DNA of 64,000 bases, from positions 1 to 64,000 of the IMG/VR virus record IMGVR_UViG_2974723488_000001. The stretch is one strand, 5' to 3'. The stretch comes from a virus (lineage: Duplodnaviria; Caudoviricetes). A program made the position numbers and the translations under genes. Below are positions 1 through 64,000 of this stretch, one piece after another; within the stretch, counting starts at the first letter, position 1, and the number at the start of each line of letters is the position of its first letter. The notes beneath the pieces were generated by a model, which saw nothing but the letters and a program-made list of their open reading frames with translations, was not told where the DNA came from and did not search any database.

Positions 1-3
1 GTG

Positions 4-58
4 TACACGGTACACCCTACACCTTACACACCCCCCCGGGTGTCTCCACTATGTACAC
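4..58. repeat. TACAC pentamer cluster and C7 tract at the probable genome left end
   Basis: TACAC at 4, 11, 18, 25 and 54; ACACCCCCCCGGGTGT at 28-43; lies upstream of the first hairpin promoter. Confidence 0.5.
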
Positions 59-79
59 CATCTACCCACCCCATGTCTT

Positions 80-100
80 AGACGCTCCGCGTCTTATGGG
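80..100 (+). promoter_or_regulatory. N4-type virion RNAP hairpin (early) promoter
   Basis: AGACGC-TCC-GCGTCT-TAT-GGG; the template strand forms a 6-bp stem with a C-GGA-G loop, the same layout as N4 P2 as I recall it (AGAAGC-TCC-GCTTCT-TTT-GGA); predicted +1 at G98. Confidence 0.85.
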
Positions 101-135
101 TCTTTCATCCATCTATCTACTTAGGAGTATCCATC

Positions 136-471
136 ATGTCCGTCGCTACCACTCGCGTTACCTTCGGTGCTGTCCTCGGTACCATCAACGAAGCTGCTAC
201 CACGGTGTCTTCCACCTTCGGTACTGCTACCAAAGCTGTCGGTATGCTCAACACTTTCGTGTCTGCTGCTGCTGACAAGCAAGCTCTGCGTACCAAAGTC
301 GATCTTCATGAGTTCAAGACTCGGCTGATCGAAGAGAAGTCCATGGAAGAAGCTCGCCGTAAGGTGGCTATCGAAGACTTCTGCAAGGATCAAGTCAACG
401 CGAAACACTTCAAGTCGGCCTACGATCGTCTGTCCCAACTCGTGAACGACGAGACCAAGACGGTGATCTAA
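136..471 (+). CDS. N4 gp1-like early protein (RNAP II cofactor)
   Basis: AGGAG RBS; first gene after the hairpin promoter; resembles N4 gp1 (FGTATKAVGML...KQALRTK). Confidence 0.7.
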   Translation: MSVATTRVTFGAVLGTINEAATTVSSTFGTATKAVGMLNTFVSAAADKQALRTKVDLHEFKTRLIEEKSMEEARRKVAIEDFCKDQVNAKHFKSAYDRLSQLVNDETKTVI

Positions 472-480
472 GCCTCACTC

Positions 481-502
481 GGGGAGTCCTTCGGGACTCT
501 CC
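481..502 (+). terminator. UUCG hairpin after gp1 (weak U-tail)
   Basis: GGGGAGTCC-TTCG-GGACTCTCC. Confidence 0.5.
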
Positions 503-657
503 AACCCTTCCTACTTGATAGATAGTCAGCGTAGCTGACAGTCAACTCTGTTGACTAGTTAAAGTCCTACTTTCTCTACTTTTCATCCCTTTGTTTGGGT
601 GTTCGACCGACCCGAATACTCATTCATCCTTCCCTTTATTTCTCAGGAGTTACCCTC

Positions 658-1095
658 ATGTCGATCCTCAACAACGTCGCTGGCAACAACACCGGTTCCG
701 CTTTCGATACCACCTTCGGCAAAGCCAGTGGCAATCAGACCGTCGCCAAGAAAGACCTGCCGAAAGCCCAGTTCTGGCTGAACATCGGCTACGTCGCCCA
801 GTTCAACAACGCTGAAGGCCAGGTGGAAAGCCGCTTCATCGCTCTGCCGATGGGCATGCCGCTGGACACCATGGACCATCTCAAGGCCAACAGCAGCAAC
901 GAGATCTTCCGTGCCATGCAGTCGGCGCAGAACAACCTGCTGGACCAACTGCTGGCCAAGGCCAATACCATGGCGCCGGGCGAAGAACTCATCATCGGCG
1001 AAGGCCAACTGGTCATCCAGTTGCGCCGAGTCAAGGCCGAACAGGCTCCGCTCGCTGCCGAGGCCAATCCGCTGGCCAAGCAACTCACCTTCTGA
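658..1095 (+). CDS. N4 gp2-like ssDNA-binding activator of RNAP II
   Basis: AGGAG RBS before ATG 658; KAQFWLNIGY, LPMGMPLDT, AQNNLLDQL and QLRRVK motifs typical of gp2. Confidence 0.85.
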   Translation: MSILNNVAGNNTGSAFDTTFGKASGNQTVAKKDLPKAQFWLNIGYVAQFNNAEGQVESRFIALPMGMPLDTMDHLKANSSNEIFRAMQSAQNNLLDQLLAKANTMAPGEELIIGEGQLVIQLRRVKAEQAPLAAEANPLAKQLTF

Positions 1096-1114
1096 TCTCG
1101 GTCAGAAAACAGGT

Positions 1115-1149
1115 AGGGATCACTCTTCGGAGTGGTCCCTTTCTTTTTT
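1115..1149 (+). terminator. Rho-independent terminator
   Basis: AGGGATCACTC-TTCG-GAGTGGTCCCT followed by TTCTTTTTT. Confidence 0.85.
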
Positions 1150-1220
1150 AACTAGCGAAAAGCTAGATCCAACTTTGATAGCCTTTCCCACGATGACTAT
1201 CGAAAGACTATCCAAGTTGG

Positions 1221-1571
1221 TAAGCAGATAACTTATAGGAACCAAGACCATGAGTATCATCGTCGTTAACAAGTACAAACTGGTCAATCCTGACCGCGAA
1301 GACATCTACATTGGACGTGGTAGTCCTCTCGGAAATCCCTATCCCATCGGTAAGGATGGAACTCGTGTAGAAGTCATCCGTAAGTACGCCGTGTGGCTGG
1401 ATCACAAGATCAAGACCCATGATGCTGCCGTGTGCAATGCCCTGAACAATATCCTCAGCAGGCACAGGAAAGGGCAAATAGTTAAGCTGGTCTGCTTCTG
1501 CAAACCGCAAGCTTGCCATGGCGACATCATCAAGTCCGTGGTAGAGAACTTCAATCTAAGCAGATAACTTA
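1221..1571 (+). repeat. 15-bp direct repeat TAAGCAGATAACTTA flanking the DUF4326 gene
   Basis: identical copies at 1221-1235 and 1557-1571, each just upstream of an RBS. Confidence 0.8.
1250..1567 (+). CDS. DUF4326 family protein
   Basis: DIYIGRGSPLGNPY and LVCFCKPQACHGD motifs. Confidence 0.85.
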   Translation: MSIIVVNKYKLVNPDREDIYIGRGSPLGNPYPIGKDGTRVEVIRKYAVWLDHKIKTHDAAVCNALNNILSRHRKGQIVKLVCFCKPQACHGDIIKSVVENFNLSR

Positions 1572-1582
1572 GAGGTAGGAAA

Positions 1583-1771
1583 ATGCTATTCAAAGACCTT
1601 CCTGAAGGTGCGATCTTTCAGCTCCAACATCGCTCGGAGCTGTACATGAAGAAGCACCAACAGACCAGCAAGTACACGTTCACCAACGCTGTACTCATGG
1701 ATGGAACCAAGGAAGTGAGAGCTGTCGGTATCGGCTCTCATGCTCAGATTCAAGTCATCGGAGGTAAGTAA
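1583..1771 (+). CDS. hypothetical small protein (paralogue of next gene)
   Basis: RBS; MLFKDLPEGAIF start shared with the next ORF. Confidence 0.7.
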   Translation: MLFKDLPEGAIFQLQHRSELYMKKHQQTSKYTFTNAVLMDGTKEVRAVGIGSHAQIQVIGGK

Positions 1772-1959
1772 TGCTGTTCAAGGAACTGAAAGATGGAGAC
1801 TTCTTCACTGCTGGAATGATCCAGTTCCAGAAGATTCATCCCATCCATCTGGATGGCTGCGAAAGAAACGCAGTGATCATGTCTGACAACGGCGGTCCCT
1901 TGCTTCCCAAGGGGCTGCACATTCAACTGCACGGTGACATTCAAGTCGAACTCAATTAA
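1771..1959 (+). CDS. hypothetical small protein (paralogue of previous gene)
   Basis: TAATG coupling; MLFKELKDGDFF; same length (62 aa). Confidence 0.7.
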   Translation: MLFKELKDGDFFTAGMIQFQKIHPIHLDGCERNAVIMSDNGGPLLPKGLHIQLHGDIQVELN

Positions 1960-1971
1960 TAGGGACACATC

Positions 1972-2229
1972 ATGGAATTCATCTTCGGAATCATCATAGC
2001 CTTCGTGGTGCTCTGCAACCTGAAGCACATCATCGGCAAGAAGTTGTTCTATCGCATGAAGTACGGTGCGATCAGCAGTGCCACTGCTCGTCATTGCTCC
2101 ATCGAAATGAATATGCTGGCCATCCAATTCGAGGACAAGGGTGACCAGTTCATGGCAGAGCGTGCCAAGTATCGAGCCAAGGAATTGGCTGAATACGCTC
2201 AGATCCTGGTCTTCGGCAAGGTGCTCTGA
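1972..2229 (+). CDS. hypothetical protein with N-terminal membrane anchor
   Basis: RBS; hydrophobic first ~18 aa. Confidence 0.65.
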   Translation: MEFIFGIIIAFVVLCNLKHIIGKKLFYRMKYGAISSATARHCSIEMNMLAIQFEDKGDQFMAERAKYRAKELAEYAQILVFGKVL

Positions 2230-2351
2230 TGTACTCCTGGCTCGACAAGATCATCGAAGAGCAGGCTGCTTACTATGGAATGACTCCCGAGAAATGGGAG
2301 CAACTCAAGGAAGCAGCCATCCAATACGAAGAGGAAAACCCACATGTTTGA
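2229..2351 (+). CDS. hypothetical 40-aa protein (not in ORF track)
   Basis: TGATG coupling; MYSWLDKIIEEQAAYYGMTPEKWEQLKEAAIQYEEENPHV fills the gap. Confidence 0.55.
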   Translation: MYSWLDKIIEEQAAYYGMTPEKWEQLKEAAIQYEEENPHV

Positions 2352-2640
2352 TCGCATTGACATTACCATTGCCGTACTGGCAACTCTCTGCGCCTTCGGT
2401 GGCGTGCTCATGGCCTACTGGGATGACCTGATGATCAGGCTGTTCCAGTGGTCCTTCGGCAAGCTGACCGAACAGCAAGCCTGGGACATGCACTACTTCT
2501 ACGAAGAGAAGTCTCACTTCTTCAGTCGTATGGGAGTGCAGGACCAGTACGAGATGTACAAGTCTCGTTCCATCGCTCACTACCGCTATGCCGTCAGGCT
2601 GCATGAGCGTGCTGAACGGGAGGCCAAGCACAAGGCATAA
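2344..2640 (+). CDS. hypothetical membrane-anchored protein
   Basis: GAGG RBS; N-terminal hydrophobic helix. Confidence 0.65.
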   Translation: MFDRIDITIAVLATLCAFGGVLMAYWDDLMIRLFQWSFGKLTEQQAWDMHYFYEEKSHFFSRMGVQDQYEMYKSRSIAHYRYAVRLHERAEREAKHKA

Positions 2641-2674
2641 CCCGAGACACTAGACACAAATAGGAGAAAGTCTC

Positions 2675-2869
2675 ATGCTGAACCACAATCCCATTCTGTT
2701 CGTACTCGGCTACCTTTTGGTAGCTGCTGTCATCATCGCTGTACCCTTTCTGCGTGAGGCTCTCTTGTTCATTGTCCAGGTACTCATCTGTCTGGTCTTC
2801 CTGGCCATCATCCTCAACATCCTCATGGAGATTTGGAACTCCTGGCAAACCAGGAACAAGAAACTATGA
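2675..2869 (+). CDS. small membrane protein (2 TM)
   Basis: AGGAG RBS; two hydrophobic segments. Confidence 0.65.
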   Translation: MLNHNPILFVLGYLLVAAVIIAVPFLREALLFIVQVLICLVFLAIILNILMEIWNSWQTRNKKL

Positions 2870-3168
2870 ACGATCTGCAACTGTTCTACGCAGCCTATTG
2901 GGACTGGGTAATGAGTGGTGCGCCTGATGGCAAACCATTCAACCGAGGCCATGGGCTGTGTGGCTGTCTCCTTGATTGGGCGATAGCCAATGGAAAGAGT
3001 CCCAATGGCATGAAGCTGGATATGGTGAAGCAATTCACCGATGCCAAGATGGATCCTGTCCATCCGTTCAATGACACTGCTCATCAACCGAGCTTTGCCG
3101 TTGAGTCCAAGGTTCGTCGCTGTCACCTCAATGGTGCTCGACTCAACTGGGTGCATGCCCACAAGTAG
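2866..3168 (+). CDS. hypothetical protein
   Basis: ATGA overlap; PFNRGHGLCG and RLNWV motifs. Confidence 0.65.
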   Translation: MNDLQLFYAAYWDWVMSGAPDGKPFNRGHGLCGCLLDWAIANGKSPNGMKLDMVKQFTDAKMDPVHPFNDTAHQPSFAVESKVRRCHLNGARLNWVHAHK

Positions 3169-3170
3169 CT

Positions 3171-3503
3171 ATGAATCAACTCAAAGTCGTGCAGTTCGAC
3201 GACCATACAGCCCAGCTTGGAGAACGTGACTTCGATGTCCGGTTCCCTTCCAAGCTGGGTTGTTTGTTTTCTGTGACTGATCTCTGGGATGTGAGCCATG
3301 TAAGGAAGCTGTACATCCAATGGCTTACTCACAAGGTCAAGCACAAAGACCCGGAAGTCGTGAGACTGCTGAACCTTATCGCTGCTGCTGTCATGGATGA
3401 CACCAGCTATCCCGTTTTCTTGGTGCAGGGACGTGAAGATATTCACGCTGAAGCACTCCAAGAGTTCATCCTCAACGCCATTCAAGGAGCCAGTGATGGC
3501 TGA
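3171..3503 (+). CDS. diverged DUF4326-like paralogue
   Basis: YIQWLTHKVKHKDPEVVRLLNLI aligns by eye with YAVWLDHKIKTHDAAVCNALNNI of 1250-1567. Confidence 0.55.
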   Translation: MNQLKVVQFDDHTAQLGERDFDVRFPSKLGCLFSVTDLWDVSHVRKLYIQWLTHKVKHKDPEVVRLLNLIAAAVMDDTSYPVFLVQGREDIHAEALQEFILNAIQGASDG

Positions 3504-3879
3504 CAAAGTATTTGTGTTCGGCTCGAACACTGCTGGTATCCACGGTGCAGGTGCTGCAAGGACTGCACACAAGAAGTTTGGTGCCCGTTGGGGTATTGGC
3601 TATGGACTCCATGGCAACTCATTCGCCATTCCCACCAAGGACAGCAACATCAAGACCTTGGACATGGACTCCATCAAGGCATTCGTCGAGGGCTTCATCG
3701 CCTTCGCTCGTAGTCGTAGCGATCTGACCTTTCAAGTCACTCGCATTGGCTGCGGATTGGCCGGTCTGACTGATGCAGACATGGCCATGATGTTCACCAA
3801 TGCACCATCCAACTGTCTCTTTGACCTCGCCTGGGAACCTTGGCTGGGTATTGAGCACAGCTACTGGGGCACTTTTTAA
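3496..3879 (+). CDS. A1S_2505-like phage non-structural protein (Macro-like fold inferred)
   Basis: VFVFGSNTAGIHGAGAA, GNSFAIPTK and VTRIGCGLAG motifs. Confidence 0.75.
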   Translation: MADKVFVFGSNTAGIHGAGAARTAHKKFGARWGIGYGLHGNSFAIPTKDSNIKTLDMDSIKAFVEGFIAFARSRSDLTFQVTRIGCGLAGLTDADMAMMFTNAPSNCLFDLAWEPWLGIEHSYWGTF

Positions 3880-3903
3880 ATCTCCATCATCTAGGAACCA
3901 ACC

Positions 3904-4110
3904 ATGGAAGTCACCATTGCAGCACTGAACCAGTGCAAGACGCAGACTCGTGAGGATTACGTACTGAAATCCAGTCGTGGTACGAGCGTTATGTCGTTCG
4001 ATACGGCTGAAAAGGCCATCAAATGGCAGAGTGAACAGAAGAAGAAGCACGGTGATCGTGCTCCCAATCTGAAACTCTTCCACGTAATCACCATTCAGAA
4101 GGAGATCTGA
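3904..4110 (+). CDS. hypothetical protein
   Basis: AGGA RBS; immediately upstream of RNAP II subunit as in N4-likes. Confidence 0.65.
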   Translation: MEVTIAALNQCKTQTREDYVLKSSRGTSVMSFDTAEKAIKWQSEQKKKHGDRAPNLKLFHVITIQKEI

Positions 4111-4111
4111 C

Positions 4112-4939
4112 ATGTCCAAGTTCACTCATGAAGAGCTTGTTGCTCACCAGAACAAGCTCGAAGTCCTGTTCAACTGCAACCAGTTGATGAGCAGGATGCG
4201 CAAGGAATTCACCGAATCCAAGAATCCTGACTTTGTTGCGTATATGCAACAACACGGAATGGATCCCAAGTTCGGTATCGATGCACTGGTGCAGATCGCT
4301 CTGCACAAGCGGGCTGACCTGCCGACGCTGTTGGGTACGCTGCGTCATCATGGGCAGACTGCCCAGGAAGTGGCTGATGGCCTGCTCTGGCTGGCACAAC
4401 ACGATTTCATGCACTGGGAACCAGTGCGGGAGATGTTCATCGTCATCTTCGAGATCAGCGCTGAAGTACAGCACGAGATCGACAGCTACCAGTATCCACT
4501 GCCCATGGTCATCGAACCCAGGCATCTGGAGAACAACCGTCAATCGGGCTACCTCATCAGCCAAGGCAGTGTGATTCTGAAGAAGAATCACACCGAGGAT
4601 GATGTATGCCTGGACCACCTGAATCGCATGAACAAGGTGGCTCTTACCATCAACTACGACACCGTGGGCATGATCCAGAACAAGTGGAAGAATCTGGACA
4701 AGGTGCAGGAAGGTGAAACCCGTGAGGACTTCGAGAAGCGCAAGCGTGCCTTCGACAAGTACAACAAGACGGCCCATGAAGTCATGGCTGTCCTGACCCA
4801 CATGGGCAACCGCTTCTACATCACCCACAAGTACGACAAGCGTGGCCGCACCTACGCTCAGGGATATCACGTCAACTACCAGGGGACTCCCTGGAACAAG
4901 GCCGTGGTGGAGTTCGCTGATGCAGAGGTGATCCAGTGA
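4112..4939 (+). CDS. RNA polymerase II subunit 1 (N4 gp15-like)
   Basis: YQYPLPMVIEP and THKYDKRGRTYAQGYHVNYQG (DxRGR) motifs of T7-like RNAP N-half. Confidence 0.92.
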   Translation: MSKFTHEELVAHQNKLEVLFNCNQLMSRMRKEFTESKNPDFVAYMQQHGMDPKFGIDALVQIALHKRADLPTLLGTLRHHGQTAQEVADGLLWLAQHDFMHWEPVREMFIVIFEISAEVQHEIDSYQYPLPMVIEPRHLENNRQSGYLISQGSVILKKNHTEDDVCLDHLNRMNKVALTINYDTVGMIQNKWKNLDKVQEGETREDFEKRKRAFDKYNKTAHEVMAVLTHMGNRFYITHKYDKRGRTYAQGYHVNYQGTPWNKAVVEFADAEVIQ

Positions 4940-5214
4940 CCACACACTGCACCTGCGCTGTCTACCGGGGCTTGGCCTGCACCAAGTGCTATGGTCTGCA
5001 TCACAACCGTGAAGCCATCACGGCCTGGGCCATCAACTGGCGTACCTGGAACCTCAAGAAGAAACAGCAGGAAGAGGCAGGAGACAGCATCAGTGCTGCC
5101 ATCTGCCGTAACCATGCTGCTGATGCATTCCGCACCATCAAGCGTCTGGGTAACTTCCAGACCGATGATGCGGTTCTTCAATTCCTGAAAACCGAGGGCT
5201 ATACCGATGAGTAA
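4936..5214 (+). CDS. hypothetical Cys-containing protein
   Basis: GTGA overlap with gp15; CTC...CTKC. Confidence 0.55.
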   Translation: MTTHCTCAVYRGLACTKCYGLHHNREAITAWAINWRTWNLKKKQQEEAGDSISAAICRNHAADAFRTIKRLGNFQTDDAVLQFLKTEGYTDE

Positions 5215-5425
5215 TCCCAAGATCTATCAAGCTGAGAACTTCAGCCTTGCCACCATCACTCCGGAAGGCAGTGAGACGGAGAACGTGGCGATCATCATCG
5301 TCATGCCTGACGGCACGCAGTTCGGCTATGACCTGGGGGAGTTGAACTCCCACATCTTGCAGTACCTCAGCACTGCCTTTGTGCAACTGCGACAACGTGT
5401 CGTGACCAACGAAACCATTCATTAA
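5207..5425 (+). CDS. hypothetical protein
   Basis: GAGG RBS; fills the gap before gp16. Confidence 0.6.
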   Translation: MSNPKIYQAENFSLATITPEGSETENVAIIIVMPDGTQFGYDLGELNSHILQYLSTAFVQLRQRVVTNETIH

Positions 5426-5447
5426 CTGAACCGTCAAGGAGCCTACT

Positions 5448-6650
5448 ATGCAGACGTTCACTCCCATGCAATATCTTCAAATCGACATCGCCAACAACTT
5501 CGGTCTGGACAAGGAAGACTGGTTGGATCGAATCAAGTGGTTCGAGCAAAACGAGAACCAGTTGGAAGCACTGGTGGAACAGGCCGATGAGCCTGCTCTG
5601 TACCATGCTGGTGTCATGGCCTACCGTAAGGCTGAACAGGGTCTGCCCATCGGCTATCCGGTGGCTTTCGATGCTACGGCATCGGGCATGCAGATTCTGG
5701 CTTGCCTAACTGGTGACCGCAAGGCCGCTGAACTGTGCAACGTGGTGAACGCTGGCCGTCGTATGGACTCGTACACCAGCATCTACCACAAGATGCTGGA
5801 CATACTGGGTGAAGGCGCCAAGATCAAGCGCAATGACGTGAAGCAGGCAGTGATGACTGCCTTCTATGGTTCCGAGGCCATTCCTCGACAAGTGTTCGGT
5901 GAAGGCAGCATGCTGCTCCGCATCTTTGAACAAGTGATGAGCGAGGCTGCTCCGGGTGCCTGGGAACTGAACAAGTTCTTCCTGGACATCTGGAACCCTG
6001 ACGCCACTGCGTATCACTGGGTGCTTCCGGACAACTTCCACGTCCATACCAAGGTCATGGTGAAGGAAGCTGAAGTCGTTCACTTCCTGAACAAACCCTA
6101 CGAGACGTTCCGAGAAGTGCAGGGAACCAAGGAGAAGGGACGTAGCCTCTCTGCCAACAGCGTTCACAGCCTGGATGGCATGGTGGTTCGTGAGATCGTC
6201 CGTCGCTGCGACTATGACCAGACCCGTATCAACGAGGTACTGGCCGTGCTGCGTGGTCAGATGATCGAACTGCCCAACGAGGACCGCAACGTCGAAATGA
6301 CGCTCACCCTCTGGAAGCACTACCTGGATACGGGCTACTTGTCTGCTCGCATCCTGGACCACATCGACACGACCACGTTGATGCTGGTAGACCCCAATGT
6401 CATTTGGGATCTCATCGAGTCGCTGCCCCCGAAGCCCTTCAAAGTGCTGACGGTGCATGACTGCTTCCGGGTGCTGCCCAACTACGTCACCGATCTGCGT
6501 AAGCAGTACAACAACCAGCTCTACCTGATCGCCAAGTCCAACATCCTCAGCTCCATCCTGAGCCAGATCATGGGCAAGAAGGTCAACATCGGTAAGCTGG
6601 ATCCCAGCATGATCAACGAAATCCTCGAAGCGGACTACGCTTTGTCCTAA
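5448..6650 (+). CDS. RNA polymerase II subunit 2 (N4 gp16-like)
   Basis: motif A FDATASGMQ, motif B RNDVKQAVMTAFYGS, ANSVHSLDG, motif C VHDCF. Confidence 0.93.
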   Translation: MQTFTPMQYLQIDIANNFGLDKEDWLDRIKWFEQNENQLEALVEQADEPALYHAGVMAYRKAEQGLPIGYPVAFDATASGMQILACLTGDRKAAELCNVVNAGRRMDSYTSIYHKMLDILGEGAKIKRNDVKQAVMTAFYGSEAIPRQVFGEGSMLLRIFEQVMSEAAPGAWELNKFFLDIWNPDATAYHWVLPDNFHVHTKVMVKEAEVVHFLNKPYETFREVQGTKEKGRSLSANSVHSLDGMVVREIVRRCDYDQTRINEVLAVLRGQMIELPNEDRNVEMTLTLWKHYLDTGYLSARILDHIDTTTLMLVDPNVIWDLIESLPPKPFKVLTVHDCFRVLPNYVTDLRKQYNNQLYLIAKSNILSSILSQIMGKKVNIGKLDPSMINEILEADYALS

Positions 6651-6655
6651 AATAC

Positions 6656-6692
6656 GGCCAACCTTCTGTCAAGAGGGTTGGCCAACTTTTTT
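6656..6692 (+). terminator. Rho-independent terminator
   Basis: GGCCAACCTTCT/AGAGGGTTGGCC stem then AAC-T6. Confidence 0.7.
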
Positions 6693-6709
6693 AGAACAGG
6701 GATAGATCC

Positions 6710-8059
6710 ATGAACTACCGTGTCGTATATAACGCAGTACGAAAGCGGTTCATTGTGCTGCCGGAGGGTGAAGTCATTCGCTTCAGCCCCAGTCTACCGA
6801 TGGTAGGCCAATTTGTTCACGACCATGATGATCGTGACAGTTCCAATGATGACATCTGGCACGGCATCAGCCATGTGATATGGCACCACGTTCGTGAGGT
6901 GGTCCAAAAGGCATGGGGTGACAACACCAACATGTCGGACTACACGATCATCATGAACAGCATGATTGATCCACCTTGGGAGGACACTTTGCCTCCTGAA
7001 GTGATCGATCCGGAAACGGATATTCCCCAGGACCGTGATCCGGTCATTCCGGATATTGTGCGCAAGACTCCCGGCACCGGAATTCTGGTGGAGCAGTTTA
7101 ATCCTGGGTCCAACAAGTCCGCTTACCTCGGTGTCGTCTTTCGGCACAACGGTAGCTCTCCCAAGCCGAAGGCTACCTATGACGGCGTGGAATTGGAAAC
7201 GGTATATGCCACCTCATCCTTCATAGAACGGATAGGAATTGCCATGTTTAAGATAGAAAACATGGAAGCCGGAACCAAGGAACTGACTCTCAACTTTGGA
7301 GAAGGCCAAGAATACGGTCCCTTGGTGGGGCGGATTGACACCTTCCCCAGTCCGAAGCTGGATAGCAAACTCTTGGTCGCTAAGTTTGACGAACGAGTAC
7401 GAGGCTCCAGTTTTGGTACGGGTTCCGCTATCGGTGGATACGTGAAGACCATGATTGGCGTGAACTCTGCTGTGGCACGGTTTGCCCCGAAACACTCCGG
7501 CCCTGCTGGTTGGGTAGAGGATGCAAGCCAAACCATCTACAGCCGTCGATTGGTGACCATGGACAAGCTCAACATCAAAGCATCCGAAGGTGTCGTAACT
7601 TCCGTGCTGGCAGACAACACCATCGAGGTGGAAGTGTCTGAAGACCTGTCCTACCCACAATTGGAACTGATTTTCAGGAACCCCAATGACCAGCCCAACG
7701 ATACGGTAGCCATCCGTCTGGAAAAACTGGATTCGGCAAAAGCCGGTTTCAGCAATATGTACATTTACTACGACCCCAGTGGTTACTGGTCTACGACTGA
7801 TGGTCTCCTGGACGCATCCCGACCGTGGCTGGACCTTGTATGGCACAGCCCCAAGAAGTACAAGGCATCCCGCTATTTGCTGGGGCTGCGTCCGGGTAAG
7901 ATGAAAATCACCCTGTGGGATCGGGTCAATGATCTGTATGCCATCTTTGGTACCAGCAATCGTCCGGCCCAAACAGGAGATATGCATTACTTCACTTTGA
8001 GCGAGCAATTGACGGACATAGCCACTATGGCCGCTGAATTCAAGGAACAGAACCTATAA
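6710..8059 (+). CDS. putative second capsid-decoration protein (gp17-like N-domain plus unrelated C-terminal domains)
   Basis: N-terminus YRVVYNA..F.H...SHVIWHHVREV matches the neighbour's YQVAYNA..F.H...AHALYSHVQDV; Pro-rich linker. Confidence 0.6.
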   Translation: MNYRVVYNAVRKRFIVLPEGEVIRFSPSLPMVGQFVHDHDDRDSSNDDIWHGISHVIWHHVREVVQKAWGDNTNMSDYTIIMNSMIDPPWEDTLPPEVIDPETDIPQDRDPVIPDIVRKTPGTGILVEQFNPGSNKSAYLGVVFRHNGSSPKPKATYDGVELETVYATSSFIERIGIAMFKIENMEAGTKELTLNFGEGQEYGPLVGRIDTFPSPKLDSKLLVAKFDERVRGSSFGTGSAIGGYVKTMIGVNSAVARFAPKHSGPAGWVEDASQTIYSRRLVTMDKLNIKASEGVVTSVLADNTIEVEVSEDLSYPQLELIFRNPNDQPNDTVAIRLEKLDSAKAGFSNMYIYYDPSGYWSTTDGLLDASRPWLDLVWHSPKKYKASRYLLGLRPGKMKITLWDRVNDLYAIFGTSNRPAQTGDMHYFTLSEQLTDIATMAAEFKEQNL

Positions 8060-8061
8060 TG

Positions 8062-8088
8062 GAGGAAGGGCTTCGGCCCTTTCTCTTT
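8062..8088 (+). terminator. Rho-independent terminator
   Basis: GAAGGGC-TTCG-GCCCTTT followed by CTCTTT. Confidence 0.7.
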
Positions 8089-8105
8089 GATCAAAGGAAA
8101 TCATC

Positions 8106-9098
8106 ATGAAATACCAAGTAGCGTATAACGCTTCGCTGAAAATCGTCCGCGTTCAAGCGGATGGCGACACTGCTGGCTCGGGATTCACCGTGCTGGACAA
8201 GTTCGATCACCCGGATAGCGACTCCCTGGGTCGTGCCGGTGTGGCTCACGCTCTGTACTCCCACGTTCAAGACGTGATGTACCGCAAAGCGGGGATCCAG
8301 GACATGCAGCGTCTGTCCATCGAATGGCCTGCCTACGTGGCTCCGAACTTCATCTCGGCCGGTCCGACTTCCATCAGCACTCCGGCTGGTACCGAAGGTA
8401 CTCTGGAGGTCTACTCGGATCCCCAGGTTCTGAGCAAGCCCAACTACTCCTTCATCTTCAATGGTTCGGAAGAAGTGCTGAAGATCAACAAGGTGACGGG
8501 CAAGTGGGCTGCTGTCGGTCCGGGCAAAGGTGTCATCCGTGTCACCCATGCTGACGGCCAAGTCTACGTCGATGTTCCCGTGAACGTCTCGCAAGCAGGC
8601 GTGATTCCCTCCACGGCTGTCGCTGTCGCTCCCAAGACGGCAACCGTGAACGTGAACCAGACCACGACTCTGACCGCTACCAAGACCCCGGCCAACTCCA
8701 CCGATGTGGTGGAATGGTCCTCGGACAAGGAAAACATCGCCACGGTCGTCGGCGGTGTGGTGACTGGCAAGGCTCCCGGCACTGCCACCATCACCGCTCG
8801 TACCGAGACGGGCAAGACCGATACCGCTGCCATCACGGTGACTCAGCCGGTTCAGGGTGTCACCCTGGCTCCGGTGAATCCCACCGTTGCTGCTGGTTCC
8901 ACGGTTCAACTGACGGCGACTGTCACTCCGGCCAATGCCTCGAACAAGGCTGTCACCTACACTTCGGCCACTCCGGCTGTTGCCACGGTGAATGCCACGG
9001 GTCTGGTCACGGGTGTCGCTGCCGGTACTTCCGTCATCACGGTCAAGACGACCAACGGTGCGAAGACTGCCACGACCACGGTGACGGTAACGGAGTAA
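8106..9098 (+). CDS. capsid decorating protein with Ig-like (Big_2) domains (N4 gp17-like)
   Basis: TPANSTDVVEWSS..IATV and TPANASNKAVTYTS..VATV Big_2 repeats; syntenic after RNAP II. Confidence 0.85.
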   Translation: MKYQVAYNASLKIVRVQADGDTAGSGFTVLDKFDHPDSDSLGRAGVAHALYSHVQDVMYRKAGIQDMQRLSIEWPAYVAPNFISAGPTSISTPAGTEGTLEVYSDPQVLSKPNYSFIFNGSEEVLKINKVTGKWAAVGPGKGVIRVTHADGQVYVDVPVNVSQAGVIPSTAVAVAPKTATVNVNQTTTLTATKTPANSTDVVEWSSDKENIATVVGGVVTGKAPGTATITARTETGKTDTAAITVTQPVQGVTLAPVNPTVAAGSTVQLTATVTPANASNKAVTYTSATPAVATVNATGLVTGVAAGTSVITVKTTNGAKTATTTVTVTE

Positions 9099-9139
9099 TT
9101 GGTTTTGTGGGGTTAGAAACCCAGTAAGACCATACTCAC

Positions 9140-9164
9140 AAGCCCCTCTTCGGAGGGGCTTTTT
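9140..9164 (+). terminator. Rho-independent terminator
   Basis: AAGCCCCTC-TTCG-GAGGGGCTT-TTT. Confidence 0.85.
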
Positions 9165-9179
9165 GCATCTGGAGATCCG

Positions 9180-9392
9180 ATGATTCCTAACAGTCGTACT
9201 CAGGTCCACATCAATCGCTATGTGGAAGAAGTGGTGAAAGCCAATGGCAGTTGGGTCTATGTCTCCCGTGCCAAGCATTCCAAGAACGTTCAATCCTTCA
9301 TCGTGGATCAGGTCAAGATGATCCTCGAATTGATGGGTCTCAAAATCGAAGTCGATCCCTACGCGAAATGTCGCATGCGGATCACGGCATAA
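9180..9392 (+). CDS. hypothetical protein
   Basis: GGAG RBS. Confidence 0.6.
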   Translation: MIPNSRTQVHINRYVEEVVKANGSWVYVSRAKHSKNVQSFIVDQVKMILELMGLKIEVDPYAKCRMRITA

Positions 9393-9403
9393 GGAGCCAA
9401 GCA

Positions 9404-10159
9404 ATGAAGCAAGTTTCCCTGCGTCTGAACTACTCCCGTCAGCGCCTCTACCGCAACATCCTGGTTGGTCTGGGCTTGGCTCAGGACAACGAACGCTACA
9501 GCGACAGCACCACTGTCATCATGAAGCCCGACCAGTTTGTGGACTTCGTGAGCCAAGCCCTCACGAGCAACAAGGCTGTCTTCAGCCTGCGATCCATGGA
9601 CTTCCGTCTGCTGGACTCCAAGGAACTCCCTCCGGTCCAGGCGGACATGTTCGAGGGCGAGCCGGAACAACCCTCGGCTGAACGAAGTGAACAGGCCATC
9701 ATGAATCTGCTGGAAGCCGTGTTCGGCGTCCCCGTCGTCAAGATCGATGTCGGCCAGCAGTGCGAATGCCCGGCCTGCACTCAAGGGATCACCCTGGAAG
9801 AAGCCCTGCGTGGCAGTCTGCGTGCTACCCAAATGGCACGTAACGAACCCAGCAAGCGTGAAACCGGGGCATCCACTGAAGCCAAGTACGATCAAGCCGT
9901 GATCGACGACATGCACGAAAAGGCTCTGGCCTGGAACAAGAAGGTCGATGACGCCACCCGGCTGGCCTTCGATCATTTCTATGTCATGCGCAAGGGCGAC
10001 GTGACCCTGTGGGAAGCATGGCGCTTCCTGGAAAAGAATGAAGGCCGTGTCATGTGGCCGGAATTCGTCCCGCATGTCATCTACAAGGACATGCCTCTCC
10101 GCAATGTGTGGGCCATGGCCCAACGCATGCGTAACCTCCTGCTGGAGAACATGCAGTAA
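9404..10159 (+). CDS. hypothetical protein with CECPAC motif
   Basis: AAGGAG RBS before ATG 9404; phage-like codon usage. Confidence 0.7.
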   Translation: MKQVSLRLNYSRQRLYRNILVGLGLAQDNERYSDSTTVIMKPDQFVDFVSQALTSNKAVFSLRSMDFRLLDSKELPPVQADMFEGEPEQPSAERSEQAIMNLLEAVFGVPVVKIDVGQQCECPACTQGITLEEALRGSLRATQMARNEPSKRETGASTEAKYDQAVIDDMHEKALAWNKKVDDATRLAFDHFYVMRKGDVTLWEAWRFLEKNEGRVMWPEFVPHVIYKDMPLRNVWAMAQRMRNLLLENMQ

Positions 10160-10503
10160 TGAAGAAAGACCGCCGATCCGCCATCATCGACAAGATCGAA
10201 GCCCGTTGTGACATCGTAGATACGGGCTTCAAGATTGGGATGAAAGCGAGTCCATGCCATCTGTGGAATGGACCCACCTCGGGTAACGGCCGGGGTGGTG
10301 GATACGGCAGGATGAGTTTGGATGGCCACACTGTGGCTGTCCATCTCGTCGCCTTTACCCATTACTTCGGCTACATCCCCGGCAATAAACAAGTCGATCA
10401 CCTGTGCAACCAGAGACTCTGCTGCAACCCGCAGCATCTGGAGTTGGTGACTCATCTCAAGAACCAGAGGCGGCGTGCCGCCAGAGCCAAGGAGAAGGCA
10501 TGA
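10159..10503 (+). CDS. HNH endonuclease (N4 gp22-like)
   Basis: CHLWNG..GYGRM, VDHLCNQRLCCNPQHL..N. Confidence 0.88.
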   Translation: MKKDRRSAIIDKIEARCDIVDTGFKIGMKASPCHLWNGPTSGNGRGGGYGRMSLDGHTVAVHLVAFTHYFGYIPGNKQVDHLCNQRLCCNPQHLELVTHLKNQRRRAARAKEKA

Positions 10504-10952
10504 AAAAGTGGCGAGTATTTCCCCTCCGCATCGGTGGCAAGTGGGCCATCTGCACGGACAACGGTGAGGGCTACATCTTTCTGAAGGATGGCGACAAGTA
10601 CGTTCGTTTCGTGTCCAAGTCTGCTGCTCAGGCTCGTGTGGACGAAGAGAATTCGTACATGGCCCTGGAACAGAAACACCTGGGTGATGCTGACAAGAAG
10701 ACGGGCATCTACAGTCCCGTTGCCAGCAAGGACCAAATTCTGGAATTCCTCCAGAACGCATGTCGTGCCTATGGTGCATACGAAGTGACCAAGATGCTCT
10801 GTGAAGTAACCAAGGCTTCTTCTGAAGAGTTCCTGGCTCATGGCAACACCGGTGCCATCATCCATGCTGATGCGAAGATCTTGCACACTGCCGTGCTGCA
10901 CATGGCTATCTCGCATCCCTTGCGGGCAATGGATCTCAAGGGGTTGACGTGA
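10500..10952 (+). CDS. hypothetical protein
   Basis: ATGA overlap; GGAG RBS. Confidence 0.65.
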   Translation: MKKWRVFPLRIGGKWAICTDNGEGYIFLKDGDKYVRFVSKSAAQARVDEENSYMALEQKHLGDADKKTGIYSPVASKDQILEFLQNACRAYGAYEVTKMLCEVTKASSEEFLAHGNTGAIIHADAKILHTAVLHMAISHPLRAMDLKGLT

Positions 10953-11308
10953 ACAACAACATCATCCCTCGTGAGCAACACCCTTGGCGCGATGACACGG
11001 CCTATGCCAGAACTCCCCATGAGGAAGCTCTCTGGCAACGGGCTACTGAAAAGGGGCAGAACTTTCGCACCATCGATTGGGTCATCTCTGACACGCATTG
11101 CATGCTGCCCAAGGAAGATTTCGACCGCCTTTCCGAATACAGCGCCACCATGCCTACGGGTGTGTGGCCTGGAAAAGTGTGGAAGGCCGAGGTTGGTGGT
11201 GTCTGGTACATCCGTTGGTACGGGATTGTTCCGGGGGATGATCGTGTCTGTTCCAACAACCAACGAATCGCTGTTGTCAGCGATGCACTGGAGATCATCG
11301 GTATATGA
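10949..11308 (+). CDS. hypothetical protein
   Basis: GTGA overlap; LSEYSATMPTGVWPGKVWK motif seen in other phage small proteins. Confidence 0.65.
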   Translation: MNNNIIPREQHPWRDDTAYARTPHEEALWQRATEKGQNFRTIDWVISDTHCMLPKEDFDRLSEYSATMPTGVWPGKVWKAEVGGVWYIRWYGIVPGDDRVCSNNQRIAVVSDALEIIGI

Positions 11309-11580
11309 AAGCTCTCGGACCTCGTTCTGAGATGAAGATGGTCAAGAATGCTTGGGGGAACCAAGCAGGCCAATGTCAGCAGCTTTTCCAAGTAGAGGCC
11401 GCTGATGTGGGAAAAGTCAAACCCCACTATCTCGGATTCAACCACCGTTCCTACATGTTCAAGAAGGAAGACATCGGTACGACGATAGTCGTCTACACCG
11501 ATGGAACCCAATGGACTTGCTGGGTCTTTTCACTCAACTGGGATAACGAAGATGTCCAGAACCATGCTGGCACACAGTAA
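11305..11580 (+). CDS. hypothetical protein
   Basis: ATGA overlap. Confidence 0.6.
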   Translation: MKALGPRSEMKMVKNAWGNQAGQCQQLFQVEAADVGKVKPHYLGFNHRSYMFKKEDIGTTIVVYTDGTQWTCWVFSLNWDNEDVQNHAGTQ

Positions 11581-11785
11581 TGGTGTTTTGGAGGTTGTCG
11601 AGCTTTTGAGCCGACACTCCGATCACATCAAAGTGCAGACCCTGCACACCAAGAAGGGAACCAAGGCACGCAAGATCTTCTTCAGCAATGAGAAGGTTCG
11701 TGAGGTCAAAGACACGAACGAAGGCGAAGCCTGGATCATCGAACAACGCCGTAAACAAGGGCTTCCCTGCCCCGGAGATGACTAA
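11552..11785 (+). CDS. hypothetical protein
   Basis: packed between neighbours; start uncertain. Confidence 0.55.
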   Translation: MSRTMLAHSNGVLEVVELLSRHSDHIKVQTLHTKKGTKARKIFFSNEKVREVKDTNEGEAWIIEQRRKQGLPCPGDD

Positions 11786-11965
11786 ATGAATTCCGCCGCT
11801 TTGCAGATTGAACTGCAACAAGAAATCAACAAGCTTGGTAAGCTGACCCGTTCCGGTGCCAAATCGGAAGAGGCTGTGCGCCAAGCCCAGAAGGTGAAGG
11901 AAGTAGCCACGTATCTGGCCAACGCCATCGCTGCTGAAGTCGTCCAGTACAACCAGGGACGGTAA
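11786..11965 (+). CDS. hypothetical 59-aa helical protein (not in ORF track)
   Basis: GGAG RBS; MNSAALQIELQQEINKLG...QYNQGR. Confidence 0.6.
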   Translation: MNSAALQIELQQEINKLGKLTRSGAKSEEAVRQAQKVKEVATYLANAIAAEVVQYNQGR

Positions 11966-11968
11966 GCC

Positions 11969-12187
11969 ATGTCTCGCACCTTTGAGAGCAATGACGCTCA
12001 ACGGCTGTATCGTCAGATGCGAGAGAAGCTCAACTCCGATGATGCGATCAAGACTGTCGTGCTCATCACTGGCGAGCAACCCATCCCACCCAACAAGACC
12101 AACTCGATGTATTTCCTGGGAGGCTATCCTCCCGGAGATACGAAGCACGGTCTTCCCTATTACCACGGCCCCAAGCGCCGCTTCTAA
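11969..12187 (+). CDS. hypothetical protein
   Basis: packed ORF with RBS. Confidence 0.55.
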   Translation: MSRTFESNDAQRLYRQMREKLNSDDAIKTVVLITGEQPIPPNKTNSMYFLGGYPPGDTKHGLPYYHGPKRRF

Positions 12188-12199
12188 GAGAGTCCCCTC

Positions 12200-13240
12200 A
12201 TGTCGGATATTTCCTCCTTCACCGCCGCCAACCAGCGTCAAACGAAGAAGTTTGTCGAGCGTGCCATGGCTGCTGGCCGTGTTCCCTTCATCACCGCCTG
12301 CCCCGGCGTCGGCAAGTCTGCCATCATCCACAACATCGCCCGTGAGCGTGGCCTGAAGATGATCGACCATCGTCTGTCCACCTCGGCTCCGGAAGACCTC
12401 AACGGCCTGCCCCGTTTCACGGACAAGGGCGCTGAATTCGTTCCCTTCGCTGATCTGTTCCCGCTGGAAGGGGACGCCATTCCTCAGGGCTACAACGGCT
12501 GGCTGCTGTTCCTGGATGAGCTGCCTTCGGCTCCTCGTTCGGTGCAAGCTGCGGCCTACAAGCTGATCCTGGATCGCATGGTCGGCCAGAAGCGCCTGCA
12601 TGAAATGGTCTTCGTCGTCGCTGCGGGCAACCGCAAGCAGGACAAGGCCATCGTGAACGACATCGGCACTGCCATGCAATCCCGGCTCATCCACATCGAG
12701 ATGGATGCCGACTTCAAGTGCTGGCAGGAAGATGTGGCCATCCCCCAGCAGTTCGATCCCCGTGTCGTCGCCTACCTGTCGATGAACCCCAGCAAGCTGA
12801 TCGACTTCGATCCCGATCATCAGGATCGCACCTTCTGCTGCCCCCGTACCTGGGAATTCGTCTCCGATCTGATCAAGGGCCGTCCGCTGGACAGCGACGA
12901 CGCCATCCTGCTGGCAGGCGCCATCACCTCCGGCGAAGCCATCAGCTTCGTGCAGTTCTGCCACGTCTACGACTCGCTGCCCAACATGCAATCGTTGATC
13001 GACGATCCCGAGAATGCCATCATTCCTCGTGATCCGGCATCGCTCTGGGCCACGACCATGGCCTGCGTCGAGCACACCACGGTCGAGAACTTCGGTGATT
13101 TCATGAAGTACATGAATCGCCTGGATCTGGTTCAGCGTGTGCTGTACTTCCGTGCCACCTATGCCAAGCTGGGCGCTCCGCTCCGCAGCAGCCGTGGTTT
13201 CACCGAGGCCGCTATCGAACTGGGCCGCTACATCAGCTAA
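12200..13240 (+). CDS. MoxR-like AAA+ ATPase (N4 gp24-like)
   Basis: Walker A CPGVGKS, Walker B LLFLDE, AAGN, MQSRL, CPRTW. Confidence 0.88.
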   Translation: MSDISSFTAANQRQTKKFVERAMAAGRVPFITACPGVGKSAIIHNIARERGLKMIDHRLSTSAPEDLNGLPRFTDKGAEFVPFADLFPLEGDAIPQGYNGWLLFLDELPSAPRSVQAAAYKLILDRMVGQKRLHEMVFVVAAGNRKQDKAIVNDIGTAMQSRLIHIEMDADFKCWQEDVAIPQQFDPRVVAYLSMNPSKLIDFDPDHQDRTFCCPRTWEFVSDLIKGRPLDSDDAILLAGAITSGEAISFVQFCHVYDSLPNMQSLIDDPENAIIPRDPASLWATTMACVEHTTVENFGDFMKYMNRLDLVQRVLYFRATYAKLGAPLRSSRGFTEAAIELGRYIS

Positions 13241-13253
13241 TCAAGGAACAGCG

Positions 13254-13427
13254 ATGGAAGAACCGGTAAACAAGCGCCGCCCTGGTGCTGTGAAGTGGAT
13301 GGCGGTCTATCTGGATCGCCATGCCATCGTCTGGGCAGTCTCCGAGGGTGAAGCCCTCCAGAAAGCCCACGAGCACTTCAAGCCCAAGAAAGCCAACAAG
13401 GGACTTGTCCACGTCAGCATGATCTGA
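13254..13427 (+). CDS. hypothetical protein
   Basis: AAGGA RBS before ATG 13254. Confidence 0.55.
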   Translation: MEEPVNKRRPGAVKWMAVYLDRHAIVWAVSEGEALQKAHEHFKPKKANKGLVHVSMI

Positions 13428-13441
13428 ACCAAGGGGGAACC

Positions 13442-13828
13442 ATGGAAGTCTGGTATCGCTATGAACAAGTTCTCCAATCCGGAGGACATTACGATCTGGA
13501 CGGTGAATTCATTCCTGGTGTTCCCCGAGTGGGCTTAAACCTGATTGAGTACACCGTCATCAAGTACACCCCGAAAGGGGTGTGGCTGAACGTCCTGGGG
13601 CGGAAGCGCTTCGTGCTTCATCAAGGACGTAAGAAGTTCGCTCATGCGGATAAGAAAGATGCTGTCGAGAGCTTTGTTGCTCGCAAAGACAAGCAGATCC
13701 GCATCCTCAAATCCCAGCAGAACAATGCCATTACCGCAAGGAACATGGCAATTGAAATGCTGGCCCAAATCGAAGAAGGAAAAGAACCATGTCCTCCACG
13801 CTACCGGATGGCATCCAAAGGGATCTAG
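13442..13828 (+). CDS. hypothetical protein
   Basis: RBS; KYTPKGVWL...RKKFAH motif. Confidence 0.65.
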   Translation: MEVWYRYEQVLQSGGHYDLDGEFIPGVPRVGLNLIEYTVIKYTPKGVWLNVLGRKRFVLHQGRKKFAHADKKDAVESFVARKDKQIRILKSQQNNAITARNMAIEMLAQIEEGKEPCPPRYRMASKGI

Positions 13829-14949
13829 ACAAGGCCAAGATCCGTGCTTTCCGTGGAAAGACTGCGGCTTTCTTGGCTCCCATCATGAGCATGATGCGCT
13901 TCGAGTGGGACGAGAAAGCAGGCACGGCTTCGGTCAACGGAGTTTCCATGAAGTGGAACCCTATCTGGTTCATGGCTCTGTCGCCCGCCACTCGTGAAAC
14001 CGTGCTCATGCACGAACTCTGGCACGTCGCTCGCATGCACATGCTGCGACTCGGCAACCGTGATCCGCTCTGGTGGAACTACGCTTGCGACATCTGGATC
14101 AACAACATGCTGGAAAAGGAAGGGTATTCCTTCCAGGGTGTTGAAAACTGCTGGAAGAATCAGCAGTACGCCCATAACACGGAAGAAGAAATCTATGATG
14201 CCATTTACCAGCCCAGCAATCCCCCTCCGACTACCGGAGCATTCGGGGATGAAGGTGGTGATGGCGACATGGACTCCGAATCCAATGATGGAACCAGCGA
14301 AGGCCAAAATCAGGCTGCGAAGAATGACGTGCTCAATGCCGTCGTTCGTGCCATGCACCAAGCCAAGATGTCCGGCCAACCTGGAGCCATGCCGGGGGAT
14401 CAAGAACATCTGATCACCCAGTTCCTCAAGCCCGTGGTTCCGTGGAAGCAGTTGCTCCGCAAGTTCTTCACGGACATGCAGGATGACGACTACTCCTGGC
14501 GTCGTCCCAACCGTCGTCACAGCGATATCTATCTGCCCTGCCGTGTGCAGGATGATGGACGCCTGAAGCATCTGGCGTATTACCTGGACGTGTCCGGGTC
14601 CATCTCTCAGCATGACGTGTTGCGCTTCAATTCCGAAGTAAAGCACGTCTGGGATGAGTTCAGACCGGAGAAGATGTCGCTGATCCAGTTCGACACTCGC
14701 ATCGCCCACGAGACTTCCATCAAGGAAGGACAGGAATTCAACGAAGTGAAAGTGTATGGTGGTGGTGGAACCTGCTTGGTTCCTGTTCGTGAGCACATCA
14801 TCGAACACAAGCCCACCGCAGCCATCATCTTCACTGACTTGCATGTCCGTCCGATGCAGAAGCTGCCCTTCAACATTCCGGTCATCTGGGTTGTCATCAA
14901 TAACCCGCATGCTGAAGTTCCCTTCGGCAAGGTGATCGACATCAAGTGA
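13789..14949 (+). CDS. metallopeptidase-like/VWA domain protein (DUF2201-type, N4 gp25-like)
   Basis: HELWH zincin motif, WNYACDIWIN, MIDAS DVSGS, GGGGT, IFTD. Confidence 0.88.
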   Translation: MSSTLPDGIQRDLDKAKIRAFRGKTAAFLAPIMSMMRFEWDEKAGTASVNGVSMKWNPIWFMALSPATRETVLMHELWHVARMHMLRLGNRDPLWWNYACDIWINNMLEKEGYSFQGVENCWKNQQYAHNTEEEIYDAIYQPSNPPPTTGAFGDEGGDGDMDSESNDGTSEGQNQAAKNDVLNAVVRAMHQAKMSGQPGAMPGDQEHLITQFLKPVVPWKQLLRKFFTDMQDDDYSWRRPNRRHSDIYLPCRVQDDGRLKHLAYYLDVSGSISQHDVLRFNSEVKHVWDEFRPEKMSLIQFDTRIAHETSIKEGQEFNEVKVYGGGGTCLVPVREHIIEHKPTAAIIFTDLHVRPMQKLPFNIPVIWVVINNPHAEVPFGKVIDIK

Positions 14950-14956
14950 GGTGCTC

Positions 14957-15475
14957 ATGATTGTTAATCGTGAAGCTCTGCTGTACGACCGTCCTCCCAT
15001 CAAGGGCATGCGGGCAACGAAGAACGTTGCTCATGGAACCAGTTATGGCTTGACCGAAGCTGGTTACGACCTGCGCATTCAGCAGGACGTGCTGTTCACC
15101 AAGAACGGTTTCCGTGAGCGCATCGTCTACGTGTCCGAACCCGGTACGGCTACTCTGGACCGTATTGGCAAGCTGGGGCGTTTCGCCTTGGCATCTGCCA
15201 TGGAAGAATTCGACATGCCCAGCCATTTGGTTGGCGTGGTTCACGACAAGTCCACTTGGGCACGTCGTGGCCTGTCGGTATTCAACACGGTCATTGAGCC
15301 AGGATGGAAAGGCTTCCTCACCTTGGAGCTTGTCTACCATGGAGAGGAAGACCTCATCATCCCGGCTGGTTCTGGTATTGCCCAGGTTCTGTTTCATCAA
15401 CTGAAGCAGGAGGCTTCCTACAATGGCAAGTACCAGAATCAAGAAGCTGCGCCGGTTCCTTCCAAGGAAAGCTGA
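14957..15475 (+). CDS. dcd: dCTP deaminase
   Basis: AGYDLR, HDKSTWARRGL, IEPGWKGFLTLE, IAQV, YNGKYQNQ. Confidence 0.9.
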   Translation: MIVNREALLYDRPPIKGMRATKNVAHGTSYGLTEAGYDLRIQQDVLFTKNGFRERIVYVSEPGTATLDRIGKLGRFALASAMEEFDMPSHLVGVVHDKSTWARRGLSVFNTVIEPGWKGFLTLELVYHGEEDLIIPAGSGIAQVLFHQLKQEASYNGKYQNQEAAPVPSKES

Positions 15476-15476
15476 C

Positions 15477-15719
15477 ATGGATACCCACTACTGCGAAGTC
15501 TGCGGTGAGGTCAATTTCTGGCCTCTCGTTAGCCACGAGCACAGCTACGTCTGTAAAGCTTGCGTGGAAGTGGGCGACGATGTTGGTTTCGACGAAGAAG
15601 CCGAAGTTTGGCGGAAAGTCGATCGTTGTCCTGGATGTGGGAGGACTGGTATGGTGAACTACGGAGATGGATACCGTTTGGTGTTCTACTGCGGAGGCTC
15701 ACCCTACTGTTGCCCATAA
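15477..15719 (+). CDS. small Cys-rich zinc-binding protein
   Basis: CEVC, CKAC, CPGC, CGGSPYCCP. Confidence 0.65.
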   Translation: MDTHYCEVCGEVNFWPLVSHEHSYVCKACVEVGDDVGFDEEAEVWRKVDRCPGCGRTGMVNYGDGYRLVFYCGGSPYCCP

Positions 15720-15738
15720 AGGAAAGTTAGGCTATCGT
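15710..15738 (+). promoter_or_regulatory. putative sigma70-like promoter upstream of the ncRNA region
   Basis: TTGCCC-17 bp-TATCGT. Confidence 0.4.
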
Positions 15739-15780
15739 GAAGTCTTTCTTGGGGTGAGAAACCCCTGAAGGAGAAAAGGC

Positions 15781-15939
15781 ATGCTGTTCGGTTTTCTGAA
15801 GCTGTTCAAGCCGATCATCAGTTCGTTGGTTCCCATCGATCAGATGGTTGTGCGTACCGAAATGCGTCAAGAGGTGCATGCCGCCCTGCCGAAATCCTCC
15901 AACCGGGTGAGACGACCCGAACAGGATGATTACGGTTAG
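15781..15939 (+). CDS. hypothetical 52-aa protein (not in ORF track)
   Basis: AAGGAG RBS; MLFGFLKLFKPIISSLVP...EQDDYG. Confidence 0.5.
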   Translation: MLFGFLKLFKPIISSLVPIDQMVVRTEMRQEVHAALPKSSNRVRRPEQDDYG

Positions 15940-16772
15940 GGACTACCAAACGTAGACCTCATACATAGACGCCGGAAGCCCAGAGTCGATCTCTGGGCTT
16001 CGCACTTTCAGGCATCTTGAATCTGTGTCCTTATCCAGCACTGCATATGGCGTTCACAACCCCCTGCTTAGTCAGGCTAGGTGTGTGGAATCGTGTAAGA
16101 GGGTATTCAAGGTCACAGATCAAAGGTGATCCAGGTTTGGTACGCCTGGCAATAGTCCTGGATTCCGTTCGATTCGGAGAGCGGCCGATGGTTCGGCAAA
16201 ACAAGCAAGCTACTGGGGTGTTCCACTCCGCATATCGCCAGTCTCATAAACGGACGTGCAATGGTTCGGTACCCGATATGGTTCATTCATCAAATCAGGA
16301 ATTTATTCCTGTCGCTGGTTTGAATCCAGCCACCGAAAGGTGTAGGCAAGCGAAAAAGCCGATGATGTCCAGTGTAGGGAGCAGGGCTTTTAAGGCCGGG
16401 GGTTTTGCAGCAAAACTCCGGCAACCTATTCAAGAATTCGCAGGCGTGGGTCGTTCCCTAAAGCCTGCGTTTCAGAGTTACGAATCTCTGTTGAAAATCG
16501 TAGAGGGGCGCTTGGTCTTCAACCTTGCCCTCTCGTCTACAGACCCCCCAGAAACCTCAGTCATGTCAACCACAGCAAGCTGATGAGCCAGTGAGCCGAG
16601 AGTTGGTGGCTGAGGTGTATGGGAACAGCAGAGAAGTCCGATAGTTCTTGGTTTCAAACCCTGCTGGGACTTAGATCCAAACAAAGAAGTCGAAACCATG
16701 TGAAAGCTCAGTCGAGAGACTGGTGAGACATAATGCCTGTCTCCGCACTCTATTTCGATAGAGTGCGTCATC

Positions 16773-16854
16773 CCCAAGGTAGCTCAGTTGGTAGAGCAGC
16801 ATGCCCTGAAATAGTGGGTAGCGGTCGATGGTTCGAGTCCATCCCGAGGGGCCA
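16773..16854 (+). tRNA. atypical tRNA-like RNA (class I body, 24-nt anticodon arm containing GAA, 2 acceptor mismatches, encoded CCA)
   Basis: TA-GCTC-AGTTGGTA-GAGC D arm; GATGG-TTCGAGT-CCATC T arm; ends GCCA. Confidence 0.7.
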
Positions 16855-17060
16855 AGACTTTATATGAAAGGCTGTGGGTGTTGTACCCTCATGGTGTAGT
16901 GGTAAAGGTGTCCTGAGAAATACCAGGTAAACCCACTCATCATAGCGTCTGGGCTTGCAAGCTGACGCAGCACTCTCCTAGGTATGAGTGCCCTTTTATA
17001 TGAAGTTTTGAACCAAGAGAGGCATCTCTTGGAACATCAGGTGAGTTCATGGCTCATCTG

Positions 17061-17179
17061 GGGCGTAGTGATGGAATGGCTAGACATAAAGTCCAACGAT
17101 AGGCTGCGAAGCTGACAATAGGACTTGGGCGTCAACCGCGAGGTCGCCGTGCAGGTTCGAGTCCTGCCTACAATGCCCA
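17061..17179 (+). tRNA. atypical tRNA-Leu-like RNA (26-nt anticodon loop, bulged acceptor stem)
   Basis: ATG-GAATGGCTAGA-CAT D arm; AAGTCC/GGACTT stem; long variable arm; GCAGG-TTCGAGT-CCTGC T arm. Confidence 0.7.
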
Positions 17180-17274
17180 AATACAGAATTCGCTCGAAGC
17201 TTCGGCTTGAGAGGTAGACCGCTGAGAAATCCAGGCGGGCAGTGCGGTGGAAACCCGCCAAACCCAACAACAAG

Positions 17275-17303
17275 AAGCCAGAGCAGCCAAGCTCTGGCTT
17301 TTT
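17275..17303 (+). terminator. Rho-independent terminator closing the ncRNA locus
   Basis: AAGCCAGAGC-6nt-GCTCTGGCTT-TTT. Confidence 0.8.
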
Positions 17304-17319
17304 CATTTTCTCAATCATC

Positions 17320-17643
17320 ATGATCCAAAAACACAACAAAGAATCGCTCCAAGAAATCCTCCAGGAGCATGAGCACGTCGTCGTCCGCTTCACTGCTGAG
17401 TGGTGCGGTCCCTGCAAACAATTCGCCCCGGCCTTCAACGAAGTGGCCGTGGAGAACCAGACCAGCAACATCATCTTCGTGGTGATCGATGCTGATGAGC
17501 AACGTGAACTGGCAGCAGAGTTCGGCATCCGTGGCTTGCCCTCGGTGCTGTTCTTCGTGCATGGCCAGATCGTTGGTCGTGTCTCCGGCACCATGACTAC
17601 GGATAAGTTCCGTGAAGTGATGCAGAAGCAATTCACTCGTTGA
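17320..17643 (+). CDS. thioredoxin
   Basis: FTAEWCGPCK active site, GIRGLPS. Confidence 0.92.
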   Translation: MIQKHNKESLQEILQEHEHVVVRFTAEWCGPCKQFAPAFNEVAVENQTSNIIFVVIDADEQRELAAEFGIRGLPSVLFFVHGQIVGRVSGTMTTDKFREVMQKQFTR

Positions 17644-17657
17644 ACCAAGGAGGACGT

Positions 17658-17951
17658 ATGTTTCCTGACTTCGCTGGACTTGAAGCACGCATCCTGCTTG
17701 ATCTCGCAACGAAAGGAAGCTCAACGTCCATGGTCTACATGAACGACAAGGGAGAGGTACTTAGGCAAATCATGGAGATGCATGATCTCTTTGATGAGCC
17801 TTCCTCTATCGAACGTAAGGCCCACGCCCTGATCGATGAACTCTGGAACAAAAAGGACATCAAGATCTGGGTAGACGACCTCGTATCAATCCCGGAACCT
17901 AAGCCCAAGAAGAAGGGCTTGCCTTGGTTCCATCACCGTAGGAGATGGTAA
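17658..17951 (+). CDS. hypothetical protein
   Basis: AGGAGG RBS before ATG 17658. Confidence 0.65.
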   Translation: MFPDFAGLEARILLDLATKGSSTSMVYMNDKGEVLRQIMEMHDLFDEPSSIERKAHALIDELWNKKDIKIWVDDLVSIPEPKPKKKGLPWFHHRRRW

Positions 17952-18151
17952 TGCGTCATCGTTTTCTCATGCCCACCAGTCCGGGCGATATCGCCGTTCA
18001 GGCCATGCAGCGTGTGCAAGCAGTCGCACGTCTCCATGGATGGGATGGAAAAAGCTCGGTCACCGAGTGGCTGGATAGACAACTCACCGAAGGGAACCAA
18101 GCCAAGCAGATCGTACAACCGTGGGAAGAAAACTCCCTCAAGGGTGCGTAA
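17951..18151 (+). CDS. hypothetical protein
   Basis: TAATG coupling. Confidence 0.55.
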   Translation: MRHRFLMPTSPGDIAVQAMQRVQAVARLHGWDGKSSVTEWLDRQLTEGNQAKQIVQPWEENSLKGA

Positions 18152-18363
18152 TGACCCGCCGTATCGATCACTGGAATGGAAACCGCAACGAGGCGTTCTA
18201 TTCCTCCCACCCCACCCGACTCCAAGAGATCAGGGATCGGACCAACAATCAGATCCCTTTCAACTGGAAGACCCGCAAGTGTGTGTGCTGTAAACGCAGC
18301 AGGAGTCTCACACAATTCAATGGCGACAGTGCTACCTGCAAGCGTTGCCCTCCGGAGAAGTGA
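18151..18363 (+). CDS. small zinc-ribbon protein
   Basis: TAATG coupling; CVCC...CKRC. Confidence 0.6.
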   Translation: MTRRIDHWNGNRNEAFYSSHPTRLQEIRDRTNNQIPFNWKTRKCVCCKRSRSLTQFNGDSATCKRCPPEK

Positions 18364-18365
18364 GA

Positions 18366-18830
18366 ATGCGTACTCCATTCTTTCGTCCTCGGCAGAAGCC
18401 TAAAAAGCTGCCGATCATGTTCCGTGGTTCGACCCAGATGGAGAATGAAATTCTCCTGGTCAATCACGCCTATTTCGACAACATCGTCAATGGTCGAGGC
18501 GATGTTGAGATGTACCTGACCATAGTGTTCCGCACTCTTGCTGGTCTTCAGATGGCTGAACCCATGGACCAGAAGGAAGAGATCCAAGTCATCATCAAGA
18601 AGGCATTGGGTTCTCTCTGGTTCGTTGGCGAACGGATCCTCAAGAAACACAAAGTAGGCTTCAGTGGTAACGAGATGATCGCTATCAAGGAAGCACTGGT
18701 GCTGATTGATGAACTCCACAAAGCAACTACCCGCCTTGATCATCGCAACATCTACGCTGATGTGGCATTCAAGGTCGGTGGCATGACGTTGACCATGCAA
18801 TCCCTCGAACCTTTCAAGGATTCCGTATGA
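18366..18830 (+). CDS. hypothetical protein
   Basis: GGAG RBS; helical, phage-like codon usage. Confidence 0.65.
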   Translation: MRTPFFRPRQKPKKLPIMFRGSTQMENEILLVNHAYFDNIVNGRGDVEMYLTIVFRTLAGLQMAEPMDQKEEIQVIIKKALGSLWFVGERILKKHKVGFSGNEMIAIKEALVLIDELHKATTRLDHRNIYADVAFKVGGMTLTMQSLEPFKDSV

Positions 18831-19735
18831 ATCAGATCCGTGCCACCGTCATCGCTGACAGCATCAGTCCCGATGGCATTCGCCTGACCACTTTCGAGTT
18901 GGTCTATCACCGTTTCATCCACTCCGAATTCATGACCCACCGCATGGTGTCCAAGAACTCGGCCAGCAGTCGTGCCATTCCCACGGCCAAGCTGCTGGAG
19001 CAAGTCCGAACCAGTCCCATGATGCCCATCCACTGGGGGCAGAACCAGAAGGGAATGCAGGCCGGACAGGAACTCACGGCTCGTGGTCGTGAAGAAGCCG
19101 AAGCTCGCTGGCTGTGGGCAGCAGCACAAGCAGCCGATGCTGCTGAAGGAATGCTGGAAGCTGGTCTGCACAAGCAGATCGCCAACCGTGTTCTGGAACC
19201 CTTCATCGCCATGCGAGTCATCGCTACGGCCACCGAATGGAACAACTTCTTCCACCTGCGACTGCACCCCGATGCCCAGCCTGAAATCCAGGAACTGGCC
19301 AAGCAGATGCGTATTGCCCGTGAAGCAGCAACGCCTACCCTGCTGCATCCCGGCATGTGGCACCTGCCGTACATCACCCCGAAGGATACGGTGGATGTGG
19401 TCAATCATCTGAAGTATGGCCGCATCACTCGTGACGAACCGAGACAGAGCGAAATCATCAACATGCTGCGCATGATCAGCGTGGCTCGCTGCGCCCGAGT
19501 GTCCTACAACAACTTCGAGGGCCGTCCCTCGTTTGTGCAGGAAGACCTCGCACTGTACGACAAGCTGGTCGGCAGCAGCCCTCTGCATGCCAGCCCCACC
19601 GAGCACCAAGCCACTCCCGATTACGTCGATGACGTTGAAGGGAAATCCAAGTGGATGAGTCCCGAACTTCACGGGAACCTGAATGGCTGGATCCAGTACC
19701 GCAAGACGCTGGAAGGCGAAAACGTTCCCGGTTAA
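18827..19735 (+). CDS. thyX: FAD-dependent thymidylate synthase
   Basis: EFMTHRMVSKNSASSRAIP, NFFHLRLHPDAQPEI, RCARVSY, HASPTEHQA. Confidence 0.92.
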   Translation: MNQIRATVIADSISPDGIRLTTFELVYHRFIHSEFMTHRMVSKNSASSRAIPTAKLLEQVRTSPMMPIHWGQNQKGMQAGQELTARGREEAEARWLWAAAQAADAAEGMLEAGLHKQIANRVLEPFIAMRVIATATEWNNFFHLRLHPDAQPEIQELAKQMRIAREAATPTLLHPGMWHLPYITPKDTVDVVNHLKYGRITRDEPRQSEIINMLRMISVARCARVSYNNFEGRPSFVQEDLALYDKLVGSSPLHASPTEHQATPDYVDDVEGKSKWMSPELHGNLNGWIQYRKTLEGENVPG

Positions 19736-19749
19736 TTCGGGTTTTGTGA

Positions 19750-19774
19750 GGGGGCATTCGCCCCCGTTCCTTTT
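19750..19774 (+). terminator. Rho-independent terminator
   Basis: GGGGGC-ATTC-GCCCCC followed by GTTCCTTTT. Confidence 0.55.
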
Positions 19775-19795
19775 CATATACACAAGGAGTCTGTA

Positions 19796-22339
19796 GTGAA
19801 AGTCACTCACGAAGAAGGTCATATCACCCACGCCGTCGTGGGTGGCTTGGACGCAATTGAATGCGGTATCACTGGTGATGCCCACTTCATGCACATGCTG
19901 TCCGCATCGCTGTACAAGAATCCCACGATGGCCATGTGCCGTGAAGTCCTCTGCAACGCATGGGACGCACACATAATGGTCAGCAAGACCGATCCCATCA
20001 AGATCACGGTTGATCGTGATGAACTGATCATCCAGGACTTCGGCCCCGGCATTCACCACGACAAGATCGGCCCGATCTACGGGGTCTATGGGGCCAGTAC
20101 CAAGAAGAACGATGGTCGCCAAACTGGCGGCTTCGGCTTGGGCTGCAAGTCTCCCTGGTCCTACACCGATACCTTCGAGGTGGTCTCCTGCCACGAAGGA
20201 CAGAAGGCCATCTACCAGATGACCAAATCGGCGTCGGAACGCCAAGGCAAGCCCAGCATCAAACCCATCGTGGTCGGTATCCCGACTACGGATACGGGTA
20301 TCACGGTCACCATTCGCCTGAAGAATGGTGACTCCGGCGAGATCATGCGCTACGTCAAGCAGACGCTGTACTACGGCGGCATTCCCGCTGAGATCAATGG
20401 CAAGCTGTATCCGGTGCTCCCCTACCAGGAAGCGACGGATAACTGGATCCTTGCGAACCAGTTGAACGGCGACAAGTACCCCATCATGGTTCGCTACGGC
20501 AACGTGGTCTATCCAATCAACGAACAGGATGAGTACCAGAACGAATACCGTGAAGTCAGTCGCTTTCTCAAGAGCCTGCCTCGAAACGAGAACGGCTATG
20601 CCCTGATCTTCTCGGCGGAGCCGGATAGCCTCACCCCGACTCCCAGCCGGGATGAACTCACCATGATCGACATGACCGTCGAGACTCTGAAGAAGCTGCT
20701 CGCTGGCTTCGTGGACACGCTCAAGCGTGATGGTGACACGGTGGTCAAGGAACGTTCGGTGGAGCGGATCAAGGATCTGTTCCAGCAGAAGCCGCTTGCA
20801 ATCTTGGAATGGGATGGTGAATCCGTTCCCCCCAAGCGTGCAGCGAATTCCTTCTTCGACAACACCAGCTACTACAGCAGTCTGAAGAAGCCGATCACCG
20901 ACTTCGGTGATGTGGTGGACCTGTCCATCGACTCCCGCTATCCGGGCAAGTACATCGCTGGTTTCCGCAAGCTGGACCTGTCCACTCGCTGGGATCTGTG
21001 GAAGACGGTACCGGGGCTGGACAAGCGACTGGTGGAAAGCTTCGGCCGGCATCTGGCAATGGGCTATGGCGACAAGCCGACTCAAGCCCAGCTCCGTTGG
21101 TTTACGCGCAACGTCACCGGCTACATCGTCAAGAAGGCGATGAAGCAGGACTACGAACTGAAGTTGGAAAACTTCTACTTCGTGGGCGGCGGCAATCGCA
21201 CTCGTAGCTGGCACAAGTGGCCGACCTCTCTGGATCGTGTGATGTACAACGTCCACGAAGCGATGGCTACCCAGATGTGGGCGATGGCTCCGTACCTGAA
21301 GAACCGCATCGTGCTGACCCATGGAAAGAATGCCATCATGGATCGCATGTCACAGCATCCGCAGTACAAGGATCTTCCCTACCAGGAACGAACCGGATGG
21401 CTGCTGTACGTGGTTCCCCGCTCACCGAAGCGGGCTTCTGAAGCACTGGCCTTCTTCCAAGGTCTGGGCATGGATGTCATTGACATGATGCCTATCCATG
21501 CCTGGGAGGACGATGAGTTCAAGCCCAAGAAGCGTGAGAAGCCCTTGGTTCCCGTCGTCAAAAAGCCCAAGAAGACCGGCTACATCTGCCTGTCTGCTTC
21601 GTTGAAGGATGGTGTGTACAACCCCTACGAATATGCTCGTGACAACGAAGACGCTGAACGAATCGAACAGCCTCTGTTCTATGTCACGCTCAAGCCGAAG
21701 GGACGCCATGGCTATGACATGAGCCTCAACTCTCTGTCTGACCGTGAATCCAGGAATGCGGTTGAACTGTACGGTAAGTACGGTGCAATCATTCAACTGG
21801 AAAAAGCCATCACCGAAGCAACGAAGAATGGTGCAGTGGTCATGGAAGAATGGGTTCCTCAGCGAGTCCTGCAAGAAATGACCACCAACAAGCGGATTCG
21901 CCAATACTTTGCGATCTCTGCGAAGGCAGCTTCCAAGTTGCCGGACTGGACCAGCGAACTTGGTTCTGTAGTTAGCTTGATCGCTAACGATCCGGTGTTG
22001 CAGACCAAGTATGGGATTGTCAATCCCATGACTCCGCGAGACAAGGTGCTGTTGAATCTGTTCGCATCCATGGTTGGACAGATGCATCATTACTATGGCC
22101 GCTTCCACGGTGTACCGGAAGCAATTCGTACAGGGTTCCGTAAGATGGAAGCCACCCTGGACGAGATCAAACCCGCACCGGAGGTTGTTTCTTTGGTGCA
22201 GATGGCCAAGGACAACACGATTCTGTCGTGCTTGAGCATCAGCAAGATCAATCAGATCCTGCATAGCATCAAACCCGAGGACATTCTTCTCCACGAAAGT
22301 GTCCGCAATTTGTTCATCAACGCCCTTGAGGGCAAGTGA
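19796..22339 (+). CDS. rIIA: rIIA-like protein (GHKL ATPase N-domain)
   Basis: LYKNP..CREVLCNAWDAH, DFGPGI, GASTK, GGFGLGCKSP. Confidence 0.9.
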   Translation: MKVTHEEGHITHAVVGGLDAIECGITGDAHFMHMLSASLYKNPTMAMCREVLCNAWDAHIMVSKTDPIKITVDRDELIIQDFGPGIHHDKIGPIYGVYGASTKKNDGRQTGGFGLGCKSPWSYTDTFEVVSCHEGQKAIYQMTKSASERQGKPSIKPIVVGIPTTDTGITVTIRLKNGDSGEIMRYVKQTLYYGGIPAEINGKLYPVLPYQEATDNWILANQLNGDKYPIMVRYGNVVYPINEQDEYQNEYREVSRFLKSLPRNENGYALIFSAEPDSLTPTPSRDELTMIDMTVETLKKLLAGFVDTLKRDGDTVVKERSVERIKDLFQQKPLAILEWDGESVPPKRAANSFFDNTSYYSSLKKPITDFGDVVDLSIDSRYPGKYIAGFRKLDLSTRWDLWKTVPGLDKRLVESFGRHLAMGYGDKPTQAQLRWFTRNVTGYIVKKAMKQDYELKLENFYFVGGGNRTRSWHKWPTSLDRVMYNVHEAMATQMWAMAPYLKNRIVLTHGKNAIMDRMSQHPQYKDLPYQERTGWLLYVVPRSPKRASEALAFFQGLGMDVIDMMPIHAWEDDEFKPKKREKPLVPVVKKPKKTGYICLSASLKDGVYNPYEYARDNEDAERIEQPLFYVTLKPKGRHGYDMSLNSLSDRESRNAVELYGKYGAIIQLEKAITEATKNGAVVMEEWVPQRVLQEMTTNKRIRQYFAISAKAASKLPDWTSELGSVVSLIANDPVLQTKYGIVNPMTPRDKVLLNLFASMVGQMHHYYGRFHGVPEAIRTGFRKMEATLDEIKPAPEVVSLVQMAKDNTILSCLSISKINQILHSIKPEDILLHESVRNLFINALEGK

Positions 22340-22350
22340 GGATTTATCCC

Positions 22351-23991
22351 ATGCAAACCAAGATGAAGGTCAAGGCATTCGTGGTGACGACCAGCGAACT
22401 GACGCTGTACTCGGACCTCGGTGTGCCGTATCACATTCGCCAAGGTGATCCCCGTGTGGCACGCATCGTCGAAGAAATCCAGGGACCGATCTCCCTGGGT
22501 CAAGTCGTCGAAGTCGTGGTGGACGGTGAAGACACCCCGGTGGTGGAACCGGCCGATACCCGCAACTACTTCGCTGAAGCCGAACAGCAGTCCAACGGCG
22601 TGGTCCGCTTCTTCCGCGCCAGCCGTCGCCTGATCCGTGAACTCTTCTCCAAGAAAACGGAACCGGTCCAGGAACCGGAAACCGCCAAGTTCGTCAATCC
22701 GACGAGCGGTGGTGTCATCCCCGGTTCCCAGGAACCGGAAAAAGCGAAGACGCCGGAAGCCTGCCCGGTGACCCAAGCCAACGCCATCTCCGAAATCATG
22801 GCCAATGCCGTGCCTTCCACTGCACCCGACTTCAAGGTGCCGGAAGGCGTGGAAGCGGACCAAGATACCGGCGATACCGTGGTGGCCGTGGTCAACGGTA
22901 CGGTGATCCCGGATGCTCACGAACTGGCTCCCCAGATCAAGCACGCCGTGATCTCGAACAGCACCCTGGGTATCCAGAACCTCATGGCTCGCCTGTCGGC
23001 CGTGGCCCGCAAGCGTGGTCACTCCGTCGAAGACCTCATGAAGTTCATGAAGCTGGGTGACCTGCCGGTGACGGACAAGGGCGACATCGTGGCCTACAAG
23101 GCACTGCGTCGTCGTCAACTGCCCGGCTACGACAACCGCTTCAAGTTCGTGGACATCCACTCCGGCAACGTTCCCCAACGTGTCGGCTCCTTCGTCCACA
23201 TGGACGAGAAGCTGGTGGATCCCGACCGTCGGCAGGACTGCTCGAATGGCCTGCACATCGCCAGCCGCTCCTACCTGGGATCGTTCCGTGGCGACGTGTG
23301 CGTCATGGTTCTGATCCGTCCGGAAGACGTGATCGCGGTGCCGGAGTACAGCGTCAACAAGATGCGTGTCTGCGGCTACCACATCATCGCTGAACTGACC
23401 CAATCCCAGTACAACAAGGTGCTGAACAATCAGCCCCTTACGGACGAGGAAAGCGGCGAACTGCTGCTGGGTCGCATCATGTCCGGTCACCACATCAACG
23501 TGACCAACAAGGTGCAGATCGGCGGTCATCGTGGAACCAAGATCACGATCACCGAGATCGACAAGGCCGACCAGACGGATCTGTCCCCGGAAGTCCAGGT
23601 GGCACCACCTTCGGTCGAAACGGCCCAGGTCACCGAGGCTCCGGCCAAGACGGAAACGGAAAAGCCCCAGGAAGCCGCCAAAACGGCCCCCAAGGCTCCG
23701 AAACGTCGAGTCAAGGCCATCGACACCAAGGATCCGAAAAAGCCCGCCAGCAAGGCCGCAAAGCCCGCTGGCAAGGTGGTCTCGGCCAAGGATGTTCTGA
23801 CCAAGGTCAAGCTGACCCAAGCCGAAGAAGCCCAGAAGCTCTTCAAGGAGTACGCCAACGCCAAGACCAAGTCGGCTGAAATCGCCGCTGCCAAGGCGCT
23901 GCTGAACTTCAAGAAGCAAGCCAAGAAGGGCTGGGCGGTCCTGGGCCTGCCGGATGACACCGGCACGGAACTGACCAAGGTCATTTCCTGA
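22351..23991 (+). CDS. rIIB: rIIB-like protein
   Basis: LPVTDKGDIVAYK, DIHSG, CSNGLHIAS, PEDVIAVP, KMRVCGY. Confidence 0.88.
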   Translation: MQTKMKVKAFVVTTSELTLYSDLGVPYHIRQGDPRVARIVEEIQGPISLGQVVEVVVDGEDTPVVEPADTRNYFAEAEQQSNGVVRFFRASRRLIRELFSKKTEPVQEPETAKFVNPTSGGVIPGSQEPEKAKTPEACPVTQANAISEIMANAVPSTAPDFKVPEGVEADQDTGDTVVAVVNGTVIPDAHELAPQIKHAVISNSTLGIQNLMARLSAVARKRGHSVEDLMKFMKLGDLPVTDKGDIVAYKALRRRQLPGYDNRFKFVDIHSGNVPQRVGSFVHMDEKLVDPDRRQDCSNGLHIASRSYLGSFRGDVCVMVLIRPEDVIAVPEYSVNKMRVCGYHIIAELTQSQYNKVLNNQPLTDEESGELLLGRIMSGHHINVTNKVQIGGHRGTKITITEIDKADQTDLSPEVQVAPPSVETAQVTEAPAKTETEKPQEAAKTAPKAPKRRVKAIDTKDPKKPASKAAKPAGKVVSAKDVLTKVKLTQAEEAQKLFKEYANAKTKSAEIAAAKALLNFKKQAKKGWAVLGLPDDTGTELTKVIS

Positions 23992-24007
23992 TGGTCTGAT
24001 CCCTCCT

Positions 24008-24038
24008 GATACCTCTAGTGATATAAACTAGAGGTATC
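24008..24038. promoter_or_regulatory. perfect 12-bp inverted repeat before the HTH gene (operator or terminator)
   Basis: GATACCTCTAGT-GATATAA-ACTAGAGGTATC then TTTT. Confidence 0.55.
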
Positions 24039-24054
24039 TTTTATGGAGAAGATC

Positions 24055-24582
24055 ATGGCCAAAGTCTACCGGGTCAACCGGAAAGCCAAGGACGAGGACA
24101 TCCTCCGCATGAACTATGTGGGGATGTCCTTGGGCACCATTGCCCGAACTCTCGGTGTTCATCCGACCACCGTAACCCTGCGACTTCAGAATCTGAACGT
24201 GGAACCTGCCGACACCCGTCGGACTTTCATGGAACACGTCCTGAAGCCGCTCCCTGTGCATATCGCTGACTGGCTGGCTGATCAACTCGGCCCGACCTAC
24301 CAGATTCGCCAGTACGTGCGTGATCTGATCCAGGAAGCCTATGACAAACGTTTCGAGAAGATAGGAACTGCTCATGAGCGACATCTTGAAAAATACGGTG
24401 GCGTGGTTCCACGCAGCCACCCCCAACCCGACGCAGCAGAACATCAGCACGCAGATGGGTTGTCACTTCGAGGAAGTGAAGGAAATGGTGGACTGCCTGA
24501 CGCCGCGAACCAAGGAAGCCCAGGTGATCCTGCAACAAGCGCAGGCAGCACTGGACAACCTGGCGGGGCTGATGAAGCGTGA
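24055..24582 (+). CDS. HTH DNA-binding protein (N4 gp35-like) with C-terminal run-on into the next gene
   Basis: GMSLGTIARTLGVHPTTVTLRL helix-turn-helix; GGAG RBS before ATG 24055. Confidence 0.75.
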   Translation: MAKVYRVNRKAKDEDILRMNYVGMSLGTIARTLGVHPTTVTLRLQNLNVEPADTRRTFMEHVLKPLPVHIADWLADQLGPTYQIRQYVRDLIQEAYDKRFEKIGTAHERHLEKYGGVVPRSHPQPDAAEHQHADGLSLRGSEGNGGLPDAANQGSPGDPATSAGSTGQPGGADEA

Positions 24583-24832
24583 TGCCACGGCCATCGGCCT
24601 GCACCCTTCGGACTACGTGGATTTCGTGGACAGCCTGGGCGATCAGATCGTTACGGCGACTGGCTCCGGAACTTATTTGGGGATGGATGTCCCCGGAGCC
24701 TTGGACGAGATCAACAAGTCCAATCACTCCAAGTTCGTCGATGGCAAACCGGTCCGTGATCCGGACAGCCAGAAGATCCTGAAAGGGCCGGACTACTTCA
24801 AGGCCAACCTGAAGCCGTTCGTTCCGAAATAA
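24374..24832 (+). CDS. MazG-like/NTP pyrophosphohydrolase (N4 gp36-like)
   Basis: GCHFEEVKE, DSLGDQIVT, SNHSKF, KILKGPDY. Confidence 0.85.
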   Translation: MSDILKNTVAWFHAATPNPTQQNISTQMGCHFEEVKEMVDCLTPRTKEAQVILQQAQAALDNLAGLMKRDATAIGLHPSDYVDFVDSLGDQIVTATGSGTYLGMDVPGALDEINKSNHSKFVDGKPVRDPDSQKILKGPDYFKANLKPFVPK

Positions 24833-24847
24833 GAAACCCCAGTACAT

Positions 24848-24868
24848 AAACCGCCTTCGGGCGGTTTT
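24848..24868 (+). terminator. Rho-independent terminator
   Basis: AAACCGCC-TTCG-GGCGGTTTT. Confidence 0.8.
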
Positions 24869-24888
24869 GTCGTCTCCAGAGGGCCAAC

Positions 24889-26217
24889 ATGGAACAAACT
24901 ACCCCTGCTATGCCGCTGAATGCAGATCAACTCGCGGCGGCCGAAGGCTTCTTTGAAAGTCTCTTTCGGCCTGAAGAAAAGGAGATCAACATCACCGGAC
25001 CCGGTGGGGTTGGTAAGACCTTCACGATGGCTTACATGATCGACTTCATCATGCCCCGCTATTTCCAGACGTGCGAACTGATGGGAATCAAGCCGGAGTA
25101 CGACGAAGTTGTCATGACGGCAACCACCAACAAGGCAGCAGAAGTGCTGGCTGCGGCTACTGGCCGTGAAACGGTCACGATCCATTCCCACTTGGGTCTG
25201 ACCATCAAGAACAACTTCAAGACAGGTGAAGTGGACCTGATCAAAGGTCGTAGCTGGAAGGTGCATGAACGCCAAATCGTCTTCATCGACGAAGGCTCCA
25301 TGATCGACTATAAGCTGCGGACTCTGATCAACGAAGGTCTGCTGAACTGCAAGATCGTGTACGTCAGCGATCATTGTCAGTTGCCCCCGGTGATGGAAGA
25401 GATTTCTCCCATCTATACCCAGGGCTTCCCTCGATATCACCTGTCCATTCCGATGCGTACCAACGTACCGGAACTGCTGGAACTGAACGCCCACTTCCGC
25501 GACATCGTGGAAGGCAACAAGGACTGGGGTGACATCAAGGTCACTCCCGGAATCGTGGATTACATCCCCGGTGGTCCTCAAGGTGGCCAGGAAATCCAGA
25601 AGCTGATCCGCGAATACTTCGTGAATCGTGCCGGTGAAGCTCGCATGTTGGCGTATACCAATCGCCGTGTGCTGGACTACAACACGTTCATCCGTAGTGA
25701 ACGTGGCATTCATGGTGAGTTCGCGGAAGGTGAAGAGTTGGTTTCCAACTCGGCAGTCCAACTGAGCACTACTCAGCGACTGTCCATCGAACAAGAAGTC
25801 ACCATCAAGGAGCGTGGCAACATCATTCATCAGATCCCCATCGAAGGTGATGTGTATCTGGAATGCCGTAGCTGCACTCTGGATCTGGGCTACGGTGGCA
25901 CCATAGAACACATCATGGTTCCTTGCGACTATGATCACTTCCACGCCTTGGTCAAGCACTACGCACAGACCAAGAACTGGCAGATGCACTTCGCCTTGAA
26001 GGAGAAGTACCCGGACTTGCGATCCAAGGATGCAAGCACGGTGCATAAGAGCCAAGGAAGCTCATTCGATGTGGCCTTCCTGGATCTGACGGATCTGTCC
26101 ACCTGCCGCAATCCCAAGGTCGCTGCTCGTATGTTCTACGTTGCTGTGTCTCGTGCTCGCAAGCGCGTGATCATGTACGGAGAACTGGCGGAGAAGTACG
26201 GCCGCATTGTTGTCTAA
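24889..26217 (+). CDS. SF1 (Dda/RecD-like) DNA helicase
   Basis: GPGGVGKT, IDEGSM, QLPPV, TVHKSQGSS, YVAVSRAR. Confidence 0.92.
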   Translation: MEQTTPAMPLNADQLAAAEGFFESLFRPEEKEINITGPGGVGKTFTMAYMIDFIMPRYFQTCELMGIKPEYDEVVMTATTNKAAEVLAAATGRETVTIHSHLGLTIKNNFKTGEVDLIKGRSWKVHERQIVFIDEGSMIDYKLRTLINEGLLNCKIVYVSDHCQLPPVMEEISPIYTQGFPRYHLSIPMRTNVPELLELNAHFRDIVEGNKDWGDIKVTPGIVDYIPGGPQGGQEIQKLIREYFVNRAGEARMLAYTNRRVLDYNTFIRSERGIHGEFAEGEELVSNSAVQLSTTQRLSIEQEVTIKERGNIIHQIPIEGDVYLECRSCTLDLGYGGTIEHIMVPCDYDHFHALVKHYAQTKNWQMHFALKEKYPDLRSKDASTVHKSQGSSFDVAFLDLTDLSTCRNPKVAARMFYVAVSRARKRVIMYGELAEKYGRIVV

Positions 26218-26227
26218 GGAGGCTGCT

Positions 26228-26749
26228 ATGCAGTTGACGGAAGCATCCCTAGTAGCCAAAACCAACAGTTGTGCGTTGGTGAAGGAACTGTTCAAAGCCG
26301 AGTTGCGTCGGCTGGATGGACTGTTGGAGGAAATCGCTTTGGCGAATGACCGCATCAAGGGCATTCCTTTCACTGCGGGTTTCCTCTTCAATGGTGAATT
26401 CTACAAACGCAACACGGCCAGGAACACTCCGGGCCGTGGAGAGAAAGTAGATCTGGATTACTCGTTGACCGACCAGATGCTGTCCTTCTGCAAGGAAACG
26501 GCTCTGCTGCTCAATGACATCCAGATGATCAACCAGATGGTTTTTCGGTTGGTCAAAGGCTGTGAAACGAACCAAGATGTGCGTGATGCTCTGCCTGAAT
26601 GCCTTGCTGGATTCAGCGAAGCAATGCGTGCATTACCCAGAACCAGGGAAGCTGGATACACCCTGGAAGGCGATGAGCGTGCTCAACGTCAGTATGCAAA
26701 GATTCTGCCCCGAATGGAGTTCTATTCCGTGATGGGCTTGATCTACTAG
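26228..26749 (+). CDS. conserved N4-like hypothetical protein (gp38-like)
   Basis: QDVRDALPECL..LPRTRE motif; synteny between helicase and polymerase. Confidence 0.7.
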   Translation: MQLTEASLVAKTNSCALVKELFKAELRRLDGLLEEIALANDRIKGIPFTAGFLFNGEFYKRNTARNTPGRGEKVDLDYSLTDQMLSFCKETALLLNDIQMINQMVFRLVKGCETNQDVRDALPECLAGFSEAMRALPRTREAGYTLEGDERAQRQYAKILPRMEFYSVMGLIY

Positions 26750-26759
26750 GAGAGGTGCT

Positions 26760-29348
26760 ATGCACTTTGCTACCTATGGGAGCAATCCCACAGGGGCTTA
26801 TAAGATCGCTATCCTCGTCTCAACTATCCGCAAGGATGAAATCAAGTCGGCCTACATGGACCGATTTGGTATCAAGGACGAGGATGTGATTGTGATGGAT
26901 CTCCATCAGGCTCCTGGAAAAAAGAAGACTCCTGTGAAGGAGATCAAGGAATACATTCAGGAAGAGGTGTACCCACGTCTGCTGGACTATCAAATCCAGT
27001 ACGTGGTGTGTGCTGATCCTGAATATTTCAAGGTGCTATCCGGCTTACCGAAAGCGGACGTGAATCTCGGCTATGTGGTGGACTCCATCATCGATGGTGT
27101 GAAAGTTCTCTACGTGCCGAACTATCGTTCGATCTTCTATGACCCGCCCAAGGTCAAAGCCAAGATTGCACTCGGGATGGACGCTCTCGTTGCTGCCATG
27201 AGCAACACGTACATCCCCCCTGGTTCCAACATCATCAAGTTTGCGGAGTATCCGCGAACGACTGATGAGATCAAACAGTGGTTGCTGAAGTTGTTGGCGA
27301 TGAAGAAGCCTCTGGCTATCGACATCGAAGCATTCGATCTGAAGCACCACAAAGCAGGAATCGGCACGATCACTTTCTGTTGGTCCAAGAGTGAAGGCAT
27401 TGCTTTCCCCGTGGACTATCAGGAAATTCCTGGGGCTACCTCTGCTCCTTATGGAAAGAACGTGCGCAACGAAGATGTGCGGAACATGCTTCGGGAGTTC
27501 TTCGAGCACTACATGGAAACTGCGCTGTATCACAATGCAGCGTATGACGTGTATGTGCTCATTTATCAGCTATTCATGGCTGACATATTGGACACCGAAG
27601 GGTTGCTCAAGGGGATGGAGATCCTCATGAGGAACTATCACTGCACCAAGCTCATCACTTATCTGGCAACGAACAGTTGTGCAGGAAATAAGCTGGGCTT
27701 GAAAGAGCAAGCACAGGAGTATGCAGGCAACTATGCGGTGGAAGAGATCAAGGACATCACCTTGGTTCCGCTGCCCAAGCTGCTTGAGTACAACTTGGTG
27801 GACGGTCTGTCCACTTGGTACACCTTCGAGAAGCGTTATCCCCAGATGATTGCTGATCAACAGGAGGAAGTGTACGAAGGCTTGTTCAAGGATGCGAATC
27901 TGGACATTGTTCAGATGCAGTTGACGGGCATGCCCATCAACCAGAAGAGGGTGGCAGAGGTCAAGGCGATCATGCAGAAGGACCACGATGTGGCCATGAG
28001 CACGATCCTCAACAACCAAGCAGTGATTTCATTCACTGACGTGCTGAACCAGAAATGGGTAACAGCAAAGAATGCCAAGCTGAAGGTGAAGCGAGTATCT
28101 CTGGCCGACGCCAAAGAGGTCTTCAATCCCAACAGCAATCCTCAGCTTCAATCGTTGCTTTTCGAGTTCCTGAAGCTGCCGGTGCTGGGACTCACCGATA
28201 GCAAACAACCATCCACTGATGGCGACACCATCAAGAACTTGCGGAACCATACCAAGGATCCCGTGATTCATGAACTGCTCAATGCACTCATGGACTACAA
28301 CGCAGTGAACAAGATCCTCACAAGCTTCATTCCAGCAATGGAAGAGGCTGCATTGGGTCCGGATGGTTGGCACTACCTCTTCGGCAATTTCGTGCTGGGT
28401 GGCACGGTATCTGGGCGTCTGTCCAGTAACTCCCCGAACCTTCAGAATCTGCCCGCCAAGGGCAAGTATGCAAAGCTGATCAAGTCTTGCTTCCAGGCAC
28501 CGCCTGGATGGATTTTTGCAGGATTGGATTTCGCTTCTCTTGAAGATCGGATCTCTGCCCTCACAACGAAAGACCCGAACAAGCTGAAGGTGTACACCGA
28601 TGGCTATGACGGTCACTGCCTACGAGCGTTCTCCTACTTCGGAGACCAGATGCCCGACATCGTGGATACGGTGGAAAGCATCAACTCGATCCAGGACAAA
28701 TACGGCGTCCTCCGTGGTGAATCGAAAGCACCGACCTTTGCCCTGACCTATCAAGGCACTTGGATCACGCTGATGAAGAACTGCGGCTTCTCGGAAGAGA
28801 AAGCCAAGCTGGTGGAACGTCGCTACCACGAGCTTTACCAGCACAGCACTCAATGGGTGCAGGACAAGCTGGATCAAGCGGCCAAGGATGGCTACATCAC
28901 AGTGGCCTTCGGTCTGCGTCTACGAACTCCCCTGCTCTATCAGGTGATTCGTGGAACCAGAAGCACTCCCTATGAAGCGGAAGCCGAGGGACGGACTGCT
29001 GGCAATGCCCTGGGGCAAAGCTGGTGCCTGCTGAATAGCAGAGCATGGTCCGAATTCATGGGCAAGGTGAGGAAGTCGGAACACCGGCTGACGATCCGTC
29101 CATGCGCCCAGATTCACGATGCAGGTTACGCACTGATCAAGGATGACATTTCTGTAGTCATGTACATGAATGAACATTTGGTCAAGGCCGTGAACTGGAA
29201 CGAGCATCCGGATATCTACCATCCAGATGTTGGTTTGGGTGGGGATTTGTCCCTGTTCTACCCATCGTGGGAAAAAGAAATCACCATCAGCAACGGAGCC
29301 TCCGAAGCCGATGTCATTGCAACCATACAAAAGGCCATGCAACCATGA
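26760..29348 (+). CDS. family A DNA polymerase (N4 gp39-like)
   Basis: exo DIE/HNAAYD/YNLVD; SGRLSS..PNLQN; motif A DFASLE, motif B R..SKAPTFALTYQG, motif C QIHDA. Confidence 0.95.
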   Translation: MHFATYGSNPTGAYKIAILVSTIRKDEIKSAYMDRFGIKDEDVIVMDLHQAPGKKKTPVKEIKEYIQEEVYPRLLDYQIQYVVCADPEYFKVLSGLPKADVNLGYVVDSIIDGVKVLYVPNYRSIFYDPPKVKAKIALGMDALVAAMSNTYIPPGSNIIKFAEYPRTTDEIKQWLLKLLAMKKPLAIDIEAFDLKHHKAGIGTITFCWSKSEGIAFPVDYQEIPGATSAPYGKNVRNEDVRNMLREFFEHYMETALYHNAAYDVYVLIYQLFMADILDTEGLLKGMEILMRNYHCTKLITYLATNSCAGNKLGLKEQAQEYAGNYAVEEIKDITLVPLPKLLEYNLVDGLSTWYTFEKRYPQMIADQQEEVYEGLFKDANLDIVQMQLTGMPINQKRVAEVKAIMQKDHDVAMSTILNNQAVISFTDVLNQKWVTAKNAKLKVKRVSLADAKEVFNPNSNPQLQSLLFEFLKLPVLGLTDSKQPSTDGDTIKNLRNHTKDPVIHELLNALMDYNAVNKILTSFIPAMEEAALGPDGWHYLFGNFVLGGTVSGRLSSNSPNLQNLPAKGKYAKLIKSCFQAPPGWIFAGLDFASLEDRISALTTKDPNKLKVYTDGYDGHCLRAFSYFGDQMPDIVDTVESINSIQDKYGVLRGESKAPTFALTYQGTWITLMKNCGFSEEKAKLVERRYHELYQHSTQWVQDKLDQAAKDGYITVAFGLRLRTPLLYQVIRGTRSTPYEAEAEGRTAGNALGQSWCLLNSRAWSEFMGKVRKSEHRLTIRPCAQIHDAGYALIKDDISVVMYMNEHLVKAVNWNEHPDIYHPDVGLGGDLSLFYPSWEKEITISNGASEADVIATIQKAMQP

Positions 29349-29794
29349 GCACGAAGCAATCGAGCAACACCGCCCCCAAGTACCACCACTGGCTCATCTG
29401 CGCCCTGGTGGTGTTCCAGATCAAGGATCCCAAGCCCGGTGAAGATGCCGGTGCTGCCATGCAGGTCAATGCCGTCCTGCACACCAAGGAAAAGAACATC
29501 ACCGCCGCCGACATGGGCCGTGCTCAAGCCGTCGTCATGCACAACTTCACCGACAAGGTGCAGGACGAGCGCATGAAGATCATGGACATCGTGTGGCAGA
29601 ACCTGTCGCACATGGGCTACATGAGCCAGGCTGAATACCTGGGAGCCAAGGAAGGCCAGGCCCTGGTCGAACGTGAAGTTCCCCGCACCTCCAGCGGCGA
29701 GAGCCTGGAGAAGACCCCTGCCCGTGTCCTGTCGGTCATCGAAGGTGGCAAGCCTGTCCCCACTTCCGACGGCGTGGCCCCCGGCGAGGACTAA
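29345..29794 (+). CDS. hypothetical protein (gp40-like)
   Basis: ATGA overlap; NLSHMGYMS motif. Confidence 0.65.
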   Translation: MSTKQSSNTAPKYHHWLICALVVFQIKDPKPGEDAGAAMQVNAVLHTKEKNITAADMGRAQAVVMHNFTDKVQDERMKIMDIVWQNLSHMGYMSQAEYLGAKEGQALVEREVPRTSSGESLEKTPARVLSVIEGGKPVPTSDGVAPGED

Positions 29795-29797
29795 GCC

Positions 29798-30268
29798 ATG
29801 GCTGCGGAAAATTCGGGAGGACGGGTAAACTACTACCTCGTCAGCGTGGATCACCCGCAGCGTGAGGAACAGCCTGCCTACCAAGCAGAGTGTGAGGACA
29901 TCATCGAAGCTCTGGAACTCAACTTCGATGAAGCCAACATCTTCAAGGAAATCTGGCGTACCGCTCGCGCTCACCAGGGATCCAAGAAGGAAGGCAATAC
30001 CACCCTGCGTGCAGCCCAGAAGATCGTGCATTACGCAGGTCGTATCCTTCGTCGAGTCACCCGCCAGCAGGCGACTGCTGTTCAGGATGGCTGGATGGCT
30101 TGGGGTGGCAGGCTGATATCACCGATGGAATTGAAAAGCACAGACGCTGTGTTGATCAAAACCAAGGATGGCAATTCGTCAGGGCCGTACCACGTCATGG
30201 ACTTGCAGTGGCAGCATGACAAAAGTGCCAGTGACGGTTCCAAAATAACGCACTACCGCAAGGTGTGA
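29798..30268 (+). CDS. gp41-like protein (DUF3310-like N-domain plus extra C-terminal domain)
   Basis: SGGRVNYY, ECEDIIEALELNFDEANIFKEIWR, KIVHYA. Confidence 0.65.
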   Translation: MAAENSGGRVNYYLVSVDHPQREEQPAYQAECEDIIEALELNFDEANIFKEIWRTARAHQGSKKEGNTTLRAAQKIVHYAGRILRRVTRQQATAVQDGWMAWGGRLISPMELKSTDAVLIKTKDGNSSGPYHVMDLQWQHDKSASDGSKITHYRKV

Positions 30269-30272
30269 TCCC

Positions 30273-30298
30273 AAGCCCCCATAGTCTGGGGGCTTTCT
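30273..30298 (+). terminator. Rho-independent terminator
   Basis: AAGCCCCCA-TAGTC-TGGGGGCTT-TCT. Confidence 0.7.
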
Positions 30299-30317
30299 AA
30301 TCTTCAGGAGATCAGCA

Positions 30318-31310
30318 ATGCGTATCACCAACCTCGCAGGAGTGTCACTGCCCTTGGCAGTGTGGCTCCTGTATGACGAGTACGACTACATCAAAGAGGA
30401 AAACTACATCAGTGCCACTGGCCTGATGAAGCCTCTGCGACAGATCGTGCTCGCCAATCGGGTGGACAAGGAAACTCAGTCCCTCGATGTGCTGGATCTG
30501 TTCCGCTCTTCACTGGGTCATGCTCTGCATGATTCCATCGAGAAGGCATGGCTCAAGGGCCACCGCCGCAGTCTCAAGCTGCTGGGCTATCCCGAGAATG
30601 TCATCGACATGGTACGGATCAACCCCACCGATGCCGAACTGGCGGCCACTCCTGGCTGCATTCCGGTGTACATGGAGCAACGGAACATCCGTGAGATTGA
30701 AGTGGACGGTCACGTCTACAAGATCGGCGGCAAGTTCGATCTGTGTATCGAAGGCATGTTGCAGGACTACAAGTCCACTTCAGCCTTTGTCTGGGTCGCA
30801 GGTTCCCGTGACGATGAACATCGTGAACAGGGAAGCATCTATCGTTGGCTGCATCGTGACAAGATCACCAGCGACCATATCCGCATCAACTACATCTTCA
30901 CGGACTGGAAGAAGTACGAGACGAAGAACAACCCGAAGTATCCCGAGCATCCCATCATGCACAAGGACATTTCGTTGTGGTCGATAGCGGAAACGGAAGA
31001 GTGGATCAAAGCCAAGATCCGCCAGATCATCAAACACCAGGATGCACCCGAACCCAAGATTCCGGAATGCACTGACGAAGAACTGTGGAAGTCCGATCCG
31101 GTCTACAAGTATTTCTCCGATCCGGAGAAAGCCAAGATTCCTGGTTCGCGTTCCACCAAGAACTTCGACAGCATGCCTGAAGCTCGCGTCTTCATGATGA
31201 CCGAGAAGAAGGGCAAGGGAACCATTGTGACTGTGCCAGGAGAACCCAAACGGTGCAGCTACTGTGGTGTATTCGACGTGTGCAGTCAAAAGGACAGGTA
31301 CATCAAATGA
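30318..31310 (+). CDS. PD-(D/E)XK (Cas4-like) exonuclease (gp42-like)
   Basis: LGHALH, GGKFD, DYKST, QGSIY, C-terminal CSYC..C. Confidence 0.85.
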   Translation: MRITNLAGVSLPLAVWLLYDEYDYIKEENYISATGLMKPLRQIVLANRVDKETQSLDVLDLFRSSLGHALHDSIEKAWLKGHRRSLKLLGYPENVIDMVRINPTDAELAATPGCIPVYMEQRNIREIEVDGHVYKIGGKFDLCIEGMLQDYKSTSAFVWVAGSRDDEHREQGSIYRWLHRDKITSDHIRINYIFTDWKKYETKNNPKYPEHPIMHKDISLWSIAETEEWIKAKIRQIIKHQDAPEPKIPECTDEELWKSDPVYKYFSDPEKAKIPGSRSTKNFDSMPEARVFMMTEKKGKGTIVTVPGEPKRCSYCGVFDVCSQKDRYIK

Positions 31311-33469
31311 GCATTGACCTCACCGGGGTCACGCACCACCCCGCAATCGAACAGATTGTGGATGTGTTGTGCAACAAGACCCAGAACACTGACCGGGGGT
31401 TCTTCCGTGTCGAGGCGGCCTACTTCTTGGCGAAGATGGCTGCATCGCAGCGGGCAACCATCGTCACCAAGGATCGTGGCGAAATCCCGGTCAACATCTA
31501 TGCCTTGGCCTTGGCAACATCGGGCTATGGCAAGGGCCACAGCGTGAACATCGTGGAAACGGAGTTCCTCGCTGGGTTCAAGAAGCGTTTCGTTGAGGAA
31601 ACGATGCCTCTCCAGGCCGACCAGCATCTTTGGTATCTGGCCAATTCCCGTGCTGCACGCAACGGGAGTGATCAACAGGAAGAGTACGACAAGCTGGCGA
31701 AGGAATATCACCGCCAGGGAACGTATCCCTTCACCTTCGACTCTGGTACTGCACCGGCCGTTAAGCAACTGCGTCATCGCTTGTTGCTGGCTAACTGTGG
31801 TTCCATCAACCTCCAGATCGACGAGATTGGTTCCAACCTCGTCAATGAAGTCGAAGTGCTCAACGTGTTTCTGGAACTGTATGACCAGGGCATGGTGAAG
31901 CTGAAGCTCGTCAAGAACACTGCGGATAACACCCGTGGTGAGGAACTGGATGGAAAGACTCCTGCCAACATGCTGCTGTTCGGTACTCCGAGCAAGCTGC
32001 TGGATGGTGGACAGACTGAAAACCTGTTCTACGACTTCCTGGAAACGGGCTATGCCCGTCGTTGTATCTTCGGCATTGGTCAACAGGACCGCAAGGCCAT
32101 TCACAGCCAAACGCCCGAAGAGATCTACAAGCGTCTGACGGACACCAGCAATTCGTCCACGGTGAGCCATTGGGCAACCCACTTCCATTCGCTGGCTGCA
32201 CCCACGAAGTTCGGTTGGAAGATGCAAGTGGAAGATGATGTCGGCATTGCGCTGATCGCCTACAAGGCGGACTGCGAGATGCAGGCAGAAGCCATGGCAG
32301 ACCACGAAGAAATCCGCAAAGCGGAAATCAGCCACCGTTACTTCAAGGCTCTCAAACTGGCAGGTGCGTTGGCATTCGTGGATGAGTCCATGGAAATCGA
32401 AATGGACCACCTGAAGCAAGCCATCCTGCTGGTGGAAGAATCCGGTACTGCATTCCAATCGATCCTCAATCGTGAGAAGACCTATGTCAAGCTGGCCAAG
32501 TATCTGGCAAGCGTCGGCACGGAACAAACTCACGCAGATCTGCTGGAAGCGTTGCCCTTCTACAAGAGCGGCAATGCTGCTCGAAACGAGATGATGACCT
32601 TGGCTATCGCCTGGGGCTACAAGCAACACATCATCATCAAGAAGACGTATGTCGATGGTATCGACTTCTTCCGTGGGGAATCCCTGAAGGAGACCGATCT
32701 CAACGACATGATGCTGTCGTACAGCGACAACTGGGCCTATGGCTACAGCAAGGATCCGAACAAGATCCCGTTCGACAAGCTCCACGTCTTGACCCAGGCA
32801 CCTGGTATGCACTGGGCCAACCACTACTTCAAGAAAGATCATCGTGCAGAAGAGAATGCAATTGCAGGCTTCAACATGATCGTGATCGACGTGGACGGCG
32901 ATGTCTCGCTGGAGACGTGTCACGAACTGATGAAGGACTACAAGTTCATGACCTACACGACGAAGCGACACACCGAAGAGGAAAATCGCTTCCGTCTGAT
33001 CCTGCCGATGAACTACACGCTGGAACTGGACTCCGAGGAATACAAGGAATTCATGAACAACGTGATGGAGTGGCTTCCGTTCAAGACGGATGAGTCGGCC
33101 AATCAGCGATCCAAGAAGTGGATGACCTGCGATCAGGGCAGCTACCACTACAACATGGATGCGCCTTTGCTGGATGTGCGGGACTTCATCCCCCGCACGA
33201 CCAAGAACGAACAGTTCAAGCAAGGCATGCAGAAGGTTGAATCGCTGGACAATCTGGAGCGTTGGTTCGCCCAACGGATTGCTACGGGTAACCGGAACAA
33301 TCACATGCTCAAGTTTGCCCTGGCTCTGGTGGACTCGGGCAAGGAGTTTGGTGAGGTGCGGACCTTGGTTCACGCCTTCAACAAGAAGCTCAACAATCCC
33401 TTGGATACCGATGAGCTTGACTCCACCGTGTTGGTGACCGCTGCGAAGCGCTATAACGCCAACAATTGA
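31307..33469 (+). CDS. DNA primase (N4 gp43-like; N-terminal P-loop, C-terminal PriCT)
   Basis: SGYGKG, IDEIG, VIDVDG, YTTKRH..RFRLILP, GNRNN. Confidence 0.88.
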   Translation: MSIDLTGVTHHPAIEQIVDVLCNKTQNTDRGFFRVEAAYFLAKMAASQRATIVTKDRGEIPVNIYALALATSGYGKGHSVNIVETEFLAGFKKRFVEETMPLQADQHLWYLANSRAARNGSDQQEEYDKLAKEYHRQGTYPFTFDSGTAPAVKQLRHRLLLANCGSINLQIDEIGSNLVNEVEVLNVFLELYDQGMVKLKLVKNTADNTRGEELDGKTPANMLLFGTPSKLLDGGQTENLFYDFLETGYARRCIFGIGQQDRKAIHSQTPEEIYKRLTDTSNSSTVSHWATHFHSLAAPTKFGWKMQVEDDVGIALIAYKADCEMQAEAMADHEEIRKAEISHRYFKALKLAGALAFVDESMEIEMDHLKQAILLVEESGTAFQSILNREKTYVKLAKYLASVGTEQTHADLLEALPFYKSGNAARNEMMTLAIAWGYKQHIIIKKTYVDGIDFFRGESLKETDLNDMMLSYSDNWAYGYSKDPNKIPFDKLHVLTQAPGMHWANHYFKKDHRAEENAIAGFNMIVIDVDGDVSLETCHELMKDYKFMTYTTKRHTEEENRFRLILPMNYTLELDSEEYKEFMNNVMEWLPFKTDESANQRSKKWMTCDQGSYHYNMDAPLLDVRDFIPRTTKNEQFKQGMQKVESLDNLERWFAQRIATGNRNNHMLKFALALVDSGKEFGEVRTLVHAFNKKLNNPLDTDELDSTVLVTAAKRYNANN

Positions 33470-33526
33470 GAAACCGACCAGTCCTTTGCTTGGTCTTAGC
33501 GACTGGTCATTTCCAGTGAGGAAACC

Positions 33527-34291
33527 ATGAGCGATACGCAAGAAGACCTCGAACCTATCGAGGTAAATGATCAGCTAGTGCTGATTGCAGGATTCTCTGG
33601 TGAAGGAAAGAGCGCAAGCTTGCGCAACATCCGGAACCAGGAACGATGGGTGTACTTGAACTGCGAAGCTGGTAAGCGGTTGCCGTTCAAGAACAACTTC
33701 CGGAATGTACGGGTCACTGATCCGTATGAAGTGCTGTCGTATTTCGACGAATGCACCAAGCCGGAAAACATCGATAAGGTCGATGGCATTATCATCGACT
33801 CGTCCACCTTCCTGATGGACATGTTCGAGTCGCAGTATATCGTCGGAGCCAGGGACACCATGGCCGGATGGGCTGCGTACAACCAGTTCTTCAAGTCGCT
33901 GATGCAGCAGCGAGTCACGTTGTTTGGCAAGCCTGTCATCATCTTGGCTCACTTGCTGGATGTGCTCGACGAGAAGAACATGGAAATCAAGACCAGTGTG
34001 CCCGTCAAGGGTGCATTGAAGAACAACGGCATTGAAGCCTACTTCAGTACCGTCGTTGTTGCCAAGAAGGTTCCCATCAAGGAACTGGAGAAGTTCGGCA
34101 ACAAGATGCTGGAGATCACCGAAGACGAGAAGGAACTCGGTTTCAAGCACGTCTTCCAAACCCGCATCACCCAGAAGACCACCGGCTATCGTATCCGCAG
34201 CCCGATGGGCATGTTCACTCGTGAACAGACCTACACGGACAACTGCGCACAAAAGCTGTTGGATCACCTCACCGAATTCTACGGCGTCTAA
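33527..34291 (+). CDS. Sak4-like AAA ATPase (gp44-like)
   Basis: GFSGEGKS, IIIDS, ILAH, RSPMGMF. Confidence 0.85.
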   Translation: MSDTQEDLEPIEVNDQLVLIAGFSGEGKSASLRNIRNQERWVYLNCEAGKRLPFKNNFRNVRVTDPYEVLSYFDECTKPENIDKVDGIIIDSSTFLMDMFESQYIVGARDTMAGWAAYNQFFKSLMQQRVTLFGKPVIILAHLLDVLDEKNMEIKTSVPVKGALKNNGIEAYFSTVVVAKKVPIKELEKFGNKMLEITEDEKELGFKHVFQTRITQKTTGYRIRSPMGMFTREQTYTDNCAQKLLDHLTEFYGV

Positions 34292-34319
34292 GCCGTAGCG
34301 CATTACAAGGAAACACATC

Positions 34320-35093
34320 ATGAGCACTCTGTTCTCCAGCCTCGCCGACTCGACCAAAGGCATGGAAGCCGCCAAAGACTCCCTGGGCGGATTCCGCGCC
34401 CGTGAGTCGGACCTGTACGATGCGATCCTGAAGGTCGCTTACGTGGGCCAATCGGCTGGTGGCGCGAACTTCATGGAACTCGTCTTCACCCTGGCCGACG
34501 GCACCGACTACAAGGAACGCCAGTTCTTCACCAGCGGCAAGGACAAGGGCCAGAAGCCGTACTACGAGAAGGGCGACAAGAAGCTGCCCCTGCCCGGCTA
34601 CACCATCGTGAGCGACCTGCTGCGCATCACCGCTGGCACCACCCTCGAAACGACCGAGTTCGAGGAAAAACAGGTCAACGTCTACGACGCCGACCAGAAG
34701 AAGGATCTGCCGAAGGCCGTCATGGTCCCGGTCGAAGCCCTGGGCAAGAAGGTCACGCTGGGTATCCAGAAGGTTCTGGAAATCAAGCAGAAGAAGAACG
34801 AAGCCACCGGCGAATACGAGGACACGGACGAAACCCGTGAAATCAACCAGATCGACAAGCTGTTCGACACCGACAGCGGCCTGACCGTCGTCGAAGCTCT
34901 GACCGCTCATCAAGCTGGCAACGACAAGCCGGAACCCGTCTTCCGCGACGAATGGCTCAAGGCCAACCAAGGCAAGACCCGTGACAACACCAAGAAGGGC
35001 GGCGCCAAGGGCAATGCCGGAGCCAAGGAAGCCCCGAAGGCTGCTGGTGCTACCGGTGGTGCTCCGGCCGTCAAGAAGTCGCTGTTCGGCTGA
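34320..35093 (+). CDS. ssb: single-stranded DNA-binding protein / late transcription activator (N4SSB-like)
   Basis: DSLGG, LPGY, REINQIDK, C-terminal KKSLFG; synteny. Confidence 0.88.
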   Translation: MSTLFSSLADSTKGMEAAKDSLGGFRARESDLYDAILKVAYVGQSAGGANFMELVFTLADGTDYKERQFFTSGKDKGQKPYYEKGDKKLPLPGYTIVSDLLRITAGTTLETTEFEEKQVNVYDADQKKDLPKAVMVPVEALGKKVTLGIQKVLEIKQKKNEATGEYEDTDETREINQIDKLFDTDSGLTVVEALTAHQAGNDKPEPVFRDEWLKANQGKTRDNTKKGGAKGNAGAKEAPKAAGATGGAPAVKKSLFG

Positions 35094-35095
35094 TC

Positions 35096-35656
35096 ATGCG
35101 TATCCCGATCCTCGGCATGGACCCCAGTATGCGGAACTGGGGTTTGGCATTCAGCCACTTGGATCTGGAAGATGGAACCATGGATCCCCCGACCCTCGCT
35201 GTCGTGAAAACGGCAGAAGAGGCGAAGGGGAAACAGGTCCGCATGAACAGCTATGACATCGAGCAGGCTCAGACGCTGTATGGGGAGGTTCTTCCCATGG
35301 CTCTGGCCAGCAAGGTGATATTCGTAGAGGTTCCCCATGGTTCCCAAAGTGCATCCGGCATGAAGGGGTATGGCATGTGCATCGGGATTCTCGGTGCATT
35401 GCGTGCTCAAGGCATCCCCTTCATCGAAGTGACGGAAAGCGAGTCCAAGAAGTTGTTTGCGGGTGACCGCAATGCAACCAAGGACATGATGATCCAAGCT
35501 GCCAGAAGCTGGTATCCCACAGCCAACTGGCCGATGCACAGCGGAAAGATCAACGCATCCAAGGCTGAACACATGGCAGATGCTATCGCTGCCATTCACG
35601 CGGGGGTTCGTACCTCGCAATTTCAACAACTCATCAGGCTGCTGAAAGCAGTCTAG
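35096..35656 (+). CDS. RuvC-like Holliday junction resolvase (gp46-like)
   Basis: ILGMDPSMRNWG, FVEVP, ATK, EHMADAIAA. Confidence 0.85.
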   Translation: MRIPILGMDPSMRNWGLAFSHLDLEDGTMDPPTLAVVKTAEEAKGKQVRMNSYDIEQAQTLYGEVLPMALASKVIFVEVPHGSQSASGMKGYGMCIGILGALRAQGIPFIEVTESESKKLFAGDRNATKDMMIQAARSWYPTANWPMHSGKINASKAEHMADAIAAIHAGVRTSQFQQLIRLLKAV

Positions 35657-35665
35657 GAGAGCATC

Positions 35666-36073
35666 ATGCAAATCACTCTGACGCAAGCCGAAATCGAACA
35701 GGCGCTGAAGAACCATGTGAACGAGATCATGACCATCAAGGATGGCATGGACTACCGCTTCGCATTCAAGGCCGGTCGTGGTGAAGACGGTCTGTCCGTC
35801 GCCATCGACATCGAGAAGGCTGCTCCGGTCACGCAAGTCCCCTCGACGCCGGTCAAGCGTGCTCCGGCCATCAGCAAGGTGGAAACGCCCGCTGCCGAAC
35901 CCAAGCCGGAAGCCAAGGTCGAACCGGCACCGCCGTTCACCCCGGACGCTGAAGTACCCATCGCGGCTCAACCGCAGAAGGAACAGGCGGCTGAACAAGC
36001 TCCCGCCCAGGAAGCTGCTGCCGAAGCCGCTCCGAAGCGTGCCAGCCTGTTTGGCGATCTGGCCAACAAGTAA
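35666..36073 (+). CDS. hypothetical protein (folded N-domain, Pro/Ala linker, KRASLFG tail)
   Basis: AGGAG RBS; MQITLTQAEIEQAL start typical of this N4-like locus. Confidence 0.7.
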   Translation: MQITLTQAEIEQALKNHVNEIMTIKDGMDYRFAFKAGRGEDGLSVAIDIEKAAPVTQVPSTPVKRAPAISKVETPAAEPKPEAKVEPAPPFTPDAEVPIAAQPQKEQAAEQAPAQEAAAEAAPKRASLFGDLANK

Positions 36074-36085
36074 TCGGGTCCAGCC

Positions 36086-36268
36086 ATGACGGCAGGAAAG
36101 CTGCTTGCGTATTTGGTGATTGCGGCCATGATGTACTTACTCCTGACATCATGGGTGCATGCGTCGGCACCATACATCGCAATTGCGCTGATTGCTGTCT
36201 TCGTCTGGAAGGTCATCCTTCCAAGAGAGACTGGCCGTCCTGATGAGGACACGCCCGACAAGCAGTAA
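36086..36268 (+). CDS. small membrane protein
   Basis: two hydrophobic segments; last gene before the strand switch. Confidence 0.6.
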   Translation: MTAGKLLAYLVIAAMMYLLLTSWVHASAPYIAIALIAVFVWKVILPRETGRPDEDTPDKQ

Positions 36269-36302
36269 AAGAGAAAGCCCCCATCACTGGGGGCTTTCTT
36301 TT
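36267..36302. terminator. bidirectional terminator at the convergence of middle and late genes
   Basis: AAAAGAGAAAGCCCCCA-TCAC-TGGGGGCTTTCTTTT. Confidence 0.85.
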
Positions 36303-39300
36303 ATTGAACCAGGTTATGCCAGGGGTTCAGGTTAGGAGCACGAAGCCCTTGACCCGGACCAATGGAGTAACCCAATCGTCCTTCAGCGAACACCGAGAAG
36401 ATGTTGTCTTCGATGGGCAAGCCCACGTTGCCAAACATCTCCGGTTTCGGAGCCACCGTTGCGAACAACGAGTGCAGCGGGTTGTTGCGGATCATGCTCA
36501 CAGCAACCTTAGCCGAACGGATCTTGAAGTTGTAGAACCAGAGCAGGCCCATCGACTCCATGTAGCCACGGAAGCGTCCAGGCAGACGGTCGTAGTTAAT
36601 GAACTCTTCCGTCACACGACCCAGGGCATCTTCCTTCGACTTTTTCTGACGTTGCGTCATATCGTCATAGATGATGGCCTTGGCCATGAAGTCGCTGTAC
36701 TCCACCGCCTTCTGAATACCCTGGAACAGAGCAGTATCCTTGGTGATCAGAGCATAACGACCAGCCGTTTGAAGACCCTTCGGCAGACGATCCACCAGCT
36801 TCTCCATGTACTGCTGCATCTTACCTTCCGAGATGAGGATGTCATCACGGCTGATACCTGCATCAGAGATGCTGCTGAACTCACCACGCTCCAGCAGAGG
36901 CCAGATCGACAGACGCTTGTGGCTATCAGTGATCGACTGGATCTCAGCTTGCAGCTTGCGTTCCTTCACTGCATCGCCTTGGGCAGCACGAAGCTCGGCT
37001 TCAGCTTCCAATTGACGCAGACGAGTCTTCAGATACTGGTTGATTTCCGAAGTCTTCTTCGGGATACCCAACACAATATCCTTCATGGGAACACCACGAC
37101 CAACCATCTGGTAGATGTTAGCCAGGAAGTTCACAGCGGGAACGATGACAGACTTCACCACGATCAAGGTCTTGGCTTCCTTAACCACGTTCTGCACCAC
37201 ATTCTCTGCACCCATCACGTACTTGTAGGCATTGTTGCCGAACACACCAAGCAGCAGCTTCTTAGTTGCGTCTTGAGTGTCCTTGCTCCAACGGCTGTTG
37301 CCAGTCCAAGCATCACCCACCGAAGCGGAACGATAACCAAAGGTGTCATTCAGCATGTCCTTGCGAACCCAGAACTCACCTTCACCGAAGAGACCCTGAG
37401 CACGATCCAGGGTTTCCTGGTTCAGCAGACGAATGGCATCAGCCATCACCGGGTCACGACGTTGCTCACGGAGATCCAGGACGTTCACGTACTGGCCCTT
37501 GTCACCGTCAGCCTTGAACATGGAATACAGCTTTTCCACCAGGGCATCATTGAAGAACTGAGCCTTGGCCTCTTCCACCTGACGACCACGCCACACACCG
37601 ACCATCTTGGCGAAATGATCATCCGCATTCAGAGCAGCCATACGAGCCGGGTCAATGGAACGCTCATAAGCGGTCACCTTACCCTGATCATCGTAGACCG
37701 GCAGCAGAGTCTCGGTGCTTTTCTCCCCTTGGCTCAACAGACGCTGCACCTGAGCAATCGTATTCCGGTCCGTGATACGACCAGCAGTCATGCCATTGGT
37801 GAAGCCGGTGTTGGTATCCACACCACCCGCAGTGCTACGCACGTTCTGTGCAATGCCTTGCGAAAAGGGCGAACGAGCCGACACCGGAGCGAAGTAGTAG
37901 CCCCGGGAACCACGGAAACGATCAGCAGACGATCCCTTGTAGTCACCGATACGGACGTAAGACTTCTCGGCCAGCGTAGCGAAATCGGCATCATCGGCTA
38001 CCACCAGGGACAGACCTTGCTGTGCTTCAGCAGGGATGTAGCCCTTGTAGGCGTTGAAGCGAGCAGCTTTGTTGGCCTTGGTCTTGCGTTGCTCTTCCAT
38101 ACGCTGGCCCACCATGTAAGCCGTGGAGAAATCCATGCCTTCCACTTCCGTCTCTGCCAGTTCCTTCAGGACAGCACGCTTGTCCGAAGGGATGGCTTCC
38201 AAGGCGTACATGGAAATCAGGGCATCCAGATCTTGAACCATGGAATCAGTAGGAGCAGCACGACCATTGCGCTTGCGTTCACCCAGCAGGTGAGCCACAG
38301 CATCCGCATTGCGGAGCAGATTGGAACCAGCCACGCCAGTGATCATGTAGTTCGCCAGTTGCTTGGCCTTGCTTTGGATCAGCTTCCAGTGAGCAGGATC
38401 AGCGGCTTGGACCTTGCCTTCCAGATCATTGACCGCACGGTCAAAGGACTTGTCCTTGGACAGCAGATCACGGACTTCATCCGGAGAGAAGTGATCACGC
38501 AGAGCAGCCACATCAGCCTTACCCAGACCAGTATGCAGAGCGGACCACTCATGGTCTTCCAGACGACGAGTGAACTTCTCAGCAATGGTAGTGGGCAGAT
38601 GCTCACGGAACTGCTGACGGTCTTGAGACACTTGACTCTTGACTGCCTTGATCATGTCATACACACCGGCATTGCTGGCAGTACGACCAACCAAGTCATT
38701 CACGAAGTCATGGAAAGGTTGCCATGCCTTGGATTTGTTCATGGCAGTCATGACACCTTCTGCAACCGCAGCACCGTTCTTCTCGGTAGCCACCGCAGCA
38801 ATCAAGCGAGCAGCCTGGGCCGTACCCTTGGCCAGCTTGGAGGCATCAGGATTGGCAATCACGCCATCGGCCTTGGCGATGGTGGAGTCTGACAGACGCT
38901 CCATCTGCTGAACGATGTAGTCGTTGGCACGGTCGATGAAGTTGCCGGTAGGGGTAGCCACCGAGTCATAGACCGTCTGACGATCCTGAGCCACTTCACG
39001 GATTTTGCGAGCCAGGGCATCCACAGCTTCCGTCACGTTGCCAGCCTTGCGAGCACCAGCCAGAGTCTGGTTGAGAGTTTGCATGGCCTTGGTTCCAGCG
39101 TTGGTCAAGATGTTGTCCAGGGACACATCCTGCTTCTGGTTCGCCTTCGGCACAGGCATCTTGGCCAGCACTTGACGCAGATCATCGTGAACCATGGCAA
39201 GGCCAAGGAACACCGGCAGCAGGCTGCTACGACCTTGAGCATCAGTCTCGGTCAGGTAGTTGCCCATGATCACGTTGTACTTCTCCTGAGCGTAGTAACG

Positions 39301-42300
39301 ATCCGAGGGATCATTCGCTTCAGGGTCAGCCATGAAGTCTTCGACCTTGGCATTCTTGGTGACGTGGCTGTACAACTCCTGAGCGTATGCCAAAGAGTTG
39401 GGATCGATAGCGGCCTGAGTACCCAGAGCAGCCACCACCATTTGGAAGGTGGATTGCTCTTGAGTGGTCATCGGGAAGCCATTGGCCTGCACGTTCACCA
39501 TCAGGCGGGTAGCAGACATCAAAGCCTGATCCACCTTCGATTGAGTCGTGATTTGGTCAACAGGATCCGTGCCGATGTAATCGGTGACCAGCTTGTCGAA
39601 GGTCTGATTCAGTTCAGCAAGGCGAGTATCAGCACCGTAAGCATGGCTCTGGAACAGAGTCGTGTCACGGGCAACTTCCATGATGGAAGGCTGCGAACGC
39701 ATGATGATTGCCGAGTTGAACAGCAGGTTCGAGAACATGTCCTCACCAACCTTGGGCATGACCTTACGACCCCAGATCAGTTGCTTGATACCGGCGATCA
39801 CATCCTTGATCAGTTGAACCAAGGAGGGAGTAGCCTTCATCTTGGAAGACAGTTCACGGTTGGTCAGGCCCCACGCCATGAACTCGTTCAAGGCAGCAGC
39901 CTTGTTCAGCGAAGCGTCGGAGAAGCCATTGTTCAGGTGATCCTGAATGGCCATCTTCGCATCGGTGTAGGCATCTTGGAATTCCGGGGATTCCTTCGAG
40001 ACATCGAATGCCACGAATTGATCCATCAGTTTTTCCAAACGGCCGACTGCCTCCGACACTGCACGACCTTGCAGTCCCAGATCCTGGCCCGTGTAATGGG
40101 CATAGACACTTTCAAACGTAGCGGCATGAACCAGTTCATGGATCAGAGTTTCGGTACGCGGCTGAGTCAGGTAGATGGTCTTGTCGTCGAAGGTAGTCCA
40201 ACCGTCGATGTTGCCCTTCTTGGCTTCGGCCAGATCAGCAGGTTCCATCATTTGCTTGCCGGTCAGTTCAGCGTACAGGTTCACCTGTTCCGGAGTACCG
40301 AACACCACCTTGTATTCCTTAGCGGCCAGGGACTTCTGAATCTCATTCAGAACAGCAGCTTGCTCAGGAGACATACGGCTGATCTTGCCCAGGTTCTTGA
40401 TGGCAGTCACCGACAGAACACGAGCACCAGACTTCGCATGCACTCGACCCACCGCTTCAAAAGCAGGGTTGAGTTTTTCTTTTTCCACCGTTGATTCGGC
40501 AGGAGCTTTCAGCTTGGCCAGTTCTTCATTGAACATCTGGTTCAGCACAGCAACCTTCTCGTCAGTGGTCAGACCCTTGAAGTCCACCGTACCCTTGTTG
40601 GTGTACGAAGCACCAACAGCACCCATCTGGTCCACGGTCACCTGAACGCGATTCATCACATTGTGACGAGCCTTCACTTCAAGAGCCGTATTAGCCAGTC
40701 GGTTACCCAGAGCCAGAGCAGCAGCTTCCAGCACTTCCGGCTTCACCTTCTCATTCCAATACTTCGGTTCGAGCAGGCTACGACGCAGAGCAGCTTGCAG
40801 ATCATCGCTCATGTTGCTGAAGTCAGCGTTCTTCATGAACTTCTGGAATGAGTCGGATACAGCCTGAGCAGGGTTACCTTGCCAGGACTTGTAGACGGCT
40901 TCGTTCGCCTTCACCGAATCTTCGGTAATGGTAGACAGTTTCATGTTCATGCCGTCGAAGATCTTCAACGTGCCGGTCGGACCATTCTTCATGGCTGCGA
41001 GTTCTTGCATCATCATGCCGTCACCCATGCCAATGGTCAGGAACGGAATACCAGCAACACCAGCATCGCTCGGGCCATAGAAGGTAGCAGGCACACGAAC
41101 GCTCTCGTCCAGAGAACGAGCAATGTGTCGATTGCCGCTGAACTCAGCAGTCTCGGAACCAGCCACGAAGAAGGTCTGGGCACCCGTCTCGATCATCGGA
41201 GCCAGGGGAGCCAAGGACTTCATGACGGCATCCATTTCCTTCTGGCTCAGGAAGTCGCTTTCCTTCCACGAAGGATCAGCAGCCTTCTTGGCTTCCATGG
41301 CTTGATCCAGGCCACGCTTGTAGGCGTCTTGCAAGAACAGGGACTGTACCTGAGTAGCCTTCTGGATCTCACGGGTAGCTTCCATCAGCGGTTCGCCGAT
41401 GGTGCTGTTGATGGCATCACGCAGGGGAGTCACGAACAGGTGCAGCATGTTGGCTTGCAGAGCCTTCATCTGGGCAGCCTTGAGCGTGTACGTCTTCGGA
41501 TCCATCTTGCGAGCATGGCCGGAACCAGTGGATTCCAACACGAGATTGCCCTTACGCAGAGTCACGGCATCCGAAGTCAGAGCTTCCATCGCATCCAGGA
41601 ACTTACCCAGCATCTCTTCTGCATGGGCAGGAGATTCCGACTGAGGCCCGAACATGGCTTCAGCAGCAGAGATATTGGGATCGGCAGCACGGGATTGCAG
41701 CACTTGGCTCATGCGCTTGTAGATCTCACCGACCATGGTGGAAACTACCTTGCCAGCAATACCAGCAGCACCGGAACCATAGACGGTAATGGTCAGCGGG
41801 TTCTTGGCAATGCCACGCTTCAGTTCCAGTTCACCGGCATCATTGACCGACAGATCGGGCAGGAACAGATCCATCAAGGTCTGAAGCTGCGTCATCTGGT
41901 TCGACAAAGCAGGATCACCGCGCAGAGATTCACGCAGCACCTTGACGTTAGCCGCCAGTGCATCCGTGGTCGTCTGGTACAAGTCACGGCCGTCCACCTT
42001 GGAGTAGTGGTCGTTCAACGTCTTGCCGGGTTCACCCAGGAACATGCCACCCTTGGCCATGTTGGTCACCCACTGCGAAGTGAAGCGGCCACCGGTCATG
42101 AGAGCCATGGCATTGATGGGACCGTTGGTCTTGCCGTCAGCTTCCACATACAGGGGAGTATTGAATTCGCTGCGATTCTCTGCATGCAGATAGCGAGCGT
42201 ATTCCTGGAGAGCCATCAGGCCAACGAACGAAGGCTTACCACCCAGAGCCTTGCGGATGACATCCACAGCATTCGGGGGAAGTTCGGATTCATTCTGGAA

Positions 42301-45300
42301 GGCACGGATCATCTCGACAGCTTCAGCCATCGGACCCTTCAGCATACCCATCACTTCATTGACTGCATCAGCACGAGGTTTCGTCTCGACCTTCACACCC
42401 AGAGCCTGGGCAAGACCCAAAGCAAAGGCAGAGAAGTCAGCCGTATTCTCGTTACTCAAATCCAGAGTGGACTGAGTGGGCAGCACTGCTTCACGCATCA
42501 GCTTGCTGGACTGGGGGTTGTACTTACCCAGCATCTGCATACGACCGACACGGGTCATGTTGTAGCCGTAGAAGATCGGTTGATCATCCACTTGGCTCGT
42601 CAGTTCCGACAGTTGATCGAATGCAGCAGCAATGGAACGGTTCTGACCATCCATGGAGCGAGCATCATTGATGTTCAGGACTTCTTCATCCATCTTTCCA
42701 TTGGCGAAGAGTTCCAGAATACCTTCACGACCCAGTGCTTCATACAGACGAACCGTAGGATTGTGAACGTAGAACGGAGTGTTCTGCTCATTGCGGATAG
42801 CACGAACCTGATCCGGAGTGTTCTCAACACCAGGATTACGCAGTTGAGTGCGTGCAACGGGAGGACGATCCTCACCAATGAACAGCTTCTCTTCCGGATT
42901 GACCAACACTGCCTCTTCGATGGCAGTGGGGTACTGGCGAACAGCATCATCATCCTCCAGAGGACGGATGCGATACAGGTTCACTTCACGGACCTTGCCG
43001 GGTTCACCGTCAGCCAGGATGTTGCCCATGTCGTCGATGGCGATGTTCTGGACTTCCACATCCCCACGCTTGACGAAAGCAGCCAGAAGCTCAGAAGCCA
43101 CGGCAGCAGGAATACCCTTGGTGTAGCCAATGGGAGCGTCGGGATTGCGTTGCAGTCCCCAGTAGGACTCGACCTTTTGAGCCAAGGCATTCACAGCCTC
43201 GACAGCAGTCATGCCATTCTGGAAATCGGTCAGCAGGCTATCAGGCACCAGACTTTCATCGATACCCAGGATGGAAGCCACGTCTTTCATGTCCTTAACG
43301 GAACCACGAGAGACAGCAGTCAGACGCCATTGCAGACCAGCCAGAACTGCGGTTTGCAGCAGACTTTCGTTGTACTGCAAAGTGTCACCAACCTGTTCCG
43401 TGATATTCAGGCTCTTGCCCATCACCCAACGGTTCGGTTCACGATCCAGCTTGGACATGATCTTGTCGTTAGCCACGAACTTGGCGAGCGAATCACGCAT
43501 GTTCTGGGCAACCAGACGACCGACTTCCATCACATCCTTGTAGGACGAAATCACATCACCATCCAGCTTCGAGTTGGCTTCGGCACCCAGGTGAGCAGCC
43601 ATACGAGCATTGCTGGTCAACACCTTGGCAATGTCTTCCAGCGGAGCTTCGGAACCAATGACGCGAGTACGGGCTTCGGTCGGCAGAGTGAAGGAATTCG
43701 TGAACTGGTTCTTCTCGATCAGGTTCGGGTAAACGGCAGCAGTCCCCGTCTTTTCGACGGTAGGTTCTTGGACAGGAGCAGCAGGCGTTTCCGGAGTTAC
43801 GTCTTCTTGCTTTGCCTCTACCACAGGTTCGGCTTTCGGGGGTACAGTGGCGGCAGGTTCCTCGGTAACAACCGGGGGTTCTTCCTTCACAACTTCTTCA
43901 GCGGGTGCAGCCTTCTTTGCTTCACGAGCGACATCAAGATCGCGTTGACGGAAAGACTTCACCACCTCGGATGCAGGCGCGTCCAGACGCTGATCCAACG
44001 GGACCAGTTCAACATGATCGACCTTCAACTCCGGGTAAGCCGTAGCGAGGGCATTGGCAATTTCGCCGACCGTTTTTGCCTCAAGTCCCACTTGCTGGGC
44101 AAATTTGACCGACTTGGTGTCATAGGGGTTTACCCCGAGTCCCTTGCGGCTCTCGACCCAATCCCGTCCAGCAGTGAGGGATTGATACTTGACCGAACGA
44201 TTCGGATCACCATTCCCCGAAATCAGATGCTCATTGAGCGCTCCGACCTTGTTCTGCATGTGCTGGGCGAACTTGAGAAAGTCGTCAAGGCGAGCGGCGG
44301 CGAGATCGAGGTTACCCGCGTTGTACGCCGAACGAATCCCCTTCGCATGTTGAAGCGCCGAATACTGTCCTTCTGCTCGCGTTTCATCCGTCTTGATCTG
44401 TTTACCCACAATGTCTTGCGGACGAAGACCAAGGCGTTCCGCCTCTAAGTCGAACTGACGAGCACCCTGCAACAGAGCCGATGCACTCTTCAGTGCAGCC
44501 AACTGCGAGTTGTTCAGGGCAATCTTCCCTTCCGATGCATGCTTCAGGATCTGGCCAATCACTTCGGGATTGGCTTTTTCCGGGGCAGCTTCAGCCTGAG
44601 CCACAGCCAACTTAATGTTCTGTTCACCAGCCGGAGTAGCGATATTGGCTTCCGTCACCGGCTTCACTTGAGCTTCGGACAGCATTCCCTGTACCGCACG
44701 CAGAGCACGCAGTACCTTCGGGGTATTCCCCAGGTTCGCAGCCAGATTGCTGAATTGAGCCAGGGCTTCCTGAGCCGGGTGATCAGCAGGCAGCTTTTCG
44801 ATAGCCGAGGGCATACGCTCGAAGAAGCCTTCCATGGTTCCAACCATGTCATGCAGCGTCAGCGATGCAGCCATATGGGCATCCGAACCTTCATCCGACT
44901 TGTTGATCAAGTCGGAGAGCTTCTCGAATGCTTCAGCACGAGTGGTAGCCGTGGACACAGCATCCTTCACCTCTTGAGGCATGGACGGCTGATCCAGTTC
45001 AGCAGGGTTGAACTTGGCAGCATTGACCAGATCGTCAATGTACTGATTGGCTTCGGTCTTCTCTTCCGGAGTAGCCTTTACCGATTCCACTGCTTCCTTC
45101 ATGGTGGCAGCAGCTTGATCAGCAGTCTGTACAGCTTCAGCCGCAGCAGCTTGAACGGTACGGTCAGCAACCGGGCTGGCCTGTTCATTCTGCTTCATGA
45201 CCGCTTCACCACGAGCCATGATGGGAGACAGTGCCGTGTTGGCAGCAGCCTTCACAGTATTCAACGTTCCCTTCATAACCGCAGCAGCGGGGGCTACAGC

Positions 45301-46614
45301 CGCTCCAGCAGCTTTAACTGAAGCACCCGGTACTTGGACAGCACCAGCAGTTCCGAAGCCGTACAGGGCGCCTACGCCAGCCTGTTCACCCACACCTTCC
45401 AGAATGTCCGTGTTGGTATCGACATAGCGACGTTCAGCCAAATTCTGAGCCAGTTGGCCGGAACCAGACTGAATACCTTCTTCCACCGTCTCACGCAGCA
45501 GGTTGCCAACGAATTGGCCCATGTTGCCGACAGTGAAGGGATTCGATTCCAGACGAGCAACCAGGGGACCGGTAGCGGCACCCACAGGAGCTTGGATGGC
45601 AGCAGCCATCTTGCCGGTGGCATTAGCCACACGAACACGAGCATCTTCAGGAGACACACCCTGCTTGATCAGATCCTGGTACAGCGGGGAAGTCTTGGCC
45701 AGTTCAGCGAAGTCCTTCTTCATGACTTCTGCCGTCACCTGTTGGTAAGCACCACCGGCTTCCATGGTTCCCACTGCGGCAGCAGCCGGGGCAGCGCCAG
45801 CAGCAGCATTCAGGATACGGGCAGCAGACATACTGCCAGCAGCCGTATCGATTGCAGCCGCAGCACCCACACCTGCCTTGACGCTATTCGGGATGACAGC
45901 CTGACCGACCTTAGCGAAACCCTTGATCAGCGGACCAGCAGCCAGCAGGGAACCAACCCCTTGGCTAACGCCGGAACCAAGAGTGGCAGGATCCTGCACA
46001 GCTTGGGCCACGGAATCGAAAGCATCACGACCGATACGAGCAAGACCAGCCACGAGCTTGGAATCGCCAGCAGCGATGTCCTTCTCGTATTGGGCAGCGT
46101 TGTCACGGGTAGCTTCAGCAGTGCGGGCTTGGTTCACTCGACGACGAGCCTGGAGATCACCCGATTGGGTTCCCTGCGCCCATTCATTCAGATCACCGAT
46201 CTGGCTTGCCAGATTGGCACCGGCTTCTTCATTGAAGAGGCCCGTACCCAAGGCACCGATACCACCCACGGCATTAGCCAATCCCAGGCCAACATCGGTG
46301 ACCACATCACCGGCACCCTGGGAGAAGGTGCGTTGACCGGATTGATCACGCACCAGTTGACCAGCAGCATCAGCTCGACGAACCAGGGCATCGAAGCCAT
46401 AGTTCTGGGCATAGGTGTTGGCATCCTGAGTGCGGAGAGCTTGCTCTTGCGGACTGGCAGAATCCATCCCGGTTCCCGCCTGTTGTCCAGCCAGTCCCTG
46501 GTATTCCAGGCCACCGACTTCGGCTTTCTTCTGCTCGGTAGCGGCTGCGACAGCATCCCGTTTGGCAGCGCCAATGGAGTTCGCGTAACCGGCCAAGCGG
46601 TCAAAAGTAGACAT
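36301..46614 (-). CDS. virion-encapsidated RNA polymerase (N4 gp50-like)
   Basis: 3437 aa; NMTRVGRMQM, motif A EADGKTNG, motif B RGIAKNPLTITVYG, motif C KIFDGM; no Cys found on reading. Confidence 0.97.
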   Translation of the reverse strand: MSTFDRLAGYANSIGAAKRDAVAAATEQKKAEVGGLEYQGLAGQQAGTGMDSASPQEQALRTQDANTYAQNYGFDALVRRADAAGQLVRDQSGQRTFSQGAGDVVTDVGLGLANAVGGIGALGTGLFNEEAGANLASQIGDLNEWAQGTQSGDLQARRRVNQARTAEATRDNAAQYEKDIAAGDSKLVAGLARIGRDAFDSVAQAVQDPATLGSGVSQGVGSLLAAGPLIKGFAKVGQAVIPNSVKAGVGAAAAIDTAAGSMSAARILNAAAGAAPAAAAVGTMEAGGAYQQVTAEVMKKDFAELAKTSPLYQDLIKQGVSPEDARVRVANATGKMAAAIQAPVGAATGPLVARLESNPFTVGNMGQFVGNLLRETVEEGIQSGSGQLAQNLAERRYVDTNTDILEGVGEQAGVGALYGFGTAGAVQVPGASVKAAGAAVAPAAAVMKGTLNTVKAAANTALSPIMARGEAVMKQNEQASPVADRTVQAAAAEAVQTADQAAATMKEAVESVKATPEEKTEANQYIDDLVNAAKFNPAELDQPSMPQEVKDAVSTATTRAEAFEKLSDLINKSDEGSDAHMAASLTLHDMVGTMEGFFERMPSAIEKLPADHPAQEALAQFSNLAANLGNTPKVLRALRAVQGMLSEAQVKPVTEANIATPAGEQNIKLAVAQAEAAPEKANPEVIGQILKHASEGKIALNNSQLAALKSASALLQGARQFDLEAERLGLRPQDIVGKQIKTDETRAEGQYSALQHAKGIRSAYNAGNLDLAAARLDDFLKFAQHMQNKVGALNEHLISGNGDPNRSVKYQSLTAGRDWVESRKGLGVNPYDTKSVKFAQQVGLEAKTVGEIANALATAYPELKVDHVELVPLDQRLDAPASEVVKSFRQRDLDVAREAKKAAPAEEVVKEEPPVVTEEPAATVPPKAEPVVEAKQEDVTPETPAAPVQEPTVEKTGTAAVYPNLIEKNQFTNSFTLPTEARTRVIGSEAPLEDIAKVLTSNARMAAHLGAEANSKLDGDVISSYKDVMEVGRLVAQNMRDSLAKFVANDKIMSKLDREPNRWVMGKSLNITEQVGDTLQYNESLLQTAVLAGLQWRLTAVSRGSVKDMKDVASILGIDESLVPDSLLTDFQNGMTAVEAVNALAQKVESYWGLQRNPDAPIGYTKGIPAAVASELLAAFVKRGDVEVQNIAIDDMGNILADGEPGKVREVNLYRIRPLEDDDAVRQYPTAIEEAVLVNPEEKLFIGEDRPPVARTQLRNPGVENTPDQVRAIRNEQNTPFYVHNPTVRLYEALGREGILELFANGKMDEEVLNINDARSMDGQNRSIAAAFDQLSELTSQVDDQPIFYGYNMTRVGRMQMLGKYNPQSSKLMREAVLPTQSTLDLSNENTADFSAFALGLAQALGVKVETKPRADAVNEVMGMLKGPMAEAVEMIRAFQNESELPPNAVDVIRKALGGKPSFVGLMALQEYARYLHAENRSEFNTPLYVEADGKTNGPINAMALMTGGRFTSQWVTNMAKGGMFLGEPGKTLNDHYSKVDGRDLYQTTTDALAANVKVLRESLRGDPALSNQMTQLQTLMDLFLPDLSVNDAGELELKRGIAKNPLTITVYGSGAAGIAGKVVSTMVGEIYKRMSQVLQSRAADPNISAAEAMFGPQSESPAHAEEMLGKFLDAMEALTSDAVTLRKGNLVLESTGSGHARKMDPKTYTLKAAQMKALQANMLHLFVTPLRDAINSTIGEPLMEATREIQKATQVQSLFLQDAYKRGLDQAMEAKKAADPSWKESDFLSQKEMDAVMKSLAPLAPMIETGAQTFFVAGSETAEFSGNRHIARSLDESVRVPATFYGPSDAGVAGIPFLTIGMGDGMMMQELAAMKNGPTGTLKIFDGMNMKLSTITEDSVKANEAVYKSWQGNPAQAVSDSFQKFMKNADFSNMSDDLQAALRRSLLEPKYWNEKVKPEVLEAAALALGNRLANTALEVKARHNVMNRVQVTVDQMGAVGASYTNKGTVDFKGLTTDEKVAVLNQMFNEELAKLKAPAESTVEKEKLNPAFEAVGRVHAKSGARVLSVTAIKNLGKISRMSPEQAAVLNEIQKSLAAKEYKVVFGTPEQVNLYAELTGKQMMEPADLAEAKKGNIDGWTTFDDKTIYLTQPRTETLIHELVHAATFESVYAHYTGQDLGLQGRAVSEAVGRLEKLMDQFVAFDVSKESPEFQDAYTDAKMAIQDHLNNGFSDASLNKAAALNEFMAWGLTNRELSSKMKATPSLVQLIKDVIAGIKQLIWGRKVMPKVGEDMFSNLLFNSAIIMRSQPSIMEVARDTTLFQSHAYGADTRLAELNQTFDKLVTDYIGTDPVDQITTQSKVDQALMSATRLMVNVQANGFPMTTQEQSTFQMVVAALGTQAAIDPNSLAYAQELYSHVTKNAKVEDFMADPEANDPSDRYYAQEKYNVIMGNYLTETDAQGRSSLLPVFLGLAMVHDDLRQVLAKMPVPKANQKQDVSLDNILTNAGTKAMQTLNQTLAGARKAGNVTEAVDALARKIREVAQDRQTVYDSVATPTGNFIDRANDYIVQQMERLSDSTIAKADGVIANPDASKLAKGTAQAARLIAAVATEKNGAAVAEGVMTAMNKSKAWQPFHDFVNDLVGRTASNAGVYDMIKAVKSQVSQDRQQFREHLPTTIAEKFTRRLEDHEWSALHTGLGKADVAALRDHFSPDEVRDLLSKDKSFDRAVNDLEGKVQAADPAHWKLIQSKAKQLANYMITGVAGSNLLRNADAVAHLLGERKRNGRAAPTDSMVQDLDALISMYALEAIPSDKRAVLKELAETEVEGMDFSTAYMVGQRMEEQRKTKANKAARFNAYKGYIPAEAQQGLSLVVADDADFATLAEKSYVRIGDYKGSSADRFRGSRGYYFAPVSARSPFSQGIAQNVRSTAGGVDTNTGFTNGMTAGRITDRNTIAQVQRLLSQGEKSTETLLPVYDDQGKVTAYERSIDPARMAALNADDHFAKMVGVWRGRQVEEAKAQFFNDALVEKLYSMFKADGDKGQYVNVLDLREQRRDPVMADAIRLLNQETLDRAQGLFGEGEFWVRKDMLNDTFGYRSASVGDAWTGNSRWSKDTQDATKKLLLGVFGNNAYKYVMGAENVVQNVVKEAKTLIVVKSVIVPAVNFLANIYQMVGRGVPMKDIVLGIPKKTSEINQYLKTRLRQLEAEAELRAAQGDAVKERKLQAEIQSITDSHKRLSIWPLLERGEFSSISDAGISRDDILISEGKMQQYMEKLVDRLPKGLQTAGRYALITKDTALFQGIQKAVEYSDFMAKAIIYDDMTQRQKKSKEDALGRVTEEFINYDRLPGRFRGYMESMGLLWFYNFKIRSAKVAVSMIRNNPLHSLFATVAPKPEMFGNVGLPIEDNIFSVFAEGRLGYSIGPGQGLRAPNLNPWHNLVQ
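44014..44448 (+). CDS. candidate antisense overlapping gene nested in vRNAP (144 aa)
   Basis: local codon shift in vRNAP (Leu 12 CTT/CTC, 1 TTA, 1 TTG, 1 CTG by hand count); the rare TTA supplies the antisense stop. Confidence 0.45.
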   Translation: MIDLQLRVSRSEGIGNFADRFCLKSHLLGKFDRLGVIGVYPESLAALDPIPSSSEGLILDRTIRITIPRNQMLIERSDLVLHVLGELEKVVKASGGEIEVTRVVRRTNPLRMLKRRILSFCSRFIRLDLFTHNVLRTKTKAFRL

Positions 46615-46647
46615 GGTGTCTATCCTATAAGAGATATGTTTGTAGTA

Positions 46648-46656
46648 AGTCTACCA
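46648..46656 (-). promoter_or_regulatory. putative extended -10 late promoter for vRNAP
   Basis: TG-G-TAGACT on the - strand, between the upstream terminator and the vRNAP start. Confidence 0.45.
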
Positions 46657-46662
46657 CTATCC

Positions 46663-46695
46663 AAAAGAAAACGCCCCACTCAAGAGAGTGAGGCG
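46663..46695 (-). terminator. Rho-independent terminator
   Basis: CGCCTCACTC-TCTT-GAGTGGGGCG-TTTTCTTTT on the - strand. Confidence 0.8.
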
Positions 46696-46718
46696 CTGAG
46701 TGGCGAGGTCAGTGTACC

Positions 46719-48746
46719 TTAGCCAAGCACACCGGAGCGTCGATCAAGCCAATTTTGCAGACGTTCCGTGGAACGTTTGTCGGCCTTCTGAGACGTAGTG
46801 CCGGTAGTCTTCGGAGCCAGTTCCTGTTTCCGACGTGCTGCCCACTGGTTGTCCACTTCTTGGAGTTGACGAGTCAGTGCTTCGACACGGGCCTGAGCTT
46901 GCTCTTCCGCTTGAACCAAGGCAGGAAGGTTACGAGCCAGGGAAGGATTGGTACGCATGGCCTGCTGGAGCTTCACACGTTCCGCATTGGCAGCTTGAGC
47001 AGCCTTGGAGGCATCTTCAATCTGCTTGGCGAAGTTGCTACGCATCTCAGCCACTGCCACACGTTCCGGAGCATTTCCACGAGCAAACTCATTGTCCAGA
47101 ATCTGGTTGAGCCGGTTCGTGTTGATACCCAGGTTCGTCTTGGAGTCGTTATCCGTAGGACCACCACCGACCCAGGAAGTGAACTGATCCCAGCCACGAC
47201 CAATACCAGAGGTACGGCCGGAGCCAGCAGACGCCTTCAAAGCTTCGATCACCGTGGCATCGTTGATCGGCACACCTTGTGCAGCCATACGATCCTTGGC
47301 TTGTTCAATGTGCTGCATCAGCCACTGCTTGTCAGCACCTTCAAACGCACCACCCTTGCCGGTCAGTTCCGGCAACAGTTCAGAAGCAGGGCGAAGATCA
47401 CGGATCGAACGGTCGAAACCATTGACCAGAGTACCCGAAGCTTCTTGAGCACGACGGTTCAATGCATCCAGTTGTGCGATACGAGCTTGTCCAACAATCT
47501 CTTGCACCGGATTGAGATCGATACCAGTGTCTTGAGCAGAAACTTCCCTGCCTGCAATCTCTTGACGGGCCTGACTCCAAGGGATGTCCTTGTAGTGACC
47601 AACCTTCGAGTTGTTCAGAGCAGCCCAAGTCTTGGTGAGATCACCACCCTTGCGGTCGTTGTACAGAGCTTCAGCGATCTTCTCTTGGTTCTCCGGCGAC
47701 ATGGGCATGGACTTCCAGTCCGGACCCAGTGCCTTGGGGCCATACTCTTCCAGGGTTGCCTTGTTGATCTGGTAACGACCAACAGGAGAGTGACCCAGAT
47801 TGGGATCCTTGATCATGCCAGCCTGATGTTCCAGCACATCCGAGATGCTCATCGAAGTGATGGGACGGCTGGTAGGCGTGAACTTGAAGGTAGCGTCATA
47901 GGACGAGCCTTGGCGAGTACCGGCAGTACCAGGAGCAGAAGGAACAAAACCACCTTGTGCTTGCTGAGGCTGATCGGAAGGACCAAAGCCCAGACCAATC
48001 TGAGCACCTACCAGACGACGAGCAGCCGGGGACAGGGAGTTGATACCCGAGGCCACGTTCCGCTGGTACTGTTCTTCGCTGCCCGAGGACATGCGGTTCG
48101 ACAGGAGGTAATCGGATGCTTCCTTACGGGCAGCATCTTCTTCCATCCGGTTGCTCAGGTTGTATGAAGCCGAAGCATTGGAGGTCATTGCTCCTTGGTT
48201 CGACAGGGTACGACCTTCAGCAGCTTGGGTATCAGCCATCAGCTTCTGGATCTGATCGGTACGCAGACCCTTCAGGGCAGGATCTTGCAGAGCTTGTTGC
48301 ACCACACGAGGGTCACCCGAACGCTGGGCAAAAGCCAGAGCACGGATGGCAGGATCGGCAGCTTCCAGACGCTGGTCAGCATCAATCTGACGACCGAAGT
48401 TGTACTTGTTCTGAGCAGTGGACTGTACTTGAGCAGCCTGACGCACCAGATCGTTGGCACGGGAACCAAGGCCAGCCAAGGTCTCTGCCGACAGACGAGA
48501 GGGATCGATGCCACCCAGGATGGAACCATCCCGCATGGCAGCTTGGTAGGCTTCCGGGTCGTTGATCTGCAACGCACGCTGCATCACTTGGTTCCCCAAG
48601 TTGGCCTGATCTGCTTGCTGGAAATTCCCCAGCGAAGCAGCCAGCCGATCCAGACCACCCGTCACCCCTTGGTTGAATGCACGAATGCCTTCAAGCGCAC
48701 CCGAACCGGATACGCCATCGACATTTCGCCAAGTGAGTTGGGCCAT
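46719..48746 (-). CDS. ejection protein with lysozyme-like domain (N4 gp51-like)
   Basis: MAQLTWRNVD start; SPVGRYQINKATL..MSPENQEKIA..WAAL; Cys-free. Confidence 0.8.
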   Translation of the reverse strand: MAQLTWRNVDGVSGSGALEGIRAFNQGVTGGLDRLAASLGNFQQADQANLGNQVMQRALQINDPEAYQAAMRDGSILGGIDPSRLSAETLAGLGSRANDLVRQAAQVQSTAQNKYNFGRQIDADQRLEAADPAIRALAFAQRSGDPRVVQQALQDPALKGLRTDQIQKLMADTQAAEGRTLSNQGAMTSNASASYNLSNRMEEDAARKEASDYLLSNRMSSGSEEQYQRNVASGINSLSPAARRLVGAQIGLGFGPSDQPQQAQGGFVPSAPGTAGTRQGSSYDATFKFTPTSRPITSMSISDVLEHQAGMIKDPNLGHSPVGRYQINKATLEEYGPKALGPDWKSMPMSPENQEKIAEALYNDRKGGDLTKTWAALNNSKVGHYKDIPWSQARQEIAGREVSAQDTGIDLNPVQEIVGQARIAQLDALNRRAQEASGTLVNGFDRSIRDLRPASELLPELTGKGGAFEGADKQWLMQHIEQAKDRMAAQGVPINDATVIEALKASAGSGRTSGIGRGWDQFTSWVGGGPTDNDSKTNLGINTNRLNQILDNEFARGNAPERVAVAEMRSNFAKQIEDASKAAQAANAERVKLQQAMRTNPSLARNLPALVQAEEQAQARVEALTRQLQEVDNQWAARRKQELAPKTTGTTSQKADKRSTERLQNWLDRRSGVLG

Positions 48747-48758
48747 GTTGTTCTCCGT

Positions 48759-49286
48759 TTAGCGAGTCAGACGGTTGCGAGCGATGTACTCATCAGCCGA
48801 TGCTTGATCGCGGCCTTCCGTGACCGCACGAGAGCGAGCACGGTCTTCCAGACTGGTGTTGTAAGACTTGATCTGGTTGGTAAGGTTCGTCTCGGTGACG
48901 CCCTTGTTGAAGTTGAATTGGTCACGAGCCAACTTGTTGGCTTGCATGCCCGAGTAGATACCACCGATGGACGACAGAAGACCCAGACCCAATTGCAGAG
49001 TCGGGATATTCATGCCCAGGCCACCGAAGATACCGCCATTGCCAGCAGCACCTGCGGCGCTGGAGCCAAGGGAAAGAGCACCACCGCCACCCACACCGGG
49101 CAGAGCACCTGCGACAGCAGGAGTGGCACCAGGCATTTGGAGACCAGTGGAACCACCACCCAGGCCACCGAACAGGCTGGCCCCTTGAGTGGAGTAAGAG
49201 TTGATGGAACTCAGGTCATTGTTACCGCCCCACGAGAATTGGTAGGGCGGCATGACGAGACCAGTTCCAGAAGCGGAGTCGAACAT
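48759..49286 (-). CDS. small virion/ejection protein (N4 gp52-like)
   Basis: Gly-rich TM segment then NQIKSYNTSLEDRARSR. Confidence 0.8.
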   Translation of the reverse strand: MFDSASGTGLVMPPYQFSWGGNNDLSSINSYSTQGASLFGGLGGGSTGLQMPGATPAVAGALPGVGGGGALSLGSSAAGAAGNGGIFGGLGMNIPTLQLGLGLLSSIGGIYSGMQANKLARDQFNFNKGVTETNLTNQIKSYNTSLEDRARSRAVTEGRDQASADEYIARNRLTR

Positions 49287-49296
49287 ATTTGCTCCA

Positions 49297-51945
49297 TTAT
49301 TCCAGTTGAAGGTTCATTGCGGAAAAGTTGCCGATCATGCTCATAGACATGTCAGCAATGTCACTACCCGTCATCAAGGTTCGAGCCAAGAAGGATTCAC
49401 GGGATTCCGTAGTGTCCGTCAGCACGTCAGTCAGAGAGCGGGGATCAATCACACCGTTGCTGTAGCCGAAGTCTTGTTCGTACTTCTGTTGCAGGCTCAA
49501 CATCTCCTTATTGTAAGCCTGCATCATGTCTTCAGTCTTCTTCAGAAGTTCCTGAGTACCAGCATTGATGTACTGAGCTACTCCATTACCCATGGCCGTG
49601 GTCAGCTTCAGCAGGTTATCCGCCCGCATCATCTGGCCCATCATGGTGGACATAGAGGTTCCAGAAGCCATTGCCGTGCCTACTTGGATCGCAATTAGGG
49701 ACGCAATGGTTCCAATAATGGCACCCAGCTTTTCCCCGAAAAGCATGTTGGCACCCTTCTGGATGATGGAAGTCAGAATCATCGCAGCCATGGCATTGGC
49801 AATCGCCCCTACGATGACAGCAGCCAGCCCAGTGAAACCCAGGGCAGCACCAACGGCAACGTTGGTTCCGAGAAGACCAGCACCAGCACCACCGGAATAG
49901 ACAGCAATCACCACGATGACGACGATCACCACCACCTTGAACAGTCCAGTCTGATACCACTTCTTCTTCACCTTCTTGTAGCTGTTCAGCACAAGGTAGT
50001 TGGAAGCAGTAGCCATCTGAGTGGAACGAACCAAAGGCATGGACCGGAAGATGTCTTCGTGCAACGGGATGATGAAGCCAGATTCCTCGGCATCATTCAG
50101 GGCTTCACGGGAGTCAATGTCCACCGACTTGCCGTCGTACACACGGTTCTTGTGGTTGGCTCCATAGATGACCATCTGACGCCAGTTGTTCGGAGACACC
50201 TGCCATTGCATGGTCATCTTCTCAATCTTCTTGGATCCCAAGACATCGAAGGTATAGCCACTGTCATCCCAGCTACGGTAGATCACCGGATACTTTTCAT
50301 TCCCATTATCGATGAAGCGAAGCTGTCCCGGCTTGGCTCCTGCCCATGCCTGCCCAGAATTCGAGGTGTACTCCAACATAGACCACGAGATCTCCATGTC
50401 GTATTCCATACCCGTCGAAGAGCGGATGCGGAAAGACTTGGAGGGCATCACCGGAAAGGAACCACGGGGAGGCTCTGGCTTACCAAACAAAGGGTTCTCG
50501 TAATCACGCTGGGAGTTGTACCAAGCAGTCCACTCCTGCTCCATCCGGTAGGCTTCGTAGTACGCAGCTTTCCATTGAGCCATGGTAGGGTAGTTCGGAT
50601 TCGGGGGCGAAGACTCCAGCATCAACTGGAAGAACCGGAAAATGTACTCCTTGGCAGTGTGCTCAGGCGTGTTCAGGGAACAGCCAAACACACCGTAGAT
50701 GTATTGGATATCTCCGATGTCCTTGTTCTTCTGCAACTCCTTGACGATCTTGGAGAGCTTACCCCCCGTGGCTCGCCGTAAGGCTTTATTGGATGCTTCC
50801 AATAGAGAGCCACCCACCCAGTTCTTCAACTTGATGGGGATGAACGGGAAGAAGCGTTGCCCCGTATTGTTCGCCTCAAACATTGCATCCAGCACAGGAC
50901 GGCCAGTGCCTTGCTTGTAGATGAATATCTTCAGCGGACCAACCGGAAAGCTCTTCGTCTCCTGGTAGTCCATGCGGTAGGAACGAGCAAAGCGTTGCAC
51001 ATCCTTAGTGGTCTTGCGAACAGTGGTCTTGGTAACCCCACCTTCCACTTCTTCTTCCGTGGTCGTGGTGACTTCCTGTTCTTTCGGACCCAGTTGATGG
51101 AAGTGGAACATGTAGTTCTTGCGACGAAGAATGGCACTGGAACCAGGGACAACACCTAGGTAATCCGTCTTCGTGTAGACAGCTTCAGACACCGTATAAG
51201 TGTCAACGTAATCATCTTCCCACACATCACTGTAAGGGGGACGACCATCGGACCAAGTAATCGAAGTCTCGACCTTGGTATGGATATTCACTTCCTCATT
51301 GTGGGCATTGTTGCTAACCAATTCCCAACCAGTGGTGGAGGGGAAAGGATCCGTAGGACCAATGCTTACCGGCACTCCAGTGACATATGGAGCCACAGAG
51401 TCAGGTGAAGCAAGGTTGTACGAGCAGTACAGATACAGTGAACCAGGGTTGAGATCCACAGGCGCAAAGGTGTTCTTGGACTGATCGGGGTACGTGATGG
51501 TGATGACACCATTGTTGTAGTCCGACTCCCAAGTACCCATTGCCTTATCGGGACGATTGTTCAGCACATACTGGTCAGCCCAGTACGTGAAGTCACCATA
51601 CCCGATCTCAGCGGATTGAATAGCCACAGACTGCCCCGGAAGTACCGGGATCTGAGTAGCGATCACGTCATTGTTCAAACGACCAACAGTGGACAAAGCC
51701 CCGTAGGCAATGCCCACTATCGGTTCGTAGTTAGGACGCGCCCACCGGGCAAAGTTACGCATGCGAATCCCTGGCCCATTCAGGTACGACTTCGGGATGA
51801 GTTCCCCCATCGAAAAGTTCGTTTCCGACACGACACCCGAAATGACGTTCACTTTCAGGTAGTCGGAGCGGTCCTTGATGTCCCCTGCCAAGTTATAGAC
51901 AGAGGACGCCACATAGACCTTGGTGGAACCAGAGAAGAAACCCAT
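49297..51945 (-). CDS. virion structural protein (N4 gp53-like)
   Basis: MGFFSGSTKVYVASSVYNLAGD; KKWYQTG followed by hydrophobic helices; synteny. Confidence 0.8.
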   Translation of the reverse strand: MGFFSGSTKVYVASSVYNLAGDIKDRSDYLKVNVISGVVSETNFSMGELIPKSYLNGPGIRMRNFARWARPNYEPIVGIAYGALSTVGRLNNDVIATQIPVLPGQSVAIQSAEIGYGDFTYWADQYVLNNRPDKAMGTWESDYNNGVITITYPDQSKNTFAPVDLNPGSLYLYCSYNLASPDSVAPYVTGVPVSIGPTDPFPSTTGWELVSNNAHNEEVNIHTKVETSITWSDGRPPYSDVWEDDYVDTYTVSEAVYTKTDYLGVVPGSSAILRRKNYMFHFHQLGPKEQEVTTTTEEEVEGGVTKTTVRKTTKDVQRFARSYRMDYQETKSFPVGPLKIFIYKQGTGRPVLDAMFEANNTGQRFFPFIPIKLKNWVGGSLLEASNKALRRATGGKLSKIVKELQKNKDIGDIQYIYGVFGCSLNTPEHTAKEYIFRFFQLMLESSPPNPNYPTMAQWKAAYYEAYRMEQEWTAWYNSQRDYENPLFGKPEPPRGSFPVMPSKSFRIRSSTGMEYDMEISWSMLEYTSNSGQAWAGAKPGQLRFIDNGNEKYPVIYRSWDDSGYTFDVLGSKKIEKMTMQWQVSPNNWRQMVIYGANHKNRVYDGKSVDIDSREALNDAEESGFIIPLHEDIFRSMPLVRSTQMATASNYLVLNSYKKVKKKWYQTGLFKVVVIVVIVVIAVYSGGAGAGLLGTNVAVGAALGFTGLAAVIVGAIANAMAAMILTSIIQKGANMLFGEKLGAIIGTIASLIAIQVGTAMASGTSMSTMMGQMMRADNLLKLTTAMGNGVAQYINAGTQELLKKTEDMMQAYNKEMLSLQQKYEQDFGYSNGVIDPRSLTDVLTDTTESRESFLARTLMTGSDIADMSMSMIGNFSAMNLQLE

Positions 51946-51947
51946 GA

Positions 51948-52847
51948 TTAGCCCAGTGCGTTGTTTGCCTTCAGGGTGCCGAGCACGCCATCCAGCGAAG
52001 AGTTCTGGAAGTTCGACGGGGGCGACAGACCTTCGTCAATCGTCTTCATCGTGATCCAGGCATCCGTGAACAGCTTCGCAGCCTTCACTTCAGCATCTCG
52101 TTTGTAGCTCGTGATCTGTTGATCATAGAGAGCCTTTTGCTTGCCAGTCAGACCAGTCACCGGCAGACCATCCGAACGGATATCCGTGGTCTGGGATCGT
52201 TGGCTTTCCATTTGCTCATTGACCATCTTGATCTGAGCCGTGGTCAGCTTGGTCTGTTCAACAGCATTGGAGGTCTGTTCCTTCAACAGAATGAACTGTT
52301 GGGGGAGCATGGTGGACAGGTTGTACTGAGCCGTGCAGTAGCCCACCGATTCGGTGGAGAGCTTCAGCTTAGTCAGTGCATAGCCAGCCTTCGTGCTCAA
52401 TGCCTCGAACTTGGCATTGATGAACTGAGCTTTCAGGATACCCAGTTGAGCACGTTGGGAGATGACCTGCATCTGAGTCAGTGCAGCCTTCCAGAATGCT
52501 TCATCACGACCCAGGAGATACTGGGTAGCGTTGGCCATGCAGGCTTCAGTCAGGGCAATGTATGCCTTGGTGTATTCAGCACCGGCAATCTTGCCCGACT
52601 TGTATTGCTCTGCCAGATGTTCCTTCACGGACATCATCAGGTAGTCGAACGTACCCGTACCATCCACCACCTTTGTAGTCAGGTCTTCATTGGTCAGCTT
52701 CGGGAGTTCGCCAAAGACGGGGTTATTGATACCCCCCGGCAAATCCCAATCCGTACCCGACATATCGATATCAGGGAGTTCAAAGTCCTCGCCTGCGATG
52801 AGAGCACGGAATAGGGAATTGGCTTCGAGTTCAGCACCGCAAGACAT
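51948..52847 (-). CDS. virion structural protein (N4 gp54-like)
   Basis: [31 protein letters not shown]. Confidence 0.8.
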
Positions 52848-52869
52848 AGCGTGCTCCTATTCTTGGTTC

Positions 52870-52902
52870 AAAAAGAAACGGCCCACAGAGTCTGTGAGCC
52901 GT
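52870..52902 (-). terminator. Rho-independent terminator
   Basis: ACGGCTCACAG/CTGTGGGCCGT-TTCTTTTT on the - strand. Confidence 0.8.
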
Positions 52903-52923
52903 GGTCAGGGTAGAGCTTAACCC

Positions 52924-53619
52924 TTAGTCGCCGTTCGTGCTACCGGCTGCGATCTGTGCCTTGCGGAGATCGTCCAGTTCTTCCTGCGTCAGCGGGGGCA
53001 GGACTTCGATGGCGAACTCGCGGACCCAGGAGGTTTCCACCTTCTCGCGGCCAGCACGGTCCTTGCCGACACGGATGTTCAGGAACTTGCGCTCCTTCAT
53101 CATCTGGTAGATGCACCAGGGAATGTGGTAGCCGTTGTCGGTCTGTTCACCGTAGGGAACGAACTTGCGGATCGTGCCGATGTATTCGTTGGCGACGGTC
53201 AGGATCTCGCCGGGCAGATCCTTCTTCTTCGGATCCAGGTTCTGGATACGGACACGCACCAGACGGGTCTGTTCCAGACGCAGCTTGGTACGGAATTGAG
53301 CCGGGGTCAGTTCGGCTTCGGGCTTGTCTTCACCCGTGGCTTGAGCCAGGGGATTGACCGGGGCAGCGGCCGGAGCGGATGCAGCATCACGCTTGGCTTC
53401 ATGTTCTGCGATCTTGGCTTTCAGGGTCTCGACGCTGATGTTGTTCGAGAACTTCACACCCATCAGGGTGGCACGTTGCTTCAGCAACGCCAGTTCATCG
53501 ACTTGCAGATCATCGTTGTCGTTGCCAGCCGGGGCGGTATTCGTGGCTTCGGTGGCACCGTTGCTCTTGGCTTGGTCGTCGTCGCCATTGGCAGCAGGAG
53601 TCGGATTCAGGAGGCTCAT
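52924..53619 (-). CDS. conserved late protein (N4 gp55-like)
   Basis: LVRVRIQNLDPKKKDLPGEI, LPPLTQEEL. Confidence 0.8.
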   Translation of the reverse strand: MSLLNPTPAANGDDDQAKSNGATEATNTAPAGNDNDDLQVDELALLKQRATLMGVKFSNNISVETLKAKIAEHEAKRDAASAPAAAPVNPLAQATGEDKPEAELTPAQFRTKLRLEQTRLVRVRIQNLDPKKKDLPGEILTVANEYIGTIRKFVPYGEQTDNGYHIPWCIYQMMKERKFLNIRVGKDRAGREKVETSWVREFAIEVLPPLTQEELDDLRKAQIAAGSTNGD

Positions 53620-53640
53620 GGTAGTTCCAGTAGGGGATAG

Positions 53641-53668
53641 AGAAATGGGAAGGGGTTTCCCCCTTCCC
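53641..53668 (-). terminator. terminator after the major capsid gene
   Basis: GGGAAGGGG-GAAA-CCCCTTCCC-ATTTCT on the - strand. Confidence 0.7.
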
Positions 53669-53684
53669 TTGGTTCAGCCCAGCA

Positions 53685-54890
53685 TTACAGCGGGGCGACG
53701 GTCTTGATCAGACCCAGACGTTCCGGACGCTTGACCAGGATACCGTAGTACCACTTGATCGAGCTGAACCCGGTTTCGCCGTAGGGATCGTTGCGATCCG
53801 CCGTTTCACGGCCCGGCATCTTGGTCATGATGGTGAACTTCACGCTCTTGCCGTCGGTCTGGAAACCGATGGTCGTGAACGAGTCGTCACCCACCACCAG
53901 CATCGGGAACACGTCGTAGTGTTCCGCACCGCCCTTCATCGAAGTACGGTAGCCGGGGTTGGCCGAGGTGGCAGCAGCGCCGACACCAGCCCAGTGCAGC
54001 ATTTCCGGCACCTGGATGATGCGGAACTTGTCGATGGTGCCGATCTCGCCGTTCATCAGCGTACCGGCGTCACCGTAGTGCTGGATTTCGATGAACGCCT
54101 TGTTGCCGAACAGATCCTTCATGCCCTTGAGGTGCGGAACCAGTTCCGAACCGACGTACATGACACGGGTGGCGCCGATGACACGGGTATCGACCATGGT
54201 CGAACCGGTGATGATCGTGGTCTGGGTCGGGGTACGGTTTTCGGTCAGGATCTGGTCCAGACGCATCAGGTTCTGGTACGACACCACCGAAGGCGTGGCA
54301 CCTTCACCCGTCACCGTGGAGTCGGAGACGGCGGCACCGGCGTACAGGATCGTACCGGCCGAGGACAGCAGGTCTTTCTGGAGGACGGCTTCCGTCAGTT
54401 GAACGGCCGAGTTCAGCAGTTCGCGGGACAGGTGTTCCTTCAGTTGGTCGTCCGAGTCGAAGTCCAGGCTTTCCTGCGTGAACTCGTAGAAGTAGCCGAA
54501 CTTGTGCAGTTGGCCTTCACGAGCCAGGCGGGTGAAGCCGATGCGGTTGACGCGGCCACCGTTCTCGGTCAGAACCGGCAGCTTGCCGACGATGGTGCCG
54601 ATGTCCTTGGACGAACCGTACAGGTTGCCATTGGCGATGGTCACACCGTTGGCGTCGATGCCTTGGTCGTTGATGTTGCGGTCGTCCAGAACCGGAACGT
54701 ATTCGTGGACCTTGATGGTCTTGCCGTAGTGCTTCGGCATGTTCGTGACCGAGGCCAGCGGCATGAAATACTGTTCCTTGCGGGCGGTGATGATCGCCTT
54801 GCGGAGCCAGTAGAAGGTGTTCATCTGGTCGGAACCAGCACCGTCGATGCTCGACTTTTGCCCGTCGATGGGGGCGTTGTAGTTCAACAT
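53685..54890 (-). CDS. major capsid protein (N4 gp56-like)
   Basis: 401 aa; [36 protein letters not shown]. Confidence 0.95.
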
Positions 54891-54902
54891 GACACTTGTC
54901 CT

Positions 54903-56222
54903 TTAAACGCTCTTGGGAGCGGGCATTTTCAAAATTTCTTCATCGCTCATCGCCATGTAATTGACGACGGGCGACACCTTACGCGGAGCACTCCGACTCG
55001 GGGATGCCGCACTTGCTTGCTTGCCGTTCGTCACTTCCGGTTTGGGAGTGGCGACTCGGGTTGCAACCGGAGCCGTAGCAGCAGGTGCTGCCTTGGAACC
55101 AGGAGGGGTATCTTTCACTTGGGCCGGTTGACCGAGTTTGCCCTGTTCTTTCAGGTAATCGCCCACGGTCTTATAGGCTTGGATGAACGACACACCAGCA
55201 GGAATCTGGCCCAGAGTACGGAGATGGTCGATCTCAGCAGTGATGATGTCGTAGACACCGCTTTCACGTTGCTGGTGAATCGCCTTCACCAAACCCGGGT
55301 TATCCAGGAGAGCCTGCTTGCTGGCTTGATCCCAGGAAGTCGAAATTGCCTTGACCGTTTCTTCACCCTCGGGAGTGGACTTGACGTCTTCCAGTTCAGT
55401 GATGAAGCGAGCTTCGGAATCCGAAATCTTGTGATTGCCTTCTTGGTACTGCGGATCCGTGGAGGTATCGATATCCATCGGATCGATGTTTGCATCTTTC
55501 AGCAGCTTCTTGATCGCCTCGGGGTTCTTCTTCTCGATGTCGATCAAGAAGGAGAGCTTGTCCTCGTTGAGCAAGCCTGCGCTTTCCAGCATCAAGTGCA
55601 GCTTACGGTAGGGCTGAAGCTCCTGCATTTTGCGCGTGTAGTTCGCGCCTTGCTGCATCAGGGCAATGGCTTCTTCAGGACTCCGTGCCTGAACCATCTT
55701 GCCATTGGCCTTGAAGGGCTTCATGAGCTGCTCGTAAGCGCTCTTGTAGTCGAAGTCGGCGGGGAGATCGTTGGACTGGGGGGCATCTTTGCCCTGCTTA
55801 TCCGCTCCTCCCTTACCCTGGCCGGGGTCAGTGTCTGCGGATGCCTCCTTCGTAGGCTCCTTGCCGGTGCTATCGGCTTCATTGGTGGCAACTTTACCAC
55901 CATTTTCTTCTTCTTTGCCAGTCGGGGACGGTTCTTCAACCGTCTTCGATGCGCCTTCGACTTCCTTCGAGGGTTCTTCAACCCCGTCTTTCTTTTCCAG
56001 AGCGGCCAGTCGTTCAGCCTCTTCCTGCTGACGACGAGCCTCTTCGTCCACTTCAGCTTGCTTGGCAGCAGCTTCTTCGGCGTCGAGTTCTTCTTGCGTC
56101 TTGGCAGTCTGGGTATCCGAGTTGCTCTGAGTGACCGGCGGAGCGCTGGTCATGTTCAGAATCTGTTCATCCGACATTTCAAGAATGTCGGAAGCCTTTT
56201 GGGTATTGGCTTCCGTACTCAT
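54903..56222 (-). CDS. N4 gp57-like protein (often labelled tape measure; scaffold-like)
   Basis: acidic N-region, PFKANGK, MQQGANYTRKMQ; directly upstream of the capsid gene. Confidence 0.8.
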   Translation of the reverse strand: MSTEANTQKASDILEMSDEQILNMTSAPPVTQSNSDTQTAKTQEELDAEEAAAKQAEVDEEARRQQEEAERLAALEKKDGVEEPSKEVEGASKTVEEPSPTGKEEENGGKVATNEADSTGKEPTKEASADTDPGQGKGGADKQGKDAPQSNDLPADFDYKSAYEQLMKPFKANGKMVQARSPEEAIALMQQGANYTRKMQELQPYRKLHLMLESAGLLNEDKLSFLIDIEKKNPEAIKKLLKDANIDPMDIDTSTDPQYQEGNHKISDSEARFITELEDVKSTPEGEETVKAISTSWDQASKQALLDNPGLVKAIHQQRESGVYDIITAEIDHLRTLGQIPAGVSFIQAYKTVGDYLKEQGKLGQPAQVKDTPPGSKAAPAATAPVATRVATPKPEVTNGKQASAASPSRSAPRKVSPVVNYMAMSDEEILKMPAPKSV

Positions 56223-56249
56223 GGTGTAGTTCTCCTGAACCAGTTAGGG

Positions 56250-56612
56250 TTAGCCGACGTATTCGTTCGGGTCTTCTTCTTCCGGCTGGCGGGCACGTTC
56301 CAGTTCCGCTTCCAGTTCCGGGATCGAAGCACTGGCCGTGCCGGTCAGTTGTTCGGTGACCGCCAGCCAAGCGCGCAGGTAAGCCGAAGCTTGAGCCATG
56401 CCCAGGGCATTGGCACGCTGGTCCGGAGTGCAGGTCGGGTCGATGGACTCGGCCAGATACGAACGGGCGGCTTCACCGCAGAAGCCGTCGATGATCACCT
56501 TGCGGAACAGGGCATTGCCCATCAGCTTCCGCAGGTTCTCGTTCAGTTCACGGGCCTTCTTCGATTGGGCGATCTGGTGTTCCAGACCGGCGATTTGACG
56601 TTCTTGCGACAT
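56250..56612 (-). CDS. N4 gp58-like protein
   Basis: NALFRKVIIDGFC; synteny between portal and gp57. Confidence 0.75.
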   Translation of the reverse strand: MSQERQIAGLEHQIAQSKKARELNENLRKLMGNALFRKVIIDGFCGEAARSYLAESIDPTCTPDQRANALGMAQASAYLRAWLAVTEQLTGTASASIPELEAELERARQPEEEDPNEYVG

Positions 56613-56619
56613 GTGTGTC

Positions 56620-58899
56620 TCACATATTCATGCCAGGATTCAACGCAGGATCCTGTGCGGGGTTGAAGTATTGGGAACCAAGGTTAGCACTTCGGTCCCC
56701 ATTCGCTGCTGCCTGATCACGAGCAATGGTGGTATTGCCAGCATTGCCACGAGTCAACTCATTGTATCCTACCGCAGCATCTATGTTGGGGGGAGTTTCA
56801 CCCTCTTTTTGGGGCTTAAGCAGGGCATCCGTGACCTTGAGGTCTTGGTTCCCTTCAGCTTGAGCCTGTTGCTTTTGCATTTCGCGGGCATGCTTGGTGC
56901 CAGTTTCCTGCTCCAGATAATCCAGGTTCTTCAGATCGCCATTGGCAACAGCTTCACGGGCCTTGGCTTCGTTCAGCATGGCCTTGGTACGCATCTCGGC
57001 GATTTCCATTTCCAGCTTCTCGATCTCCAGTTCCTTGATCTTCTCGGCCAAGGGATCCGGCTTCGGCTCGAATCGCTTGATAGCGTGAGCCAGTTCAGGC
57101 ATGCGCTTCAGCTTTGCGATCTCGGTCAGGATCATCTTGGTAATGCCGAAGTCCATGGTGTTCCCCAGAGTCTGGAGCATGAACGACAAATCACCAGCCT
57201 TCTGGTTATCCACTTCAGCAGTGGAGATGTCCACTTGAAGATCAAAGTTACCCTTCAGATCCTCACGCAAGACATGGACGAACTCTTCATTCGTCACCCG
57301 TACCACTTCCTTCTCGGACAAGAAGATCGCATTCATGGCGATGATCTTGGTGCCGACTTCCGTCATGCCCTTGGCGAGACGGCGAAGAATGGCCATCTCA
57401 CGCTTGGAAGCAGCATCCAGAGCACCACGGATACCAGCAGCCACATCACCATAAGCTTCACCAGACACACCACCGGAGAACGACTTAACACCGGTGAGAG
57501 ATTCAGCCTCTTGGTTCTGCATACCTGCCATTGCCAGCACAGACTGAGGCAGTTCCGGGAACTTGTGTTCGATGATCCCTTGGGCCGGATTCAGAGTCGG
57601 GTTGAATTCATAGTCACGGCCATCTTCATAGCGACGACGGTTGTATGCATCCAACATTCCCTTGGCGATACCCTGCTGACCGTTGGCCGAACGCCCCATG
57701 AGGTCGATGGCACCACGGATGACGGCACCCAAAATCTTCTGGTTGTCTTCCAGGAGTTCAGCATCCGGCTCGCCGTAAAGCTCACGCTTCACAGGCAGGT
57801 ACGGAACCACGACATACGGAAGCTTCTCATCCGGATACGGGTTCTTCTCCATGCGAACCAGGACGTTACCGATCCAGGTGGCCACGATAGGAGTCAGTTC
57901 ACCGCTGCCGTCGATGTCGTAGTAGCCCCAGTATTCGTAGGCCACAACCTTCTTCCGTGCCTTGTCCCGGAATTGGAAGTCAGACGGGGTGCTCGAAGCG
58001 TGGTCCGGATCTTTGATGGGAGATGCATCTTCCCAGTTGATCAGGTCCAGGTTCTTGTAGCGATCCGGCTCTTTTTCCAGTTCAGCAAGGCAGGTCTCGA
58101 AGGACTCCACCGCATACATGGCCTTGTCGATATCACCTTCGCAGGACGGATCAATGACCACGTTCTGGGGATTCATCACTTTGACCGTCGGGTAGTTCTC
58201 GATGACCTTCTCGACTTCGATTTCTTCTTCGCCATCCAAGACAGCCACGACCAGTTCACCGGTCTCTTCGTAATGGGCCACTGCCTGCTTGAGTTCTTCC
58301 GGTGCTGCTTCCTCGAAAGCACGGATGTTCTCTTGCTTGGAGGCAATCACCTGTTGGAGTTGTTCTGCTTGTTCAGCAGTCTCCACGGGGAACAGAGCAA
58401 AGCGGGGAGCCTTCTCCTTGACCATGACGGTCTTACGCTTCCAGCCCACACGAAGCACGCAGGTGCCTTCATCCACCGTGGCACGAACGAAATCATCAAT
58501 CAGTTTGACCCGATTGAGCTTGGTTCGGAATTGCCAGTTCAGCAGCAGTTCATTCTGATCCGCTGCATCACGATCCTCAAACGTGACGGGGCTGACCTTG
58601 AACAGCTTGTCGGAACCAAGGAAAGGCTCCGTCAATGCCGAATACCGCCATTCCGCCTGACGACGAATCAGCTTGGGCTGGACACTGGAGCGGCCTTTGA
58701 TGCGCGGAGGCTTGGCATTACCACGAACGAACATCTGGTTGTTCCAGTTGTCGATCTTGGCCATCTGAGCATCGTGCGTCTGCTTGGCTGCTTCCAGGTC
58801 ATTCTTCAGAAGTTGCAGCGACGGCTCTTTCTTCCAGTCCGTCAGCTTGGCTGACTGGGCAGGATCGGGGGGCGGCTGCATCGAATCTTGATGTTCCAT
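56620..58899 (-). CDS. portal protein (N4 gp59-like)
   Basis: [42 protein letters not shown]. Confidence 0.93.
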
Positions 58900-58908
58900 G
58901 ACTGGTTC

Positions 58909-59421
58909 CTAGTTGAATAGCTGACGATCAGCTTTGATCTGATCACCCAGCAATTTTAGTTGTTCGTCACGGAGTCTAACAGTTGCGCGGAGTTCTCCAA
59001 CCAACTGTCGGCCTTCTTCAAGACTTCGGTCGAGTTTGGCTGCATGGCTTGCAAGACTTCGGCACTGAGCGGATCCGCTTTCGGCTTGACGTTGATATAC
59101 GCTCGCTCGGGATTCGCTACGCTGCAACCTGTCAGCGTACTGGCCAGTAAGGCGAGCAAGCTCAACGCTGTGAGATGTTTGAGCATCACGTAGCTCCTGT
59201 TGAACGGACGAGAGTTGTTGACGATGTACTGCTTGAGCTTGCTCATTCTGATCACGGAGCTTGTTTATTTCTTGCAAGTCCTTGTTCTTCTGAGCATTCC
59301 ATTGTTGTTGGATTTTGGCTTTGCCAGAACTGGAACCAAGGGAGTAAGTCCCCCACAGGACCAGGGCCGTAGCCCCGGCCACTGCTAGGAGCACCCACCC
59401 TTTAGGGATTGGCGTCTTCAT
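58909..59421 (-). CDS. i-spanin (Rz-like)
   Basis: N-terminal TM plus coiled coil, downstream of the endolysin. Confidence 0.85.
   Translation of the reverse strand: MKTPIPKGWVLLAVAGATALVLWGTYSLGSSSGKAKIQQQWNAQKNKDLQEINKLRDQNEQAQAVHRQQLSSVQQELRDAQTSHSVELARLTGQYADRLQRSESRASVYQRQAESGSAQCRSLASHAAKLDRSLEEGRQLVGELRATVRLRDEQLKLLGDQIKADRQLFN
58956..59186 (-). CDS. o-spanin lipoprotein (Rz1-like), fully embedded in Rz
   Basis: signal peptide with lipobox LTG-C, in a different frame inside Rz. Confidence 0.85.
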   Translation of the reverse strand: MLKHLTALSLLALLASTLTGCSVANPERAYINVKPKADPLSAEVLQAMQPNSTEVLKKADSWLENSAQLLDSVTNN

Positions 59422-60019
59422 CGCAGGCTTCCAAGGGGACATTGCCCACTCGGTTGATGATCCAGCCAGGAGTGAACTCGTCCATATTGAGGGACAGATA
59501 ATGGGTGGTTTGCTTTCCATCCATCATCTTGATGACCATCTGACAAGCAACCACTGCTCCACGTTTCCGTTGGAGAGCTTGGTATGCCTGGATCGTCGCA
59601 GGACCGACTTTACCATCAGAGGTAATTTTGAGGTAGTCCTTGCCGTTCCGCGATACGGAGTTCAGCGCATCCTGGAACCACTTCGCGGAACGGGAAGTGC
59701 CGGTATTCACGCCAGCATCCACCAGCTTTTCAGCCACTGCCGGACTGATCATCAGCATCCGGTCAAAGCCGGGCTTCTGGATGTAGTCCTTGTAGTAGAT
59801 GGTCTTGGCCATGTCCTGAGTGAGATCACGCATCTTGCCGTTCCAACCCATGGACACCAGTTCTTGTCGGTGTTGCTGGGCGACAGCAGCAGTGACCCCG
59901 TGGTTGGTTTCACCGCCCGGATCCAGGGGATTGTTTACCCAGCCCCCCTCGACTGCAAAGATGGAACCAATGATGGCGGCTGCAATGCCACCGGCTCCCA
60001 TTTTCTTGGACAGCTTCAT
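59402..60019 (-). CDS. endolysin, glycoside hydrolase family 108 with PG-binding domain and SAR-like N-terminus
   Basis: EGGWVNNPLDPGGETNHGVT, DAGVNTG, DGKVGPAT, GWIINRV. Confidence 0.9.
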   Translation of the reverse strand: MKLSKKMGAGGIAAAIIGSIFAVEGGWVNNPLDPGGETNHGVTAAVAQQHRQELVSMGWNGKMRDLTQDMAKTIYYKDYIQKPGFDRMLMISPAVAEKLVDAGVNTGTSRSAKWFQDALNSVSRNGKDYLKITSDGKVGPATIQAYQALQRKRGAVVACQMVIKMMDGKQTTHYLSLNMDEFTPGWIINRVGNVPLEACDEDANP

Positions 60020-60279
60020 TTCTCTTTCCTTTTGAGTCGGAACAGTTTCACCAGCATTACGCTGGCCCAGATGCTGAGAGCGATCTTGGAACCGTAGGGA
60101 ATCTTCTCCAGAAGATGACGAGGCACTGCAAAGAGTCCTTGCTGCAACACCTCGAAGACACCATAAAGAACGGCTCCCACGGAGCCGATCTGAGCGGTGT
60201 AACTCTTGAGTTTCTTCCGCCATTCGGGGATCGGCTCTACAGGGATGGGGATCTTCTTCCTTATCCTCCGGTGAACCAT
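60016..60279 (-). CDS. putative holin (2 TM)
   Basis: two hydrophobic helices, basic C-tail, overlaps the endolysin start. Confidence 0.65.
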   Translation of the reverse strand: MVHRRIRKKIPIPVEPIPEWRKKLKSYTAQIGSVGAVLYGVFEVLQQGLFAVPRHLLEKIPYGSKIALSIWASVMLVKLFRLKRKEK

Positions 60280-60596
60280 GAGAAGAGTTCCTTCTTTGCG
60301 AAGATGATTGCGGACAGCAGGCCACCAGCGACAGCCCAGATCCACTTACCCATGAGTCCTGCCCCGACCACCTTGTGTTTGATGGTGATGAATTCTTCGA
60401 TAGTCGGTGCCGATTTGGCGAGGCTGGACTCCACGTTACCCACACGGCCATTGAGCAACAGCATTCCCTGGCTCAAGGCTTGGAGTTCCTTATAGATGTC
60501 CCGTTTCGAGTTCCCTTCACGCTCAAGCATTTCAAAGATCGTCTTGAGACGTTCCTCCACTCGGGCGATCTGAACCTCTGCGGATTCGTTACTCAT
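60261..60596 (-). CDS. coiled-coil protein with C-terminal TM (N4 gp63-like holin/antiholin)
   Basis: ARVEERLKT, EEFITIKHKVVGAG, C-terminal TM. Confidence 0.7.
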   Translation of the reverse strand: MSNESAEVQIARVEERLKTIFEMLEREGNSKRDIYKELQALSQGMLLLNGRVGNVESSLAKSAPTIEEFITIKHKVVGAGLMGKWIWAVAGGLLSAIIFAKKELFSWFTGG

Positions 60597-60609
60597 TTGA
60601 GTTCCCATG

Positions 60610-60635
60610 AAAAAAGAGTCCGGTTTCCCGGACTC
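60610..60635 (-). terminator. terminator between tail and lysis genes
   Basis: GAGTCCGG-GAAA-CCGGACTC-TTTTTT on the - strand. Confidence 0.75.
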
Positions 60636-60700
60636 CTTACATTCCCCTTACAGGGGGCCGGTAGCTACTAAGTGCTACCGAATCATAACCGACCTACCTG

Positions 60701-61975
60701 TCAGCATGCACACAGTTTGGGCTTGGCGTAGTAAACACCATCACGCATCACTTGAGTGTAAGACCAGGGGTAGATGATCTTGATTCCAGCTTCTTGAGCC
60801 AGTTCCCATGCTTTATCGGTGTTGCCCCAGATTCGCTTGGCATCTTCAGGAAGCAGCGTGAAGCCAATGAAGTAGTGGACAACTTCCAATGGATAACCCA
60901 GAAGCTCAGTTGCAGCCTTAAAAGTCTGAGGAACCAAGTCCAGACGGCCATCAATGATCCAGTCATAGTCCTCAATCTGCACGAACTCATAGTTCGGGTA
61001 CACCCACTCTTCCATCGGAAAGTTCAGACGGAAAGTGAGATCAGATGCAGGAGACATCACCTGGGGACTGAAGAACAGCAGGGTAGCCTGAGCATTCGGG
61101 AATTCCTGCTTCACCTTGTCCCGGATGTAGTTTGTGGAATCACCAAGCTTTCCACGGAGCCAGTCCACGTAGGGCCACTGGTTATCAGCCACCGGGTCGA
61201 AGATCGACTTGATCATCGGCATCGGCACATCGTTGCCAGTCTCCTGTTTGTAGAGGTCCATGGTTCGCTGGTCATACATGCAGGGAGCATTCTTGCCTTC
61301 CCCGTTGTTGTACGAGCCATCCCACCACCAGGGTTCCCCGATCTGAAAGTACGGCACCATCCCCAGGTTCTCCACTTCCTTGAGGATTTGGATTTGCACC
61401 TTGGCGATGTAATCCAGAGGTTCATAGTTCGCAGGCTGGATGAACGAAGACGGCGGATACCACCCCGACTGGGCAGGCAAGCCCAGCCAGTTCCGTTGCT
61501 TCCACTCTTCAGGCATGAAGAAGTCCAGGATTTCGTAGGCCACCGAATTGACGAACTTGAAGTTGCGTTCGTGCAACAGTCGAAGGAATCGACGGTAAAA
61601 CTCCATGGTCGGCCAGTTTACCGGCTCGGTTTCATTGACCGGATCCACACCCAGACGACCGACGAATTCGTAGTCATCCCGGTTAGTGCTGATAGGAGAC
61701 ACCAGAGGATACGGGCCAATCAAATCCAAGTAGTGCTGGGCCAAGTCTTTGCAGATCAATTGGCTGGCGGCCGGAGTGTAATGAATCTGGCCAATACCTT
61801 GCTCGAAGGTGTAGCTGTCCGGCCCGTACTGAACCGTATGGGCACCCAGAGTGACACCGGACATCTCAGCAACAAGCTCCGCCTGCATCTGGCGAATCAT
61901 GATCTGCTGTTCTTCCAATGCCGCTTCAGGCATCGGAACGATTGCATCTTGCGTCATAGTAATAACCGCCCCCAT
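60701..61975 (-). CDS. tail protein with TIM-barrel-like domain (N4 gp64-like)
   Basis: FQIGEPWWW and QIEDYDW motifs; size and synteny. Confidence 0.7.
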
Positions 61976-61994
61976 TGCTGAGGGCGGCTCCTTT

Positions 61995-64000
61995 TTATTC
62001 CGGAGTGGCGGTTGCCGAGAACTCCGATTTTACGTTGGACGCACCGTCAGAGCGACGGGGACGAACACGCCACATCACAAAGGTGGAGACGAAGCCGTAC
62101 AGCAACATCATCTCCGCAGCGGTGAACGTGGTGTACGGAACCGTGACCGTTTCGGAGCGAACTACCGAAGAATCATCGGCATTGAGGATTTCAACATCCC
62201 ACTCTTCCGCATCCAATCGATCCCAGAACATCGTCACATCACCAGCAGTGTTGTGAGTAGCACGAGGATTGGTAGGAATCTGTGCCACTTCAGGTGCTGC
62301 ATTCCACGTAGTGGGGTTACCAAGAGTCCCATCACTGATGAGGTGTTCCTCAGCAACGCACCACACAGTGCTGGCAGTGAAGCCATATGCAGCCACTTGC
62401 TGTTCACGAGTAAAGATCAAAGCATTCTCCGTACCAATGAAGTCAACGGACAACGGATTACCCGTTGCCATGTTCATATTGGTGATCTTCACATCACGGC
62501 CAGCCTTCTGAGGTGCATCCCACATGATCTTGATGTTGGAGTTGTTCGGGTCTTCCAAGAAGACAGCCTTCAATCCAGTCACCGGATCCATGGGATTCTG
62601 AGGCTGTTCAGGCTCTCCGTTGAACTCTGCACCAATGGAAGTCACATCCAATACCGGATCATATTCAGAGACACGGAACACTGCGAAGCCAGCACCAGTG
62701 GTGTTGTTGTAGTAAGCCCGTTGCTCTTCGATGGTCCAGACAATGGATTGAGTCGTCCACCTCTTGGCAAAGATTGCCTTCTTGGTATCGGCCGCATCCA
62801 GGTTCTCGATCCAGAAATCTTGATGAGAAGGACGTCCTTCCCATGCAAAGGTGATATCACCATTCATCGACTTCTTGGCCGTGACATTGGTAGGCGTCAC
62901 CAAGTGACTGCCGGTGATCACTTCAGCATTCCACGTAGCGGAGGCACCGACAGTCTGGGTTGCAGGCATGTACTCAGCCACCGAGAAGTCAATCATTATG
63001 GTGTCTTGAGCATAGGCTTGCTGTTGTTCCTGCAACGCGAACGTCCACGTCGGGTCTTCCAGCACACCCTGGCTGATGACAGCACCGGTGTCCAGACGAC
63101 GGTTGACGTAGTACCAACCGAAGATACCCGGACGAGAATCCCAGGTGATCACAATGTCACGATTGGCCTTCTTCACCGGTCGGATACCAGTAGGCGGCTT
63201 CAGGAAAGTCCAGTCAGGCGGGTTGTAGGCACGGTTGATATCCAGAGCCAGTGCTTCACCCATCTCCGCAGCAGCGGCGTGGTACGTCTCCAACGTGTAG
63301 TGAATCCAGCCCACACCACGGTCCATTTCGTTGTAATAGGCCGTGTACAGATTAGAGCCAGGAACGTAAGAACCCATCTTGAAGCCAATGCCTTCCTTCG
63401 CCATGTCCGTTGCCAGATCACGCAGCAAGCGAGAGCCTTCAGCATTGGATTCCACGGGCGGAATTTCCGTACCCCAGAAGGAAGTCGTGGCACCTTGGAA
63501 CCAGATCTCCAGATTCGGATTGCCCCAATTGGCTCGCATCCAGGCCAGCATTTCGATGTTGGACTGTCGCCATTGAGCCAGAATTGCAGGACGATCCTCT
63601 TCAGGAGCGTAGGCAATACCCGTCGATTCACCCGGACCAGATTCAATGAAGTAGTCTGGCACTTTGTCCGAAGCCTTGACAATGGCATCCGCCAGAACCA
63701 AGGAAGGACCAGGAACCTTGTTCACAGGATCCCACCAGTTCAGTCCAGGAGGGAATCCAGGCTGATACGGCATCGGATTGATCGGGCTGGAGCCAACCAC
63801 GGTCATCACCGGAATCACCTGCACATCACGAAGTCCGGCCTTCTGAGCAAAGGTACGACGGAACGTCGAAGCTGCCACCAAGTCCTTGCGGCCTTCCTTG
63901 CCAGTGCCACCATGATCAGAAGGATCGGAAAGATCATTGAAGTAGCCGCCGATCAGCGAGTTGATACCGCAGATCACACGCTTCTTAACCAGACCAACAT
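61995..64000 (-). CDS. tail sheath/receptor-binding protein (N4 gp65-like), 5' end outside the window
   Basis: frame open to the window edge; esterase-like region followed by four FN3-like repeats. Confidence 0.65.

Follow-up and report, generated by a model that had tools for sequence, protein, structure and literature searches.

The antisense reading frame and its host gene

The window, that is, the whole 64-kb stretch of DNA analysed here, belongs to an Achromobacter N4-like phage of the family Schitoviridae and shares about 97% identity with phages Axy11 and Axy22. Its minus strand carries the gene of the virion RNA polymerase (vRNAP), which has 97.0-97.6% nucleotide identity with the annotated vRNAP of the Achromobacter phages Axy22 and Axy11, matches the Pfam families PF21894, PF21769, PF21867 and PF21624, and matches in sequence the PDB chains of N4 vRNAP. 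On the opposite strand lies a candidate overlapping gene, in codon register with vRNAP sense codons 867 to 723 (Table 1). The initial annotation, made from the sequence alone, had pointed to this reading frame, and the start, the GGGA motif, the stop and the translation that it quoted were all correct. It had also described the stop as a rare Leu codon of the other strand, and this is indeed the sole TTA in the vRNAP gene.

Table 1. Features of the vRNAP locus (positions in the window)
Feature	Position	Strand	Remarks
vRNAP (virion RNA polymerase, N4 gp50 type)	36301..46614	-	3437 aa; 10.3-kb host gene
Upstream continuation, stop-free frame	40879..44013	+	shadow frame of GC-rich genome, outside the conserved ORF
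Conserved leader before ATG	43948..44013	+	sense codons 868-889, synonymous constraint
SD-like GGGA, weak	44000..44003	+	10 nt upstream of ATG
Codon-usage anomaly zone of vRNAP	44005..44484	-	sense aa ~711-870
Candidate antisense overlapping gene	44014..44448	+	ATG 44014, 144 codons, TAA 44446-44448
Stop site of most relatives (TAA/TAG)	44425..44427	+	sense Leu730 TTA/CTA; window reads AAG (sense CTT)

A codon-aligned antisense frame is stopped wherever the sense gene uses TTA, CTA or TCA. Over the whole vRNAP gene of the window there are 5 such stops, and the frame runs without any from 40879 to 44448, which is 1189 codons. The ORF therefore has no upstream limit in the window genome, a point missing from the initial annotation. 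The chance that a stretch of 144 codons is open there, given the codon usage of the genome, is about 0.82, so in the window an open frame by itself is no more than chance would give, which is not true of the codon anomaly. In AT-rich relatives the same frame closes within 4-8 codons upstream of the ATG. At the other end the window reads AAG where most relatives stop, which makes its ORF 7 codons longer. Axy11 and Axy22 have TGA (sense TCA) in place of the window TAA (sense TTA); vRNAP undergoes a Leu/Ser change, and the antisense stop is nonetheless kept.

The part of vRNAP opposite the ORF (segment 723-867) has 79% amino acid identity to phage N4, compared with 56% for the whole protein, in agreement with the strong conservation in N4 vRNAP mentioned in the initial annotation. 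Within the N-terminal domain of vRNAP it stands out as a C-terminal island of high amino acid conservation. This domain, according to the accessible part of a structural study, was not resolved by cryo-EM and is predicted by AlphaFold 3 to consist of two helical subdomains (PMC13434306).

Codon usage of the vRNAP gene

The hand count of Leu codons that first drew attention to the segment was exact: sense codons 723-867 hold CTT 5, CTC 7, TTA 1, TTG 1 and CTG 1 times, while elsewhere in vRNAP the counts are CTG 203, TTG 41, CTC 20 and CTT 15, with zero TTA or CTA. CTT and CTC thus make up 12/15 Leu codons in the segment and 35/279 in the rest of the gene (P=2.4e-8, Fisher test, as for the following). 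Enrichment was also found for Gly GGA/GGG (8/13 against 27/237, P=5e-5), Ala GCG (6/18 against 28/448, P=1e-3) and Phe TTT (2/3 against 8/102, P=0.02), and was not significant for Lys AAA (3/11 against 18/192, P=0.09). In the sliding codon-usage analysis which had been proposed as a check, the vRNAP score has its longest and also its deepest dip at sense aa ~711-870, and the sharpest break of the gene is at sense codons 723-867. Among 3301 windows of 137 codons the segment has z=-4.1, with lower scores in 28. GC and GC3 are unchanged in the segment (0.55/0.55 and 0.59/0.60).

Our comparison set consisted of 45 distinct vRNAP genes; LUZ7 and LIT1 lie outside it. A second IMG/VR scan, with alignment, gave one extra locus, L035, which is a duplicate of JWAlpha, and a metagenome scan yielded mainly the same enterobacterial clades again. 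If Fifi067, with its nearby ATG, is counted together with the lineages that have the start column, 37 of 38 lineages show an anomaly of the same segment (z -2.3 to -4.3), over a GC range of 0.41 to 0.62. Seven of the eight sequences without the start lack the anomaly (z -1.0 to +1.4). The eighth is Fifi067, with z -3.1 and an in-frame ATG 3 codons upstream.

Start, open frame and stop in relatives

The start column, a sense His (CAT/CAC), reads ATG in 36 and GTG in 1 of the 45 vRNAP genes. CAT stands there in 18/18 representative lineages where 10.2 are expected, and the gene-wide CAT fractions multiplied over 15 lineages give about 1e-4. Interruption of the antisense frame by stops was among the checks suggested initially; between the conserved ATG and the region of the stop, which is conserved too, the frame is open in 37/45 vRNAP genes, with a length of 104-158 codons among the 37 ORF-bearing sequences. 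Two of these, L053 and L032, have their stop at sense aa 711 and 714, respectively, and the other 35 have it within 723-762. GC-rich phages, which have just 3-8 stop-giving codons per gene, keep one of them at sense aa 723 or 730. Shorter forms of the ORF, with 104-117 codons in HN01, Pokken and RiverRider and 130-131 codons in Ea9-2 and RG-2014, drop residues on which the core group agrees. The core group is free of internal stops, though about half of the synonymous sites of the segment differ between deep lineages.

When the amino acids of each lineage are combined with its gene-wide codon usage, the probability of an open frame is 0.0085 for N4 and 0.0003, 0.043, 0.026, 0.0025 and 0.074 for lineages L003, L007, L010, L019 and L028, respectively, the product over the six being 5e-13. 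The synonymous signal retained between these lineages outside the segment is low (0.02-0.25). As an empirical control, we used 3301 windows of 137 codons each in 9 AT-rich lineages. The segment has a total of 1 antisense stop over the nine lineages and is open in 8 of them, compared with a mean of 30.9 stops (sd 9.4, minimum 10) elsewhere in the gene, where at most 3 lineages are open together. With windows of 100 codons this segment alone was open in at least 6 of the 9 AT-rich lineages, and no second conserved antisense ORF was found in the vRNAP gene at this window size in these lineages.

Synonymous constraint and the antisense residues

The drop in synonymous variability that was to be looked for is present and coincides with the ORF and its leader. 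The highest synonymous identity of the whole gene is reached in the windows at aa 851-900 (z 11.9-13.4). The constraint sets in about 20 codons before the ATG (modal codons 118 of 159, where 71.9 are expected) and past the stop it is at background (117 of 217, where 100.9 are expected). Closely related pairs have fewer synonymous differences in the segment than expected in 9/9 cases, with P<0.05 in 7, for example 3 differences against 10.4 expected between the window and Axy11 (P=0.007) and 6 against about 20 between L007 and L016 (P=2e-4). Among deep lineages sense-synonymous divergence is only slightly lower than in the rest of the gene (pSN 0.656 against 0.682, sd 0.026).

In 49 conserved sense columns the codon choice keeps the antisense residue in 600 of 837 cases, where 363 are expected. 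The excess is 0.283 in the segment and 0.107 elsewhere (sd 0.032, maximum 0.185). The initial annotation had linked the codon swaps to the residues they give on the other strand, and the alignment agrees: the rare codons GCG, GGG and CTT are fixed by column and give antisense Arg, Pro and Lys. Gly800 is GGG in 15/16 lineages (1.0 expected), giving Pro; Ala753, 763 and 792 are GCG in 13-15 lineages (about 1 expected), giving Arg; and Val808 is GTC in 16/18, giving Asp. Ser752 and Ser762 switch between TCG and TCT, a G/T transversion which gives antisense Arg in both cases, and TCC, AGC and AGT are absent from these columns. Such a pattern, in which the Arg is kept, fits selection at the level of protein and not of nucleotides.

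In a count of the OLGenie type, pNN/pNS in the segment (0.67-0.71) is the lowest of the gene (mean 0.81, sd 0.064) and pSN/pSS (0.63-0.69) is among the lowest (mean 0.86, sd 0.088). Both are about 2 sd off, and the windows at aa 291-457 are nearly equal for pSN/pSS (0.68-0.69). The excess of antisense identity over that expected from the sense protein varies between pairs: of 13 pairs, 12 have a positive excess, which is above 2 sd in 6, and the pair of the window with Pokken has a negative one. The amino acid composition of the antisense translation is more protein-like than that of nearly all other windows (z 1.2-4.2), and in codon usage the antisense ORF shows no adaptation to the phage (z about 0).

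Leader and search for expression signals

Most relatives have GGAG, GAGG or AGGAG at the place of the weak GGGA of the window. An SD-like 4-mer is found at -18..-5 in 26 of the 37 ORF-bearing sequences, against a background of 0.08 of in-frame positions, and the window is among the 11 sequences without such a match. The leader contains the motif CAGACG(T/C)GA(A/T)TCCAA, in which AT-rich relatives have a TGA in frame, 8 codons ahead of the ATG. A sigma-70-type promoter was not found upstream of the ORF in the window, N4 or L007; promoter matches in L010 were at background level, with none upstream of the ORF on its strand. A hairpin about 100 nt upstream in N4 (7-bp stem, 3-nt loop) was considered and rejected, as it is not conserved in relatives. 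Contigs of public RNA runs, compared with the N4 stretch, were pieces of the conserved parts of relatives and carried no strand, start or level information. For LUZ7 and LIT1, which are N4-like phages of Pseudomonas, the accessible part of one study describes middle transcripts that run antisense across late structural genes (PMC9163698).

Predicted product and its homologues

The predicted product of the window ORF is basic, with 18 Arg and 7 Lys residues, a net charge of +10 and a pI of 10.6. The predicted products of the core group have 131-144 residues, a pI of 10.6-12 and a net charge of +10 to +22; no transmembrane segment was predicted in them and no fold with confidence. Structure prediction, which had been suggested as a check, gave a mean pLDDT of 39 and a pTM of 0.22 with AlphaFold2 and an alignment of 22 sequences. 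The window product matched no Pfam family, and the window, N4 and L010 versions matched no PHROGs family. A profile search of 1.84 billion representatives gave 9 matches, and no free-standing family of homologues was evident in word-index and profile protein searches. In a protein database of 5.8 billion sequences this ORF has been called just 3 times, each time without a name. The reference record of N4 has vRNAP as the sole annotation at this locus, and among the matches listed by tblastn for the N4 version none had a recognisable antisense CDS of its own beneath it.

Interpretation and alternative explanations

From these comparisons of sequences we can conclude that the ORF is probably a real overprinted gene which lies antisense and codon-on-codon on vRNAP and whose product would be basic, with a mass of about 16 kDa. 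The dual coding proposed in the initial annotation is thus supported by the open frame, by the drop in synonymous variability and by the non-recombinant character of the segment. The candidate gene is most likely conserved over a large part of Schitoviridae, judging by the alignment, with Enquatrovirinae (including N4), Rothmandenesvirinae and Erskinevirinae, and most likely also in the Pokken-, Riverrider- and Dendooren-type phages, the Burkholderia HN01-type and the Pseudomonas Holyagarpour-type phages. Dual constraint of this kind would explain both the local break in codon usage and the unusually high conservation of this stretch of vRNAP.

Other explanations of the same data have to be weighed. 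The synonymous constraint is real and reaches, as a conserved nucleotide motif, about 60 nt before the ATG. This could be attributed to a nucleic acid element being the object of selection, such as a structured RNA (sense or antisense) or a site on the DNA that serves replication, packaging or regulation, which would freeze synonymous sites and leave the open frame and the ATG as by-products. The predicted protein without a confident fold, the unevenness of its conservation beyond the sense constraint, and the antisense transcripts over late genes of LUZ7 and LIT1, for which silencing was proposed in the accessible part of the study (PMC9163698), are in accordance with it. However, RNAalifold with 12 lineages gave a weak consensus of -37.6 kcal/mol over 528 columns, with an unfavourable covariation term (+0.74) and compensatory changes in just 8/69 pairs, and Rfam gave 0 matches at E<=1, so a conserved RNA structure is unsupported. 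Such an element would also have to accommodate the TCG/TCT variation at Ser752 and Ser762 with the antisense Arg kept, the divergence of about half of the synonymous sites in deep lineages without an internal stop in the core group, and a constraint which stops at the stop codon of the ORF; we therefore regard it as unlikely. Still less probable in our estimate is that the unusual codons serve the sense gene, with their cluster tuning translation speed and the co-translational folding of a vRNAP subdomain, and that the antisense ORF is an accident. It is true that part of the anomaly consists of codons rare in all these phages (GGG, GCG), and that the site closes a predicted globular subdomain and is directly followed by a flexible linker, as the accessible text of PMC13434306 has it. 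What is conserved, however, is the identity of codons and not their rarity, since common codons are fixed too (TTC 16/18, 13.3 expected; AAG 15/18, 12.5 expected), and AT-rich phages shun the abundant TTA and also the rare CTA, which a rule of rare codons would favour. The CAT that forms the ATG, the SD-like motif, the stop in GC-rich phages and the constraint on the leader are also left unexplained by it.

That the frame is an ordinary shadow ORF, open because TTA, CTA and TCA are avoided and with no selection on that strand, would suffice for the window by itself, considering the open run and the few stops given above and their high chance expectation. Single AT-rich genomes also have open runs of similar length, for example N4 at aa 2095-2250 (155 codons). 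These other runs are lineage-specific, though, and only the present segment is common to the lineages; the frame is open in AT-rich relatives despite a probability of 0.0003-0.07, and the codon anomaly, the synonymous constraint and the conservation of start and stop would all stay without an explanation. This reading is very improbable and is already contradicted by the comparative sequence data. Recent recombination had been named as what might produce a patch of different codon bias that is not yet ameliorated. The edges of the anomaly are sharp, as expected for a patch, and the sense segment is slightly nearer to Klebsiella and E. coli phages (82-83% at the protein level) than to other Achromobacter genera (80-81%). 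Nevertheless the same anomaly occupies the same place in nearly all ORF-bearing lineages, across the whole GC range of 0.41 to 0.62, the best nucleotide match beyond the own species is 79%, GC and GC3 equal those of the rest of the gene, and within the species the segment is more conserved than its flanks (99.2% against 97.6%), so a recombined patch was rejected and we give it almost no credence.

If the ORF is a gene, it would be translated from rightward transcripts of the early/middle strand which run antisense into the late region, and its translation would precede the dominance of late vRNAP transcription. The overprinted product might, for instance, target nucleic acids or the switch from middle to late expression; that it is a nucleic-acid-binding or regulatory accessory protein is a guess on our part, and a doubtful one even for a real gene. 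On balance we lean towards the fuller proposition that a large part of Schitoviridae, including N4, has an undescribed functional gene for a small Arg-rich protein, antisense in vRNAP and read from transcripts of the early/middle strand, which acts in infection and underlies the conservation of this part of the N-terminal domain.

N4 gp50 is among the most studied phage proteins, and Schitoviridae serve in phage therapy and engineering. If the proposition is true, a conserved second gene should enter every annotation of Schitoviridae, and it would be a confounding factor in vRNAP N-terminal-domain mutants and truncations as well as in codon-optimised or recoded constructs. It would also account for a conservation island left unexplained in the accessible part of the structural work on this domain (PMC13434306); the word "antisense" has 0 occurrences in that article. 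No paper on a gene antisense to vRNAP was found in the openly accessible articles searched. An old antisense overlap common to a whole family would be a rarity among phages with double-stranded DNA, and local breaks in codon usage common to relatives of very different GC can reveal hidden genes.

Relation to known overlapping genes

Overprinted or embedded genes are known in phages, such as Rz1 within Rz and genes B, K and E of phiX174, all on the same strand in another frame. The present candidate resembles them in that two proteins would come from one stretch of DNA, the second being an orphan of plausibly de novo origin. It differs in lying on the opposite strand, in codon register, within a 10-kb late gene, and in that it would fall in a different temporal class of transcription. 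Gene overlaps in viruses have been surveyed more widely (PMC7017920).

In bacteria, antisense overlapping genes have been described for Pseudomonas aeruginosa (olg1 and olg2, PMC8850804) and novel antisense genes for E. coli O157:H7 (PMC9927249). As far as the accessible parts of these papers go, the likeness is in an ORF of several hundred nt wholly antisense within an annotated gene, supported by conservation and purifying selection and without a known protein family. The bacterial genes, however, are based on RNA-seq and ribosome profiling and are called evolutionarily young, whereas the phage ORF is based on comparison of sequences and spans several subfamilies of widely differing GC. Shadow ORFs of GC-rich genomes likewise lie antisense in codon register, where the rare sense TTA, CTA and TCA act as stops; they are not conserved in AT-rich relatives and show no synonymous constraint, in contrast to this ORF, which has both.

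A counterpart is found in Escherichia phage 24-32N (PV933157), where a hypothetical protein of 138 aa, Gp58 (XYH46614.1), is annotated exactly at this locus. It is the same antisense ORF at the homologous position of vRNAP, differing in being a bare database call without comment.

Codon usage and the open frame in the window

The window belongs to an N4-like Achromobacter phage (Schitoviridae, Rothmandenesvirinae, Pourcelvirus), with 97.6% and 97.0% identity to vB_AxyP_19-32_Axy11 and Axy22, respectively, over the 3.5 kb compared. Inside its virion RNA polymerase (vRNAP) gene lies an antisense ORF in exact codon register with vRNAP, so that antisense stops correspond to sense TTA, CTA and TCA. 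Comparison with relatives makes it probable that this ORF is a genuine protein-coding gene, overprinted on vRNAP and retained by a large share of the family, and supports the dual coding proposed in the initial annotation.

Features of the vRNAP region (window coordinates unless stated otherwise)
Feature	Position	Strand	Details
vRNAP gene	36301..46614	-	3437 aa; four vRNAP Pfam domains
Antisense ORF	44014..44448	+	ATG 44014, TAA 44446-44448; 144 codons, opposite sense codons 867-723
Codon-aligned antisense frame	36304..46722	+	ORFs of 862, 471, 1189, 260 and 462 codons; 5 stops in 3437 codons
Open stretch in frame of ORF	from 40879	+	1189 codons
Shorter codon-usage dip	46375..46614		sense aa 1-80
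Shorter codon-usage dip	45235..45384		sense aa 411-460
Low-complexity linker	~43600..43915		sense aa ~900-1000
Secondary synonymous-identity peak	~41695..41874		sense aa 1581-1640; z ~7.4-7.9
Hairpin in phage N4 (locus L018)	8852..8836 of locus	- of locus	7-pair stem, 3-nt loop

The codon counts on which that proposal was built were all exact on recount. In the segment opposite the ORF (sense codons 723-867) CTT/CTC make up 12 of 15 Leu codons against 35 of 279 in the rest of the gene (Fisher P = 2.4e-8), GGA/GGG 8 of 13 Gly codons against 27 of 237 (P = 5e-5) and GCG 6 of 18 Ala codons against 28 of 448 (P = 1e-3). A sliding codon-usage score falls lower, and over a longer stretch, at sense aa ~711-870 than anywhere else in the gene, while GC and GC3 stay the same there. 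Besides the two shorter dips in the table, another is found at aa 901-960, inside the linker. While the anomaly was correctly recognized, the upstream openness of the + frame and its scarcity of stops gene-wide had been overlooked. This near-complete openness reflects avoidance of TTA, CTA and TCA in the window phage, and from codon usage the probability of the ORF being open is ~0.82. Taken by itself, the window genome shows in this ORF nothing beyond an ordinary shadow frame; its real signal is the codon anomaly rather than the open frame.

The position at which relatives usually have the stop reads AAG in the window, with a new TAA seven codons later. At this place, sense aa 723, Axy11 and Axy22 have TGA (sense TCA, Ser) where the window has TAA (sense TTA, Leu), so that a Leu/Ser change in vRNAP exchanges one antisense stop for another.

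Conservation of the antisense frame among relatives

We compared 45 distinct full-length vRNAP genes (GC 0.41-0.62) from IMG/VR, metagenome loci and named phage records, with proteins aligned and codons threaded onto the alignment. Seven loci of relatives were left out as truncated genes (L008, L011, L012, L017, L033, L034, L040) and seven as exact duplicates (L004, L005, L035, L037, L039, L044, L049). His occupies the column of the window ATG in 37 of the 45 genes, encoded by CAT in 36 and CAC in one. AT-rich lineages have 52-147 antisense-frame stops per gene, yet 131-140 codons are open exactly at the ORF, with stops closing the frame 4-8 codons before the ATG on one side and at sense aa 728, 730 or 737 on the other. 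When the residues of each lineage and its codon frequencies over the whole gene are taken into account, the probability of this openness is 0.0003-0.074 per AT-rich lineage, with a product over six of 5e-13; elsewhere in the gene the same six keep only a small synonymous signal (0.02-0.25). An assumption-free control of 3301 windows of 137 codons gave a mean of 30.9 stops in nine AT-rich lineages; in the segment the nine have a single stop between them and eight keep the frame open, while outside it the minimum is 10 stops and at most three lineages are open. No second place with shared openness was found in the vRNAP gene, also with windows of 100 codons. The stop is kept even in GC-rich phages, which have 3-8 TTA/CTA/TCA codons per gene, one of them at aa 723 or 730. 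An SD-like 4-mer is present at -18..-5 in 26 of the 37 ORF-bearing sequences (background 0.08); the window and other Achromobacter genera have only GGGA or GGAA.

The codon anomaly follows the ORF. In ORF-bearing lineages, GC-rich or AT-rich, the segment is among the lowest codon-usage windows (z -2.3 to -4.3), and the anomaly is absent in seven of eight sequences without the start (L021, L022, L050, Philippe, OLIVR2, QDWS595, R7L; z -1.0 to +1.4). The exception among the eight is Fifi067 (z -3.1), in which GAGG precedes an in-frame ATG lying three codons upstream.

Lower synonymous variability, expected under dual coding, was found in the segment in all nine close pairs, with P<0.05 in seven: window-Axy11 (3 differences vs 10.4 expected, P = 0.007; window-Axy22 similar), Axy11-Axy22 (0, P = 0.005), L007-L016 (6 vs ~20, P = 2e-4), L013-L014 (10 vs ~24, P = 0.001), L001-L025 (5 vs ~12, P = 0.018), L019-L051 (0, P = 0.009) and L010-L038 (18 vs ~27, P = 0.047); L010-L020 (15, P = 0.09) and L002-L027 (0 of 29) were not significant. 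Among 120 pairs, identical residues share their codon most often at aa 746-815 and 836-900, where z reaches 11-13 against a gene sd of 3.7. The secondary peak lies inside helical domain PF21894 and has no conserved antisense open frame. By an OLGenie-type count, the segment has the lowest pNN/pNS in the gene and one of the lowest pSN/pSS values, the latter equalled by windows at aa 291-457; each differs from the gene mean by only ~2 sd. In the deep comparison synonymous divergence is only slightly reduced (pSN 0.656 vs 0.682), and the lowest values are seen in windows at aa 211-467 (pSN 0.60-0.62).

The vRNAP residue is shared by at least 16 of 18 representative lineages at 49 columns; there, codon choice keeps the antisense residue in 600 of 837 cases, far above the 363 expected from codon usage. 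The rare GCG and GGG codons singled out in the initial annotation are fixed across lineages: Gly800 is GGG in 15 of 16 (1.0 expected), giving antisense Pro, and Ala753, Ala763 and Ala792 are GCG in 13-15 (~1 expected), giving antisense Arg. Ser752 and Ser762 are either TCG or TCT, both giving antisense Arg, with TCC, AGC and AGT absent; this alternation points to selection on a protein rather than on nucleotides. Scanned gene-wide, the excess is 0.283 in the segment vs 0.107 elsewhere (sd 0.032, maximum 0.185). Constraint sets in ~20 codons ahead of the ATG (118 vs 71.9 expected of 159), in a conserved leader with the SD-like motif, and is at background directly past the stop (117 vs 100.9 expected of 217).

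Alternative explanations

Some observations weaken the gene reading. Antisense identity between the window and N4 is 0.65 vs 0.42 predicted from sense identity (6.3 sd), with an excess of 5.5 sd for L001-N4; the excess is weak or absent in other pairs and negative for window-Pokken. ORFs are shortened to 104-117 codons in HN01, Pokken and RiverRider and to 130-131 in Ea9-2 and RG-2014, and these forms lack some residues that the core group conserves.

Conservation could instead stem from a nucleic-acid element, which the initial annotation had allowed for and which is unlikely; a conserved RNA structure finds no support (covariation term +0.74, 8 of 69 pairs compensatory, no Rfam match). A rare-codon cluster serving vRNAP folding is quite improbable, given that common codons are fixed too, rare CTA is avoided, and start, stop and leader are left unexplained. 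A neutral shadow ORF, adequate for the window genome, is contradicted by the AT-rich relatives and has very little probability. That the segment is a recombinant patch, also suggested initially, is hardly credible: the best nucleotide match outside its own species is 79%, and the anomaly is common to ORF-bearing lineages, both GC-rich and AT-rich, which rules out a recent patch.

Predicted product, expression and annotation

In the core group the predicted product of the putative overprinted gene has 131-144 residues, is rich in Arg, Leu, Ile, Val and Ser, and is strongly basic (net charge +10 to +22, pI 10.6-12.0). Its composition is more protein-like than nearly all other antisense windows of the gene (z 1.2-4.2). 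It has no predicted transmembrane segment (maximum 19-residue hydropathy ~1.0). Further observations weaken the gene reading: the product has no match in Pfam or PHROGs, its ORF shows no adaptation to phage codon usage, and structure prediction gave no confident fold (mean pLDDT 39, pTM 0.22), with helices modelled at 76-94 and 109-136. Database relatives are three unnamed proteins and nine profile hits only.

Also weakening the case, no sigma-70-type promoter was found upstream of the ORF in the window, N4, L007 or L010, and the public RNA runs located come as contigs that carry no strand information. The N4 hairpin, on the same strand as the ORF and ~100 nt before its ATG, is not kept in relatives; its shape presumably resembles that of N4 early hairpin promoters.

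Just upstream of the ORF, the indel-rich linker is hardly alignable between relatives, some of which, e.g. G7C-like L010 and Pokken (L030), are enlarged at this point by insertions several hundred bases long. It is the counterpart of N4 linker 907-1006, which, in the accessible part of a 2026 structural paper, follows an unresolved N-terminal domain (PMC13434306). According to excerpts of PMC9163698, late genes of LUZ7 and LIT1, two N4-like Pseudomonas phages, are crossed in antisense by middle transcripts, and by analogy such transcription would be a plausible expression route for the ORF.

Antisense overlapping genes are already known as a kind; this instance, in a prominent place inside vRNAP, appears to be undescribed. 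The literature searched contained no description of a gene antisense to vRNAP, and the accessible part of the 2026 paper lacks the word 'antisense' (PMC13434306). vRNAP is the sole annotation at this place in the N4 reference record, and a tblastn search with the N4 ORF showed no recognisable CDS of its own on the antisense strand under the 60 matches listed. In the record of Escherichia phage 24-32N the ORF is called 'hypothetical protein Gp58'. The vRNAP region of Klebsiella phage vB_Kpl_K57alpha1.2 (L034, OY979416) is annotated as a series of short partial or pseudogene CDSs on the antisense strand, and this record looks mis-annotated or like an error-rich assembly.
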